From Mayamaea pseudoterrestris (taxonomy: Eukaryota): DNA of 64,000 nt. How positions within the stretch are numbered: the first letter of the stretch is position 1; each line of letters starts with the position of its first letter. The stretch lies in contig BROI01000002.1 in the NCBI GenBank assembly GCA_027923505.1, positions 1,922,001 through 1,986,000 on the forward strand, given 5' to 3'. Of the stretch, positions 1 through 64,000 are shown piece by piece. A program made the translations under genes and the position numbers. The notes beneath the pieces are model-generated. The model searched no databases. It saw only the letters and a list, made by a program, of their open reading frames with translations, and was not told the origin of the DNA.

Positions 1-1
1 A

Positions 2-274
2 GATGTGCTCAACAGCCAGGATGTCGGCCTTCGTCACAGGACAGTTCGGCAACTGATTGCTAGTAACGCTGCGCAGGTAATCCTTGAGGCTTGGCCGTCC
101 AATTTTGAGTTGCAGTTCCTCAGCTCTAACAGCGCGTAAATAGTCATCATTGGTGTAGTTAGTACGGTTATCGTCTACCGTAGTCAACATCGCCACTCCA
201 TCCTTGACATCGCTGCGCTTGCCCTTCGAAAAGCTCTCGCAAACATACAGCCCAGAGTCAGTCTCGACAAACTC
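2..274 (-). pseudogene. Pol continuation (pre-integrase region) in a shifted frame
   Basis: Open frame EFVETDSGLY...TVDDNRTNYT...LKIGRPSLKDY...NCPVTKADILAVEHI runs off the window, +1 relative to gag-PR. Confidence 0.75.
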
Positions 275-1844
275 GCTGCTTACCATCCGGCTTCTCCACA
301 ACGAACATTGGACGATCCACGCCGTGCATGAGATACTCCACGGTAAACTTCTTGCGGACTTGCGCCAAACTCAAAATGTTCGCCAGTCCCTGCGGATACC
401 ACCACACCGGACCATAGCCCTCCAGGTCGCCCATCATGTTCGTCCTTACTGTACCAGCGTTGCACTTGATCACCATCCACGTTGGCACCGGGCGAATGTT
501 CGTCAGCATCTTGGCGTTGCAGAACAGATCCACTGTCGACTGATTGTCCAAGAGCACAGCCTTCTTCGAGATGTTCACCTTCGGCGGCTGCGCGAACATG
601 TATCCGACCTCATCGTCGTCATCGCTTTCTTCCTCGCTACCCAGCGTGAAGTGCTGCGCCCCACTAGCCTCTGCAGCCGGCGCACTCTCCGTAGACTCCG
701 TTCTCGTAGGACAGTCTCGCTGCACATGACCAACCTGTTGACAGGTCCAGCATCTGGGAGGGTCACGCGCTGTACCAGTCGTGTGAAACGCCACGCCCTC
801 GTTCGTTGGCAACGTGGCTTCTCCATCCGCATGCTCACGACGCTGCATGATGTTGTATGCATCGTGGATCGTCAACGGGAAGTTGTCGTGCCCGTCGAGG
901 TAGCAGTTGCGCAAGTGCTTGCAATACCCAGCGTATTCGCCCGTTGCGCCACGCACGAAAAGCATCGCAAGCTCGAGCTCTTCGGCGGCCTTGATATCCT
1001 CCTTGTTCGCCTTGTTACGATTGTCATCCTTGGCAATGTTCAACGCCACAATCTCGTTGTGCATCGTGACGCCAACCGCCTTCGCCACGTCTGCCAGCGT
1101 GACCATGCTTTCGTAATATTTCTGCAGGCTTTCGCGCGCTCCTTGAGTACGTCCGAACAACTCAGCTTGAATGTCCACGACTTGATCCACAAGTTTGCAG
1201 CGCCCTTCGTACGTATGCGAGATCTCCTTGATAATCGCCAGCAACTTAATTCCGTCCGTGTCCTCCTCGGCGTCTCGGAACTTGGCGTGCGACTTGACAC
1301 GATCCTTCATACGCTCCGTGCATTGTCCATGCAACACGGCGTAGAGACCAGCGAGGAAGTCGGAGTATACACGCACGCGCTCGACATGCTCTTTCTTGTC
1401 GGCCTTGTATTCCTCGAGCATTATGGACCAGTCCGAGTCCGTCGTGTCGGCATCCTTCGTTGGACGTGCAGGCTCGTCAGGAATCTCCAGTTCCACGTTG
1501 CGCATGCCCTTGAGCAGCTCCTTGGTATATTTCTTGTAGGAGCGCCCGACGAAAGTGATGATCTCGTTCGTCGTACGGATGAATCCATCGGGATCGCGCG
1601 AACCGTTATAGTCGTAGATGAATCCAGCGAGCGTCGGCTCGCTTCCTTGGAAATTTCCACTCGGCGCACGACTCGGTCCGTTGAGTCTGTTACCATTGCC
1701 TTGATTCCCGGAACGATTCCCAGCACGATTCCCACGACGATAATGACGGTTGCGTCGGTTTCCTTCGCTTGCTGGCGGAGCGGGAGGTGCACCTCCACCG
1801 CTCGACGCCGCTCCTGTCGTCGGAGTATTGCTCGTCGAAGACAT
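258..1844 (-). CDS. Retrotransposon Gag-protease polyprotein (528 aa), ending at a frameshift
   Basis: R/N/G-rich N-terminus, gag-like core, CX2CX4HX4C knuckle, protease LLDNQST...ANILSL; TGA at 258-260. Confidence 0.9.
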   Translation of the reverse strand: MSSTSNTPTTGAASSGGGAPPAPPASEGNRRNRHYRRGNRAGNRSGNQGNGNRLNGPSRAPSGNFQGSEPTLAGFIYDYNGSRDPDGFIRTTNEIITFVGRSYKKYTKELLKGMRNVELEIPDEPARPTKDADTTDSDWSIMLEEYKADKKEHVERVRVYSDFLAGLYAVLHGQCTERMKDRVKSHAKFRDAEEDTDGIKLLAIIKEISHTYEGRCKLVDQVVDIQAELFGRTQGARESLQKYYESMVTLADVAKAVGVTMHNEIVALNIAKDDNRNKANKEDIKAAEELELAMLFVRGATGEYAGYCKHLRNCYLDGHDNFPLTIHDAYNIMQRREHADGEATLPTNEGVAFHTTGTARDPPRCWTCQQVGHVQRDCPTRTESTESAPAAEASGAQHFTLGSEEESDDDDEVGYMFAQPPKVNISKKAVLLDNQSTVDLFCNAKMLTNIRPVPTWMVIKCNAGTVRTNMMGDLEGYGPVWWYPQGLANILSLAQVRKKFTVEYLMHGVDRPMFVVEKPDGKQRVCRD

Positions 1845-1871
1845 GTCTTTTCACTCGCTTCTTGGAGAAAA

Positions 1872-2082
1872 TGTTGGATCTAGAATATATCTTGCGCGCC
1901 CTTGAAGCGACACTAATGATTAAGCAGAACAGAGTCAATAAAACCACTTTACTTATTTTCTCCAAGAAGTGATCGTCCTCGATCCACTCCTTCGGTTGCC
2001 GCTTACCGCGCTTACTTAAATGTGACCGTCTTCGTGACGTCACCGCTGCCGCTTCGGTTTGGGTTCTCATCCATGCTCAACA
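1872..2082 (-). repeat. 5' LTR (~211 bp)
   Basis: Minus strand starts TGTTGAG at 2082 (possibly TGTTGTTG at 2085) and ends TCCAACA at 1872, 28 nt before the gag ATG. The partner LTR is outside the window, so boundaries are inferred from the termini only. Confidence 0.7.
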
Positions 2083-2309
2083 ACATTGTTTAGCACGGAA
2101 CATCGCATAGGTTTTGACATTCGCGTTTCCTGTTCTGCAGAACATCTGCCCTCCCATACATATATTCCAGGCTACAAGTCAACTACAAATGAGTCAGCTG
2201 CACCAATCTCACCGCATACAAAACTCAAAGCATAGCCAGCATGTTTTATTTGGAAATGGACTACAGGGGTTACCGGTACGGTTGGAGGCTATTTTTACCA
2301 TTTTTCCTG

Positions 2310-3065
2310 CTATAATCGTCTTTGAGCGTCAATGAGCGCCCGCAACAACTCTGGTTCCTTGACATTGTTCAAATTAAATTCTCTAATCTTGCCAATTCCG
2401 CGAATTAACAAGGACGGTAAACGCGGAATGGCATAGTATGGGACATCCTTTGCAAGCTTGATACCAAAGTTGCCATTGAGGCCAACAGTCACTTCAAGAA
2501 TGTCATCCAAAGGGAATATGTGCTTGAATCCTGAAAGCCAAATCAAGTGATTTTAGACAAAGAACAAGTTGCCACTGACAGATCAGGTACTGATACTTGA
2601 CAGCAACATTTGCGACACACCAAAACATACATCGTATCTGCACTTACTGTATTCGTCAACGTGCACTAAGCCTTCCAGTGTGACTGCGGTGTGTGGGAGT
2701 GTCGTTCGACATTTAAAGATACCAAAGAGCAAATTGAATCCCATTAGCCAGGTGAGCCCAGGCAGCCACATGAGGCAAGCGACACTGCCTGCCAAAGCGA
2801 AACCTAGCAGACGTCTCCGTTGAAGATGCTTTTCCTGAGCGAAGTATCTCGCATCATGGTCAATCACTGCAATAATCTTATGTTCATCGCTGTCAAAGAA
2901 TAAGCGATCCTGCCAGTTGTGAGTTGCATTGGCAATGAGATCGCACGGACCAGTCTGCGAGTGAGATTGAGCATGAGGCGACAGCGACGACATGATTGAA
3001 TCCTTGTCGCCGCAGACATGGCCGTCCCGAACGTCAAGCCACGCGTTCGGAGCCGACGGATGCAT
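2310..3065 (-). CDS. Uncharacterised membrane protein, 2 exons (intron about 2531-2590/2596); paralog of 3562-4416
   Basis: Shares WQD.FFD...IIAV.DHDA, LPHTA.T.EGLVHV..YSK and IFPL.DI with its neighbour. The acceptor tttcag at 2531 joins the two ORFs in frame. Confidence 0.6.
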
Positions 3066-3561
3066 CTACTTGTTCAACGAAATAATGGCGATCAAATGTT
3101 TTCGGCGACCAGGGCAACATAAACGACAAGATGCAGCACGCAGCTGTGCGGGCTGTGAAAGAGGCGCGGTCGCAAAGAACTCTGCAAGTAACGGTGCGAC
3201 AACTAGAGACGCGACGATGGCGGGTGATGCGATAGCTAAACCAACGTTGGTACAGCCATCATTACAAGTTAGTAAGTGGAAAGCGGAGCTGGAACATTAG
3301 TGTGATCTATCCGGAGATACCGCAATGCAATAGGATACGTCACTAAAAAGCTATTTCACGCCGCATCGGTCGTTGCAATGGAACGAGTGCTGCTTCCATG
3401 TACACTTGTACCTGCAAGCGAGCATGTAAGATTTATATAGATATGCTAAAAAGCCCTGTATCCCGGTATTTAGACAAATTATTATTATTATTAGTTTGAC
3501 AGCTGCGTTCGAGTCGGAACCAAGGTCAGCAGCGAACATGAATAAAAACCTTCCTGATTCG

Positions 3562-4416
3562 TTACCAATCACCTTTGTCAACGACAGTCACGGCTACCGG
3601 CTTGGCACATTCTGCATCTACAAAGCGCTGCTCCATTTGAAGTGCCTCGACAGCCTTGGAGAGCAGCAAAGAATGCATCGGAGCAGCCATTGTATATTCC
3701 AATGGACCCCCACACCAGCAAACGCAGCAAGCATGCTCCCGAGGCTGCTTGTAGTAGTCAACCCTTTTTGTCAGTGTCAAAACAAAGTTTTGATCAATAA
3801 GCGTCATGTTTACAATGTCGCTGAGCGGAAAAATGTAATTGGTCTCTGCAAGATGACGAAAATGGGTTAGTGTATTGTCGCGCAAGGTATCGAGACTAAA
3901 CGCTGCAGCAACATAGTGCACAATCTTACTGTATTTACTGACGTGTACTAATCCTTCCGCAGTGATGGCCGTATGAGGGAGTTTCGTTGCACATTCGAAA
4001 ATCGCTCGAACAGTGCAATAGAAAACTGCTGCAATCAGAGCGTTTTGAAGATCCTCACCCTCCCCTTGCAGTCCAAGGAGCCAGCTAAGAAACAGCGACA
4101 GCCAGTAAAATAAGCCGAACGCGGTTAATCCAATAGACACAAAGGAAACCTTTGTGTTTCGCTTCTCCAAAGCGAATTGTTTTGCATCATGATCAAAGAC
4201 GGCAATTATATCATGCGTCTCTTTCTCATCAAAGAATGTATCCTGCCATTCATGTTTGGCAAGCTCCGGAACGACCGCATGAGCTTGCGCCGCCACTGTT
4301 CCGCTAGTCGCCGTCCATGTGGGCTCCTTGCTTGAATCAGTATCCGCAATCATGCTAACTGCTAGACGAAGACTCTCAGTAGTAGTCGAGATGCTTGAAG
4401 CCAAATTGCTTTTCAA
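3562..4416 (-). CDS. Uncharacterised membrane protein (284 aa ORF; true ATG probably downstream)
   Basis: Long ORF with a hydrophobic segment; paralogous to 2310-3065. Confidence 0.65.
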   Translation of the reverse strand: MKSNLASSISTTTESLRLAVSMIADTDSSKEPTWTATSGTVAAQAHAVVPELAKHEWQDTFFDEKETHDIIAVFDHDAKQFALEKRNTKVSFVSIGLTAFGLFYWLSLFLSWLLGLQGEGEDLQNALIAAVFYCTVRAIFECATKLPHTAITAEGLVHVSKYSKIVHYVAAAFSLDTLRDNTLTHFRHLAETNYIFPLSDIVNMTLIDQNFVLTLTKRVDYYKQPREHACCVCWCGGPLEYTMAAPMHSLLLSKAVEALQMEQRFVDAECAKPVAVTVVDKGDW

Positions 4417-5089
4417 GGAAATTCTGCTGCTGCGTTTTCAGCGTGACAACAAACCAGTGAATAAACAAGCACGAGCCCGCGAGCTAGACGACGTCCAATG
4501 AAAGTGTCGCAATTCCTTGTTGAATGTTCAAGATTCGGTCGTGTCAACGAAACGCGTGCCACTGAATCCAAGCTCCGGCGGTTGCATCACCATGGGATTC
4601 TTGTTCCCAGTTGCTCCTCGAAGAAAGCGAGACGTCAAGCCATGCGTGTCAGAACAAGCAAAAACTGCGAGGCAAGTCGATGCAGTGTGTAGGGTTGGTA
4701 CCTCGTACTGTACTGTACGCTGTTGCACTTTCACCGATGCACGAGGCAGGTGTCGTCGTAACTGCATCCAGGAAGATCCCAACGGAACGAGTTGTGGATC
4801 ATAACCTCAGTATGCAGGCGTTAACAACCTTCTTCAAGTGACGCAGCGAGTGCAGATTGTACGCTCGTCTACGCACAACGGAATGAGAGAATTGTCAATG
4901 AGTGTCAGAATTCTCGTTGGTGCAATTTCATCGGCTCGAACAAACATTGTTCTGTTTGCGTGCATGAGCGTAGACCATGGTACACATTCAGGTTTCGCAC
5001 GACCATTGCACTCACACCAAAGATCCTCTCACAATTTCGAATTTGCTCGTCTCATTCTCGGACTCTTTGTTCGCACCAATTCAACCACC

Positions 5090-6748
5090 ATGACGACGGT
5101 TCAGTCCAAGCTCTTCTACTCGACCGAGGAACTCGTCGACGCGAGCAAGCAGCATATCAAGTTTCTCCGCGACTTGCACAAGCTTGGAGTCACGACGGCG
5201 GCCGTCCAACGCCACTCCCTCGTGCGCTACACGGACTTTTGGTTGCCCCTGGTCGCGAGTCGTCACTCCCAAGACGATGAGACGCCGCAAATTACCTTGA
5301 TTCCTCCGCCCGACGTTGCGTGGCTTTGGCATTGCCACCGCCTTGCTCCCAACCACTACGAGACGTACGTCAAAAAGACTTTTGACGGTAAGCTCCTTGA
5401 AGCGACTCCGCCGTTTCGCTTTCAAGACGTTGACGACGAGCATGATGGCACCCAGCGCGCCTGGAAGGAAGCGTATCCGGACGAGCCATTCCTACTCGAG
5501 CCGCTCAAGGAAGGTCACCCGACGACTGACCTTTGCTTTCCCGACCAGTACCTTGTCGGCAAGCATGACTTGATTGCGTCAGCCAAGAGCCAAGCCACCT
5601 TTCTTTGGCAAGTTTCCGGTCCGCACTTTAGCAGTGACGCCTTTCTCCACGAGGGCGTTCGTCGCTACGTTTTGTTTCTCCACGTGACGGACCACACTCT
5701 TCCACTGGTTCCTACCTATCAGATTGACCTGATGTGGCACACGCACATGCTGCTGTCCATTCACAAGTACAATGAAGATTGCGTTCGCATTCGAGGCGAC
5801 GTTTTTCACCACGACGACTCGTTGAACGATCGTTCGCTTGGATCGGACCTTGATCAATCATATCGCGCGACGATTGACCTTTGGCAGAAGAAGTACAAGG
5901 AGTTTTATCAGGTTGAAGGTAAGCACTAGTAGTGGAACGTTGCCCTCGCAGCCTACCATTGAATTTTTTCGTCTTTCATGCCACGACGGCTTCAACTTTG
6001 CATTTTGCTCTTTGCAGGAGGAATGTATCGAGGCGAACCACCGGCCTCGTACTGGAGTCGCTGCTGGGCGCCAACCTTGGAGGGAACCGAAGGAGCGGCC
6101 GTGCGTGCGCTTGCCCCGCCAGGGGCAACGGGAGCCACTTCGTCGGGCAAGAGTCCAAACGTTGTTGAATCCAAGGAACCCTATTTTATCAAAGTTTCGT
6201 ATGCGGTTGCTCGCACGGAAGCGCAAAAGGAAGGCTACGTTTTTGGACGCGGTAGTCAAGGTGTTGGGCACTATTCGCTCGACGAACGCAGCCCTCACAT
6301 TCGCTCAGCGTTCAGAATTATCCGTTTTCGTCTTAACAAGCGGATCCAATATAAGAAGGGCGAAATGTCCAACATTGTCTGCACGAGCGGTGGCTGCTGC
6401 GGCGGCACGATGAACGCGGCCGACCAGCGCAAATACGATCTTGTCGCCAAGGAAGTGGCTGACATGGAGTTGATGAAGTCCAACATTGAGAATGCCTTGC
6501 GGCACAAGGGAATTACGCCGGCCGCGGCATCGCTCAAGCGAGCAATGGACTCGACGAATCGGGATGCTCATTCAAGTGGAGCTTGGTATGCTAACTACTC
6601 GGTCGCTGCAGCATGCGGCGGTGGGGTTCCAGCTTGTGGAGGCTGCGGTGGTGGATGCGGCGGCGGTGGCGGAGGAGGATGCGGTGGCGGCGGAGGTGGA
6701 GGAGGATGCGGCGGTGGTGGCGGAGGCGGTGGCTGTGGAGGGTGTTGA
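5090..6748 (+). CDS. Glycine-rich domain protein (GRDP/DUF1399-like); intron 5919-6017
   Basis: Two PP.DV.W.WH.H.L.P / PT.QIDLMWHTH motifs. The GTAAGC...TTGCAG intron restores EGGMYRGEPP. Gly/Cys-rich tail. Confidence 0.85.
6613..6745 (+). repeat. Coding (GGN)n low-complexity tract encoding C(G)n repeats
   Basis: CGGCGGGCGGGGGGGCGGGGGGGGCGGGGGGGGCGGC (protein sequence). Confidence 0.9.
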
Positions 6749-7039
6749 GTATGGCCGGTTTGTCCAGTGTCGGCTTGCGTGTTCCGTACGTCATTTTGAT
6801 TGTTTATTTCTGCTGATTTGTTCGGTAGATGCTCTGTTAAATTTTACCATCAATTTTAACTGCGCGTCATTTAACGCACTCTACAATCAGTAGTAGGGTA
6901 AATTATGGAATTCGTCGAGGATGCATCAAACACTGCTGCAACGTCACATAGACAAAGAAACTTTACTCTACCGCCAGCTCTACCGGTAAAGGCGTAAGCA
7001 CTAAAAACATCGTAAAACAGACAAGTAGGATATGGACAA

Positions 7040-8692
7040 TCAACGCAAATCAAATTCGTCTTCGTCTTCAAGACTATCCATGTCATCTTCGTCGTCACTG
7101 CCCAGGTCAAGAGCATCCAGCTCGTCATTCAAAGCTCCCGGATCAAGAATAGCGCCTTGCGCCGCTTCGCCCTCGTAACCAGTCTTCATGTTCAAGACTT
7201 CATTAAGGCTAGGAGCGGATGGTTCAGCGGTTTCCTCTACGACGCTATCCTTTTTCGATCTGCTATTGCTTGACGACGACGACTTCTTCTTGTCCTTGGA
7301 CTTGTCCGACCGGGAAGCCGTCGTCTTGACGTCCCCCACCACCTTGCGCGCCACACCGGAAACACGCAACTGCTGCACCAGCGTCCGCATGGATAAATCC
7401 AGGTTCGCAAGCGCCGTCTTGTTGCTGCCCGCCGGTGTTCGCACCTCCTCCAGGTCGTCGGCATCGCGGCGCTTGATTGCTCGAAACAAGTCTTCGGCCA
7501 GTTTGCACTCTCGTGAATTCAAGTAGGCAGTCTTTTGGACGTGTCGCTTCAAAAATTCCTGCTCAGCGGCGATTGGGTCGCCCATGGCCAGTTGCAGAAT
7601 CGTCTCCACCACGTAGATGCGGCTCAACGTCAATGTGCTAATTCCATCCGCCTCCAAAATGGCCGCAGCGGCACCCGCGGCATACAAGGCTGACGCGTAC
7701 TCGCCGAATCCAACCAAGACGTAGATAAGGTCAATCAATGGCTCGTGCGAGTAGGCTCGATCAGACACCAGGTGCTCGCGGCACATGGCAAGTGTTTCTG
7801 GAGATGGCAGTTCGGCCGTCTCATCCGAGTCGGGATCAATAAAAGCGGAATGACCAGTTTGTCGGTAACGAACATGAGGGTTGAGTGGATCGGGCACGTG
7901 TGCCTCAATCGCTTCCTCCATACCGGCCAAGGACTCCTTGGAGAGCAACGTTCCTGATTGACCATGGTTCAGAGCTAACGCTGCCAGCACGAGCTGTTGC
8001 AACGGAGAGAATGGGATATATTTACAGTTAGCAAAGAATGGAAATGGTTGCAACAAATAATAGACAAGGGCATCACATACCGACTTGGCAGCCTTGGCTC
8101 GTTCATTCATTTGTACCCACGCTTCCGACGCCTTGCGGTGATAGTTGTAAGCCTCCTGTCGATGATCTTTAACGTCTCCATCGTCTTCCTCCAAGACCAA
8201 TTCGGCAGCCTTTGTATAATCCTGCGCCGCCGATGCCCACGCCTGAATCGCAAAGTTGCACTGACCCGAACTGACTCTACAAAATCGCTCCATCTTGTAA
8301 TCGCCAGCCTGCGCGTAGCAGTCAGCTGCTCGTTTGTAATACGTCGACGCGGCCACTGGATCGGGTTTGCTAAAGAAGGACGATTCCATTGCCTTGTTTG
8401 CCTTGGTCTTGTAGTCGGCCGCCTCCTTCAACTTGGTAGCGGCAGCTTCGCCGGATAGTGCAGGTCGAGCCTTTTTCGATTTGGCGTCCGTCGTTGTTCG
8501 ACGCGGCTGGTAGCCGCGAGCATTGGATGATGATGTTGCTTCCGTGGAATTAGCTGCTGCAACTGGACGACTGCTGCTGCTTGATGATGACTTCTTGCTG
8601 GCGTCGTCGCGATTCGACTTAGATCCGCTGCTACTTTTGGCACCTCCGCCAAAGAGAGCGTCCTTGCTTGCTTCCGTATTGTATTTCACCAT
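7040..8692 (-). CDS. Gamma-SNAP-like (NSF attachment) TPR protein; in-frame intron 7994-8080
   Basis: FFSKPDPVAASTYYKRAADCY resembles the gamma-SNAP N-terminus; helical repeats; acidic C-terminus ending EDEFDLR; GTATGT...CAACAG 87-nt intron. Confidence 0.65.
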   Translation of the reverse strand: MVKYNTEASKDALFGGGAKSSSGSKSNRDDASKKSSSSSSSRPVAAANSTEATSSSNARGYQPRRTTTDAKSKKARPALSGEAAATKLKEAADYKTKANKAMESSFFSKPDPVAASTYYKRAADCYAQAGDYKMERFCRVSSGQCNFAIQAWASAAQDYTKAAELVLEEDDGDVKDHRQEAYNYHRKASEAWVQMNERAKAAKSVCDALVYYLLQPFPFFANCKYIPFSPLQQLVLAALALNHGQSGTLLSKESLAGMEEAIEAHVPDPLNPHVRYRQTGHSAFIDPDSDETAELPSPETLAMCREHLVSDRAYSHEPLIDLIYVLVGFGEYASALYAAGAAAAILEADGISTLTLSRIYVVETILQLAMGDPIAAEQEFLKRHVQKTAYLNSRECKLAEDLFRAIKRRDADDLEEVRTPAGSNKTALANLDLSMRTLVQQLRVSGVARKVVGDVKTTASRSDKSKDKKKSSSSSNSRSKKDSVVEETAEPSAPSLNEVLNMKTGYEGEAAQGAILDPGALNDELDALDLGSDDEDDMDSLEDEDEFDLR

Positions 8693-8966
8693 TGTTCCTA
8701 TAGTTTAAGCGCACAATGAACGGCGGAATGAAAATGAATGTGACGGCGCGGTCACGCTCCGCCGTCATGGTGGATTGATGACCAAGTCGAAGCGGTTCTC
8801 GATTTGGCGCGACTGCAGCTTTTCAGTGCCGCTTGAATCGCCAATCCTCGCCGCAGCGCGGGGCGAGCCTTTTCCGTTTCTCGGTCAATTTCGACGGATG
8901 TTGCGACCTGTTCTAACAGCCGCATTGCTATTGCCAGCCTTGACATCGCTCGAGTAAGCAACTAAA

Positions 8967-11099
8967 ATGGTGGCTCATCACCGTAACAAGCGGGCGCGAC
9001 GAGTGCTGCCGTCGTCGAGTAAAGCTAATGTCGAGTTTCGTCCTGACGCCAATTGGAGGTCACATTTTGTGACGCTTGCGACGGCCGAAGAAGAGGTGCG
9101 TCGCTTATGCAGCTTTCGATACGACAAGCCTGACCATGGATGTGTCGGTGACCTTGATTCAGTTTTCAACCTGATTGTCAAACTACGGTCAATCCTAGTT
9201 GATGATTTGACATTCACGGACTACGGCGACGATTGCGGCGACACTGACGACCACAGAGACACTGATGAACTCAGACTGTCGTCGTTCCCTTTAAGTGGAG
9301 GAAACATTATACACAATACACAAGCCAAAGATTCTGCAATCAATATACATTACTCTGAAAGGTTCGTTGCAGCAATGGACGTCAAGCTCGTCAAGCAAAC
9401 ACATGGTTTCTTGATCCATCTGTTAAGTCACACTTCCTCACTGTACGCTACCTCAACTGAACAAGATCCCGACTCACTAAACTACAAGCAATCTACGCAT
9501 CATGTTTTGAAATGTATCATTCAGACATGCAAAACTTTGGACGTGCTGTATCGAAGTCGACTGATTCCAGACAATGTTAACAATGACAAACGCCGGCTGC
9601 TGTCAATAATGGAATGCCAGGAAGCCTTCATCACATGCGTGAGAATGCTGGAACTGTCAAGCTTGATAGAAGCTGCTGAAGGCTATTGCACGAATTGCGA
9701 GAGGGATGATGAGGCTCGTGACGATAGCGACATTTGCGACATTGAAATCAAGATAACGCGTCTATTTGTCAGTGCGAAAAGCTCCTGTCTCGTCGTTCTC
9801 AGCCAGCTGGGGCCATACATTCAATCAGCAAAGATGACTTCGTTCAAAACTATTGTTGACGCAGGCTGCCGAATGAATGGATTGTTGCAATGGACGAGAG
9901 GTCTACTAGAATTTTTCGTTAAGAGTCCTGATGTTCAAACGAGCCATATAGCCAGCATTGCTGTGGCTGCAATTATTGACGCCGACAAGTTGTCCAGCTT
10001 GAATTGCTGTCTACCGAAAACAAAAGAACCAATCTTCCAAACTTACTGTTCCTTGCTCATGCGGACGACTGCAGTAACAGAAAACGCTTTCGTGGCAATT
10101 ATCGATCATCTGGACAACGCAAGTCGCCAGTCTGATTTCGATAGTCATCTTTCAGCCGACTGCATGGAACTGTTATGCGCGAAATATTTGCAGTTCCAAA
10201 GTACGAGGGAGCAATCACATGATCGTATTATTCAGGCCATGCGGCGACTCTTTCAAAGAACAAGATACGAAACAAGACGCGTACTTCCAGCCCTAGAATG
10301 GTGCCGTCGAAACAATCTACTGGCACTTATCGTTGATGATCCAGTCGAGTGCACACCAAAGAGACTAATTGCTTGTTTGCTAAAATTCCTTATGGACCAG
10401 CAAACGTCAAAAGGTCTGCTCAACTCACTTGGCCTGATTCGGCTGCGTCATCAAGAGAGCACAGCAGCAAAAGTGCTTCTGAGCATCATGACCATGCTAT
10501 TTGATGATAGCGGTGTAAGAGCAAACACACATTGTAATTCCATTTTAGAGTCTATACCGGGCACGGACCTTGTGAGCATATGTACGGTGCTGATGGAGCA
10601 TAACAATCTGGCAGTGGTTTGCGTCGTTACAGTCTGGTTGTGTGACAAATTGGCAAACGCTTCCCACGAGCTCTTGATCCAAGTCCCAAACTCCTTGGCA
10701 AGCCTGGGAGCAGTGGCGCTAGACCTATTGAGGAACGATTGGCAATTGGAGCTTATCGGAACAATAGTTACGCTGTGGAACAAGCTCGCCGCGCGAATGG
10801 ACAGTACCGTCTCCGCTTTGCTGACACGACAGTCATCCGTCATCTCTGCCCTACTTAAAATATTATTACAGGACAGTGTACCAGACGCACCAAGACTTGC
10901 TGCAACTCACGTGCTGGTGCTGCTCTCAAATGACGTTTGCAATCGACGTATTTTGGCGTGCCACAATGGACTGCTCCCCGGCTTGATTCGAGCGACACGT
11001 GAGTTCCATTTCAAGTCAACTAGATTAAAAGGCTCACCCATTGAGTTGACGAGAGACTCCATCAAGATGTGTATCATGAATCTCGCTGTTGCACTTTAG
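8967..11099 (+). CDS. Uncharacterised 710 aa helical protein with a possibly ARM-like C-terminus
   Basis: Long uninterrupted Leu-rich ORF; C-terminal AATHVLVLLSNDVCNRRILA is armadillo-like. Confidence 0.65.
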   Translation: MVAHHRNKRARRVLPSSSKANVEFRPDANWRSHFVTLATAEEEVRRLCSFRYDKPDHGCVGDLDSVFNLIVKLRSILVDDLTFTDYGDDCGDTDDHRDTDELRLSSFPLSGGNIIHNTQAKDSAINIHYSERFVAAMDVKLVKQTHGFLIHLLSHTSSLYATSTEQDPDSLNYKQSTHHVLKCIIQTCKTLDVLYRSRLIPDNVNNDKRRLLSIMECQEAFITCVRMLELSSLIEAAEGYCTNCERDDEARDDSDICDIEIKITRLFVSAKSSCLVVLSQLGPYIQSAKMTSFKTIVDAGCRMNGLLQWTRGLLEFFVKSPDVQTSHIASIAVAAIIDADKLSSLNCCLPKTKEPIFQTYCSLLMRTTAVTENAFVAIIDHLDNASRQSDFDSHLSADCMELLCAKYLQFQSTREQSHDRIIQAMRRLFQRTRYETRRVLPALEWCRRNNLLALIVDDPVECTPKRLIACLLKFLMDQQTSKGLLNSLGLIRLRHQESTAAKVLLSIMTMLFDDSGVRANTHCNSILESIPGTDLVSICTVLMEHNNLAVVCVVTVWLCDKLANASHELLIQVPNSLASLGAVALDLLRNDWQLELIGTIVTLWNKLAARMDSTVSALLTRQSSVISALLKILLQDSVPDAPRLAATHVLVLLSNDVCNRRILACHNGLLPGLIRATREFHFKSTRLKGSPIELTRDSIKMCIMNLAVAL

Positions 11100-11365
11100 T
11101 AGGAACCGCAATCAGGTTTGCTTAAACCTCACGACACTGTCCTTTTTTTACGCAACCCTATAAAAGTCAAGTGCATTCATCGACAATTTATATACACATT
11201 TAGGAATAATGTTAGGCGAATGCACTGTCTGAAGTAGGGTGAGAGGTTGAGCGAAACACAAATAAATAGAAGCACATCAGGTGGATGTTTTGCTTTGGGT
11301 AGCTAGTTGGGTGCCACAGCGACGACGATCCGTTTCTGGAAATCGACAACGCGCACATCCTCACA

Positions 11366-12196
11366 ATGGCAACTTGCACCAACCAAGACGCAGCAACCGA
11401 TTTTTGCAAGTGTGGCTCAATCATCACAACAATGCCAGGAGTTCATGGCCGAGTGGCTCTAGTCACGGGAGCTTCCAAGGGTATCGGTTTGGCGACGGCC
11501 AAGCTCTTGGAGCAACAAGGTGCCATTGTCGTTGGCGTCGCTCGTACAGAGGCTGATTTACAGGCGTCTGGATTGAAACATACGCTGGTCGCAGACTTGT
11601 CATTAGAAGAGGGATGCCAATATGCCGTGGAAGAAACAAAGCGTCGCTTAGGAGTGGACGGAATTGACATTTTGGTCTGCAACCATGGCATTGGAACGGC
11701 TCACGAGACGAGATTGGACCTGACGGACGTTGATTCCTATCATTTATCCATGCGTACAAACTTGGATGGACCATTCTACTTGACACGACTTGTCATGCGC
11801 GACATGGTTGCCAAGAAGTATGGCCGCTGCGTCTATACATCATCAACAGCTGCCACGGAGGCAGAAGCAAACGGCGTTGGCTACAATACTAGCAAGGCAG
11901 GACTATGTGGCCTCATGCGGAGCGTCTGTCAGGATGGAGGACCATTCAATGTTACTGCAAACGCTGTCCTTCCGGGGTGGGTTCGAACGGAACTTGCCGA
12001 GCAGAGTGCGCAGGTGGAAGCCACGAAGCGCGGCATCAACGTTGACGATGTATGGAAGGAACGGGCAGCCCTATGCAGCGCGAAACGAGTCATCACCCCG
12101 GAAGAAGTGGCACATACAATTCTTTTTCTTGCTTCGGAGGAATCGAGTGGCGTTAGCGGAGAGTCAATTCGAGTTTCGCTTGGTTGTCCCTACTGA
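11366..12196 (+). CDS. Classical short-chain dehydrogenase/reductase
   Basis: TGASKGIG Rossmann motif, DILVCNHG, catalytic YNTSK, NAVLPGWVRT. Confidence 0.92.
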   Translation: MATCTNQDAATDFCKCGSIITTMPGVHGRVALVTGASKGIGLATAKLLEQQGAIVVGVARTEADLQASGLKHTLVADLSLEEGCQYAVEETKRRLGVDGIDILVCNHGIGTAHETRLDLTDVDSYHLSMRTNLDGPFYLTRLVMRDMVAKKYGRCVYTSSTAATEAEANGVGYNTSKAGLCGLMRSVCQDGGPFNVTANAVLPGWVRTELAEQSAQVEATKRGINVDDVWKERAALCSAKRVITPEEVAHTILFLASEESSGVSGESIRVSLGCPY

Positions 12197-12695
12197 GTTT
12201 GCACAGAGTGCTTTACAAATCTCCTCCATGAAAGCTTTCGGAGGACACAAACTTTTCCATTCAAATCTCTTGAGGGACGTATACTTCATGCGCATGACGC
12301 GTGTATCGAGCTCGTGATGCTCACCTCTCATCGAACGAGAGATACAAACAGCTTTGCTGCTGATGCACAGAACTCTGTCCGATCCCAACTGGGTTTGGGC
12401 AATGTCAATGGTCTAATACCGGAGGTTCATCTGTAAGGAAGCATGAAAAGTGGGATATTGTAGGAAAATGTTGCAACGAGTATAATACATTGAGCTCTCG
12501 ATGCGAAAATAAAGAACGAGCTGGTGTAGTTGTGAGTAACGGTCTGACGTGAATGTTGGTGATTAACCCTAACCGTAAGTTGGCGAGCGCCTCGCGAAAA
12601 ATCGCGTTCGGTGGATCCACCTCGTCGCACAACACATCCGAATCTTGTTCACGCCATTGTCCTGGACCAAGCCATTGACAGCCATAACAGCAACC

Positions 12696-14151
12696 ATGAC
12701 GGCTCCCAAGAAATACATCAAAGTCGGCGGCGTGATGAAGCTGAATCCCGAGTACAAAAAGTACCAGGAGAGTCAGTCGGGCGGTCAGGCCGCCACCACG
12801 GTGGCTCGTCCCGACATTGCCCTTCCAGTTGTTTCCACCATGGAGGATTACGCTCAATTCAATCAAGACTTGGGAACGAATACTCCATTGTCCGAGTCAA
12901 CTAGCGCGACAATTGAAATGCTGCAGGACCCAGAAGTTTGCATGTCGGCTGGGAGTGAGTATTGCTTTCCAACGTGCCTTCTGGCTGAGGATAGTTCGAA
13001 CGAGTAGACAAGTTCCATTTTCATCCAGTTAGTATTCTCATGATGTACTTCTTCTTTATCTCTTCATTTATGCAGTGTCTGCCGATACGATTATTGATCA
13101 GCTCGGCTCTGTACTTGGCAAGTACGAGGTGCCGATTGGCCTCATGAACAAGCTCATGGTTCTCACCGAGTTTCAATCGCTAGAGTTCATCATTGACGAC
13201 TCTGGATCCATGGGAAATCGATCAGATTCAATTGACAAGGCAACGGGAAGGCCGCATACTCGTTGGACGGAAGCAAAGGAGCGTTTGAAGGAAATGCTCG
13301 AGGTCCTTGCATACGTTCCATTCAACCAGATTGGCATTGAGTTTTTGAACCGACCGGACCGCATCAATTTGACTCGCAATGGCCGCGATCCAAAGGCCTT
13401 TCTCGCGGAAGCATACCATCAGGTGGATGCTGCATTCACGTCAGGTCCTCGTGGAACGACGCCTGCCTTTGAAAAGCTGAGCGCTTCCTTTAGTCGCGGC
13501 CAGGGCGCCAACATTGCGCGTTACTTTTTTGGAGACGGCATTCCCAATGGCGGCGAGCAGGCGCAAAAGGCCATTGTCGACTTGCTTAAGAATCGTCAGA
13601 ATCCGTCGGGCAATCCACTGACCTTTATGAGTTGCACGAACGTGGATGAGGATGTGGAATGGATGAAGGATGCTGAAGAGGTTGCGCCGTACTGCTCCGA
13701 GTCGGATGATTTTGCGGATGAAGCTGCAGAAGTGATGCGCGACCAGGGTGCAGCCTTGCCGTATACTCGTGGCTTCCATCTCATTTGCCAGCTGGTAGCT
13801 GCCATGTTTCCAGAGGATCTTGATGCAATGGACGAGTCGGTCCCCTTTACCAAGACCACATTGGACAACCTCTTGGGTATCCAGACGAATGAAGAATCTT
13901 ATCGCCAGTATTTCAACGAGTTTGTCAAGGCGCAGGGTGCTCGCAAGATTGAAACCAAGAGCGACAAGTTGAAAAAGACGTTCGAGTGGGACTATGAGGA
14001 ATTCCGACGTGCGCCAACCTCTAGCCAGATCCCTGCCGTGCAGCAATTCAAACAGCAAGTGAAGGAGATGGATCACAAGCCAAAAGGCATTGGTGGTTTT
14101 TTTAAACATGTCATGGCGCCAAAGGGAGACAAGAAGTCTAAACCAAAGTAG
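12696..14151 (+). CDS. von Willebrand factor A domain protein; intron 12955-13075
   Basis: MIDAS motif FIIDDSGSM, GTTP, FFGDG.PN; the GTGAGT...TGCAG intron joins the ORFs in frame. Confidence 0.8.
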
Positions 14152-14469
14152 AGCCTTGATGGTGGACAAGAACTCAACGTCAATAATATTTAATCTAGCC
14201 TACGTAAATTTTATTTGTTGTCACACTCTTCTACCAGCTGATGTTGCCGAGCCACTGGTAGCTATATAAACTTGCTTTTTCCTTTGGCATACATTAGCTG
14301 CACTTGTGCTATCATACAACATCATCGCGCCATCAAGGTATCATCCGTCGCTTCGGTACTCTGTTATTTTCGTCGTCTGGACGAGACGGCGACGAAACCC
14401 CTTCATTTTTTACACCAAGAGCTCAAAACATCGTGCATTCATACTAATCATACAAGGCCTAGGAGCATC

Positions 14470-14826
14470 ATGTCTTCTATATCCATGGGAACCGCAAAGC
14501 AGGTCGTCAGGCCGCCGCAACGAGGCATTTTCCCACTGGATCACATGGCGGAATGCACCGAAAAGATGCAAGCCTACTTGGACTGTTTGCAAACCAACAA
14601 GGACGTTCACCACAAGTGCCGTGAACCGAGTCGACTCTATTTGGAGTGTCGAATGGAACGAGGATTAATGTCGAAAGAGAATCTTGACAATATGGGCTAC
14701 GGAGATGACAATCGAGTGGAAGGAGCGAAGGAATACGACAAGCAGAGGGAGATTGCCGGCTTCACGGCCGGAACGCACATTACAGCACACGAAAAGTGGT
14801 GGTTCCAAAGATGGTTCGGAGGATGA
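14470..14826 (+). CDS. COX19: Cytochrome c oxidase assembly factor Cox19 (twin CX9C)
   Basis: PPQRGIFPLDH..EC, C-x9-C...C-x9-C, YLECRMERGLM. Confidence 0.88.
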   Translation: MSSISMGTAKQVVRPPQRGIFPLDHMAECTEKMQAYLDCLQTNKDVHHKCREPSRLYLECRMERGLMSKENLDNMGYGDDNRVEGAKEYDKQREIAGFTAGTHITAHEKWWFQRWFGG

Positions 14827-14895
14827 ACAATAGATTTTTTATTGTACAGAGAATGGGAGAAGATGTGTATATGTTTCTGACTATTTAGTCGTCCT

Positions 14896-16197
14896 TTATT
14901 CGTCCTCATCCAACGCCACATAGTTGCTTTCGATTGCATTCGCCAGCGTCCATCGTTCAGCTGGATTAATGACAAACGAATGCTCCAAGAGTTGCATGGC
15001 GTGTCGTCCAAAGTTTAGGTGCGCCATGGCTCGGTTCAGCAAGTCCCGAGCCTCGTTGCTTCGCGCATCAACATCATCATCTTTGCCTGGTCGATGCAGC
15101 TCCATCAACACTTCCACCGTTCGTTCATTGACTGGATTACTAGAGAGTCCCTTGGCCAAAATAAAGTAGCGAAACACAATATCGCAAGGATGTGGAAGAT
15201 GGTAGAGTATTTGATTCGTGGAAAGGTTATAGAAAATCACCATGGCGCTCCAAAGGTCGGCCGCCACGCCGTCAAAGACTCGGTCGCGAAATATTTCGGG
15301 TGATTGCCACGCACGGGTTCCAGAGTTACCATGCGGAAGAATCAATGTTCGTTGCTGCATTTCAATGTACTTGTTGCTGCTACCGTTTCGTCTCTTGACA
15401 GTCGCTTGCGGTATGCGATCGCTCAAGGCCAGGTCGAAAACAACCAAGTTGTCGGGGCTCAGAAACAGAAAATTGTCGGGAGATAGGTCGCGATGAGCCA
15501 GTTGGTGCTGCTCCAGATACAGTAGAATGGCAAGGATCTTGCGAAATATGTTTCGTATACGCTCTGGAGGCAAAACTTCGCGCTTGTGCCACGGAATAAA
15601 GTCCTTGAGAGTGCCTTCGGTGCATGCCTTGGGTGTGATAATATATAAAAATGACTCATCTTGCAAAGCCTCAATGCACTGCAAGACATGAATGTTGTCT
15701 CCATGCTCCTGCATGAGTGCAATTTCCTTGTATGGATTCTCATGTCCACCTCGTCTCAAGTACTTTTCGACGGCAGCCTTGTTGAGCTGCTTGATGGCGA
15801 CAAACTGAGGTTCGCTGGGAGCCCGAAAGCTAGTTGTGTTTGAAACCAATGGATATATGCATGCAAATTGTATACAACCCCAGTTTGGATCGTGATGATT
15901 CAGTGAAATTGGTTCCTTTCCAGGTATTAGTGCGTAGGCTTGCTTTGGATGATCGGCACGCATCAAGTAGATTGGTGGAACGTCCATCGACTGCTTGTGT
16001 AGGACTTGTGCATGTTGAGGCCTACATATTGCCCGGTGAATGACAGGATGATACTCTTCTATTACGGGAGGCTGTGGAGGATGTTGTTCAAGCTCTGAGA
16101 ATGTCAAGCGAGAACCTGGTGTCGGTATCAGCTGCGACGGAACATTTGAACGAGGAAGATGGTTGCCATTTGTAGTGCCACCTGCATTATCATTCAT
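14896..16197 (-). CDS. Ser/Thr protein kinase (CAMK-like, atypical motifs)
   Basis: VAIK, ENPYKEI, HRDLSPDN, FDLA (at the DFG position), GT...SPE, DLWS, INPAER. Confidence 0.85.
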   Translation of the reverse strand: MNDNAGGTTNGNHLPRSNVPSQLIPTPGSRLTFSELEQHPPQPPVIEEYHPVIHRAICRPQHAQVLHKQSMDVPPIYLMRADHPKQAYALIPGKEPISLNHHDPNWGCIQFACIYPLVSNTTSFRAPSEPQFVAIKQLNKAAVEKYLRRGGHENPYKEIALMQEHGDNIHVLQCIEALQDESFLYIITPKACTEGTLKDFIPWHKREVLPPERIRNIFRKILAILLYLEQHQLAHRDLSPDNFLFLSPDNLVVFDLALSDRIPQATVKRRNGSSNKYIEMQQRTLILPHGNSGTRAWQSPEIFRDRVFDGVAADLWSAMVIFYNLSTNQILYHLPHPCDIVFRYFILAKGLSSNPVNERTVEVLMELHRPGKDDDVDARSNEARDLLNRAMAHLNFGRHAMQLLEHSFVINPAERWTLANAIESNYVALDEDE

Positions 16198-16695
16198 GAC
16201 GAGAGCCAATAAACTTCCACACCGGGCTCTTCTTTTCAAAGTCGAGGAAGCGAGAGTTGTAGGCCTTTGTTAGATATTCTAGTCTCAGCTGAATGGTGCG
16301 CATCCGACACCATGGCCGATTTTTGATGTACTGTGGTTTCTTTCAGTACCGGTACGAGGGCGAGTTTAGCTCAACGCTCGCGATGATTCGGGACCTACAG
16401 CGAGATAAAGAATAAGTCTGATAGGAACGAAATCAATTGCAAGAAGCTAATATATACTGCTTAATTGTATGTACCGGTACACCCAAAATATTCAGAATGA
16501 AGCGTCTGCGTGTTCATGTCTTGGTCAAATTCAGCTGCAGCTTCTGCTGCTCGACCCGGCGAGTTTTTACAATTGACATTAACTATAACAAAGTTGCTAT
16601 CGGTAATGAGATCAAGTAACTGTTTAACATTCGAAAAAACGGTGTATTTGCAGAAACACGCGTAACGGAACGTCTAAACCAGCTCCCATCGCCTC

Positions 16696-17166
16696 TTACC
16701 CTTCGTTCCGCTTGGGCAGACTACCATCTCCACCAGCACATGCCGGCGACGCCGCAATCATCACGTCTCCACCTCCTTGCTCGTCCAGCATTGCCTGCCA
16801 CTGCGCCGGCGTCTTGCACACAATTGAGAGCGCATGTACAGGTCCCTTTAATTGCTCAGCCAAGGCGGCATTGACCATTCGGTGACGCGCCACTGGACTC
16901 TTGACGGCAGTAAATGCATCGCTGACCACTACGACTTTAAAGTGCGTTTCCGATCCTTTTGGTACATTGTGACGATGCGATTCATTCATGACTTGTAGAT
17001 GGAGTGGCTGGAATGCTTGGCGTAGGTTTTGCTCGATGGCAGCTTGCACCGGAAAATTTGAATCTTCGGTTGTGGACATGCTTGTAGAAAGTCGATGGCT
17101 TAGTTGACGATGAGATATAGGTGTTCGTCGAATGGATACGGCTTGCTGGAATGCAAGACGAAGCAT
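16696..17166 (-). CDS. BolA-family protein with an organellar-type presequence
   Basis: NESHRHNVPKGSETHFKVVVVSDAF, RHRMV, VHALSI..KTP. Confidence 0.92.
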   Translation of the reverse strand: MLRLAFQQAVSIRRTPISHRQLSHRLSTSMSTTEDSNFPVQAAIEQNLRQAFQPLHLQVMNESHRHNVPKGSETHFKVVVVSDAFTAVKSPVARHRMVNAALAEQLKGPVHALSIVCKTPAQWQAMLDEQGGGDVMIAASPACAGGDGSLPKRNEG

Positions 17167-17453
17167 GGTCGTGTACCGTAGTGAAATGAATGAAACGGAA
17201 CGAGATTCAACCGCGCCGTCGCGGGGGCCGCGCCACTGTCACTCGATGTCGCACCAAAACTCAATAGTGGACGCACAGTTTCCACGCGTTACTAACTTTT
17301 GCATCCTTTGATCATAATCATTATCGATAAAGTCATCGATACTTCTATAGCTCAATTTGAGTCGCTAGCAACCATAGAGAAGATCATTTTCTGCGAAATA
17401 GAGGCGACTGCAGCGGACGCGAACACTCCAAACTCCAAACGTCACAGTTTGTC

Positions 17454-18773
17454 ATGACTCGACTATGCAGTTTCTTCCTCCTGCTGACAGCAGCAGCAAA
17501 GGCCGCGGAAACGACAACTAAACCAACATTTCGAGCCAAAAACATAGACTACTTTGACGCTGAAACGCTTGCCTACTACCTCGAGGAACCAACCGATTCT
17601 TCGCAACCACGACATGACTACGACGTTGCCGTCATGTTTTACGCAAGCTGGGACCAGAACTCGCACTCGCTCGCCCCAATGTACGGCAAGATTGCCCATT
17701 TGCTGCAGGCTGGAAGCAAGGAGAGTCGACTCATTTTGGGTCTCTTTGACTGCGAATTGAGTGCGGAACGCATGAAGCTATGCACGCAGGCTGGTGTGAC
17801 GCATTATCCAACCATTACGTTCATTTCACAGTCTGGACATTTGTTTGGATCCAAGTCGCCAAAACATGCCACCAAGTTCAAGGGAAACTGGCAGTATGGA
17901 GATGCTGTGTTGGACTGGCTCAACACCATGAGCGGCCTCAGTCAGTGGCATCGGGCTGGCTGGGGCAAGCGGATTCGTAGCTTTTTGTTTCGCAATCCGC
18001 GGCAGAAGAAGCCAGAGCTTCCTGTGGGATTACCGACAGCGAATAATGGATTGGTACAATCGTCCAAGATAGGCGAATCAGCTTCAGGAGTGGGTGGAAC
18101 GGCAGCTACTTCGGCTGCGTTAGCAAAAGCAGAAAAGGACGCCAAGGATTACAAGGACTTGGCCATGCGAGGTGCCATTATGATGGAAGCCATTCTATTT
18201 CCCATGACGAGTGAGTCGTCCCGAAACAATACTGCGCTTCTCATGAGCGATGGTGGTAAAAATTATACCGACATGTTTGCCGAGCTCACCTTTCACGATG
18301 CTTGGGATTCCAAGGAACCCAAGCACATTGTGCAAATGAGCTGCGTGTTGGAGATTGCGCTCGACTATTGTCAACGCGTCACGTCGGAGGCGACCAACGA
18401 ATTTATCAAGAATTTTGAAAGGCTTTCGCAGGAGGAGCAAGCGCAGGCGGACATGAGTGCGTTGCAGAAGCAGCTGGATGGCATGGTGAACGCGACGGAA
18501 CCATACTGCGCCATTCTCGAAGACTGCATTATCAGCATGTCTACGGCCGAGCAATGTCGACCAACAAACTGTCCGTTTAAGGACAAGGCAGCTTGCCGAT
18601 ACACAACGTCTTGCTTGGCGGATTCAATGATGGAAGATTACGCGACGGCACTGGGAGTCGATATAGCGGCTGGAAGCAGCAAAGCAACACCTGCTGGCGC
18701 GACTACTGCAGCAGAGGAGCGAAAAGCACAGGAGCAACCAACTAATAGCAAGAAGAACGCGTGGGGCATGTAG
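17454..18773 (+). CDS. Secretory thioredoxin-fold protein lacking CXXC
   Basis: Signal peptide; VMFYASWDQNS at the WCXXC position; FDC...LC...GVTHYPTI; Cys-rich C-terminal region. Confidence 0.75.
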   Translation: MTRLCSFFLLLTAAAKAAETTTKPTFRAKNIDYFDAETLAYYLEEPTDSSQPRHDYDVAVMFYASWDQNSHSLAPMYGKIAHLLQAGSKESRLILGLFDCELSAERMKLCTQAGVTHYPTITFISQSGHLFGSKSPKHATKFKGNWQYGDAVLDWLNTMSGLSQWHRAGWGKRIRSFLFRNPRQKKPELPVGLPTANNGLVQSSKIGESASGVGGTAATSAALAKAEKDAKDYKDLAMRGAIMMEAILFPMTSESSRNNTALLMSDGGKNYTDMFAELTFHDAWDSKEPKHIVQMSCVLEIALDYCQRVTSEATNEFIKNFERLSQEEQAQADMSALQKQLDGMVNATEPYCAILEDCIISMSTAEQCRPTNCPFKDKAACRYTTSCLADSMMEDYATALGVDIAAGSSKATPAGATTAAEERKAQEQPTNSKKNAWGM

Positions 18774-18870
18774 CATGGACTAGCTGGAGTAACGAGCCTT
18801 TTTCAAAATATATCGCTGAATATACACCTGCTAATTTAATAAATACGAGTAAGTAGTTCCTTACAATGTT

Positions 18871-20043
18871 CTATACCGGATCTTTGAGATACGTTGTCAG
18901 TTCTAGATAAAGATTCAACGAACGAACGTGTGAGGTATTAGACATAGATCTCCTTCGTCGCACAAATAAAAGCGTACCTAAACCATCCGGAATCGCGTCA
19001 GTCTCCTGATCCGAATACTCCAGTTTTGCCATGACAAGCCTCGTCTCTACAATATTTTGTTCCGCAAGCACTTGCATTCGGCCGCGATACTCGTCAAGCT
19101 GAAAGACAACGACATTGTCGGCGCATACGCGAGTCTTTTCCTGAATCATGCCAGCTTGCTCCAGTTGCAGCAAGTCCGAGAGGTATAAACTCTTTTCGTG
19201 ATCAATGAATAGAAAATCAATCATGTTCGAGTTGCGGTCGGGAAATAGGTGCTCCATGGTCGACTTGACGCTGGTGGATAGCTCGTTTGGAACGTGTTCC
19301 GGATCCTTGAGCTGCACAAAGGTCACATACTCTTGAACACCGGCGAGCTGCGCCATTTCCTTGGCAACCGCTTGGTTGGACGCACTGACATCAACCGTGA
19401 TGATATGAAACTTGACTTGATCAGTCGAAACCTCCAGCAGTGTATCAATCATGCGAACGAGCGAGTAACCACAGTAGGTTCCAATCTCCACCAGCACAAA
19501 CGGGTTTGCTCGATTTTCGAAATCCGTTTCGTAAGCTAATACTGCTTCCGCCAAGAATTTCTGCAACGTGCTTCCCTTTTCGTCTCCAACATGCATCATC
19601 CAGTGTCGCTTGTGACAAAAGTCATCGACAAGGTGCAACACGCGGGCGCGCGGCGTTGTCAGTTTGCTCAAAGGACCATCCGTCGAGTCATTGTGGAGAC
19701 CATTTCTAACGTACTGCAGCAAGGCTTGCTCGGTTCCTTGGTGAAAGGCCATGGCGCCATTGGATGGATCGCGGAGTTGCTTGTCGCTAGAAGCCTTGTC
19801 GTCGTCGTCATCGTCCGACGAGCCAAAGAGTGCGAATGGATCTTGCGGTTGTGTCATGGTGATTCGGTTTGAAAGTAAACTTTGTCTGATCTTCGATAGT
19901 GGTTGAAAGCCTGCTGCAGCAACTAGATATGATATCAACAAAAGTAGAGCATTCGCAGATGTTATGCGACTCATTCTATGAAGGAGCAATCCGATGAGAC
20001 TGCTGTTCTTTGTCGTCGCGCTTGGATTCGTGGTCGTTCCCAA
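18871..20043 (-). CDS. Catechol O-methyltransferase-like SAM methyltransferase; in-frame intron 18903-18977; start uncertain
   Basis: WMMHVGDEKG, VEIGTYCGYS, DFLFIDHEK..YL.DL, ADNV, DGLE after splicing. Confidence 0.85.
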   Translation of the reverse strand: MGTTTNPSATTKNSSLIGLLLHRMSRITSANALLLLISYLVAAAGFQPLSKIRQSLLSNRITMTQPQDPFALFGSSDDDDDDKASSDKQLRDPSNGAMAFHQGTEQALLQYVRNGLHNDSTDGPLSKLTTPRARVLHLVDDFCHKRHWMMHVGDEKGSTLQKFLAEAVLAYETDFENRANPFVLVEIGTYCGYSLVRMIDTLLEVSTDQVKFHIITVDVSASNQAVAKEMAQLAGVQEYVTFVQLKDPEHVPNELSTSVKSTMEHLFPDRNSNMIDFLFIDHEKSLYLSDLLQLEQAGMIQEKTRVCADNVVVFQLDEYRGRMQVLAEQNIVETRLVMAKLEYSDQETDAIPDGLGTLLFVRRRRSMSNTSHVRSLNLYLELTTYLKDPV

Positions 20044-20198
20044 AATCTTCGTGTCGTACCGGTGTCAATTTGTACCGCTACGACGTTTTAAAGTCGCGAC
20101 GCACACGCGACGACCACGAATCTGCACGAACATCACGTCGCGCAGTGATCCATCGACTGTTAACCTCGGCAACATTGTCTATAGAATATATCAGCAAG

Positions 20199-21038
20199 AT
20201 GCATGTATATGACTTTAATAGCAAAGTTGCTAGTCTAGTGCTGCTCCTCTTGATGAGCTTGGAGGGTTCCAAGGCGTTTGTCGCAAGCAGCCAAAAATGC
20301 TTCCTTGATGGCCATCGCCGAACCTTTGCGTCTTCTGCATCAGTTCAGGCAATCTCCGAACAAAGCATTCAATCTTCTTCCGAAACAAAAGCGTCTGCAT
20401 CAAATCTGCTGCAAGCAAAGCAAGACCTTCTTCATTTACTGCCTCGCATGACTGGACAAGCCGACGAATTTCGACGCGTCGAGCAGCTGGTCAATACACT
20501 CGAAAACCAGTACCAACCAGCGCAAACGCTGCAGTTTCTCAACTTTGCCATGCAGGGAGATTGGCAGTTGCTATTTTCGACAAACTTGGCTGGATTGCCA
20601 ATGATGAATCCAAATATTTTTCGATTGCGCGAGCAGTATCAACGCGCCGCATGCAACGGACTGGAAGGAACGTTGCAAACCGAAGCAACGTGGGATTTTG
20701 CGCAAGCTCAAGCTGGCATTTTTGACGTTTCCGGAACGTTCCAAGTGACGAGTCGCTACAAGATTACGCAGGGCGCCCGCATGGTGGTGCAGGAGCAGCC
20801 GGACCATGTGTTGACTCTGGCGCAAGGGTCGGCTGTTCCGAATGATGCGCAAGCCTTGGTGGGAATGCTGCATCGAAGCATGCCCAAGGAGCTTTTCGAT
20901 GCTTCGGAGCATGGCATTGATCCGACGTATCTGGACGCCGACTTGAAGATTGTTCGATACACTGGTCCGCGATTGGAAGGTGTACGAGACATTTTCATTC
21001 GACGAGGCTCTCTCGTCGTTGATCCAACTGCGTCGTGA
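20199..21038 (+). CDS. Plastid lipid-associated protein / fibrillin-like
   Basis: Signal peptide plus SKA-FV plastid-type motif; K..LL...VEQLVNTLE, GDWQLLFST, TYLDADLKIVR. Confidence 0.7.
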   Translation: MHVYDFNSKVASLVLLLLMSLEGSKAFVASSQKCFLDGHRRTFASSASVQAISEQSIQSSSETKASASNLLQAKQDLLHLLPRMTGQADEFRRVEQLVNTLENQYQPAQTLQFLNFAMQGDWQLLFSTNLAGLPMMNPNIFRLREQYQRAACNGLEGTLQTEATWDFAQAQAGIFDVSGTFQVTSRYKITQGARMVVQEQPDHVLTLAQGSAVPNDAQALVGMLHRSMPKELFDASEHGIDPTYLDADLKIVRYTGPRLEGVRDIFIRRGSLVVDPTAS

Positions 21039-21703
21039 GGTCTGCAAGGGTAACAGTAATTGACGCGGATTGATCTTTCGACCCAGGAATAAATTCTCCT
21101 GGAATTAGTGTAGTCCAAAGCCAATGGCCACGACTCTCACAGCCCTCGACATTGCGGTGAAGGGCGCAAAACAGAAGAACGGTGGGCGCACCTTTTAATG
21201 CCTGTGAGTTCCTGTCTACTAAAAGTCTCAGGTGTTAAACTATAACATAACTAGTTATAACCATAATTGGTCTAACATTTATTAACTGTTTTTTGAATTC
21301 ACAGCCTTTTTCTGACACCCACCAAATAGCTAGTGTCTCAACGGTTTCACTTGAATGACCGTCGATGCGTCACATTCGTCACGCAACAGCCCCTCTTGGC
21401 GCGCTCGCCGCGCCACGGAACGCAATCGCCATGGATCGAAAATGAGCGAGATTCCGTCTCTGACCCAACAGCCCCATTCGATAGAGACACCAAAAGCAGC
21501 TGCCTACCGACAATGTGGTTGGTCTCTGCTGCAACATGACTACTGACGTGTCCCACCTTGCTGATACGTGCGCCTCCGTGGAGGCAAAGGTGAAAGGGCC
21601 TCAACCCATCGTAACACAATCTCGCAGGTCGAAAGGAAACGTACTTGCTTGACAAGCTACCAAGGAACAACTCGTATCAATCATCAATCAATCGCCATCG
21701 ACC

Positions 21704-23020
21704 ATGAAGATTAGCGGAAGCTTTCTCCTCCTCGCCTCTGGTGCTGCTGCCTTTACGCAAGGTCCATCTCCCTTTGCCTTCAAGACGGCTGAAAGTTCGT
21801 CGTCGACGGCCGTCTTTAGCTCGTACCTTTCCGACATTAACAGCAGCAATGGCCGCTTCAGCTCCAACGGAGGCGCGCGGCAAATGGGTAACCGGGACAT
21901 GAACACGCAACGTCGAAACGTTCAGATTGACCGCAACAACGACATGGTTCCGCCATTGGCTCGCCGGGAGGATGATCAAGTGGTACGTGTGTTGTGACAA
22001 GCTGCACGCTGTCCGCAATTGATCCATTCTGACTTGTCGTATTGCCCTTTCTCATTCTCTTGCATTCATCAGCGCCGCTTGGAACAGCGCCTCAACCAAC
22101 TCGAGCGGACCAACCGGGAGCAAGCCCGCCGCCTTCGATCGCCCGACTCATCAATGGGCTACCGCGACAATAGTCGCAGCAACAACATGGATTACCGCGA
22201 GACCAGCAGCAACAATCGCATCATGTCCAACAACCGCATGGACTACCGCGGCAGCAGCGACTACCCATCCGAGCCTGGTCCAGCCGCCATTATTACGGAC
22301 CTTGCTCCCCGCGTCGCCGTGCAGGGAGGCTCGCTTAAGACGTGGTCGTACGCGAGTCCCAACGTGGAGCGTATTCACGTTGTACTAAAGACGGACGGCC
22401 GTCCACTGGAGGCTGACGTGAGCCTTTGGCAGGGACCAGACAATACGCCGCACAAGATGAGAGTGTACTTGGAGAATGGTGCTGAGCGTCCCTTTAGCGC
22501 CGTCTTTGAAACGCCGCGCGGACCAAACACGGTCAGTATTCGCAACAAGGGGCAGTTGGAGTTTCCTCTGCAGGCCCATGTACTCGCCGAAGACTTTGCT
22601 ACACCAACGTCGCTTCCAGCGGCGCGCAAGAATGACTTGATTGGTGAAAGCATGACAGTCCAAGGTGGTGCCTTGCGCACATATCCCTTTGATCCGTCGG
22701 TGGAAAGTGTCGCCGTGCTCTTGGCCACGGATGGACGTCCATTGAATGCTCGCATCGAACTACTCCAAGGACCAAACAACAACAAGCAAGTCGTTGAAGT
22801 ATACACGGAGGATGGCTTGGACCGACCCTTCTTCATGGTCATTGAAACTCCCGGCAGCGGTAACGTCGTGCGCGTCGTCAACACGGCCACGGTGGAGTTT
22901 CCGTTGACCGCATGGGTGGAGCCGCACATTATTGGATTCTCGCCATCCGGCTTGGAGCCTGTCATTGGCGGAAGCGATGGAGGCATTTTGGACCGCGAGT
23001 TTGTCAACCGCGACTGGTAG
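21704..23020 (+). CDS. PyShell-like diatom pyrenoid shell protein; intron 21983-22072
   Basis: Signal peptide plus AAA-FT motif. Two ~100-aa repeats VQGG.L.T...L.TDGRPL.A...L.QGP.N...VY.E.G..RPF..V.ETP...N.V...N....EFPL, matching my recollection of the PyShell family. Confidence 0.7.
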
Positions 23021-23384
23021 ACGAGGCACTCTGGGTCCGTGTGTGTGTATGATACATTATCAATCAGCTTGTAGCCCGTACTAGTTACATGCATAAAACT
23101 ACTAGTAAGCTGATATAAAACTTTATACTTTTGTTTGGTAGTGATGGTGAAGCACAATTGTTATAGAATGAATGGGCAATGGCTGGTTGGATATGGATTG
23201 CGTCTTTGTCAAAACAAGATAGCTAAAATTAATGTCGCACTGGTGGCCAAGTAACGCTGCGATGATGCCACCAGCCGACCTTCATTTTTTTCTCTGCCGA
23301 TTCGTCATCGCGCAGTCGCTTGCACGACCAAGAAATACAGACCGCCTCCATCTGATAAACCTAATTTGATTGATATGAGATAGT

Positions 23385-24710
23385 ATGCATTTACGACTTG
23401 TGGAATTGGTACTTGTTCGTGCAATACTTTCCACATCCTTTTTGACGAGGTCCGTTTCTGCGCTGCAGTCGGCACGTTGTTGCAATGTGAGACTATTACG
23501 GTCGCCGTTTCCTGGCACTGGCGTCATTAAGAGAGGCGGATTCTCGAAGCAAAACTCGCTCTTGAAGGACATGGATTTGGATGTAGTTGAATGCGAACAA
23601 GTGGCAGGACTGACGGCGCCAGACAAAACGGATGCGACTGCAGAATCACTCGCATCAAGCCAAACAAAAGAACCATTTCTTCCAATTAACATGCCATCAC
23701 AATCAATCCTTCTCTTGAATCTAGTTGCCATTCTGTGGGGTAGTCAGCATGCTGTCATAAAACTATGCGTCCAAGACAGTCCCGATGCAGCCGGTCCCTT
23801 TACGTTGCTCCGGTTTGGCATTGCCGCTCTCCTCGCCAGTCCATTTACGCCAGGACTAAAAAGTCTCATCTCGTCGCTAGCGAATAAGAGCGATTCTAGT
23901 ACATTCGAATCATCGGCAAACGATCTTCAACAAATATGGCGCTGGGGCTTGGAGCTGGGCTTTTGGATGTTCCTTGGATTTTCCTTTCAAGCGATTGGTC
24001 TCGAATATACGACGGCACAAAAATCTGGCTTTCTCTTGTACTTGAACGTTAAATTTGTTCCAATACTAGCCTTTGTTCTACTAGGACGAAGCATATCAAT
24101 TCCAACATGGGTTTCCGCCTTTGCAGCCTTTACTGGAACAGCTCTTTTGGCAACGTCGGGAGTGGCAAATGGCGCTGATCCAACATTCGTCGCTGCTTCG
24201 TCGATCAACATTGGGGACGCTTGGAGCATTGCTGCAGCTCTAGCGTCTGCCATGTTCATTCTGCGACTTGAAAAGGCGTCGGAGCAAGTCAAGGACGCCG
24301 CGCAACTGAATGCGGCGTGCTTGTGGGTTGTAACGCTCTTTGCTGCATTGTGGACAATCGCCCAATCAGGTGGCAACGGCGACTTGATGACAAGGTTACA
24401 AGGAACTTGGGACCAAATTGTTACTATTGCATCAAACCATACACTAGAGCTTATGTATTTAAGTGGTGTCACGACAGCATTGGCCAACTGGATCCAGACA
24501 AAGGCGCAACGTGAGGTATCAGCTGAGCGAGCTTCCGTCATTTACGCCATGGATCCCGTGTATGGCGCCGTTTTCTCGAGTGTTTTGTTGGGAGAAAATC
24601 TCAATGGCTTCCAAGGCTGGCTGGGCGCTGGTATCATTGCAGCCGCTGCAGCCACTAATGCTTTCATAGACTTGCCGCGGCTAAGTGACGAATCGAAATC
24701 CAAGGAATGA
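23385..24710 (+). CDS. EamA/DMT-family transporter
   Basis: AILWGSQHAVIK, LLRFGIAALL, QAIGLEYTTAQKSGFL, AQREVSAERASVIYAMDPVYGA; about 10 TM segments; N-terminal extension. Confidence 0.88.
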   Translation: MHLRLVELVLVRAILSTSFLTRSVSALQSARCCNVRLLRSPFPGTGVIKRGGFSKQNSLLKDMDLDVVECEQVAGLTAPDKTDATAESLASSQTKEPFLPINMPSQSILLLNLVAILWGSQHAVIKLCVQDSPDAAGPFTLLRFGIAALLASPFTPGLKSLISSLANKSDSSTFESSANDLQQIWRWGLELGFWMFLGFSFQAIGLEYTTAQKSGFLLYLNVKFVPILAFVLLGRSISIPTWVSAFAAFTGTALLATSGVANGADPTFVAASSINIGDAWSIAAALASAMFILRLEKASEQVKDAAQLNAACLWVVTLFAALWTIAQSGGNGDLMTRLQGTWDQIVTIASNHTLELMYLSGVTTALANWIQTKAQREVSAERASVIYAMDPVYGAVFSSVLLGENLNGFQGWLGAGIIAAAAATNAFIDLPRLSDESKSKE

Positions 24711-24854
24711 AATATATATATATGAATCGATACAGCCGAGGTTCTACGATATATTTAGACATTGTTGTGATAAGCTCAACTAAACTATGAGTTACCACTT
24801 CTCTTAATTGCTAACATGCATTTGAACTTTGAAACAATTGCTCACTTGGTGCTT

Positions 24855-26069
24855 CTACGAATCACCCGACGACGAAGGAAACTCAAAAGCAGCAATTGGT
24901 GCGGCCACTGGCGAAGTCAAAGGCTCGACGTAAGTCGGGACCGTCGGAGGATGTACAGGGGCGTGAGGAGCGAGCGCCGTCGAATGCGGAGGCACCGGCA
25001 CCGCGCCGCTGCTGGCAGGAGTGGGATGGGGAGCCACTGGGACCGCACCGCTGCTAGCAGTAGGTGCTTCCGGAGCAATTGGAACAGCTTCATGTTCGTC
25101 GCCATCACCATCGCCATCGCCTTCGCCTACATCATCTTCCGCATCGTCATCAGCCACTGCATCTTGTTCCACTTTATCCTCTCCAGCAACCGTTGCTTGT
25201 TCGGTGGGAGCCTCAGCCACAACGTTGTCGATCGATCTACTACCAAACACTGGAGTCGGCGGTTCCACGTAAATTCCTACCGAAGCCAACTTGGAGCTTC
25301 CAGGCTGCTGCTGTAAGCCTTGCTTCAAGTCGCCCTTGCTCTTACGTTCACCGCCTGTCCGTCCGCCTCCTTGACGGGCTCCTCCCTGACGATTGCCTCC
25401 TCGGCGGCGAGCACCACCTCGACGACGACGGGCTCCACGACGGGCTCCACCCTTGCGACGGCCACCGCTTCTACCGCCATCGCATGAGCGACGTTCATCG
25501 CTGCGGCCAGCTCCGATACTTTCAACCGTCACTTCACCTTTCGGAGCCTTGCTATTTTTGACGCCTTTCGGTGCTTTGGTTCCCTTGGGGGCTTTTGTGC
25601 CTTTAGGTACCTTGGTGCCTTTTGGAGCCTTTGTTCCCTTTGGGGCCTTGGACTCCGGGATGGCCTGGAGGATGCGATGGTTGTGCATGCGGCCGGTGTG
25701 GGCGCGCTCCTCGTTGCGGTGGCGATGGCCGTTTCCCTTGAGCTTGCGACTGAAGCCTTCCGAATGCTTGGCGACATGTTCATGTTCCTTGTGGTCGGGT
25801 TCCTCGTGAGGCTCTTCGCGCTCGTGTTCATGTTCGTGATCATGAGGGACGCGACCGCCCTTGAGCTGACGTTGCGCGAGCGGCAATGGCTTGTGGCGCA
25901 GCAAGCGAGGAAACTGGTCTTCTTTCTCAAGAACATTGACTTGATGAGTGTTCGTAGCGATGGAAGCGTCGTTGGTTGAATCCGTCTTGATGGATGTAGC
26001 GGCAGCGAGAGCTCCTGGCTTGGCGGAAACGAAGCAAGCGAGCGCGAGGAAGGAAGCCTTGATGATCAT
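24855..26069 (-). CDS. Secreted low-complexity silaffin-like protein (RXL sites, KXXK array)
   Basis: Signal peptide; RLL, RQL, RKL, RIL; His/Glu-rich, Lys-periodic, Arg/Gly-rich, acidic and Pro/Ala-rich blocks. Confidence 0.7.
   Translation of the reverse strand: MIIKASFLALACFVSAKPGALAAATSIKTDSTNDASIATNTHQVNVLEKEDQFPRLLRHKPLPLAQRQLKGGRVPHDHEHEHEREEPHEEPDHKEHEHVAKHSEGFSRKLKGNGHRHRNEERAHTGRMHNHRILQAIPESKAPKGTKAPKGTKVPKGTKAPKGTKAPKGVKNSKAPKGEVTVESIGAGRSDERRSCDGGRSGGRRKGGARRGARRRRGGARRRGGNRQGGARQGGGRTGGERKSKGDLKQGLQQQPGSSKLASVGIYVEPPTPVFGSRSIDNVVAEAPTEQATVAGEDKVEQDAVADDDAEDDVGEGDGDGDGDEHEAVPIAPEAPTASSGAVPVAPHPTPASSGAVPVPPHSTALAPHAPVHPPTVPTYVEPLTSPVAAPIAAFEFPSSSGDS
25539..25649 (-). repeat. Coding 18-nt tandem repeat (KAPKGT)n
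   Basis: KAPKGTKAPKGTKVPKGTKAPKGTKAPKGVKNSKAPK: 13 Lys, one every third residue. Confidence 0.9.
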
Positions 26070-26599
26070 GCTGTCGTTGTTCTTGATGGTCGAGATTGAA
26101 AGCTGATATTGGTGCGAGCGAGCTCTTTCTTCGAATTGTGAGCTGATTCATGTCGAGAAACTTGGTCGCCGTCTGCGACGTTGAGCGTTGATCGCTGATT
26201 GCTGGCGACGTTGTGCTTGACCGTTTCACCGCAAGCGTACACTGCATATCACTCTACAATCGTTGCTGCCGCAAGTCTCCAGCTTCATACATGGTCGCCC
26301 AATTGGTAGGTTTTGGAGGGATGTGCGTTGTCGAATGTGGCATCGCCGCTTAACGATCCACATGGCGGTGAGGAACAATCTCATGGTTGGATTCGTCGTC
26401 ACAGTTCTCAAATGTTGAAAACGTCATAATGACGCAGCGAGTACCGAGAGTCGGAGCGGTACTCCGATTCTTCTCTGCATTTTTTGCACCAAGCTTTCAT
26501 TATGTGATGCATGTTGCACGACCAAATGTCGACGCATACCGCAGTACACTCACCTTTACAGACAGTTATCTTTTATTCAAGTCTTGGTGAAGAGTTAAC

Positions 26600-27946
26600 A
26601 TGAGAATAAAGCCTCGGAGGAAGTCTGATTCGCGAAAGAAACGCCTGCGACGAGTCGTCATCATAATTGCTGTCAGTCTTGTGTGGATTGTCGTCGCTGT
26701 TCAATGCGGCACCTATCTATACCACGACAATCACGGAAAAAGAATCATTGTGAATGATACCAGTCAGTCTTTGTTACAAGAGCCGAATAATTTACTCCGT
26801 TTGAAAGGGACAGTCCAGGACGTTGCCCGTCACGCGCAAGAGAAGCAACAGCTGCCAACGACAATGACGCCGTATGAGTCACCTGTGCTTATTTTTACCT
26901 GCAAGCGGGAACAATATCTGAAAGAAACTCTTGACGATATACTCAAGTACATTCCAACCGATTGCAGCATGGGATGTCCCGTCGTTATATCCCAGGACGG
27001 CAACGATCCAGCTGTTGCGACCGTCATTCGACAAGCACAGATAAACTTTCTACTAACGGCCAACATCCCCGTCATTCACTGGCAGCATTCCAGCTCACTT
27101 CGCGGAGCAGTCAACGCGTACCAAGCGCTAGCTGTGCACTATGGCTGGGCTCTGCGAAAAGTCTTTGGCGACGAAACACTTGCCTCCAATGTGCAAGTTC
27201 GCCCACGGCGCGTCGTTATTCTTGAGGAAGACTTGCACGTGGCACCTGATTTCTTCGCCTACTTTAAGGCGACAGCACCCATTCTAGATAATGATAAGAC
27301 TCTACTAGCAGTTTCAGCCTTTAATGACAACGGCTTCCACGGCAAGGTCAAGGATCCGACTCGGATACTGCGGAGCGACTTTTTCCCTGGCCTCGGCTGG
27401 ATGATGACCCGTCGACTATGGGAGAATGAGTTGGATAAAAAGTGGCCAAGCGGCTACTGGGATGACTGGCTACGACTAGCGGCGCAGCGCCAGGGACGAC
27501 ACGTTTTGCGACCCGAAGTGAGTCGGACCTATCACTTTGGTGTTCAGGGTGGGGCGTCAGGCAATCAGTTTGGTGGCTTACTCCAGCGTATTGAGTTGGA
27601 CACGGAGCCTGTAGACTGGGGCAGCCAAGACTTGAATTTTCTGTCATCAATAGAGGAGTACGATGGCCAATACTGGTCCCTAATTCGTGGCGCCAAGCAT
27701 GTCAACACCATTGCCGAGGGGATGGAAGCATGCAAATTAACCAATGTGCTCGTCGAGTATCAGGACATGCATGGCTTTCGCGAAATTGCTAGACACTTGG
27801 ATCTAATGCTTGATGAGAAGGACGGCATTCTTCGAACATCCTACAAGGGAGTGGTTGAAACTCGTCCCTATGGGAACAATCTACTCTTTTTGACACCACC
27901 ACTCGGCGAGCTACAAATATTGTTGCAGCATGTTGCTGATCATTAG
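26600..27946 (+). CDS. MGAT1: N-acetylglucosaminyltransferase I (GT13), copy A
   Basis: Type II TM anchor; ISQDG, HYGWAL, ILEEDL.VAPDFF, VSAFNDNG, RSDFFPGLGWM, WDDWLR, RPEVSRT.HFG. Confidence 0.9.
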   Translation: MRIKPRRKSDSRKKRLRRVVIIIAVSLVWIVVAVQCGTYLYHDNHGKRIIVNDTSQSLLQEPNNLLRLKGTVQDVARHAQEKQQLPTTMTPYESPVLIFTCKREQYLKETLDDILKYIPTDCSMGCPVVISQDGNDPAVATVIRQAQINFLLTANIPVIHWQHSSSLRGAVNAYQALAVHYGWALRKVFGDETLASNVQVRPRRVVILEEDLHVAPDFFAYFKATAPILDNDKTLLAVSAFNDNGFHGKVKDPTRILRSDFFPGLGWMMTRRLWENELDKKWPSGYWDDWLRLAAQRQGRHVLRPEVSRTYHFGVQGGASGNQFGGLLQRIELDTEPVDWGSQDLNFLSSIEEYDGQYWSLIRGAKHVNTIAEGMEACKLTNVLVEYQDMHGFREIARHLDLMLDEKDGILRTSYKGVVETRPYGNNLLFLTPPLGELQILLQHVADH

Positions 27947-28473
27947 CCTTCGCAAAAACATGGCTATTAATCCGACGAAACAAATTCTGCTTTCGCTGCT
28001 GATCGCAGTAGCAGAAAAATTCGCTGCTCGGAGAACTCTGGGCCAGGCAGGCAATACCCTTACCGGTATGTACATCAGTCAGGACAGTCGGTCGGTCACG
28101 CGACGGCTTAGTCCGAGCGATGCCATGTTCGAGTAAATAAACCGCTGAAATGGACAATACACTTGTGAGCAATCATCTTCTATATTATTATTCTTCTGCT
28201 CTTTTGCTTAGAAGTGGTTAACAAGGTGGCGCCTTGCAATACGACGTAGAATGGAGTTCTTGGTCTTATCGCCAAATGAATACCGGAGCGACTATGTGAG
28301 TTCCATTGGCAAAACAACAACGTGTCGATGACAACGATGTTTGTGCCTCCACAAAGTACGTAGCCTTGCGATTTCGTACCCAAGCACTTTATGGCGACTT
28401 TCTTTCCCTGATTGCAGGATACCAGGTCCATCCAGGCATCTGATTTGCTGTAGCTTGGAATTGACTCTAAGAA

Positions 28474-29784
28474 ATGACGCGACGTAGCGTCGTCCTTGTG
28501 ACAGCCGTTTGCTTCGTCGTCACCGTCCAATTCTTCTTCCAAATTACTTCCAAAGAGCCAGCAATCGCCGAGAAAGTGACTGACTCAAGACGAGAAGAAA
28601 TATCCAACTTACTGCGTGTAAATTTGAAAGCTCGCAATGCTTCTCATTCTGCCCCAATCGAGCTTGCTTCGTCACCGCCTTCGCCATTGTCGACCATTGC
28701 TCTGGCACCCTATGAATCGCCCCTATTGCTTTTCACCTGCAGGCGACCCCATTACTTGAAGGAAACATTGGACTACATTATTAAGTACATTCCTCATGAC
28801 TGCAGTATGGGCTGTCCCTTCATCATTTCTCAGGATGGGGACGACGTTGAAGTTGCAAAAGTTATCCAAAAGGCACAAGTTCGATTCCAGGAGCAGGCAA
28901 ACGTTTCAGTCATTCACTGGCAACATTCTAAACCACAAGCGATTTCTAACGCCTATGAAGCACTTGCGATTCACTACGGATGGGCGCTGCAAAAGCTGTT
29001 TTCCAATGCATCGCTGGACGAACCCAATGATTCTCCGTTTCCAAGACGCGTTTTGATTCTAGAGGAAGACTTGCATGTGGCGCCCGACTTTTTTGACTAC
29101 TTTACCTCCATGGCTCCCATACTGGATCAGGATTCAAGCGTGTATGCAGTATCAGCCTTTAACGATAATGGTTTTCGCGGCAAAGTCAAGGACGTGACTC
29201 GCGTCCTACGCACTGACTTTTTCCCTGGTCTTGGTTGGATGATGACCCGACGGCTCTGGGAGGAGGAACTCCAACAAAAGTGGCCACGGATATATTGGGA
29301 TGGCTGGCTACGGCTTGGCGCCCAACGCAAGGGGCGGCATACTTTGAGACCAGAAGTGAGCCGAACGTTTCACTTTGGAACCATGGGCGGTGCGTCGGGA
29401 AACCAATATGGAGGATTGCTGCAACGCATTCAATTGAATTCGGAGCGCGTTGACTGGAGCAAACGCAATTTGACCAATTTGTCAATCACGGACGAGTATG
29501 ATCGTCAGTACTGGAAGTTAATCCGCAGTGCGAAACGAGTGCAAACACGTGAGGAAGCTTTGCAACATTGCAACGCTACGAACGTTCTAATCGAATACAA
29601 GGATTTGGAGGATTTTCGTATCGTTGCAAAAGATTTGGAGCTCATGGTTGATAACAAAGACGGTATTTTACGAACATCGTACAAGGGAGTAGTGGAAACG
29701 CGACCTTGTGGCAACAATTTACTGTTCTTGACGCCGCCGTTTGATGAGCTCCGCAGGTCCTTTCAACTTGTTGCCAACATGTAA
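28474..29784 (+). CDS. MGAT1: N-acetylglucosaminyltransferase I (GT13), copy B
   Basis: Same motifs as copy A, with WDGWLR in place of WDDWLR and a different TM/stem. Confidence 0.85.
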   Translation: MTRRSVVLVTAVCFVVTVQFFFQITSKEPAIAEKVTDSRREEISNLLRVNLKARNASHSAPIELASSPPSPLSTIALAPYESPLLLFTCRRPHYLKETLDYIIKYIPHDCSMGCPFIISQDGDDVEVAKVIQKAQVRFQEQANVSVIHWQHSKPQAISNAYEALAIHYGWALQKLFSNASLDEPNDSPFPRRVLILEEDLHVAPDFFDYFTSMAPILDQDSSVYAVSAFNDNGFRGKVKDVTRVLRTDFFPGLGWMMTRRLWEEELQQKWPRIYWDGWLRLGAQRKGRHTLRPEVSRTFHFGTMGGASGNQYGGLLQRIQLNSERVDWSKRNLTNLSITDEYDRQYWKLIRSAKRVQTREEALQHCNATNVLIEYKDLEDFRIVAKDLELMVDNKDGILRTSYKGVVETRPCGNNLLFLTPPFDELRRSFQLVANM

Positions 29785-29799
29785 CATGCAAGTGGAAAG

Positions 29800-31569
29800 C
29801 TACGTCTTTCCATCAAACAAAATTTGCTGGAGCTCCTTGATGGAGACCTTGACGAATCGCGAGACACAGTCGTTAATGCCGTACGCAATAATCGCATATT
29901 TTGAATCGCCAGCGGCAAGGGTGATACCACTGACAAAGTGTATACGTGGACAGTCAAACTCTTGTCCAAATGCAAGCTTCCGCCACAGTGTAACCTTTGC
30001 TATCGGCACGGCTTGTTGTTCACGCTCGCTGGGAAAGCCAAAACAAAACAGACCCGACAAGGCGACGATGCGGTATGGCGCAACGTTTTCAAACGCATAC
30101 AGTTGCGATAAATAATGATTGTCAATAATTTTGCTCGCATTGCCGTCGCTGAGTACTGGGAGCCGGCCTTTGCGTTGCGACGGAGTCTTGCTGTGCGAAA
30201 CACCGACCAGTAGATGCTGCCTCGTCTGAGGGTGCTCCATTTCAATGCAGCAAGCGCCCCCTCGGCCTCGCGTGAGCAACACTTGCTCTGGTGCGAGTCG
30301 AGGAAAGTTCAACTCTTCTACCGTGGCAAAACTGCTAGGAATGCTCCGATTTTCGTCAACAATGTGCTCGACTGGATCTTGTTCGCGCTGACAAGGCTCG
30401 TCAATGTTCACGGGTCTACATGTATGCGGCGGTGATGGCCATATCTCAACGAGCATGGATCCAGTAGCATTGGCAAAATAGTTGAAATTTTTGCCGCACA
30501 AACCTCGCGGCTTGGAGCAGGGAGCGCACGACACGAATGGTCGGATGGATGCGGAAAAGGTGCTGGTTGGCGACGCTTCCTGAAATGCTCGAGGAATCAC
30601 AATGGATCCAGCCGGCGCGTCCTGTATCCAAATGGGAGCAATCATATCGTTTGACGCAATGTAAATTTGGCTAATGCTACCCATACTTTGCTTGTCGCTG
30701 TTATTCGTAGTAGCTGTTGGAAGGACAAACAGTCTGTAGTCTTCGACTCCTCCATTTTGAAAGCCTGCCAGCTTGGAAACGTCCAATGTTACGTCATGCA
30801 GTATGTTCATGCTCTCGTCTAGAATAGCCAACCCAAGCCAGTCCTGCGCCTTGGTTTTATGATTTCGCATCATTAATTGTCGATCGAAAGGATGTAGGCA
30901 AAAGTGTCGGTTGGATACGCGAAAGGACGCCAAGTAGACGGCACTTGGCGCGTACGACAACTGGTAAGGCAACACGACTAACGATGGATTGTAGTCAAAC
31001 AAATATTCTCTATTTGGATAGGCATTGCTGTCATTGGTGAAGTAGGCTGTCAAGTTGTGAATTGCAGTGTCTGGAATACGAAACTCGCGTGGCACAGACG
31101 GAAGCCGCATGGTCCATGCATTTTGCGGCGGAGAAAAAATGCGATCATACCTCCAGTACCGCCTGTCAATTGCATTGCATGACCTGCATTGTTTACATTC
31201 AATAAGGTGTTTCTTGGCAATCAATTTCGTCACTTGCTCAATTGTCAGTGACGACGAGTGACTATCTTCAAGCTGCTCATGAATGAGCAATCCACAGCGA
31301 GTCACGGGAGATCCATCCGTTTCGTCATGCACAATGGCATGTCTACATCCAGAGCATATATTGTCTTGGATATAATCATTTCGGCTATGCGGAATCTTCT
31401 TCTGTTGTTTTGACGATGCAGCAAAGATCCGCAAGAGGCTGTCAAATTTGCTCGCGTCGGCTCGTCCAAGTAGTGACGCGTGATGGAGGACCGTCACCAG
31501 ACAGTAAACTGTAACAAATATGAAGAGGAATGCGAGACAAGTTAATTTATCCCGTATCCTTCGCATCAT
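29800..31569 (-). CDS. Type II membrane beta-propeller-like glyco-enzyme (GT91/GH130-like, tentative)
   Basis: N-terminal TM; YNPSLV, EDYRLF, KNFNYF, RGGAC, VGVSH, YAFE..PY, IHFVSGI, IIAYGINDC. Confidence 0.55.
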   Translation of the reverse strand: MMRRIRDKLTCLAFLFIFVTVYCLVTVLHHASLLGRADASKFDSLLRIFAASSKQQKKIPHSRNDYIQDNICSGCRHAIVHDETDGSPVTRCGLLIHEQLEDSHSSSLTIEQVTKLIAKKHLIECKQCRSCNAIDRRYWRYDRIFSPPQNAWTMRLPSVPREFRIPDTAIHNLTAYFTNDSNAYPNREYLFDYNPSLVVLPYQLSYAPSAVYLASFRVSNRHFCLHPFDRQLMMRNHKTKAQDWLGLAILDESMNILHDVTLDVSKLAGFQNGGVEDYRLFVLPTATTNNSDKQSMGSISQIYIASNDMIAPIWIQDAPAGSIVIPRAFQEASPTSTFSASIRPFVSCAPCSKPRGLCGKNFNYFANATGSMLVEIWPSPPHTCRPVNIDEPCQREQDPVEHIVDENRSIPSSFATVEELNFPRLAPEQVLLTRGRGGACCIEMEHPQTRQHLLVGVSHSKTPSQRKGRLPVLSDGNASKIIDNHYLSQLYAFENVAPYRIVALSGLFCFGFPSEREQQAVPIAKVTLWRKLAFGQEFDCPRIHFVSGITLAAGDSKYAIIAYGINDCVSRFVKVSIKELQQILFDGKT

Positions 31570-32073
31570 GCTGCGCTGAGCCTATAGTCTTGTCGACGGC
31601 ATCTCGTCATGGTCGTCGTTTTTGGAACGTAGCGCGAGATGCGTCTGTCACATTATGTCTTTTCAATCCCGCTGCTCGCTCACTATATTTTTGGAGACTG
31701 CCCTTCGTTTTGCCGAGGACTGCAGATGCTAAAGTCGACATTGAATTATTCTATATGGTCCGAGCAACACGACCGTAGATATACCACAGTCCGAGCTAGC
31801 AATATCGGCGCCGTGGCACTATTAGCCGAAAAATTTTGTCATCGAAATGATACAAAGAACGGTTTCCGGTGCTGTCATTGTCAAATTTAACTTCAAAGCA
31901 AAGTGTCAGTAGCTTGTAGGCATAGGGCCGTACTCTTGTATGCATTAGTCAGTAGGCGCAACGTACGTAGCATCGTTCAAGCCCCGCTGCCGTGTGAGAG
32001 GCTCGTCGGAGTTTCAAGCGCCGGTTTGCAATAGTGCAAGCCCGCATGAGCAACTATAAGCTCAAGATATCGC

Positions 32074-32964
32074 TCAAAAATCTTCCTGATACGTCGAATT
32101 CAGCAGCGACGCATGTTCGTTTCCGTTCAGGCGACTCTGCTTGCTAAAGGGCGAGACCGAGTAAAAGGACCATTTGGCAGATACTGGTACTTCCGCCAAT
32201 GCACCGTTATCATTATCAACGCGAACGTCTACCGCAAACAATGCGCGAAACTCTGGATTGGTAGTCCATGTATAAAATAGCAGCGTAGCACTAGCCAGAT
32301 AGACCAATCCGACGACTCCTTCTGCAATGGCTCCAATACCAAAGCAAAGGCTGCTCAACAAGAATATGTATGCAGTCTTGCCCAGTGGATGTCGCAGCAT
32401 ACCAAAGTTCTCTTTCAACCAAACATCCATACTTTGAACATTATATAGGTTCATGCATTCTGTGAGTAGTAGCATGAGCGAAAGAACTGCCAAGTAAATG
32501 CTCAAAATCAATTGACCAAAGTGCGTCACAATCACCAGTCGAGCCAACCAGCTAATCAGAAGCAAGACAATGGAGGCGAGTGCACAAAGTATATTCGCCA
32601 TGCGCAAATGCTCCAGTAGTTCGTGTAGCGCCATGCCAAAGAGGGCATCGTCGTAGCTGTTGGTTAATCCGGTGTTTGGTCGGAGGCTGGCGTCGCCTTG
32701 CGCAAAAAAGGAGCGAACGTCGTAATTCGGCAACTGCTCCTGGTAGTTGCGAATGTGTGGTCGATTGATTGAATGTGATGGAGAATGCAAAGGTGAAATG
32801 AAAGCGTTGCTGCTGCTGCTTTCCACTGCTTGTTGCTGCTGATAGCTGCTGGGGTTTGCCGAGTTTGTGTTGGACGAGGAGGATGGATGCATTAACGGAG
32901 CAGAATCCTGCAGTTGCTGCTGCTGCTGGCTCTTGTCCTTTTTCCTTTTTGACTTTGAAGGCAT
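32074..32964 (-). CDS. COPI-associated / TVP15-like Golgi membrane protein
   Basis: About 4 TM segments; ILSIYL....L.LLTE...NFGML.HPLGK..Y.FL. Confidence 0.65.
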   Translation of the reverse strand: MPSKSKRKKDKSQQQQQLQDSAPLMHPSSSSNTNSANPSSYQQQQAVESSSSNAFISPLHSPSHSINRPHIRNYQEQLPNYDVRSFFAQGDASLRPNTGLTNSYDDALFGMALHELLEHLRMANILCALASIVLLLISWLARLVIVTHFGQLILSIYLAVLSLMLLLTECMNLYNVQSMDVWLKENFGMLRHPLGKTAYIFLLSSLCFGIGAIAEGVVGLVYLASATLLFYTWTTNPEFRALFAVDVRVDNDNGALAEVPVSAKWSFYSVSPFSKQSRLNGNEHASLLNSTYQEDF

Positions 32965-33322
32965 TGCGATTCAGTTTGGTTGTAAAATTTTAGATCGATT
33001 AGCAACGAAGAGTCAAAATTAATGTGAGAAGTGTGTGGTCTCGGCTCGAAATGAATTCTGCGATAAAAATGAGCAAAATGTCGCACGGTTCTGACCAGCT
33101 ATGTGCACTTTAACAGCACGACGATACCGGTACGTACGTGTACCAGCAGCGCAGTGACAAACTTCTTTCTTAACAACTCTATACCATAGAAATGACGTAC
33201 TATAATTTGCTCATTAATGTATTTTAAGGCAAGCTAGTAGGTATCAATGTGCGTCGCCGCGACTTAGGCAAGATTGTCAGCGGCAAAAATAAGCGCTTGG
33301 CTTCCCATGAACCATAACATTT

Positions 33323-36300
33323 TCAACTTTGAGCCAAAGCTTCATTTATTGCGTCAATAGGAATTTGCTTGTAGCCAAAAATGTTCATGAGCTCAGGATC
33401 CAAGGCGGTCTGTAAATAGATTGCTTCATCGGCCGTCAGCCCGTCGAATCGACCGTCGGCTCGTCCATACTTGGCCAAGGCTGTCACAAAATCCGCAGGA
33501 TCGCCATGATTCTTGACAGAATCGAGAACGTACTTGTACGGATTCTTCATTGAGACACCGACGCAGTCTGTTATGATTTGCATAACTTTTTCTGGATGAA
33601 ACAGTAGATCTTCAAATCGAATCATGAGTCGAGGGCGAAATGTATCAAGATAGAGGCGGTTCCAATCGGACCAAAATGTGGCAAGAGACTCGTGTTTCTC
33701 CTGATAGATATCTCGTATAACTTGATTCACCTCAAACGTAGGCGTGGTTACATTTTGTAGCAATTGCCGCTCCTGCTCGGTCGGAATCAAATTCGGGCAT
33801 CGACCGTTGACGCCTTTGGACCAAGCTGCGTTATATCCATTTTTACACATGGATCGCATCCATCGATAAGGGTCTCTCACCAGCGCAATAGGAAGCGAGC
33901 GACGAAGTTCCTCAATGGTAAAATCGTCAAAGTAGCGGGTATCGTAAAGCCATCTATCGCGAGCTGGAACATGTTTCCGGGAGGCAACATTGTATAACTT
34001 GTGATCATCAATGTGTTCGAAGTTTAGGCTGAGTGATTGGGCCAAGGCATTTGTTCCCGTGTTGAAGAGACCGGCAACGCGGGGAGCTGGCTCGATAGCC
34101 GTGCCATTGTTCATTTCAGGTGAGAGGCTACGGCGATATCTTGCACAAGTCTCTCTTCCATACACCACAGGTTCATGACCATACAGCGCGGCAACCTCTT
34201 CCCATGTTGGAAGACTCACACAGTGATCCTTTGTTATATCGGTCAAACCTGCGCGTATGAGAATCGCCACGAGCTCTTCCTTGCCACTGCACTCGCCCAG
34301 CCTTGAGACTACAGTGTTAACATCCACACTGACGTCCCGTCCTTTTTTGTCTGCACTTGACGTTGGCTTATTTACTTTTGGCGTTACGACTGAAGGGTAC
34401 TGAAAGACTCGAAGCAATTGAGGATCAAGCGCTTTTGACGCATACTCAATGTCGTTAGCAAGGAATCCGTCATGCCGCTCACCCTTGCGGCCAATCTCAG
34501 TCAGTGCCGCAAAAATATCAGCGGCGTCAGCATTCTGCTTAGCATTCACCGCTGGGTACCTGTACGGATGTGAGGCGTCCATGCCTACACATTGAGCGAC
34601 AAGTTGCGTCACCTTCTCGGCATGAAACAGCAAGTCCTCGACACGAACCATTAGACGAGGAAAGGCTGCATTCGCGTACTCCATGTTCCAATCGGTCCAT
34701 ATGTCTGCCAAAGATACATTACGCTCGTCCATGTTGCGATCTACCATCAAGTTAAATGTTTCAAAGTGCTGGTATTCGAGCAGTAAGTTTTCTATGTCGC
34801 TTGGGACGAGGTTTGGACATCTTACATCCTCTCCTCGCTGCCAAGTCGTCACAGTAGGCGCACGGCACAAGCTGTTCATCCACCGCAGAGGATCTCGCAA
34901 GACCACAATGGGCATGATATATTTTGTATCTTTGAGCGTGTGGTCACCAGGTTGATTGTTTGTAAACTTCCTTGATGCTAAGAATTGTTTTCCGCCCGAG
35001 TGATCGTGCTCTGCATGGGTCGCTAATGTATGTGCATTATAATGCAATGCCATTTCCAACATGTCTGTGCCAGCGTTACACAGGCCTGTCGCTCGAGGGG
35101 CCGGTGCATGAGCAGTGCCTCCGTTTGCTTCGGCCGAAATTTGATAACGATAACGCTCACAGGAATCAAGACCATACACCACTGGTTCTTCTCCGTATAA
35201 CTCAGTTACCTCCTTCCAAGTTGGAAGTATTTCGCATGTATTCGCCGTAAACTCGTCGTATCCATTATTCTGCAGAATTTCGAGCAAGCGCTCCTTGCCT
35301 TTGCAATTGGGATGTCGGAAAATTAAATCGAATGTGCTGCGATGGCCGCCCGCGTCATTCATTTCTTGTTCGTTACTGATACTTTCTGCATCGGCTAAAG
35401 AATTATCCACAGTCGCAATATCAGTCGTCTCCATCTCGGTCTCATTCCAAGGCGCCTTTTTGTAGTTAAACACTTGCAGCAGCTTCGGATCAATGGACGT
35501 CCGTAGGTACTCTATATCTTGCGGCTCTAAACTATTGTATCGTCCTTCCGCTCGTCCATACTTACCCATTGCTTGGGTGAAGCTTGTGCTAGTTTTGGTA
35601 TTTTTGGCAGCTTCAACATGGTATTTGAAGGCAGACGCGTTGTAGAAGTCTAGTCCGGCGCATTTTGCGATTAGCGCCGTCACTTGGTCGGCGTGAAAGA
35701 GCGTATCTTCAAACCGAATGATCAGTCGCGGATAATCAGCATCCAGCCAGAGGCGATACCAGGTGCTATACATGTGCGACAGAGAGTCGTAGTGATCCCA
35801 AAACTGCTTGTTCTTCATGGAAACATTGACTGGAAATGTATCTGAATATTGTTGCATAGTTTCCTTTTCGCGCGCATTCAACACAAGGTTTGGACATCGA
35901 CCATCAATTCCCTTGCTCCACTTTGCCGCGTAGCCGTCACGGCACATGGATTGTAGCCATCGAAAAGGATCCCGGATCAACGTAACTGGTAGTACGTATT
36001 TGCGTCCCTCCATGTCCGGATAGGTTGCCAAGTATTCCCTGGTAGGCGCCACATGCTTGCCGCCTGGAACATCCTGATCATGGTAGTGCTCCACTGGTTG
36101 AAAGTTAATGTTGAAGGATTGTGCGAGTGCGTTTGTTCCTGTGTTGTAAAGTCCTGCAACGCGAGGTGCTGGTTGGATCGTTCCATTCGTTCCAGCGATT
36201 ATCTGTTGATATCGTTCGCACGTGTCGAGACCGTAGACGACAGGTACATCGCCGTACAGATCCGTGACTTCTGACCATTTTGGAAGTGCCATGCAATCGT

Positions 36301-36820
36301 TGAGTGAAACTTCGAGTCCAGAATGCAGCAAAATTTCAAGGAGACGTTCCTTGTCGTGACATCGAACTGGGTATTGTTGAACCAGTGCCTCTATTATTGG
36401 GTCGTATCCAGCCTGTAGCCTTTCTTGCACGTACAAGGCTACATTCTTTGTCGTTGCAGGTGTTTCTGAAAACGTTACATCCGTTCTTACAGCCTCGAGT
36501 GATCGTGGTAGAAATTGATGAAAGCCATCTAGCAAGGGAAGAAGCACCATGAGCGGCAACATGATAACTTGCCATCTTTTTTGACGCCAGCAATCCCATT
36601 GATTTGCTCTCCTATTTTCTTTTCGTCTCATACTCTTGACGTCATAATCTATCGGTTGATGCATCATGCTCTTATCGATCGGAACGAATGCAGCGCCATT
36701 GTGATGATGTGCGTCTCTCGCATCGCCGTCGCATGTCGCTGTTGGTGCGGATGGTGCGAGCCGGGCGAGCCTGCGAGTGCGTCGCCCGGACATGGCGCAA
36801 CTTGGCCATCTATCGGACAT
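33323..36820 (-). CDS. Type II membrane protein with three tandem sulfotransferase-like domains
   Basis: Three repeats of C.GKE.L...LP.W.EV..LYG..PVVYG...PR..GL.N.GT...RDP.RW..S.C...CPNL...PRL..RFED.LFH. Confidence 0.8.
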   Translation of the reverse strand: MSDRWPSCAMSGRRTRRLARLAPSAPTATCDGDARDAHHHNGAAFVPIDKSMMHQPIDYDVKSMRRKENRRANQWDCWRQKRWQVIMLPLMVLLPLLDGFHQFLPRSLEAVRTDVTFSETPATTKNVALYVQERLQAGYDPIIEALVQQYPVRCHDKERLLEILLHSGLEVSLNDCMALPKWSEVTDLYGDVPVVYGLDTCERYQQIIAGTNGTIQPAPRVAGLYNTGTNALAQSFNINFQPVEHYHDQDVPGGKHVAPTREYLATYPDMEGRKYVLPVTLIRDPFRWLQSMCRDGYAAKWSKGIDGRCPNLVLNAREKETMQQYSDTFPVNVSMKNKQFWDHYDSLSHMYSTWYRLWLDADYPRLIIRFEDTLFHADQVTALIAKCAGLDFYNASAFKYHVEAAKNTKTSTSFTQAMGKYGRAEGRYNSLEPQDIEYLRTSIDPKLLQVFNYKKAPWNETEMETTDIATVDNSLADAESISNEQEMNDAGGHRSTFDLIFRHPNCKGKERLLEILQNNGYDEFTANTCEILPTWKEVTELYGEEPVVYGLDSCERYRYQISAEANGGTAHAPAPRATGLCNAGTDMLEMALHYNAHTLATHAEHDHSGGKQFLASRKFTNNQPGDHTLKDTKYIMPIVVLRDPLRWMNSLCRAPTVTTWQRGEDVRCPNLVPSDIENLLLEYQHFETFNLMVDRNMDERNVSLADIWTDWNMEYANAAFPRLMVRVEDLLFHAEKVTQLVAQCVGMDASHPYRYPAVNAKQNADAADIFAALTEIGRKGERHDGFLANDIEYASKALDPQLLRVFQYPSVVTPKVNKPTSSADKKGRDVSVDVNTVVSRLGECSGKEELVAILIRAGLTDITKDHCVSLPTWEEVAALYGHEPVVYGRETCARYRRSLSPEMNNGTAIEPAPRVAGLFNTGTNALAQSLSLNFEHIDDHKLYNVASRKHVPARDRWLYDTRYFDDFTIEELRRSLPIALVRDPYRWMRSMCKNGYNAAWSKGVNGRCPNLIPTEQERQLLQNVTTPTFEVNQVIRDIYQEKHESLATFWSDWNRLYLDTFRPRLMIRFEDLLFHPEKVMQIITDCVGVSMKNPYKYVLDSVKNHGDPADFVTALAKYGRADGRFDGLTADEAIYLQTALDPELMNIFGYKQIPIDAINEALAQS

Positions 36821-37089
36821 TTTTGCAAAAGCATTACCAGACGATTATCGGTTGCTGTTCTAAGGTTACAAAGCATAATAAGATATACATTGTCAGTTAA
36901 TGGTAAGCAAATCCATATGTTTTTCATGCGGTTCCGACTGGCCGGTGTGGAGCTCTTAACTGGGCAAACACTACCGGTAGTCACAGTCTGTTCATACCTG
37001 CTGGATGTAAGGCGTGCCTCATTCAAGCAGACCAATGATCGACATTCGTTTCAAAATACTTTGCAGTGCTCTCGCATAGCTAGCTTTTT

Positions 37090-38295
37090 TCAGTTGACCT
37101 GAGTTTCGTCCGATGCATTTGCTGCGAGCGACAGCATTTCCTTTGCTGATTCTGCAACCGCCACTTGCGGGTAGTGAAACATGCGCATGACCTCTTGATC
37201 GAGCGCCGTTTGCGCGTAGACTCGATCCTGTGCTTGTAGTCCAGCATCTCGGCCGTCAGCTCGTCCGTACTTTGCCAATGCCTCCAGAAAATCCGTCGAT
37301 TTTCCATGATGCTTGCTGGCATCTAGATGATTCCTCACCCTTTTCTGTAACGGTCGGCCAATGCAATCCATAATGCTTTCCATAACTTGGTCGGCGTGGA
37401 AGAGCGTGTCTTCGAAACGTATAATGAGTCGAGGAAACGTTGCATTAACATAGAGCTTGTACCATTCGCTCCACATGTCCGCCAGCGAATCATACTCCTC
37501 CATGTAAAAGGTGCGATTCAACGTCACCCGAAACGTTGCTGCGTTGCGCAAGCGGTTCATCTTTGATTCGTCGCTGTTTGGGACCAAGTTGGGGCAGCGT
37601 CTGTCCAAACCTTTTAGCCATCTCGCCTTGTAGTGCGACTTGCACATTGATTTCATCCATCGAAACGGATCACGGATTAACGCAATCACAAAAGCGTCGA
37701 CATGATCGCCCGTTTCGTTCCGTGGCGAGTTGGACCAATTCTTGTACTTCAATGATGTATGCTTGCCGTTTGGTGCAGTGTAATCGTGACGGTCTTTCAT
37801 TTCAAAATTGAGCTGTAGCAGCTCGACAAAGGCGTTGGTGCCAGTGTTGAACAAGCCAGCCACTCGAGGATCTGGTTCTCGTCCCTGCAAACTATCGCGA
37901 TAGGCTTGGCATGTTTCAAGTCCACGTATGATTGGTTTGTCGCCGTACAAATCGGTCACTTGTTGCCACGTTGGAAGCATCTCGCAGTCGGAAAGACTCA
38001 AGTCGCGTTTACCAGCCCGATGCAGTATACCAAGTAGTCGCTCCTTGCCCTCGCATTCTGGCTCTAGCAATAATTCCGTCTGCAAAAAGTTGTTAATGAT
38101 GGAAACGTTCTTTCTGAGTACGAGTGATGATTGATTTGCAACTTGAAGACTGCGAGGCGAAAACCTCATGAGATCGGTTGTCCAAAGGAAAAAGACCGGT
38201 ACAAATATGCAAACTGTAAACCGTGCTTTATTGATCGCGCAGCATGATGACGATAATATTGAAAGTGGCATGGAATTTCTAGAGTTAGTGCCCAT
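37090..38295 (-). CDS. Single-domain sulfotransferase-like paralog
   Basis: Same motif set: PRVAGLFNTGTN, RDPFRWMKSMC, PRLIIRFEDTLFH; TM anchor. Confidence 0.8.
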   Translation of the reverse strand: MGTNSRNSMPLSILSSSCCAINKARFTVCIFVPVFFLWTTDLMRFSPRSLQVANQSSLVLRKNVSIINNFLQTELLLEPECEGKERLLGILHRAGKRDLSLSDCEMLPTWQQVTDLYGDKPIIRGLETCQAYRDSLQGREPDPRVAGLFNTGTNAFVELLQLNFEMKDRHDYTAPNGKHTSLKYKNWSNSPRNETGDHVDAFVIALIRDPFRWMKSMCKSHYKARWLKGLDRRCPNLVPNSDESKMNRLRNAATFRVTLNRTFYMEEYDSLADMWSEWYKLYVNATFPRLIIRFEDTLFHADQVMESIMDCIGRPLQKRVRNHLDASKHHGKSTDFLEALAKYGRADGRDAGLQAQDRVYAQTALDQEVMRMFHYPQVAVAESAKEMLSLAANASDETQVN

Positions 38296-38797
38296 GGTCT
38301 TGCTGTGGTGAAGGAGGTGCAGTCAATTTTGAATTGATGCGTCGTCGCTGGCTCGGCACTGGTCATTCAAAATGATGCGTGAGCGGTTTGATTGGCTGCA
38401 CTACATGCGAGCCGGCGAAGGATACGTTTCCCGTCCTCTCCTCGTTTTGGCGGCAGACGTTAGCTATTGGTACCTTGTACAGTACGTACAATGCAAACGA
38501 GTTTGAATTAAAAAATACTATAAAGGTATACGTTATGACGTATTTAATAAGCTGGACGTGACTCTGGGTAAGACAAGCGATGGCTAAGTGAGTTTCATGA
38601 TTGTTCCAGAGCTTTGCGCGAAGAGCGATGCATGATATAAGCAAGCCATTCGTATTAATCGCTTGGGTCAATATTGGCTCGAACAACGCACTGATGAAAC
38701 TCATGGTTATCAAGATTATACTCAGTTACTATACAGTTCTGCCGTTTTGCAACGAAAAGCACGAAATTTGACGCACCTCTGTTGCCTCAAACACATA

Positions 38798-39226
38798 TTA
38801 CTTGGATGCATCCGTGACGGTTCGGATCGATGCTCGTAACGCCGACAAAGCCAGCGTCATGTCGTCAATTGTCATGGATTGTGTTTGTAGCACGCCATTC
38901 GGGTGAACGACGGGTGTTGATGAAATGGACGAAATGATTCGCTTGGTTCGTCGAATGTGCTCCTCCAGCAATGGAAGCAACCGACGATTGGCATCTCCAC
39001 TTTGCAATAAATGCGCATATGCATCGTCTATAGCCTTGGTTGAATCTTGAAGCGCATATAGGGCGCGTTGATACTGCAGAGTCGCTTGGACGACGCTGGT
39101 GGCGTTGTCTTCACGGATAGCCGACTGACCGTCACGTTGAAGTGCATTTCGAAGCGTCGTCTGTGCATTAATGTATTCTTGCGTCGCTTGAAATTGGTCG
39201 TTTAATAGATTGATAGGCAAAACCAT
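38798..39226 (-). CDS. Hypothetical helical protein (142 aa)
   Basis: ATG-started ORF with protein-like composition; no motif recognised. Confidence 0.45.
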   Translation of the reverse strand: MVLPINLLNDQFQATQEYINAQTTLRNALQRDGQSAIREDNATSVVQATLQYQRALYALQDSTKAIDDAYAHLLQSGDANRRLLPLLEEHIRRTKRIISSISSTPVVHPNGVLQTQSMTIDDMTLALSALRASIRTVTDASK

Positions 39227-39525
39227 GCGACGCTGATTAGATCCGGCAAGGGTCAGATCAAAGGAAGCGCCTCACAAGAGCAAGTGGGGTAAGTGGGGGT
39301 GGCCGAAACGATAAGTGCCGATACGATTCATTAGTGCCGATACGAATCATTTACATTTTAACTATGCATTCGGCACCAATGGATTACCAGTGGAAGGACA
39401 GCTTTCGATGCCGTAAGTTTAGGGCGTGCGCCAAATATGTCCTACCAGTAAACAATGTAGTCATTAACCTTCGCATACCTCAAGTTTACCATACTATCCA
39501 TCACTGAACTTCCTTTCTGGCCACT

Positions 39526-40542
39526 TTAGTCCCTATCCCACCATGGATCGTAGTTATCCTCGTCGTCATAATAACCACCATAGTATCGACGCCCATAGCT
39601 GCCATACATATCGTATTGACCAAAGTCGTAAGGCGGGACATGGTCAGAGTCGTAGTCCAAATCGTCATCAATGTCGGAATAATTTCCATCCTCGTTATCG
39701 AAGTGAATATCATCTCCTGCATCCACACGTAGGCGATCGCGAATGATTGCAAGACCTTGCTCAAGTTGCGGATGGATTTCGTCCTGCTGTTCAGTCATTC
39801 GTAGCTCCATGTAATTAATCGAGCTTTCAAAAGACTTCCTTAAGATCTTGAAGATGTACTCAGATCGATCCATAGCTAAAGCATCATCCAAAGTCGCGAG
39901 GAGTATATCTACTAGCCCAGTATCGACGAGCTGATCAAAAAATTGCTGTGACCATGGGCCAGAATCGACAGCAAGAAAAATGGTATCAGCCGAGTAGAAG
40001 ATGGAAGCACTCAGTAACGTGACAAACCCCATTCCATGCGGATAGATTTGTCGTCGCGCTGACTCAATGAATGCACCATTGGTACATGTAAGAACTTTAC
40101 AAATGAAGTCTTCGTGTTCGAGTTTGAGTGCCAAGAATGATAGAGCCGCCATTGCATTCAACATGAAGAGATCGTCATGGCGATAAAAGCTTACGTACTG
40201 CGCGACTTCCTGAATACGAATGTCTTTTGATTCAGTTTTCTGGACATTTCCGAACGACTTTCCAATCATCAAGATGCGTTCGATAACATCCTGTACGAGG
40301 TAGTCATTGTATCGATCCACGATGGCGCGAGTGATTCCAGACTCTGGAAACTGGCGATTGCAGCACATTGCAGTTGTTTCGATCTGAAGAGCAACGTCAA
40401 TAGGCTTGTCATCGTACGCCCTCGTCGGCACGGCTTCTTCCGTCGCCAGTATCGATTGAAAGTCCACGACAATCATCGGCAAATTGTCAAACATGGGCTT
40501 GACAGCACTCATATCATATCGAAACATATTGCAACTAAACAC
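39526..40542 (-). CDS. Uncharacterised protein with an Asp/Tyr-rich tail; paralog of 41003-41932 (start uncertain)
   Basis: Shared PIDV..QIET.AM, VQ.I.QY...YR, LNAMAALS, ARRQ.YP.G.GFV.LLS, GLVD.LL, YD.WW. Confidence 0.7.
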   Translation of the reverse strand: MFSCNMFRYDMSAVKPMFDNLPMIVVDFQSILATEEAVPTRAYDDKPIDVALQIETTAMCCNRQFPESGITRAIVDRYNDYLVQDVIERILMIGKSFGNVQKTESKDIRIQEVAQYVSFYRHDDLFMLNAMAALSFLALKLEHEDFICKVLTCTNGAFIESARRQIYPHGMGFVTLLSASIFYSADTIFLAVDSGPWSQQFFDQLVDTGLVDILLATLDDALAMDRSEYIFKILRKSFESSINYMELRMTEQQDEIHPQLEQGLAIIRDRLRVDAGDDIHFDNEDGNYSDIDDDLDYDSDHVPPYDFGQYDMYGSYGRRYYGGYYDDEDNYDPWWDRD

Positions 40543-40695
40543 CTGAACTCAAATATAGACACAGAAGACTTCTGTTTGTCTATGCATGTTTAAAGATAGT
40601 ACAAGTAGTGTTTGTTGGGGTTGCCTGCTGATGGTTTACACCAAAACCATCACCGCTTTTTGCGGCCGAATTCACAGTCCAAGCTTCGCGAGTCG

Positions 40696-40744
40696 CGAGA
40701 TCATCGTCGAAACGGACATGTCGCAGTAGTACCGGTGCGTCATT
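40696..40744. promoter_or_regulatory. Conserved upstream element, copy 1
   Basis: CGAGATCATCGTCGAAACGGAC and GTACCGGTGCGTCATT are identical to blocks at 42140-42187. Confidence 0.55.
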
Positions 40745-41002
40745 CCGCACTTAACGTCTGCGTCGCCTGTGCATAAATAATAATGTATCCTTGCGCAAGG
40801 GTCAAGGGAAGCTCTAGTAGTATTTACTATAGGGATGACACAATGACTGCGTCAGTCGATGCAGGTGTGTTGAGTATCTAAAAGGCATGTGAAAGTACGT
40901 ATGTGTTACGCAAGAGTGGTGCTCGCAAGCAGTAAGATACCGGTAAATGCATTCCATTTAATGTTCCCTATCCTCAACTTCTTCCAATGATCAACTTGTT
41001 TT

Positions 41003-41932
41003 CTATCGCCACCAGTAGTCGTAGTCATCATTATCATCCGAATCATAAAGCCAGAACTCAGCGGGCTCATAATAATAATCGAGATCAGAGTCAATACGAT
41101 AAATATTTCCATCCTCGTCATCACGCTCGTCGTCCTCGTCAATCTGAAGGAGGTTTTGAATGACTTCAAAACCTTGCTCGAGCTTCGAATGCCTCTCGTA
41201 TTGTGGATGAGCCCGTCGTATTTCTAGATACATCATTGGTCCATTGAAAGAGGGATGTAAAAACCGAAAAACGTGCTCAGGTCGATTCGCAGCGACAGCA
41301 TCTGCCAAGGCGTCGAGAAGTAGGTCGACAAGGCCCAAGTCCAAGAGTGGGTCAAGTAGTTGATGTGGCCATCGGTCAGAATGAGTTGCATTAAATGCAT
41401 ACGGCGATTTCAAGGCAGACACGCTCAAGAGCGCGACAAAGCCGATTCCATTCGGATAAACTTGCCGTCGCGCAATCTCCATGAATATATGGATAGTGCG
41501 AGACAAAATGTCGTTGACAAACTTTTCGGAATTAAGAGCCATCAAGGACAATGCTGCCATTGCGTTAAGGACGAACGTCTCATTATTGCGATATAGCTGC
41601 AAGTACTGCACAATCTCTTGAACTCTAGCATATTGCAACTCGCTTCGAACAGGCTTCACTTCCTCCATTAAGGTGCCAATTCTCGAAATACGGCAAAGAC
41701 CATCTTGAATGAGGTCTTCATTGTGCCAATCCACGATGCAACGGGTGATTTCGAAGTTCGGACAGATTCGATTCAGGCTCATTGCAGCGGTTTCGATCTG
41801 ACCCAAAACATCTATTGGAGTGTTGGCAAGAACCGTTGTCGCCTGTTGTTCCATAACAAACAAACCTAGATCGTCGCCGAACATACGTCGTACCAACTGT
41901 TCGGGAAATTTTAACTTGCCTCGGGAAGACAT
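41003..41932 (-). CDS. Uncharacterised protein with an Asp/Tyr-rich tail; paralog of 39526-40542
   Basis: Same shared blocks; 309 aa ORF. Confidence 0.7.
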   Translation of the reverse strand: MSSRGKLKFPEQLVRRMFGDDLGLFVMEQQATTVLANTPIDVLGQIETAAMSLNRICPNFEITRCIVDWHNEDLIQDGLCRISRIGTLMEEVKPVRSELQYARVQEIVQYLQLYRNNETFVLNAMAALSLMALNSEKFVNDILSRTIHIFMEIARRQVYPNGIGFVALLSVSALKSPYAFNATHSDRWPHQLLDPLLDLGLVDLLLDALADAVAANRPEHVFRFLHPSFNGPMMYLEIRRAHPQYERHSKLEQGFEVIQNLLQIDEDDERDDEDGNIYRIDSDLDYYYEPAEFWLYDSDDNDDYDYWWR

Positions 41933-42139
41933 TTGATTTGGTTAGGCAGAGCAAGATACAAATTACAAATCTCGTTATCGAGGCGAGCCTACGGTGAAAA
42001 TGGAGACAAATGCATCGGACTTCTTCGCAGCGACGTTTTCGAGCTTCGCGAGAACATCATCGATGTTGGGTATGTACCGATACAAGATGTGTCACCAAAT
42101 CCATATCCCACCGCTTCGCGGCCGGTTTTTCGAGCTTCT

Positions 42140-42187
42140 CGAGATCATCGTCGAAACGGACCGTCGCCGTGGTACCGGTGCGTCATT
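42140..42187. promoter_or_regulatory. Conserved upstream element, copy 2
   Basis: Same two blocks, upstream of the second paralog. Confidence 0.55.
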
Positions 42188-42290
42188 TTGGTCTGACACT
42201 TCAAATCCGTGACTTGTTTGTGCCGTTCGTTCATTTCACAATGGTGCCCTTCCGCCCATGGGACGGCGCTGCTAAACGAAACGACAAGAG

Positions 42291-43469
42291 ATGAAAGAGA
42301 GCTCGAGATGCGATGCTCTTTTGATTTGTCTAATAATTCATAGTCTCTTCTTACCAAACAGCCATGGATTTACCTTACCGGCGACAAGATGTCCGTCGTC
42401 CTACCGAAGAATTTCCGCATCGTTACATCACCAAGCGCCAAAGTCGCGGCTCACTCAACCTTCACGTCGAACAATTAGCTGTAACGCGAATAGGGATGAT
42501 ACCGATTCAAGTATTGTCAGCAGCCCGCTGTCGCGAGTCACCGGCATGTTGCAGTCCGACTACGCCTTGACATTGTCCGCAATCATGACAATGGCAGGCG
42601 CCATATTGGGACCGCTCCTTGACTCTTATCACAGCAACTTTGGAGTCTTGAAGTACGACTCTCCATTTCAGCTACAGCTGTGGTCCGTGAGCAAGGAACA
42701 TCCGGCCCTTGTGACTTGCTGGTGGGTCCCATTGCTGTTTGGACTGGCCGGATGGCTCATTGGATGGCTGTACGTACTCTATGACGCTGCATTCTTGTCG
42801 ACAACGGCGACGGAAACAAACTATAATCCTACAAATCCAACTGTTCCAAAAATTCTAGTCGGCATTTCCGTCTTTACCTTTCAGTATTGGTTATCCGGAT
42901 TTCTATTTGCAGCTGATGTTGATCGAAGTGTCATCTTTGGCATTATGAGCATGCTAGCCGCCATTGGCTTTGTCACACTCGACAAGACGCTCTCTGGTTT
43001 TATTGCAAACGCATCGACTGCGATTGGAGGTCCGCTCATTGAAGTAGCCTTGCTGAGCTTGGCGCAAAATGGAGGCATGGGCGAGTATGGCTATCACTAC
43101 AATGATCCGGGTGAAACTGGCTTTTTTCCACTTTGGATTTCACCCGTTTACTTTTTGGGAGGACCTGCCGTTGGAAACTTGGCAAGAGGAGTTTGGAATG
43201 CACTAGACGGTAAAGTGGTGGCCGCTGTGGCTTCCAACGCTGCGCCGATGGACGAATCACCCTGCAATGTTTGCGGCGACTCGCGACAAGTGCCTTGTCC
43301 CAACTGCGACGGCGTTGGAACATACACTGCCATGGGGAATCGAGTAACTACTTGTACCTCGTGTCGAGGGCGAGGTTTTGTCATATGTCGAGCTTGCTTT
43401 GGAAGGTATGGTGAAGACCCTTACGACATTAACGCCATTCGTGAACTCATGTCCCGAATGCCTGACTGA
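42291..43469 (+). CDS. INSIG-like membrane protein with a C-terminal DnaJ-type zinc finger, likely plastid-targeted
   Basis: Signal plus HG-F motif; GAILGPLLDSYH...GVLKY, WWVPLLFG, GGPLIE; CNVCGD...CPNCDGVG...CTSCRGRG...CRAC. Confidence 0.65.
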   Translation: MKESSRCDALLICLIIHSLFLPNSHGFTLPATRCPSSYRRISASLHHQAPKSRLTQPSRRTISCNANRDDTDSSIVSSPLSRVTGMLQSDYALTLSAIMTMAGAILGPLLDSYHSNFGVLKYDSPFQLQLWSVSKEHPALVTCWWVPLLFGLAGWLIGWLYVLYDAAFLSTTATETNYNPTNPTVPKILVGISVFTFQYWLSGFLFAADVDRSVIFGIMSMLAAIGFVTLDKTLSGFIANASTAIGGPLIEVALLSLAQNGGMGEYGYHYNDPGETGFFPLWISPVYFLGGPAVGNLARGVWNALDGKVVAAVASNAAPMDESPCNVCGDSRQVPCPNCDGVGTYTAMGNRVTTCTSCRGRGFVICRACFGRYGEDPYDINAIRELMSRMPD

Positions 43470-43550
43470 TGCAAACACTGAATGTTTGGTTTTTAATTAA
43501 AAAAAATGCTCCTTAAATATAAAGATGATGTAAGCAGCTTAGAGTTCATT

Positions 43551-46500
43551 TTACCTCTTCTGCTTCTTCTTTTCATTTCGTGATTGCTTGGCACTTGATT
43601 CTGATGCGTTTCGTTTGGCCGTCGGTAATTCTTCTGAATCTTTAACAAACTGCGGCGACACCAAATCCACCACGAGTTCTCGCTGATGATCCTCAAACTC
43701 GCGCACCCAAATGCGTACTCGGACCTTTTGGAATACATGGAGAGTCTTTGCTATCTTGCCGTCGCCATAGGTGAGCTTGTGTTCGGCCGGAAAGCGGTGT
43801 AATTTGGGATCGTCTGCTTCAATGCCAATGCTGACTTTACTTTCAATGCCATAGCGAGGGACAATGATGCGACACGACGGTTTGCTGGATTCTTCTGTAG
43901 TTACGTCCAACACATACGCATCTTCCGCCCTGGCGCCATCACCCGCAAAGAAAATTAGCGTGTGTAGCTGAACACTGGCTCGGCCGGCAAGTTGAGCCGC
44001 ACGGTGTCTCCGATTCATGTTGGCGCATAGCTCGTGCATGTACGATTTCGACGATAAATGCTGAGGCAGCGGGGCGACACCAACTGCAGCAGCCAGCAGG
44101 CGATGGACGCACACGTCGGCGTACCGTCGGATGGGAGACGTAAAATGCGTGTAGACAGGAGCAGCGAGGCCATAGTGGTGCCACTCGCTTGGCCGAAACT
44201 CTCCAGAGCAAAAGTATTGCGCCGGGCTCATGCATCGTGTCGACAGAATGCGGAGTAACTTGTTCACGTATGGATCTGACTCCACCTCTGCTGCATTCAG
44301 CGAATCGGCTAGTCGCTTCGAGTCATCAATGTCCAACTTTAGCCCTTGACTTTCTGCCTTGCTAATGAGACTGTCAAACATGGCTCGATTAGGAGCTGGG
44401 TGGCGCCGGAGCACCGACAAGGTAGGGTACTGCCGCAATATTCGCTTAGAAACTGTAACATTGGCGAACAACATGAATTCTTCCACAACCGAGTTTGCTT
44501 CCAGCAACGCGTACGCCTGCACATCCGTGGGATTGAGCGACTCGCTGTCCAACACAAACTTGACTTCGGGAGATGCCAATGTCAATGCTCCGGCGTCAAT
44601 TCGTCGTTGACGAAGCTTGCGTGCCAGTGCAGCAAGTCCCTTCACAGCGCAAGCTTTCACATCCTTTGGGTCGTCTGGTTGGTCAATCATGCTCTGCGCC
44701 TGTTGGTAGGTTAATGCAGCAATGGAGTGGATGATTGTTTTCTTAAAATCAACGTTAATAATCTCCGCCTCTGGGGTGACTTCCCAAAGAACTGAAAAAG
44801 CGTAGCGGTCCACATTTCCTTTGAGACTGCACAAGTCAGTCGTTAGCAGCGAAGGAAGCATATCAATGCGTTTGTTAACGAGATAGGTGGATGTCGATCG
44901 GTTTGCTGCTTCCAAGTCCATGGCACACCCGGCCTTTACGTAGTGTCCAACATCCGCAATATGAACGCCTATCTCAAAATTCCCATTGGGTAGTCTGAGG
45001 CAATGTAGTGCGTCGTCAATGTCCTTGCAGCCCGGCGGATCAATCGACAAAACTGGCAAATGCCGTAGATCCTCACGGCCAGGACTATTCTCGATATCAA
45101 TCTTGTAATTTTCCGGGGGGAGACATGCGAGAACCGCTGCCGGAAATGGTTCGTGAGGAATGTCATGCTCAGAGAGTAGAACCTCAGTCTCAACATCCTT
45201 GGAGCCAACGGGGCCAATCGTTCGAACGTAATGGCCCAGCGGATATGGCGAGTTTGTCGGCCAGGAGTCAATCGCTACAATAATGCGCTGCCCAATCAGA
45301 CGATCACGCTGCGTCGTTCGCATGAGAATAGGAGGCAGCTTCTTGTCGACTGGGAAAAAGACACACGTACAGCTCCCATCGTTATGTTCTCGCTCGTGTT
45401 CGGCTGCAATCGTCTCCTTCTCTGACAATGTATCCTTGTTTTCCTTACGCAACATGGAGCTATAAATGGATCCCGACTGGTTTGTAAAGTTGCGCTTCAA
45501 AATCCCCACGACACGCCCCGTTGGCCTAAGCGTCTTGCCGGCAGCGTCAATCGTTTCGGATGTGTTTTCTATTTCGGCAGCACTCGGCTCCGCCGTGTCG
45601 CTGGCAATGGCAGCACCTTGACTCGAATCCTCGTTTTTAGCCGCTACGGAAGTGGGCAAGCCAGTATTGATCCATTGATCCAATGAGTTCAATGCAATGG
45701 CCACAACGTCTCCATTCAATGCACGATTATTATCAGAATCGGTTGGAATCGTAACCGCTACCCTATCATTGCCTTGTCGAATCGTCACAATGGCTTCATC
45801 GGCCGACGACCGGCGCAAGGTGCCACGAAAGTACGATCCACTGGCAATGCCGCGCGACAAGTTTGAAGCGTCAAGGTGAGCTGGAAACAAATCCTTTCGT
45901 TCCCCGCCGTTTGCTGACAGTGAGGTACCGGCACTGCTACTTTCAAACTGCGCCACCCAGTCCATCAGGTTCAAGCCTGGCGTTTGCGACTCCAGTTCCG
46001 TCGCCCACGAGCGGACCGAAAGCGCCCGATAGGTTGGCTCGCTGCTGTCACGAGCAGCAGTAGCCAGTTTGCGCGAGGCAGCATCGTCCGTCAGCAACAC
46101 GACTCGCACATTGGTGCCGTGCAAGTGGCGCGCGTAAAAGGCAGCGACGCGACGAATCCGCGCGTCGTTTTCGTCGTTGGGTGACATTCGGTTAGGCGGT
46201 CGTTTTCCGTCTACTGCCATGTCATGATCAATGGCAGTCTCGCAGTGAAACATGTCGGAAAGAAAAATGCAGCATCGCTGTACTTGTTTCGTTGCAATCG
46301 TCTTGTCGCTGCTGCTGGTTTGATTCTGATGAATGGTGCGCAGCAAGTCCACCGTTCGATCGTACATGACGACGCGATTCTTGCGGCACTCCATCAGACT
46401 CGTCTGCGGAACCACCAAATTCAAACGTGGCGCATGCTCCAGAACGTCTAGATTGTGAATCAACACATTGGCGTCAACAATGACGAGTTGCTGCGAGTCT

Positions 46501-46630
46501 CCCGACGGTTCCACCAGCAACGAAACAAGCTGCTGAACACTTTCGATAACGCTAGGCTGTCCAACAACCTTCTCCAAAACTCGCTGATCCTTTTTGCTAC
46601 CATCTTTTTCAGCAACATAGTGACATCCTA
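43551..46630 (-). CDS. DIS3: Exosome exoribonuclease DIS3/RRP44, main body (PIN, CSD, RNB, S1), downstream of the insertion
   Basis: IVDANV (PIN), NDENDARIR, SIDPPGCKDIDDALH, GVHIADV, VEEFML.AN, HYGLA...YTHFTSPIRRYAD. Confidence 0.95.
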
Positions 46631-46711
46631 TTATCCCTAACTAATAACCGCACTCAGTCGGTTTTCATTTTCGCGCGCGTTGCGCACCTCCGCCGCCCAT
46701 CAAAAACGCAT
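46631..46711 (+). repeat. Left TIR
   Basis: Reverse complement of 48656-48737, with one indel and one mismatch. Confidence 0.92.
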
Positions 46712-47401
46712 CCGTTTTTTGCCATCATTTTCCCTTTTTCAACCGTGGGTGCTTCTTTCGTTCGATCCCAAGCCTCTATAAGTAATCAATGATTGTAAGT
46801 AGACTAAGTTTAATATTGCGCATTCAACGGTGTACTTGGTTTTTCCATACTGGTCCCGTTTTGAGTGCTTTTGCGACCTCCAAACCGCATCGTTGCCGCT
46901 GCTTTAGACGGCAAACACGGCACCAAGCGCTGCGCTATTAAAGAGCTTGTTTGGCCCTCAATGTCTAACAAGCACGTAAACTCATTATACAGGATTACTA
47001 TTCTCCAAAAGAAACGTCAAAGGTTGTCGTTCACCCAATTTTTATGGGCTCATCAAGACGCTGCTTGTCGACGAAACCACCATGACAAACAATTTCTCGC
47101 CAAACCTCGCCAACTCTATTCGCAACGACCTAGAACGGCGGAATATACAAGAGCGGCAGCACCTACACCTATACAGATAAAGTAAAGGTTGCGCTAGTGT
47201 ACGAACAGCTCAAGGAAGGGAATGCAAAATTTTCCTCGCGCAAGGTTGTTGCTGCAGCTTGATTGAGCTTTGGCAATGTTTTATAGCGGCAGTGGATAGA
47301 TGGAGGCGTCTTCCTTGGCAACTCTTGTCGAGGCCATTGGTTCCTTTTGATTCGACTGTTTGTTAATTGTTGGCGAGTCCTCGACGATCGGTAAGCTTGC
47401 G

Positions 47402-47742
47402 TTGAGCTGACACGCTGACACCGCGGTACGACGTCTCGAAGACGAGGAGGAGTATTGAGCTATTGAATGACAAGGGGAGAATCAGATCTCTATAGATGGA
47501 TCTTTTGAGGATTACAAGAGAAGGAGCTCTCGATACTAATCAATAGCGTAATGTATACTTAAGCTGCTTATTGGATGGTTTTGAGCTGACATCACGGTAC
47601 GACGTCTCTAAGACAAGGAGTATTCTAGCTATTGAATCACAAGCCGATCCTTTGGATCTCTATAGATGGATCTTTTGAGGATTACGAGAGAAGGTATCAA
47701 TCAATAGCGTAACGCATACTTAATCTGCTTATTGCATGATTT
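47402..47742 (+). repeat. Diverged tandem duplication (~170-bp period) inside the element
   Basis: Both units start TTGAGCTGAC; identical 31-bp core at 47485-47515 and 47655-47685. Confidence 0.85.
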
Positions 47743-48655
47743 ACCCATCTACGTTAGGACAGGTTTATCCATTGACGTTAGTTTATGCGTCCGGCGTCCG
47801 TATAGACCTGATTGAAATTGCTTAGGTAACGATGCAAGTGGCCTTTGCTATTGAAAAGCACTAGCGTGGGAGCTTGTTGCGTCCACGATGGTAAAGAATG
47901 TTTCATTTGAGGCGTTTATTTTAGCCTTCTCTGTTTCAATGGGTAATCGACAATCGACTCAATGCGTCTGCAATCTTGTTGTCTTTGCCTTTGATGTAAT
48001 AGAACCTGTATTTTCCTGAGTGCTTCCACAATACCAAGCATCTCTCGTTCTCCTATTGTATATTGGTACTTCTTTTGCGCCAATGATAGCTTGCGACGGA
48101 AGAATGCGATTGGTCTTCCTCATTGCAATATAACGGCTCCCAATTGCGAGTAGCTTTCGACGTGCATGGCGACTCTTGCCCAACTGCATGCTTACAAATG
48201 CCATTTACATGATTGGTCAAGAGTATGACGTGTTCAATAGCTTTTAGAGCGCCAGCAATAGAGCCTCTGTGGAGGTTCATTCCGACAGCGTTTGTCGGCC
48301 AGCAACAAACCTTTTTCTGCGGCATGCTAAAGCACCATTCAATGGATTCAAGTAAATCTTTTACGTGAAACCTATCCTGTATAATGTATAGAAGCGATGT
48401 GTGAGTGTATACTATAGGAGGAAATGGACTAGCGCTGTAAATTGAGGCTGTGCTGACGACGAGGATGAAACGGGTGCAACGCGACCAAAAAGGTGCTACG
48501 GCGGGACCAATACTCATTCGACGACAAAACCAAGTACATAGTTCGATGCCGCTTACCGAACTTGATAGATCTAGTGCTTTAAATCAATGAAAACGGCATA
48601 TTATAAGCTTTGAAAGACGAAAGTGAATGCTTTGGGCGATGGTCGATGGGCGGAC

Positions 48656-48737
48656 ATGCTTTTTTGATGGGCGGCGGAGGTGCGCAACGCGCGCGAAAAT
48701 GAAAAGCCGACTGAGTGCGGTTATTAGTTAGGGATAA
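48656..48737 (-). repeat. Right TIR
   Basis: Reverse complement of 46631-46711. Confidence 0.92.
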
Positions 48738-48965
48738 TAGTCCCAAGTCGTCTCGCAAGTAGTCTTCCTTGACTTGCTTTAATATCTTTCCTCGACGCGA
48801 CTGCCGAAAGAAGGATTTGCGCTGGTAGAGGGTTGGTGCCGTTGTTACCAAGTCATTGGCGCCCAAGTCGTCGTCATCCATTATATCCTCCTCCTCCTCC
48901 TCCTCCTCGGGAGTGTCATAGTGGACTTGGTCCATTTCATCAATGTTATTTTCCAAGTCATACAT
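48738..48965 (-). CDS. DIS3: DIS3/RRP44 N-terminal coding segment, upstream of the insertion (start codon uncertain)
   Basis: KSFFRQSRRGKILKQVKEDYLRDDLG matches the conserved DIS3 N-terminus. It joins GCHY... in frame once the element and one TA are removed. Confidence 0.85.
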
Positions 48966-49146
48966 GATGCTGCGTTTGTGATGATGTTGTGATCTTCCTT
49001 GGCATAATCCGCGATGTTGCAAAATCGATGGCTCGCGCGGTGTAGTCGGACTGGTACTACCCTGTCCCACTACGACACGTCTTGATTCTCGCGCTCGTTC
49101 CATCATCCGTTTTCGCCATGACTGATCCATTACAAAGCTTCCATCA

Positions 49147-50420
49147 ATGATGCGACGGCAGCGTCTCCTTTGTACACTCTTCACTACAGCAACAGCTCTG
49201 GTGACGGTCTTGTCGCTAGAAATGACTAGTAGAAGCCTAGTTCGGATATCTGAATCAGTGTGGAGAGCATCGGCAACCCAACACTCGCATCGAATACGAG
49301 AGTTGCTGCAACCTGGCTTGCTGCTGCCGGCTGAAACGACCAGGCAACAACGACGACCATCATCCGAGCATGAATCGAACGACTGGACGGCTCTTGATCC
49401 AAAACATCCAACGTACAACTTTTTAATCGAGTATTACGGACTCAAGGGAGGCAAAGGACCCCGACGATTAGCAAGATGGTCTCCCGATTTTGGAACGTTG
49501 CTAGCAGCTCATACGATAATGCGACAAGAAGATGGCAATGACATAAATACCGGACAGCAATATATCGGAATACTGCTTGAAGGAGCCAATCAAGATGACT
49601 TGGGAAGCACCTTGCATTTACGTGGCGCAGTTTCACATTCCGACGGCATTGTCTATTCACCACGACAGTTCTACTCCACTTACACCATGGAAGACGCCAC
49701 TCGCGCAGCAACAGCCTTTGTCTGGTATCGATCCATTCTAGAAGCAACGCTCAAAGCGGAACCCGTCTTGCACTGCTACGGCTTGCACGAATGGGCCATG
49801 CAGTACTGGCCCGACGATGGCATTGCACAGCAACCTCCTTCGGCAAAGTACCAAAGCCACTTGCCGCTCCGCGTAAATAGAACCACCATTAACGAAACGG
49901 TGGAACGCAAGGGTGTATCGTGTACGCACGTTGACGCGCTCCGCTTCTTTGCGCCGGCGGCGGCGCCACTGAACCACCACGGACAAGCTTTGCAACGAGT
50001 CGACCAGTTGAAACTCGAGCAACCAGCCTGCGTGCACGCGCACATGGATTTGCTCAAGATTGCACTAAAGCTACAACCATTCTGTGACTCTGTATTGCTG
50101 CAGCGAGTGTTGCAGGTTTGTTTGGAGGCGCGCCAGTTGGATGTTGCGGCGAGTCCGTACGACGTCACGACGAAGTATAACATATCAGCCATTGCCATTT
50201 TGAAACGCCACAGGGACGGGCCGAGTATAAGCGCAGGCAGTTACAGCTCATGCAGGAGACCAGACCGGTTCGGGAGGATTTGCTGCAAGCGTATCAAACG
50301 TTTATGAGTTGCGCGTTTGATGAATCAGTCTTGACGCTGGCCGAACAATCACCCATGGCGGAACGATTCGCCGTGGCTGCGCCGGGGAGCGAGCCGTGGA
50401 GACGGAATCTAGCCATATAA
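49147..50420 (+). CDS. Homolog of a bacterial family often labelled '3-methyladenine DNA glycosylase' (function doubtful); frameshift near 50198-50201
   Basis: KHPTYNFLIEYY, CYGLHEWAMQY, CTHVDALRFF, EQPACVHAHMDL, LDVAASPYD. The family-type tail ETPQGRAEYKRRQ lies in a shifted frame ending TAA at 50420. Confidence 0.7.
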
Positions 50421-50573
50421 AATTTTTATACTGGTGCATAATTATTAGTATTCTGTATAAATCGTAATGGTGAAGGCGACTCTGTATGTATGCAATGCAA
50501 TCTCACTTTTGTGTCAAATGCACAGTTGAAACTCAACACAATTCTCCGCGCTGCTTTACAAACTCTGTCACAT

Positions 50574-51518
50574 TTAGCTCCATCCCTGTTTCGTCATCCA
50601 CTGCTCAAAGCGGTAGCACTGGTTGTTCGTAAACCAGTTGCTCGCCAAGCAAGTGACGAGTAGCATTCGCATGTTCGTCTCGAATCCAACTGGATTGTCA
50701 CCACGATTTTTCTCGAGAGCGTCGTTGAGCGCTCGGACGCAGCCATAAATCTTGTTACGATCAATGGTATCTGGCTTGTTGTCAATGAATCGAGAAATTA
50801 TTTGGGACAATGCCACGACGGAATCGCGGCCGTAATTGTAGGTGCTGAGAGAGACTTCCGGGACGAGCAACTTTCCAATCAAATGCGACTTCCACTTGAC
50901 GATTTGCTTGTGCAAGCATTCCAATTCATCTTGCCGAGATTGCATAGTCGCTTGCAATGATGTCACTTGCAGCTTCAAAGTCCGAACATTGCTTTGGAGT
51001 TCTTGGCGTTGCTTGCTAGACGCTGCAGATTGATCGTTCGCCGTACGCAACTGTGTCGTCAGACGACCAAGCTCGGCATCGCGACGCTTCATGTCTGCCT
51101 TCAGTGTCTCGCATTCCTTCTTGAAGAGCTCAATCTTCTGCTCCAGCTCTTTTGTACGGCCAAAAGCTTGACAGCTTTTGTAGTGAGCTTCTGCATCGAC
51201 AATACTTCCAGTCCAGTTGCATCCGTGTTCATGATTGCCGCATTTCATTGTAATTTCAGTCCAAAGTCGGTATGACAACGAGCCTGCCTTCAAAGGCACC
51301 ATCTCAGTGTATGGTACGCGACAGGTCGGACAATCACTCGACTGTTTGAGTGCGGAAATGCAGGCCTGGCAAAACATGTGCTCGCAAGTAGCTGCCGCGA
51401 CGGGCGACATTGGCACTTCAAGGCAGATAGCGCAGGTCAAATGAGCAGACACCTCGTCCGGCTTCAAAGGAACAGGGAGACTACTCATGGCGCTGGTGCT
51501 CATTGGGTTGATGGACAC
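50574..51518 (-). CDS. RING finger / TRAF-type zinc finger / coiled-coil protein (E3 ligase-like), copy A
   Basis: CAIC...CEHMFCQAC...CPTCR; C.N...GC.WTG...H..SC; coiled coil. Confidence 0.85.
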   Translation of the reverse strand: MSINPMSTSAMSSLPVPLKPDEVSAHLTCAICLEVPMSPVAAATCEHMFCQACISALKQSSDCPTCRVPYTEMVPLKAGSLSYRLWTEITMKCGNHEHGCNWTGSIVDAEAHYKSCQAFGRTKELEQKIELFKKECETLKADMKRRDAELGRLTTQLRTANDQSAASSKQRQELQSNVRTLKLQVTSLQATMQSRQDELECLHKQIVKWKSHLIGKLLVPEVSLSTYNYGRDSVVALSQIISRFIDNKPDTIDRNKIYGCVRALNDALEKNRGDNPVGFETNMRMLLVTCLASNWFTNNQCYRFEQWMTKQGWS

Positions 51519-51869
51519 TAGCAGACTCTGCCAGGAGCAACGACAACAACATAAGCAATTTCACGTCGCCGCGCTCGTCCGATCATTCTCGTTGGCGATG
51601 CGAATATCGTTTGATTTCATTCGCGCTAACCGTGAATGCGACATCTAGCTATCTAATTGCTACCAGAAGCAGTCCGATTTGGAATCATTCGTTCACCGTT
51701 GATGCGCGTCGCAGCGTCAAAACTTCCCAAGTACAGTAACATTACAAAAGTAGTGCGTATTTTATATAATATAGAGTGCGTCGCAAGCTGTTGATATCTC
51801 CAGCTCATAAAGCGTATTTCATATTATGCATATGAAATGAGCGTGTACGGAGCCCGGACGAAGCGATCC

Positions 51870-52736
51870 TTAGCCACTCCAATTCTGCTCTGACATCCAC
51901 TGCGAAATTCTGCTTCGCTGTTGATTTGAAAACCAAGTGCTGGCATCGCATGTTGCGAGCAGCATCCTCATATCAACATAATAGAATTCCGGGTTGTCAT
52001 TGTAATTTCGCTCAAGATCCTTGTAGCATTGACTGACGCAATTAAAAATTCGATTAGAGTCAATATTGTTTGGCTTGTTTTCGAGGTATCGAGAGATGAG
52101 CTGCGACAGCTTGACAACGGAGTGTCTATTATAACCATAATTCCCCACGAACAGTTTCGGAAGCACGTCGTTGTCATGGTACACGGCTGCGAGTTGGGCT
52201 TTGGCAGAAGCCTTGGATGCTTCGAGCTTCAGCTCCAAGTTTTTATTCGTCTTTGAAAGATTACTTTCGTTGGTTCTGGAAGTTGCCAATTCTTGTTTGG
52301 CAGCGTCCAGCTGCTGCCGAAGCGACTCACGCCCACTGCGAAGGCTTTCCAGCTGCTGCTTGAGTGCTGCTATTTCCTCAAGTAGCTTCTTTGAGCGGTC
52401 AACAAGAGCGCAACTATGCATGTGCGTGATCGCGTCGACGATACTGCCGGTCCAAGGGCATCCACGGTCGTGGTTTCCGCACTTGACGTTAATCTCACTC
52501 CAAACGCGATAAATTAGCGATCCAGACTGCAAGGCGGTTACATTTGCGTTATGGGTGCGACAACTCGGGCAAAATGGACCAGCAGTTTGTCGATGCATGG
52601 ACAGACATTCCTTACAAAATAAATGCTGGCAAGGCGTCAAGGATGGCTCCGCCGGAACATTCATGCAAATTGCGCAAGTCAAGTGAGCCGAGACGTCGTC
52701 AGGCTTCAATGGAACTGGAGTTTGATGATTGCTCAT
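51870..52736 (-). CDS. RING finger / TRAF-type zinc finger / coiled-coil protein, copy B
   Basis: Same architecture; shared C-terminal domain Y.Y.R.SVV.LSQ.ISR...KP..ID.N.I...MRMLL.TC.AS.WF. Confidence 0.85.
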   Translation of the reverse strand: MSNHQTPVPLKPDDVSAHLTCAICMNVPAEPSLTPCQHLFCKECLSMHRQTAGPFCPSCRTHNANVTALQSGSLIYRVWSEINVKCGNHDRGCPWTGSIVDAITHMHSCALVDRSKKLLEEIAALKQQLESLRSGRESLRQQLDAAKQELATSRTNESNLSKTNKNLELKLEASKASAKAQLAAVYHDNDVLPKLFVGNYGYNRHSVVKLSQLISRYLENKPNNIDSNRIFNCVSQCYKDLERNYNDNPEFYYVDMRMLLATCDASTWFSNQQRSRISQWMSEQNWSG

Positions 52737-53980
52737 GATGATGAGCTGATCGGCGCGCTTAATAATTGTTCAAACTCGAACGAGAATATTTATTTGACAA
52801 GAAACGACAGAGCACAAGGTGTTTGATTCTCCATGCTCGATACTGTTTTGGCGACGTGCGAACGAGAGGCGCGGCAGAGCGCGACATGACAATTCATACG
52901 CGCTTTCATATTAAAGTTAGCTACCTCATGCGTCCAACCAGTACTGTACAAGTTTGCTTTGTATCAGCTTTGGACTCATATTTCACACAGTATACATAGA
53001 AGCCTAAAGCATTGTCTTCTAGACGCTTACAGTTGTAGCGGACCTACACCTTCTGTTGGATCAGCTCACGAAGTATTGCATCGGGTCGGGATCATGGGCA
53101 AGAATGCAACAGTTGACTAACAGTTGCCGAGCCGGCGGATTTCCGCCACTCTCCCACAACTCCATCATTCGCGGAACGATATTCAGTTCAGGCTTCAAGT
53201 CTGATGACGTCCTTCTCATGGCAATGGTTACCGACTGCGGCGTTGAAACGTAAGCCAAATCTTGGATAACGCCAGCCCCGGTATAAGGACCATGTTCTCG
53301 TGTGAAGTCTGGGCTAGGTTCGTCGTGGTGCGCCATTGGTGCGCTGATATTTTGATCGTGGAGTCACGACGTCAATCTCTCAATCGTGCACGGTTAATCG
53401 TTTGACGAGAACGGGACCGCTCCCTTCATTTCAACCGCTGAACACTCTTTGCAAGCATGTCACTCCTCGATCAATGTTGCATCCGTCAGGCTCGACGTAT
53501 CAATGCCTGATTGCAGCACCATATACGGTATTGTATAAGGCAATCATCGACCATTCGTCATTGCCTCCCGGTATGCAGTTTGTGCTTGGTGCTATCTTTG
53601 TCACAATCCATCCAAGTTGAAGGTTCGACGAAAGATCCGAATACACTATGTGCATCAGTGTACTTTTATGTTCCAAGTGATAAAAGTTAACAACTTGAAG
53701 TTCTAAAGTGATATTCAATACTTCAAGGTGCACCTCAGATGTGAGTAAATTCGTTAGTCATGTATGCACGCATAAATTGTCAATTTGAATTGAAAACTCA
53801 CTTCACTTAACATTGTGGTTGAAGTTATCCCGATCAGATCCCATGGGGCGTCACAGCTTGCCGCTACGCTTATGAATCCACGTTTCGATGAGGCACGCAG
53901 CGATCAGGCCTCGTCCTGCAATGTGTACCTGCTTTAGTTATTGACTCTTGCTGTTACTAGAGTGAGCAGTTAATAGCAGA

Positions 53981-56551
53981 ATGTTCATGCCAAGGAAGGT
54001 GGACGACCATTCGGCGTTAGGAGACTCCACGCAAAGAGTCATGAGCGACTCGCGCAGCTCACGCAAGCAGCCAAGCGCGAAGCGATTGCTCAAACATCGT
54101 GCAAGTACTGGATTAAGTAGCACTGCAAATGATAGAAGCAATGAACAGCATCTTGAACGAGGAGTCTCGCTAATAGTCGTCTGTCTACTAATTGGCATGG
54201 TCGGACTCGGTGTTGGTGCGACCATCTTAGCGATTGACATTCCTGAGCAAGCGCAGGCGCAGTCAAATCGGTTCCATAAAGTCGCCGATGAAGCATTCTT
54301 ACGATTTAACGGAGCGCTTGACGAGTACAAAGTCAGCGGTCTTTGGCTGCACCAGGCGTGCCACGATAGGAGAATGCCGAATTCGCAATTTCGTGACTTG
54401 TATCGACATATAACCTGGACGGGCGTTGAATTTCTGGGCCTGGCATGTGGACTCAATGTTACGGCAAGTGAGCGGCGTTATTTTGAAAATCAAAGTAGGA
54501 AATATTTGGCAAAGCGGTTTCCAGAGTTTCAGTATCGGGGCTTTACAGGTGTCACCTATAATGACACGACGGGAAAGACCGAGTCCGTACCTATGCCGAA
54601 CGCAACCTCATATTTCGTGGCTCATTTTGTCGAGCCTTTGGAAAATCCTTACAATCAACGAACCGTCGATTTTGATATGAGCACTTCAAGCTACCACAGA
54701 GAAGTCATTACTCAGGCGCTGGTTTCGGGAAATTTTTCTGTGACGGGACGTTTGAGCTACCTCCCTCCACCCAGCGATCCTGCACATCCATACGAATATA
54801 GCCTCATGATGGCTCATCCTGGACTGCCTGCAAACATTGACGAGGCTACAGGTACTGGACCATACGGCGACGCTGCAATCCTTGTCGTGCGCTTCAACGC
54901 GCTGCTTGAAAAGGCATATAATGATTTTAGCATAAGCGAAGAAACGACGCTATATGTTTACGATTCGACTCCATCGATTATTGATAAAAAGGGCCAGCCT
55001 GTCTACTTGGGTGGCGCAAGGCTTGGGCCGAGCAAGCTGTCAATCATTGCGGAAGCAAATTATTCGAGTCTTTGGAGTACGCCCAGGCAAGACAAGATTG
55101 TATCATTTGCCGGTCGGCAATGGTCCGTCGTTGTAATAGCGCCGCCAACTGCATACAAGCCAAACTACTTCCTTGCTATTTTCGGGGCCTTGATGATTGT
55201 TGTAGCAAGCGCTTGTGCAGCCATGTGGATTTTTGCAAGAACAAGAGCCAAAGCTGAAAAAACAGCCATTTTACTTGACAGTGCTGAAAGGGCGGCTAGG
55301 GCGCAGCGAGAACTGAATGACTTCATTGCTCATGAGGTTCGAAATCCCTTGTCTGCGGCAATAAGTGCAAATGAGTTTGTTTCTTTAGCGGTGAACGAGA
55401 TCCAACCGCTCATGACTCCAGAGTCGAAGCAACTAGTTTGCGAGGATGTACTCGTCATTGGCAATAGTCTGCGGTATATCAACGATCTGCTAAGATCGAT
55501 GCTTGATTTCCACTGCGTCCTGAGCAATCAAATCAGCGTGCAGAGCAAACCCGTTGGTATACGGCACGACATTTTTGATCATGTTGCATCAATGCTCTAT
55601 CACCGCGGATGTGGCTTTGACGTCCTTGTTGACTGCCCTGAAGAGCTCGTGGTGATGTCAGATCCGCTGCGTTTAAAACAGATTGTTTTAAATCTTGCTG
55701 TGAACGCTACTAAATTTGTCACGAAAGGCTATGTCCGTCTGCGCGCAGAATTAAAAGACAACATTGTTCACTTGTATGTTGAAGATTCTGGGCCTGGCAT
55801 TCCGCTCGATAGAAGGGAGCAACTTTTTAATAAATTTCAGCCAAGCCTTGACTCATTAAGTCAAGGAACAGGAATTGGCTTGTCACTATCAAAGCATTTG
55901 ATGGAGCTAATGGATGGTGATATACGATTAGATGACACATATCGTAGTAGCATTGATGGCTGTCCTGGTTGCCGCTTTATAGTCAATCTTAAAACTCGCC
56001 CGGTGACCTTGGAGTCGTCAAGATTCTTGGAAGAGCTAAATGACGAAGAAGAAGGAATAAGAATTTTGTCGGCAGCTTCTGCGGCGATGAACAAACAGGA
56101 CAGCGGGCATCTGAAGGCGAGCTTACTTTCTGTTGACACGGCATTACCTGACACTCTATCAGCTCTCTTCGTCGATGATGACTTCATTCTTCGAAAATTA
56201 TTTGTTCGGTCGATTAAGCGCTGTCGACCAAATTGGGCAATTTGTGAGGCAGCCAGTGGCGAGGCCGCGCTGCAGCTCATCCAAGATCGCGGGCCTAACA
56301 ATACGTTTGATGTCGTATTTTTAGACCAGTACATGGCGAGCACACAGAAGCAGCTGCTAGGGACCGAGACAGTCCGCTTGCTCCGATCAAAGGGTGTGCA
56401 TTCTGTGATCTGCGGCCTTTCAGCCAACGACATTGAAAATCAGTTTGTAGAGGCAGGGGCCGATTGCTTCTCCATGAAGCCACTACCTTGTGACAATGAC
56501 AATCTTGTCGTTGAGCTGAAGCGTATTCTAAATAGCAGAGAGCGATCTTAA
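53981..56551 (+). CDS. Hybrid sensor histidine kinase (TM-CHASE-like-TM-HisKA-HATPase-REC)
   Basis: FIAHEVRNPL (H box), LKQIVLNL..NA.KF (N box), VEDSGPGI, GTGIGL; receiver motifs FVDDD, FLDQYM, KPL; extracytoplasmic domain with VEPLE.P.N...DFDM. Confidence 0.9.
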   Translation: MFMPRKVDDHSALGDSTQRVMSDSRSSRKQPSAKRLLKHRASTGLSSTANDRSNEQHLERGVSLIVVCLLIGMVGLGVGATILAIDIPEQAQAQSNRFHKVADEAFLRFNGALDEYKVSGLWLHQACHDRRMPNSQFRDLYRHITWTGVEFLGLACGLNVTASERRYFENQSRKYLAKRFPEFQYRGFTGVTYNDTTGKTESVPMPNATSYFVAHFVEPLENPYNQRTVDFDMSTSSYHREVITQALVSGNFSVTGRLSYLPPPSDPAHPYEYSLMMAHPGLPANIDEATGTGPYGDAAILVVRFNALLEKAYNDFSISEETTLYVYDSTPSIIDKKGQPVYLGGARLGPSKLSIIAEANYSSLWSTPRQDKIVSFAGRQWSVVVIAPPTAYKPNYFLAIFGALMIVVASACAAMWIFARTRAKAEKTAILLDSAERAARAQRELNDFIAHEVRNPLSAAISANEFVSLAVNEIQPLMTPESKQLVCEDVLVIGNSLRYINDLLRSMLDFHCVLSNQISVQSKPVGIRHDIFDHVASMLYHRGCGFDVLVDCPEELVVMSDPLRLKQIVLNLAVNATKFVTKGYVRLRAELKDNIVHLYVEDSGPGIPLDRREQLFNKFQPSLDSLSQGTGIGLSLSKHLMELMDGDIRLDDTYRSSIDGCPGCRFIVNLKTRPVTLESSRFLEELNDEEEGIRILSAASAAMNKQDSGHLKASLLSVDTALPDTLSALFVDDDFILRKLFVRSIKRCRPNWAICEAASGEAALQLIQDRGPNNTFDVVFLDQYMASTQKQLLGTETVRLLRSKGVHSVICGLSANDIENQFVEAGADCFSMKPLPCDNDNLVVELKRILNSRERS

Positions 56552-56911
56552 AAAAATGCGCAGCGGACGATTATGTACCGCTAGAATGGTAGAACACGCA
56601 GCCTGCGTGCTGCATATGGGTTATGTACAGCATTATGTGTTTTAGTTCCAAGTTCTCGGATTGAAGTCAAGCACAGCGAATAGACTTGCTTGGATTGCTT
56701 ATGTAACCAGCGAGCTATCGATATCGGTTACAGACATTTTAGATTCTTGCTAGTGAATTGGCTCAACTTTTAACAAGGGCATCCGTCGCAGTCGACTTTT
56801 CCTAGCTATCTGCGTTATAATATAATCATATAAAGATAATTCATTGATTACGCAACTTTCTACCATGAGCGATGCAATATACGGTTCTGCAGGCATAATC
56901 GAGTCTTTTCT

Positions 56912-59551
56912 TTACGAATCAACTTCCATATTCGTTGCGTCGACATTTTCCGCCGCCGGCGCGAAATCCTCGCTCTCCTTCTCGACACCTTCCATTGGTT
57001 CTTCGGCGCTCTGGGCCGCTGGCGGATCTTCCTTCTTTGGCTCCGGTTCCTTCTTTGGTAACGGCTTTGGTTTATTCATGACTGGCGAGCATACCTTGAC
57101 CAATTCGCTGTTCTTGGACTTCAAGTCAGCTGTAGTAAGGACGGGGTCTTGGTGTAAGCCGAGACTACCTTGCTTGTCAAGCATCTCGTACATCCAGCCG
57201 CTCGTGCTATCCACCACTGCGCGGACCTTCTCGCGCTCTTCGTCAGTAATATGAGCATAGTTCTCATCTGCCTGCGCGTTGTTAACCCAATTCTGGTACT
57301 TGTCCAAGTTGCCCTTGAGTGCTTCGACACAAGCAGAGCGAGCTTGGGCCTCCACCTGCCGTCGCTCAATCGGACTACCAAGCTTCTTCAGCTCCTCAAG
57401 CTTGTCGGCATATACCTTTTTCGTTCCATCGAAGCCATCCTCGTACAACCAATTTTCCATAGCCTCATTGGCTTGTTGAAAGGCCGCCTTCTCGTCTGAA
57501 GTTCCGTACAAGCCCAAATGATTGTCAGAAATAATCTTGTCGCGCATGTCATAAATGTATGACTCTAGCTCGTTCCGCATGTCAGCAGTCTCCTTGATGA
57601 TGCGATCGTTGTTCGCCATTTCAACCACCATCTCGTTGATTTTGGTCATCTCCGACTTGGTAAAGCTGAGCGGGCGAATCGTCGTAAAGTCCAAGTTCGT
57701 CTTCCTAATCTTTTTCTTCTTCTTCGCTTCCTCCTCGCCCTCCAGTGCGTCTCCGCCGGCAGGATTTTCTTCCGGCTCGTCTTCAATCTCCTCCACCATT
57801 TGCGCCGAGCTCAAGTGGATGATGCCATGAATATCCTCCTTGATATTGACGCGAACCTTGTTGTCCGCTCCAGCAATTCCCTTGATGGTAAAGTCGGCAA
57901 TCGACTCGGGCTGGGCGAGTCCGTACTCCTGCGCGCTTGGCGCGTAACTCGCGTGAACAGCAAACTCTCCAGCGCGGCGCAAGGTGACCCGACGAACGAT
58001 AGGAAAGTTGAGACCACGATCGAACATGATGACTGAATCAGAGGCCGTCTCGACACCATTCTCGTCAACCTCCATTCCGCTAGTCTCTCCTTCCGCTTCC
58101 TGCCAAGAAATCTTGATCGGATATGGCTGCGCTTCAATAATCTCATACGGCAACACTTTGAATCGGGGCGACAAAATAGCCGACTGCAAGGCAGCACCAC
58201 GAGCAACTGCTTCGTCCGCATTCATCGTCGTCGAAAGCGTCAAGCCAAGAACCTCCTGCAGCTTGCGCTTGACGCAACCAATGCGCGACGTTCCACCAAC
58301 GATTTCCACCGAGCTCAAGTCGGACGTTTGGATCTTGGCCTCGTCGAGCGCCTTTTGAATGGGACCAGCCAAGCGAGCAAGCAGTGGCTCGCAGAGCTCC
58401 TCGTATTCAGCCGCCTGCAAGTTAACGTGAAAATCATAGTCGTCCATGAGCATCTCCAAGTCCATGTGCGCCTCCTTGACTCCGCTCGGCGACAAAGTCT
58501 TCTTGGCCTTTTCGGCCGCCGTCAAGAGCTTGATCAGGGTCCGAGGATTGTCCATGGGCTCGCCCGAAAGCTTGCTTCCATACTTTGCCTTGAACTGCTG
58601 GGCAATCCACTTGGCAATGGCATGGTCAAAGTCGCGTCCGCCCACGTCCGCATCGCAAAAGGCGCTCTTGACAGTGAGCTTGCCCGGCTCGTAGGCGACA
58701 ACGCTGACCGTGTAAGCCGATGCTCCAAAGTCAATAAACAAAACATTCGTCGGCGCCTCCTTGCCAGCAAATTCCTTCTTCAAGTCCTTGAAAATGCCAT
58801 ACGCAAGCGCCGTGGCCGTATTTTCGTGCATGAGACGCTGCACGCCCGAAATGCCAACCATTTCGCATCCATCCAAAACGGCGCGACGCTGGGCATCCGT
58901 ATAGTAATTGGGAATGGCAATGACCCAATCTTGCGGCAATAACTGATCCAAGGACGCAAACTTGTTCGCATCGCTGGAATCCGCCACCGCCTTTTCCGCC
59001 GCAATGTATCCCATGTGCTTGACCATCATGCCCAACACACTTTCCACCGGCAAGACTTGCTCATCGCCTCCATTCAACGAAATCTTGACTCCAATCGACG
59101 CAGGTCCATGAGCGCGTGCATATGGAGCAAACTTGACGGGAACGCGGGCCATTTCGCGCTGGGCGCGAGCGTCGTCGTAGGCCAAACCAACCAAGCGCTT
59201 AATGCCAAAGACCGTTTGCTTGTAGTTGCTAGCCGCGCCCGTCGATGCTTGCTCGCCGAGTTTGCGGCTTGTATCGAAACCAACCATGGTACTGTAATAT
59301 ATAGATGTGAGCAAGAGAGTGAGAGGTTATGGAGAGTGAAATGAAACGAGAACAAAGATACAGACGCTCATACGGAACAAGATTCAAGCGCAGTCTCGTC
59401 TACAATCCTCTCTGCAGCACTCGCTTTCGAATCGCACTTACGGATTCAATCGATTCGAGTTGCCGTTCAAAATAACGTCAACGCCTCCGCGGCCAGCGGC
59501 CGCAATCACAGAGTATTGGAACCCCAAGTCAATGCCCACGACGCTCGTCAT
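56912..59551 (-). CDS. Hsp110/SSE-type Hsp70-family chaperone; intron 59292-59441
   Basis: Exon 1 MTSVVGIDLG...GGVDVILN..SNRLNP; TATALAYGI, GGRDFD, NADEAVARGAALQSAILSP.F.V, RNELESYIY, ENWLYEDG; ends MEVDS. Confidence 0.93.
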
Positions 59552-60139
59552 GATGAAAGATTGCTAGGGAAATTGTTCGTTTTAAATGGATCAAAGGAAA
59601 GCTGTGATATGATCAACGTGCAGTCACTTCGAGTAGACACGTTCGTCTATACAATTGCACTGGTAGTAGATTTGTGCAGGCTCCAAGTCAAGTCGTTCAC
59701 GCGAACTGTTTAATGGTGCAATGGTGGTGTTGTGCGAAGACGAACAAGGCAACCAACGGCGCGGCGAGGATCGCGCCATGTGGAAGGGCCACGAGGGCTT
59801 CCACGTGGAGAATGATGAATGTGACGTCATGGCATGTGAGGTCGGAACGTTACTCACTGTGACGCAATCGAGCTATGAACGTGCACCGCGTGGAGAGCTA
59901 GTTGTTGGCTTTTCCATAGCCAAGCGGCAGGTTAACATCGTATGCATCTACTTTATGTGGTGTAACTAGATAACTTATTGTTATAGTTGTCGTCAAATTT
60001 CAGGAGTAAGAGGATTGAGTGTTGCTGCGTATTTGCAGCAATGAAATGTCAAGCGTCACGTGATTTCCATAGTAACATTTAGCAAGCCCTCGTTGCGCTC
60101 AAAGTTTCAATCTTTTAAGTCTCATAAGCACGCATCGCA

Positions 60140-62545
60140 TCATTGAACGCACGAGGCTTGCAACTCCTGCATGCGTTGTGCGGTTCGTCTTAAAATGTTT
60201 GCATCCACCGTCTTCCATCCCGTCAAGCTCGGATGCAGAAACGGCGTATAAATAATGGTGCCGTTTGGATTTAGCATGGCAGGAATAAAGGAAAAGCTGC
60301 TTTTTGACAAGACGACATAGTCAGCTGTCATGATTGTTTTCCAGACTTGAGCCAAATCGGTGTCCAACTGGACCGAGTAATTTCGGGCTCGAAAATCGTC
60401 AAACGATTCGAACGCATTCAACTCGGAAAAGACAACCACGGATGTATTAGGTGGAACGTATCGCGCCGCAACGTCTAAATAGTGGGAGTTTGGCAGGTAT
60501 CTGTTTGCGTACTTCCCGCATGGCGAAACATCACCTCGGCGAACATGCATGGCGACGCCGAATCTACCGGTAGCGTCGGGATATTTAATCTTGCTGTGTA
60601 GCGAGGCGAGATAATGCATGTTCCATAAGGTTGCTTTTTCCGCAAAGTAAACCTTCCGATCGATAACAGGAGTCGTATGCATACTGATTGTTTCTGGGCA
60701 TTGGAATCGCAAAATGTCGTCCATTCCAATTGCTTTAATGAGGTTCAAAGTCTCATTTAAGTATTGGTCGTGTGCATCTCCACAGGCGCCTCCATAAGTC
60801 AGTCCATGGGCGAATGCAAAAGCATGAGCTAGCAGCATATCCGCAATGGCTGCTCCAGACCGATCGGAACGAGCCTTCGAGTAGAATGAGCTGCCTGCGA
60901 CAAGTCCATGAGATGCCGTGGCAATAGCAGACGTACTATCCTTAACTTTGTCGTTCGTGTCATCTGCCGATTCGGAAAAAGAATCATCGTCTCTTTTATT
61001 AACATCATCTTGATTATTACCATTACCATCTTCTTCTTCTTCTTCACCGTCGTCGTCGTCGTCGTCATCATCATCTTCACTGACTTGTGATACACCGCCC
61101 GGTGGCCACTCCGACGGAATCGACCGTGGATCAGCATAGCGATTTGCATGAGCTAACGCAGGTCGCCAACCACTGGTTCGTCCAACACCTTCCAACAGGC
61201 GAACTGCTTCTTTCTCGCCAACCAACGACACAAACCCCTTGATCCACGGTCGCAAGTCATCCGCATGTTCCACAAACTCTCCAATGTACCTTTCGTAGCG
61301 CCCGTTGCGTCCCTTGTTTTTGGCTTGCGACGACCACCTTGCATCGTCACGAAAGTGAAACTGCTCGGGCGTGCCCATGTAGTGGTAAATCTGCAGCAAG
61401 CTGTTTCGTCGATGCCAAGTGGCGCCAACGTTTCCGCAATGCTTCGGCAAAACTCTGTGCTGGTAGGTGGTTTCGGACGGAACGTCGCTAGCTGTAATAG
61501 CCGATAGATCGGCAATATTCTTGGGACCTATAAGGTCGGCCGCTGCCTTGAGCCATCGAAAGGTTAAAAAGTCAGACGCATTCAAGTATGCAGGAACATT
61601 GTATTGTACTTGCTGCAATTCTGATTCATCCGGAGCAAACTGCAGACGTCCCATGGAGTGACACACCGTCTCGGGATGCACTTTTTGCTCATTCTCCAAA
61701 AAGGCCAGGAGCGATCCAGGTTGATCAAGAGGCGGCCGATATTCTCGAAATAGCTTCGAGTCTCTTTGTTGGGTGCGTCGGTTCAGTACGATAAATTCAT
61801 CCGTATCAATAAACAGAGTCCATTTAGTGCTTGACCGCAGCTTGAGCGTTTGCATGCACTTTGCCAAAAAGGTTTGCTGTCGGGCAAGATTGATCTCCTG
61901 CAAGTTTCCATTTGGAACTTGCGTAAAATAGTGTGAATCGTTCCAAAGCTCAAACTCGATGCGTCCCTGGTAGCGATCCAAAATGTCAATGGGAGACGTT
62001 TTACTGCGCTCGTCAATGGCAATGATCATGTTCCGCAAATTGATTGTCGTGTAGTGATAGGCGACTGAATCGAGGAAAGGAAATTGCATTTGCATGAGTG
62101 TATCAGTGGGAATTCGGGATGGCATGAGTGATGATTAATCATCCAATACATAATATTTTCGTTTCAGTTACTTACGCCATTCGACAAGCCAGTGATTGTC
62201 GTCCATAATGAGCATGCAGGCAGACGCCGATGAATTCGTCATGGGTTTAATGAGTTTTGGTTCTTCGTCGATATTGTCTCGCCGTTGTTGTATGTTTGCA
62301 TGTCCATCGCTAACACTGAAACTATTTGCCAATGATCGAGACTCTCCTCTGAATAGCGCCTGCCGAGACGAAGAAACATCGGGAAAGAATCTGATGGTCG
62401 ACTCGCTTGCAGCCCGATGATGCAGTTGAAGCGTGAGTCCAATCGAGAAGGCGACGGCAAATGCACCAATTGCTATTATGCAAATTATAAAACCATTTTT
62501 CGAGCATCGATGAGTCGGTCTTCTTCTTAACAAGCTATATCGCAT
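60140..62545 (-). CDS. Two-domain glycosyltransferase-like protein (GT-A/GT92-like plus GT11-like); intron 62065-62175
   Basis: TM anchor; spliced SACMLIMDDNHWLVEWLAYHY; WTLFIDTDEF (DXD); acidic linker; second domain VAMHVRRGDV, VVFSE, ADYVVLSKSSFS. Confidence 0.75.
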
Positions 62546-62829
62546 GATGCTGCAGTCAGATTGTTCTGTTACTTGGACAGGCGAGACCGGTAAAGGTAGT
62601 TGTGGATCGACGATTTGCGTGTCGGTCGGTCGAGGTGCAAGCGTCAGTACCGTTACGACCTCATTGGCGAGAAATACTTCAGCACTAACAAAGCTAAACG
62701 TTTTGTACTTTTCATATGCGCGAAACAAACGACAACAACGACTCTTTTTCACAACCTCCATGTCCTCCATAGCCTGCACTCACAACTTTCGTTACTATAT
62801 ATTCATAACGAGAAGCGAGGCAATAAAAC

Positions 62830-64000
62830 ATGCGAATAGCAAGAGCCAAACGAGCCAGAATGAATGGCTACTATTGGGCCTTGATTGGCATCTTTTTCTA
62901 CCACTCGCTACACGTAATCTTGCTGCCAGAGTCGTCATTCGACGGCTGCAATCATGGCTTCGACCAACAGCCGTCATCATCCACTAGTATACTATCAAGT
63001 AATCCATTTTCATCTTTACTCGCAGGCAGTAATGCGGCGCAAATTGGTTCGCGCAAAACGCTCAGCGAGTTTCTGCCGCCAAACAATTCGCCAATGGCTC
63101 GTCGACCCGACTACAACTGCACACGATGGAATACGACCTACGTGTTTCCGCAAGCACCAAGTTTCATCAGTACGTATACGAGATGAATGAATGGATGTTA
63201 ATGAAGCTTGCATATGAATCTTACCTTCGTTCCACGCCTTACCATCCTCTTTCGCACCTTTTTCGCAGTCATTGGCACGCAAAAAGGTGGCACCTCTGCC
63301 TTATCGGCACTGCTCGACCAACATCCATGGATGGAATCGAGTCATTACTTTGAACCACACTTTTTTGACTTTAACGAAGTCATGCTGCACTACCGACAGC
63401 GTCTTCATGAAGAGGAAGCCGTTTGCAAAGTCCTTCGAACATATCTGCAGAAAAACTTTAACTTGAAGCGACTCAAAAAGTACCCCAATCTACTGGCCTT
63501 TGAAAAGACTCCGTCCTACGTACTGACACCTAATGCACCCGCTCGCATAAAGACGATTGTTCCCTGGGCCAAGATTATTGTCACGCTCCGCGATCCGGTC
63601 GATCGACTCTTGTCGCAACATAAAATGACAGTCATGCGCAAGTGGGAGAATCGAACCTTTGAGGAAACACTAGCCGAAGACATTAACGTCATGCGACATG
63701 AAGGCTACCATATTCCACTCGATGATCCGGTGAATGCCACCATGTTGGCGCCAATCAGACCGGGTGCACGAGTCTTGAGAAAGTACAAGACGGAGGGAAT
63801 GCTGTACCGAGGATGCTACGCACGGCAACTACTGCCGTGGCTGGAGCAGTACACGCTGGGGACGGAGCTATTGGTGATTCGATACGAGGAAATGAAGTCG
63901 GATCCAACCAAGGCTTTGAATCGCGTCTTGGATTTTGTCGGAGCACCGCGGTATGAGTTTCCGGCGGATGCCATTAACAAGAGTTACAGCCCAAAGAGCA
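62830..64000 (+). CDS. Golgi-type sulfotransferase (heparan-sulfate ST-like fold), partial; intron 63170-63268
   Basis: Spliced PSFIIIGTQKGGTSAL (5'-PAPS-binding motif), EPHFF, FEKTPSY, KIIVTLRDPVDR (3'-phosphate-binding motif); open to the window end. Confidence 0.88.

Follow-up and report, generated by a model that had tools for sequence, protein, structure and literature searches.

The window analysed here is a stretch of DNA of 64,000 nucleotides, and its minus strand contains the 5′ end of an LTR retrotransposon, the 3′ end of which lies beyond the window start (Table 1). On the sense strand of the element, the LTR runs from TGTTGAGC at 2082 to CCAACA at 1872, so that its termini are of the TG...CA type, and the order that follows is ...GATCCAACA, directly continued by TTTTCTCCAAGAAG, then 13 nt and the gag ATG at 1844. 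A CCHC zinc knuckle was recognized in the gag ORF (zf-CCHC, E 9.6e-06), while no second LTR or second copy of the element was found in the 64-kb window. In order to map the 5′ end of the LTR, contigs from four public runs, belonging to three studies, were compared with window positions 1-2600. Other copies diverged from the window behind 2082 (X2 and X5, with a common flank) or behind 2084 (X6 copies), and an X4 contig of 4945 nt led on from window position 1, over another 2931 letters, directly into 2082. Since the contigs diverge behind 2082-2084 and the X4 contig joins the interior to 2082, the LTR starts at 2082. LTR and interior together comprise 5013 nt, and thus the whole element should measure about 5.2 kb.

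Table 1. Features of the retrotransposon 5′ end on the minus strand of the window.
Feature	Position	Strand	Remarks
5′ LTR	1872..2082	-	211 nt; TGTTG...CAACA
Predicted U3 (promoter part of the LTR)	1971..2082	-	from the predicted start at A1970
Initiator-like motif TCACTTC, with predicted start A1970	1966..1972	-	TCA recurs in relatives
5′ arm, predicted self-primer, sense CTTCTTGGAGAAAAT	1955..1969	-	exact complement of 1858-1872
U5 hairpin	1894..1913	-	minimum-energy fold and conserved prediction
Putative primer-binding site, 14 nt, sense TTTTCTCCAAGAAG, no TGG	1858..1871	-	directly after the LTR
gag ORF and protease region, 528 aa	258..1844	-	ends at a frame break in the window copy
Second-frame continuation (...LPNCPVTKADIL...)	2..301	-	before and into the integrase N-terminal part; runs off the window

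The coding part of the window copy contains a frame break. All four runs (4/4) carried a CT insertion behind 271, leaving a 2-nt gap in the window copy at the very position where the gag-PR frame ends and the next frame starts, and the relatives described below have one continuous ORF there. Motifs of the frame 301..2 were also found upstream of the integrase core in the alignment of those relatives. Base differences between the four runs and the window were located at 69, 109, 120 and 121. The frame break may reflect an error of the assembly near 271, or this copy may not be autonomous. Additionally, in an X6 contig, the host flank of the window (2083-2234) was joined to sequence that does not belong to the element, and this contig could represent an empty-site allele. 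Summed contig depth in X6, which is not a copy number, was about 1080 for the interior, 6000-8800 for the LTR and 30-98 for the host flank, and this profile hints at many copies and solo LTRs.

Homologues of the gag ORF were found among metagenome proteins only, with 9 matches at 27-50% identity. A scan of metagenome contigs then yielded 219 relatives, and the best-scoring 80 of these 219, representing 78 loci, were used. As the window copy stops before the RT, its link to copia elements runs through the homology of its gag, PR and IN N-terminal regions to these relatives. RVT_2, the copia-type RT family of Pfam, was present in 5/5 full-length relatives, with 42.7-76.2 bits against a cut-off of 31.6; these relatives were single ORFs of 1617-1741 aa, and RVT_2 was located at about residues 1120-1420. 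For the region between PR and RT, Pfam gave no integrase family at E up to 1 and a sequence search of the PDB returned no match, while the alignment of the relatives contained invariant D...D...E columns. An AlphaFold (AF2) model of L052 residues 547-1047 had a mean pLDDT of 54.5, with core blocks at 72-89, and when this model was compared with the PDB by Foldseek, the top matches were all retroviral integrases (E 3e-09, probability 1.00). By this model, the relatives have an integrase fold between protease and RT. The N-terminal region of the integrase reads NCPVT...LKGKT, with no recognizable HHCC pattern.

The resulting order, gag-PR-IN-RT, is that of Ty1/copia, and the element is thus not a Tf1/sushi (gypsy) element; membership in that Ty3/gypsy group was rejected on account of the RVT_2 RT and of an integrase upstream of the RT, instead of the order PR-RT-RH-IN. 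The preliminary description, made from the window alone, had called the element copia-type, and the presence of RVT_2 downstream of an integrase fold in all five full-length relatives agrees with it. A DIRS-like inverted-repeat element was also considered and rejected, as the terminal repeats of the present family are direct and its enzyme has an integrase fold. None of the copia-type gag families of Pfam matched the window gag. The Atlas clusters nearest to it had 2-3 labelled members, all of them Bacillariophyta, which is only a hint of a diatom affinity. A profile of the gag-PR-IN N-terminal region matched 29,930 representative clusters at E ≤0.001, 14,743 at 1e-10 and 3,282 at 1e-30, and some of these matches may reflect copia proteases or integrases more generally.

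The LTR end of the window copy is flanked by one arm of an inverted repeat, the other arm of which is located inside the LTR. The 15 nt at 1858-1872 (CTTCTTGGAGAAAAT on the plus strand, ATTTTCTCCAAGAAG on the sense strand of the element) are the exact reverse complement of 1955-1969. This 15-mer occurs at these two places only in the 64-kb window, and two 15-mer matches were seen in 0/100 dinucleotide shuffles; with one mismatch allowed, the repeat extends to 18 nt (1855-1872 and 1955-1972). The last A of the CAACA of the LTR is base 1872, and therefore the 15-nt duplex consists of a 14-nt primer site (1871-1858) and the last A of the LTR. The junction reads CAACA followed by TTTTCTCC..., with no TGG of a tRNA-complementary site, and no tRNA genes were found within the 64-kb window. 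Three relatives, L052, L038 and L021, contain true junctions between LTR and flank, in which flanking DNA comes right after the ...CAACA of the 3′ LTR, and their 5′ copy has the complementary arm instead of the flank at this point. The 3′ end of the window LTR was placed at 1872 on the basis of these junctions. The 3′ LTR of L021 begins with TGTTGAGC, as does the window LTR. The exact 15-nt complement, the coincidence of the duplex end with the LTR boundary and the lack of TGG after the LTR had all been put forward in the preliminary description, and each of them stood: the pair is unique in the window, the boundary is borne out at its 3′ end by the three junctions and at its other end by the contigs that bound the LTR at 2082, and TGG is likewise absent from the primer sites of the relatives.

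In order to see how far this layout recurs, we used a set of 33 5′ regions, namely those of 32 loci in which the gag N-terminus was present and uncut by a contig end, together with that of the window. An exact inverted repeat of 13-19 nt in the same layout was present in 29 of the 33 (28 loci and the window). In all 29, one arm stands right after the LTR end ...(T/C)CAAC(A), and the other arm stands after or at a CTCA/TCA located 33-205 nt upstream, or in the 3′ LTR if the 5′ LTR is cut off. The loops between the arms were mostly about 95-130 nt long within this range of 33-205 nt. Among the four exceptions, L006 had no repeat, L041 had a decayed one (13/15), and the upstream sequence of L008 and L020 was too short. 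The same layout was observed in L021, which lies outside the 33-region set, with compensatory differences against its close relative L038. A chance origin of the repeat was ruled out: besides the shuffles of the window mentioned above, a repeat length of at least 13 nt was reached by 21 of 24 related upstream regions but by only 6 of 2400 dinucleotide-shuffled sequences (maximum 14) and by 0/100 coding windows of equal size from the same loci (maximum 11).

The 29 regions contain 21 distinct arm sequences. TGG is not found at the start of any of the 21 primer sites, which vary from element to element, so that a conserved host tRNA or tRNA half does not explain them. Most Ty1/copia elements are primed by tRNA-Met or half-tRNAs (PMC6317226), and a host tRNA, tRNA half or small RNA could in principle act here as in copia, Ty5 or Osser-type elements, in which case the match to the LTR would be incidental. 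Such a primer should, however, be accompanied by a conserved site that does not covary with the LTR, whereas the 21 different sites each match their own LTR perfectly, and we regard a host-derived primer as scarcely credible.

Several minor features of the relatives were also noted. In many loci, the 5′ arm is followed at once by the sequence CT(A/G)GTT, with the variants TTGGTT, CTGATT and CTAATT, and the window has AAGTAA at this place; the motif may be part of a cleavage context or of R. The arms of the metagenome relatives are almost pure A/T, with about 50% A+T in the U3 upstream of them, and the window arms are richer in G+C. One might speculate that a weak A/T duplex balances the needs of priming against those of ribosomes that scan the capped leader. 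Contigs of the relatives were often arranged in tandem or permuted circularly, the period being 5.2-5.4 kb (L030, L076, L053, L010, L050 and others); for example, positions 1-4551 of L030 equal 5234-9784, and positions 1-4475 of L076 equal 5407-9881. Several contigs had terminal overlaps of 106-127 nt at 100%. These forms could be due to assembly collapse at the LTRs, to tandem arrays or to circular forms.

Covariation between the two arms was examined in two alignments of 5′ regions picked for comparable loop length, one with 12 re-cut regions (window and 11 loci; A3) and one with the 8 closest regions (A4). They replaced a first MAFFT alignment of 14 5′ regions, which had misplaced the 5′ arm of the window, L063 and L076. 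RNAalifold predicted on A3 a single long-range helix of 15 bp, both sides of which had changed in at least one sequence at 13/15 pairs. All 178 helix cells (178/178) were paired, compared to a shuffle mean of 62.1%, and 0/500 shuffles equalled the observed value; when the partner was slid by one column, 46% were paired. The helix contained one G-U among its 178 cells and no internal mismatches. Compensatory changes between primer site and LTR in related elements, for which the preliminary description had proposed a test, are thus present in the alignment.

The extent of the helix was determined by indexing the pairs from the terminal A of the LTR (index 0) across the 21 distinct arm sequences. 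Pairing was absent at index -1 (0/21), was present at index 0 in 16/21, and was of Watson-Crick type in 21/21 at each index from +1 to +12 and in 20/21 at +13. Index +14 had 20 Watson-Crick pairs and one G-U pair, index +15 was paired in 9/21, and pairing beyond that looks random. The A of CTCA/TCA lies at pair index 15 in 19 of the 21 elements. The geometry is therefore constant, with a primer site of 14 nt and a partner that ends exactly at the conserved motif.

The minimum-energy RNA fold of 1970..1845 in the window contains the 15-bp duplex and, inside the fold-back, a hairpin at 1913..1894. Its energy is -31.8 kcal/mol (z -1.88), and 8 of 200 shuffles folded as well, so that the fold energy alone is weak evidence. 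The stem of this U5 hairpin is composed of the pairs G-C, U-G and G-C, a bulged U and then five pairs. On the 8 closest 5′ regions, RNAalifold also predicted a conserved U5 hairpin (columns 73-81/87-94) with compensatory changes. The U5 stem-loop is thus present inside the fold-back both in the window fold and in these 8 regions, and it is out of register in 4 more distant A3 loci. Unlike the long-range helix, the U5 hairpin contains G-U pairs and mismatches.

These data bear on the possibility that the helix is a structural RNA element, concerned with packaging, dimerisation or, by masking the capped 5′ end and the leader, the control of gag translation, and that some other primer is used. 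Covariation alone proves pairing and not priming, the helix closes the whole leader and encloses the conserved U5 hairpin, and in most loci the distance from the end of its 3′ arm to the gag AUG is 7-25 nt, all of which would suit a structural role. However, no alternative primer site is visible, and the paired segment stands exactly where a primer-binding site is expected, beginning with the last base of the LTR and keeping a constant length of 14-15 nt from the LTR end, as fits a primer. A helix with one G-U pair in 178 cells and no mismatches is also more perfect than a structure needs, in contrast to the U5 hairpin. For these reasons we consider a purely structural role unlikely.

Where the duplex has its 5′ edge, a motif is found that resembles an initiator. 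Of 24 distinct contexts, 23 had TCA at this edge and 22 had CTCA, and relative to the first paired base the A of the motif had an offset of -1 or 0 in 21 of the 24. In oomycetes, the INR element has the consensus YCAYTYY, with the start at or near the A, and the promoters described with it are TATA-less (PMC3599244). TCACTTC of the window fits both the general initiator pattern and this INR, which is a consensus from oomycetes. In 19 upstream regions scanned, that of the window included, there was no TATA-like motif near -30; 18 had no motif at all and one had a motif at -56. The absence of TATA near -30 agrees with the TATA-less promoters of oomycetes and is no proof of the start. Judged from the motif and the edge of the pairing, transcription probably starts at A1970, and 1955..1969 would then be bases +2 to +16 of the RNA. 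That selection for pairing stops at the A of the motif is expected if the RNA contains nothing upstream of that A. Self-priming in cis needs a start at or upstream of 1969, and the preliminary description, which had asked for a start near 1969, was slightly too strict.

From the repeat, its position and conservation, and the copia architecture of the family, we infer an RNA start, a cleavage, a priming step and a rewriting of the primer site, as follows. Transcription would start at the A of the initiator-like CTCA/TCA in the LTR (A1970 in the window). The 14-15 bases that follow this A (1969-1955) would fold back across an R-U5 of about 82 nt, which includes the small conserved hairpin, and pair with the 14-nt primer site at 1871-1858 and with the last A of the LTR at 1872. 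The RNase H of the element would then cut the RNA where the paired 5′ segment has its 3′ end, and the freed 3′-OH, lying opposite the junction of U5 and primer site, would be extended into minus-strand strong-stop DNA. As the terminal A of the LTR is paired in 16/21 elements, more than one position of the cut relative to the LTR end, and more than one way of regenerating this end, would be conceivable. During synthesis of plus-strand DNA, the attached primer would be copied, whereby the primer site would be rewritten from LTR sequence.

In retroviruses, the tRNA primer is copied into the primer site in a comparable step. Here, rewriting of the primer site would keep both arms perfectly complementary. 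The near absence of G-U pairs and mismatches in the long-range helix, as opposed to the tolerant U5 hairpin, suggests that the helix is kept perfect by primer copying, and not only by selection on structure. Taken together, we consider Tf1-like self-priming by intramolecular fold-back in a Ty1/copia-type element of about 5.2 kb likely. The preliminary description had proposed a copia element with candidate tRNA-independent self-priming, and the covariation, the LTR boundary, the lack of TGG and the copia-type RT support this reading.

A variant of self-priming would do without the intramolecular 5′ fold-back, the primer coming in trans from a second co-packaged RNA or from the 3′ copy of R. 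The 5′ arm lies in R and is thus expected at both ends of the genomic RNA, and priming in cis and in trans are indistinguishable by sequence analysis. The loops are nevertheless conserved at a moderate length and contain the U5 hairpin, which suggests an intramolecular fold, as in Tf1 (PMC7175516), and we find priming in trans or from the 3′ R distinctly unlikely. In what follows, intramolecular self-priming is compared with known systems.

Experimental evidence for self-priming exists for the Tf1/sushi group of gypsy elements, and self-priming has been deduced for a few further lineages. In Tf1, the RNA's first 11 bases pair with the primer-binding site, and the cut by RNase H falls between bases 11 and 12 (PMC7175516; PMC4600332). 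The family described here resembles Tf1/Tf2 of Schizosaccharomyces pombe and the Tf1/sushi group in that it has no tRNA-type primer-binding site, in the complementarity between the site after the LTR and the predicted 5′ end of its own RNA, in the U5 stem-loop inside the fold-back and in the single gag-pol ORF of most relatives (PMC7175516; PMC4600332). It differs from Tf1/Tf2 in the RVT_2 RT and the integrase upstream of RT (Ty1/copia order) found in the relatives, and in its duplex, which has 14-15 bp and up to 19, compared to 11 in Tf1 (PMC7175516; PMC4600332). The 5′ edge of the duplex here, unlike that of Tf1/Tf2, coincides with the conserved initiator-like CTCA, and cleavage and priming here are predictions.

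Among Ty1/copia elements, self-priming has been predicted in silico for the plant TAR lineage, for 89% of 203 elements, and had been proposed earlier for its members Houba and Osr-1 (PMC6317226). TAR shares with the present family the Ty1/copia type, a single GAG-PROT-INT-RT-RH ORF and predicted self-priming (PMC6317226). TAR elements, however, have land-plant hosts, whereas the present family is known from a window with a diatom-near gag and from environmental metagenomes, has no Pfam match to a copia-type gag and carries an integrase unseen by Pfam. GalEa, a fungal Ty1/copia element, likewise has no tRNA-type primer-binding site and has a conserved paired structure at the position of that site (PMC5445492). 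Its 'Conserved Hairpin Site' is a local palindrome or hairpin, for which the authors found no complementary LTR segment (PMC5445492), whereas the partner in our family lies 33-205 nt upstream, inside the LTR.

The CoDi elements of diatoms (Maumus et al. 2009) are copia-type, as is the element in the window, whose gag is nearest to the Atlas clusters labelled Bacillariophyta. In the main text of the CoDi paper, the terms primer binding, tRNA, priming, hairpin and transcription start do not occur (PMC2806351), and full-text searches outside subscription papers gave no description of self-priming in copia elements of diatoms or related protists. The novelty suggested in the preliminary description, which concerned diatom copia elements, is narrowed by the self-priming already predicted for copia elements of the plant TAR lineage (PMC6317226).

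It is possible, if doubtful at present, that diatoms and other microbial eukaryotes harbour a very large clade of copia elements which is obligatorily primed by 14-15 nt of its own RNA, taken from a start that is defined by an initiator, with the site being rewritten in each cycle. Should this clade branch deep in Pseudoviridae, apart from both plant TAR and Tf1/sushi, then self-priming either would go back to the ancestor of LTR retrotransposons or would have arisen repeatedly, and such a branching would be relevant to the suggestion that priming by a hairpin was used by the first LTR elements (PMC3601003). The comparative signature of these copia elements is unusually clean, with perfect pairing, 21 sequence solutions and a fixed geometry. 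It also provides a rule for annotation: CTCA, followed by 14-15 nt that match the sequence after ...CAACA, would mark the primer site and the likely RNA start. Searches for tRNA-based primer-binding sites would fail on such elements, and the self-priming layout explains why. The family may furthermore serve as a second, distant system in which to study the recognition of an RNA duplex by RNase H and the homogenisation of a site by primer copying. Since copia elements are major and stress-responsive components of diatom genomes (PMC2806351), the layout would give a concrete handle on copia replication there.

Two further kinds of repeats were observed elsewhere in the window. Diverged direct repeats with 73-74% identity were found inside neighbouring host ORFs, at 2643-2720 and 3925-4002 and at 27203-27295 and 29041-29133, and these pairs look like tandem paralogous genes. 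The region 6387-6743 is a G+C-rich degenerate repeat with GCGGTGGCGGAGG-like units in five overlapping copies, and is probably a coding repeat, rich in Gly or in Ala/Pro depending on the strand.
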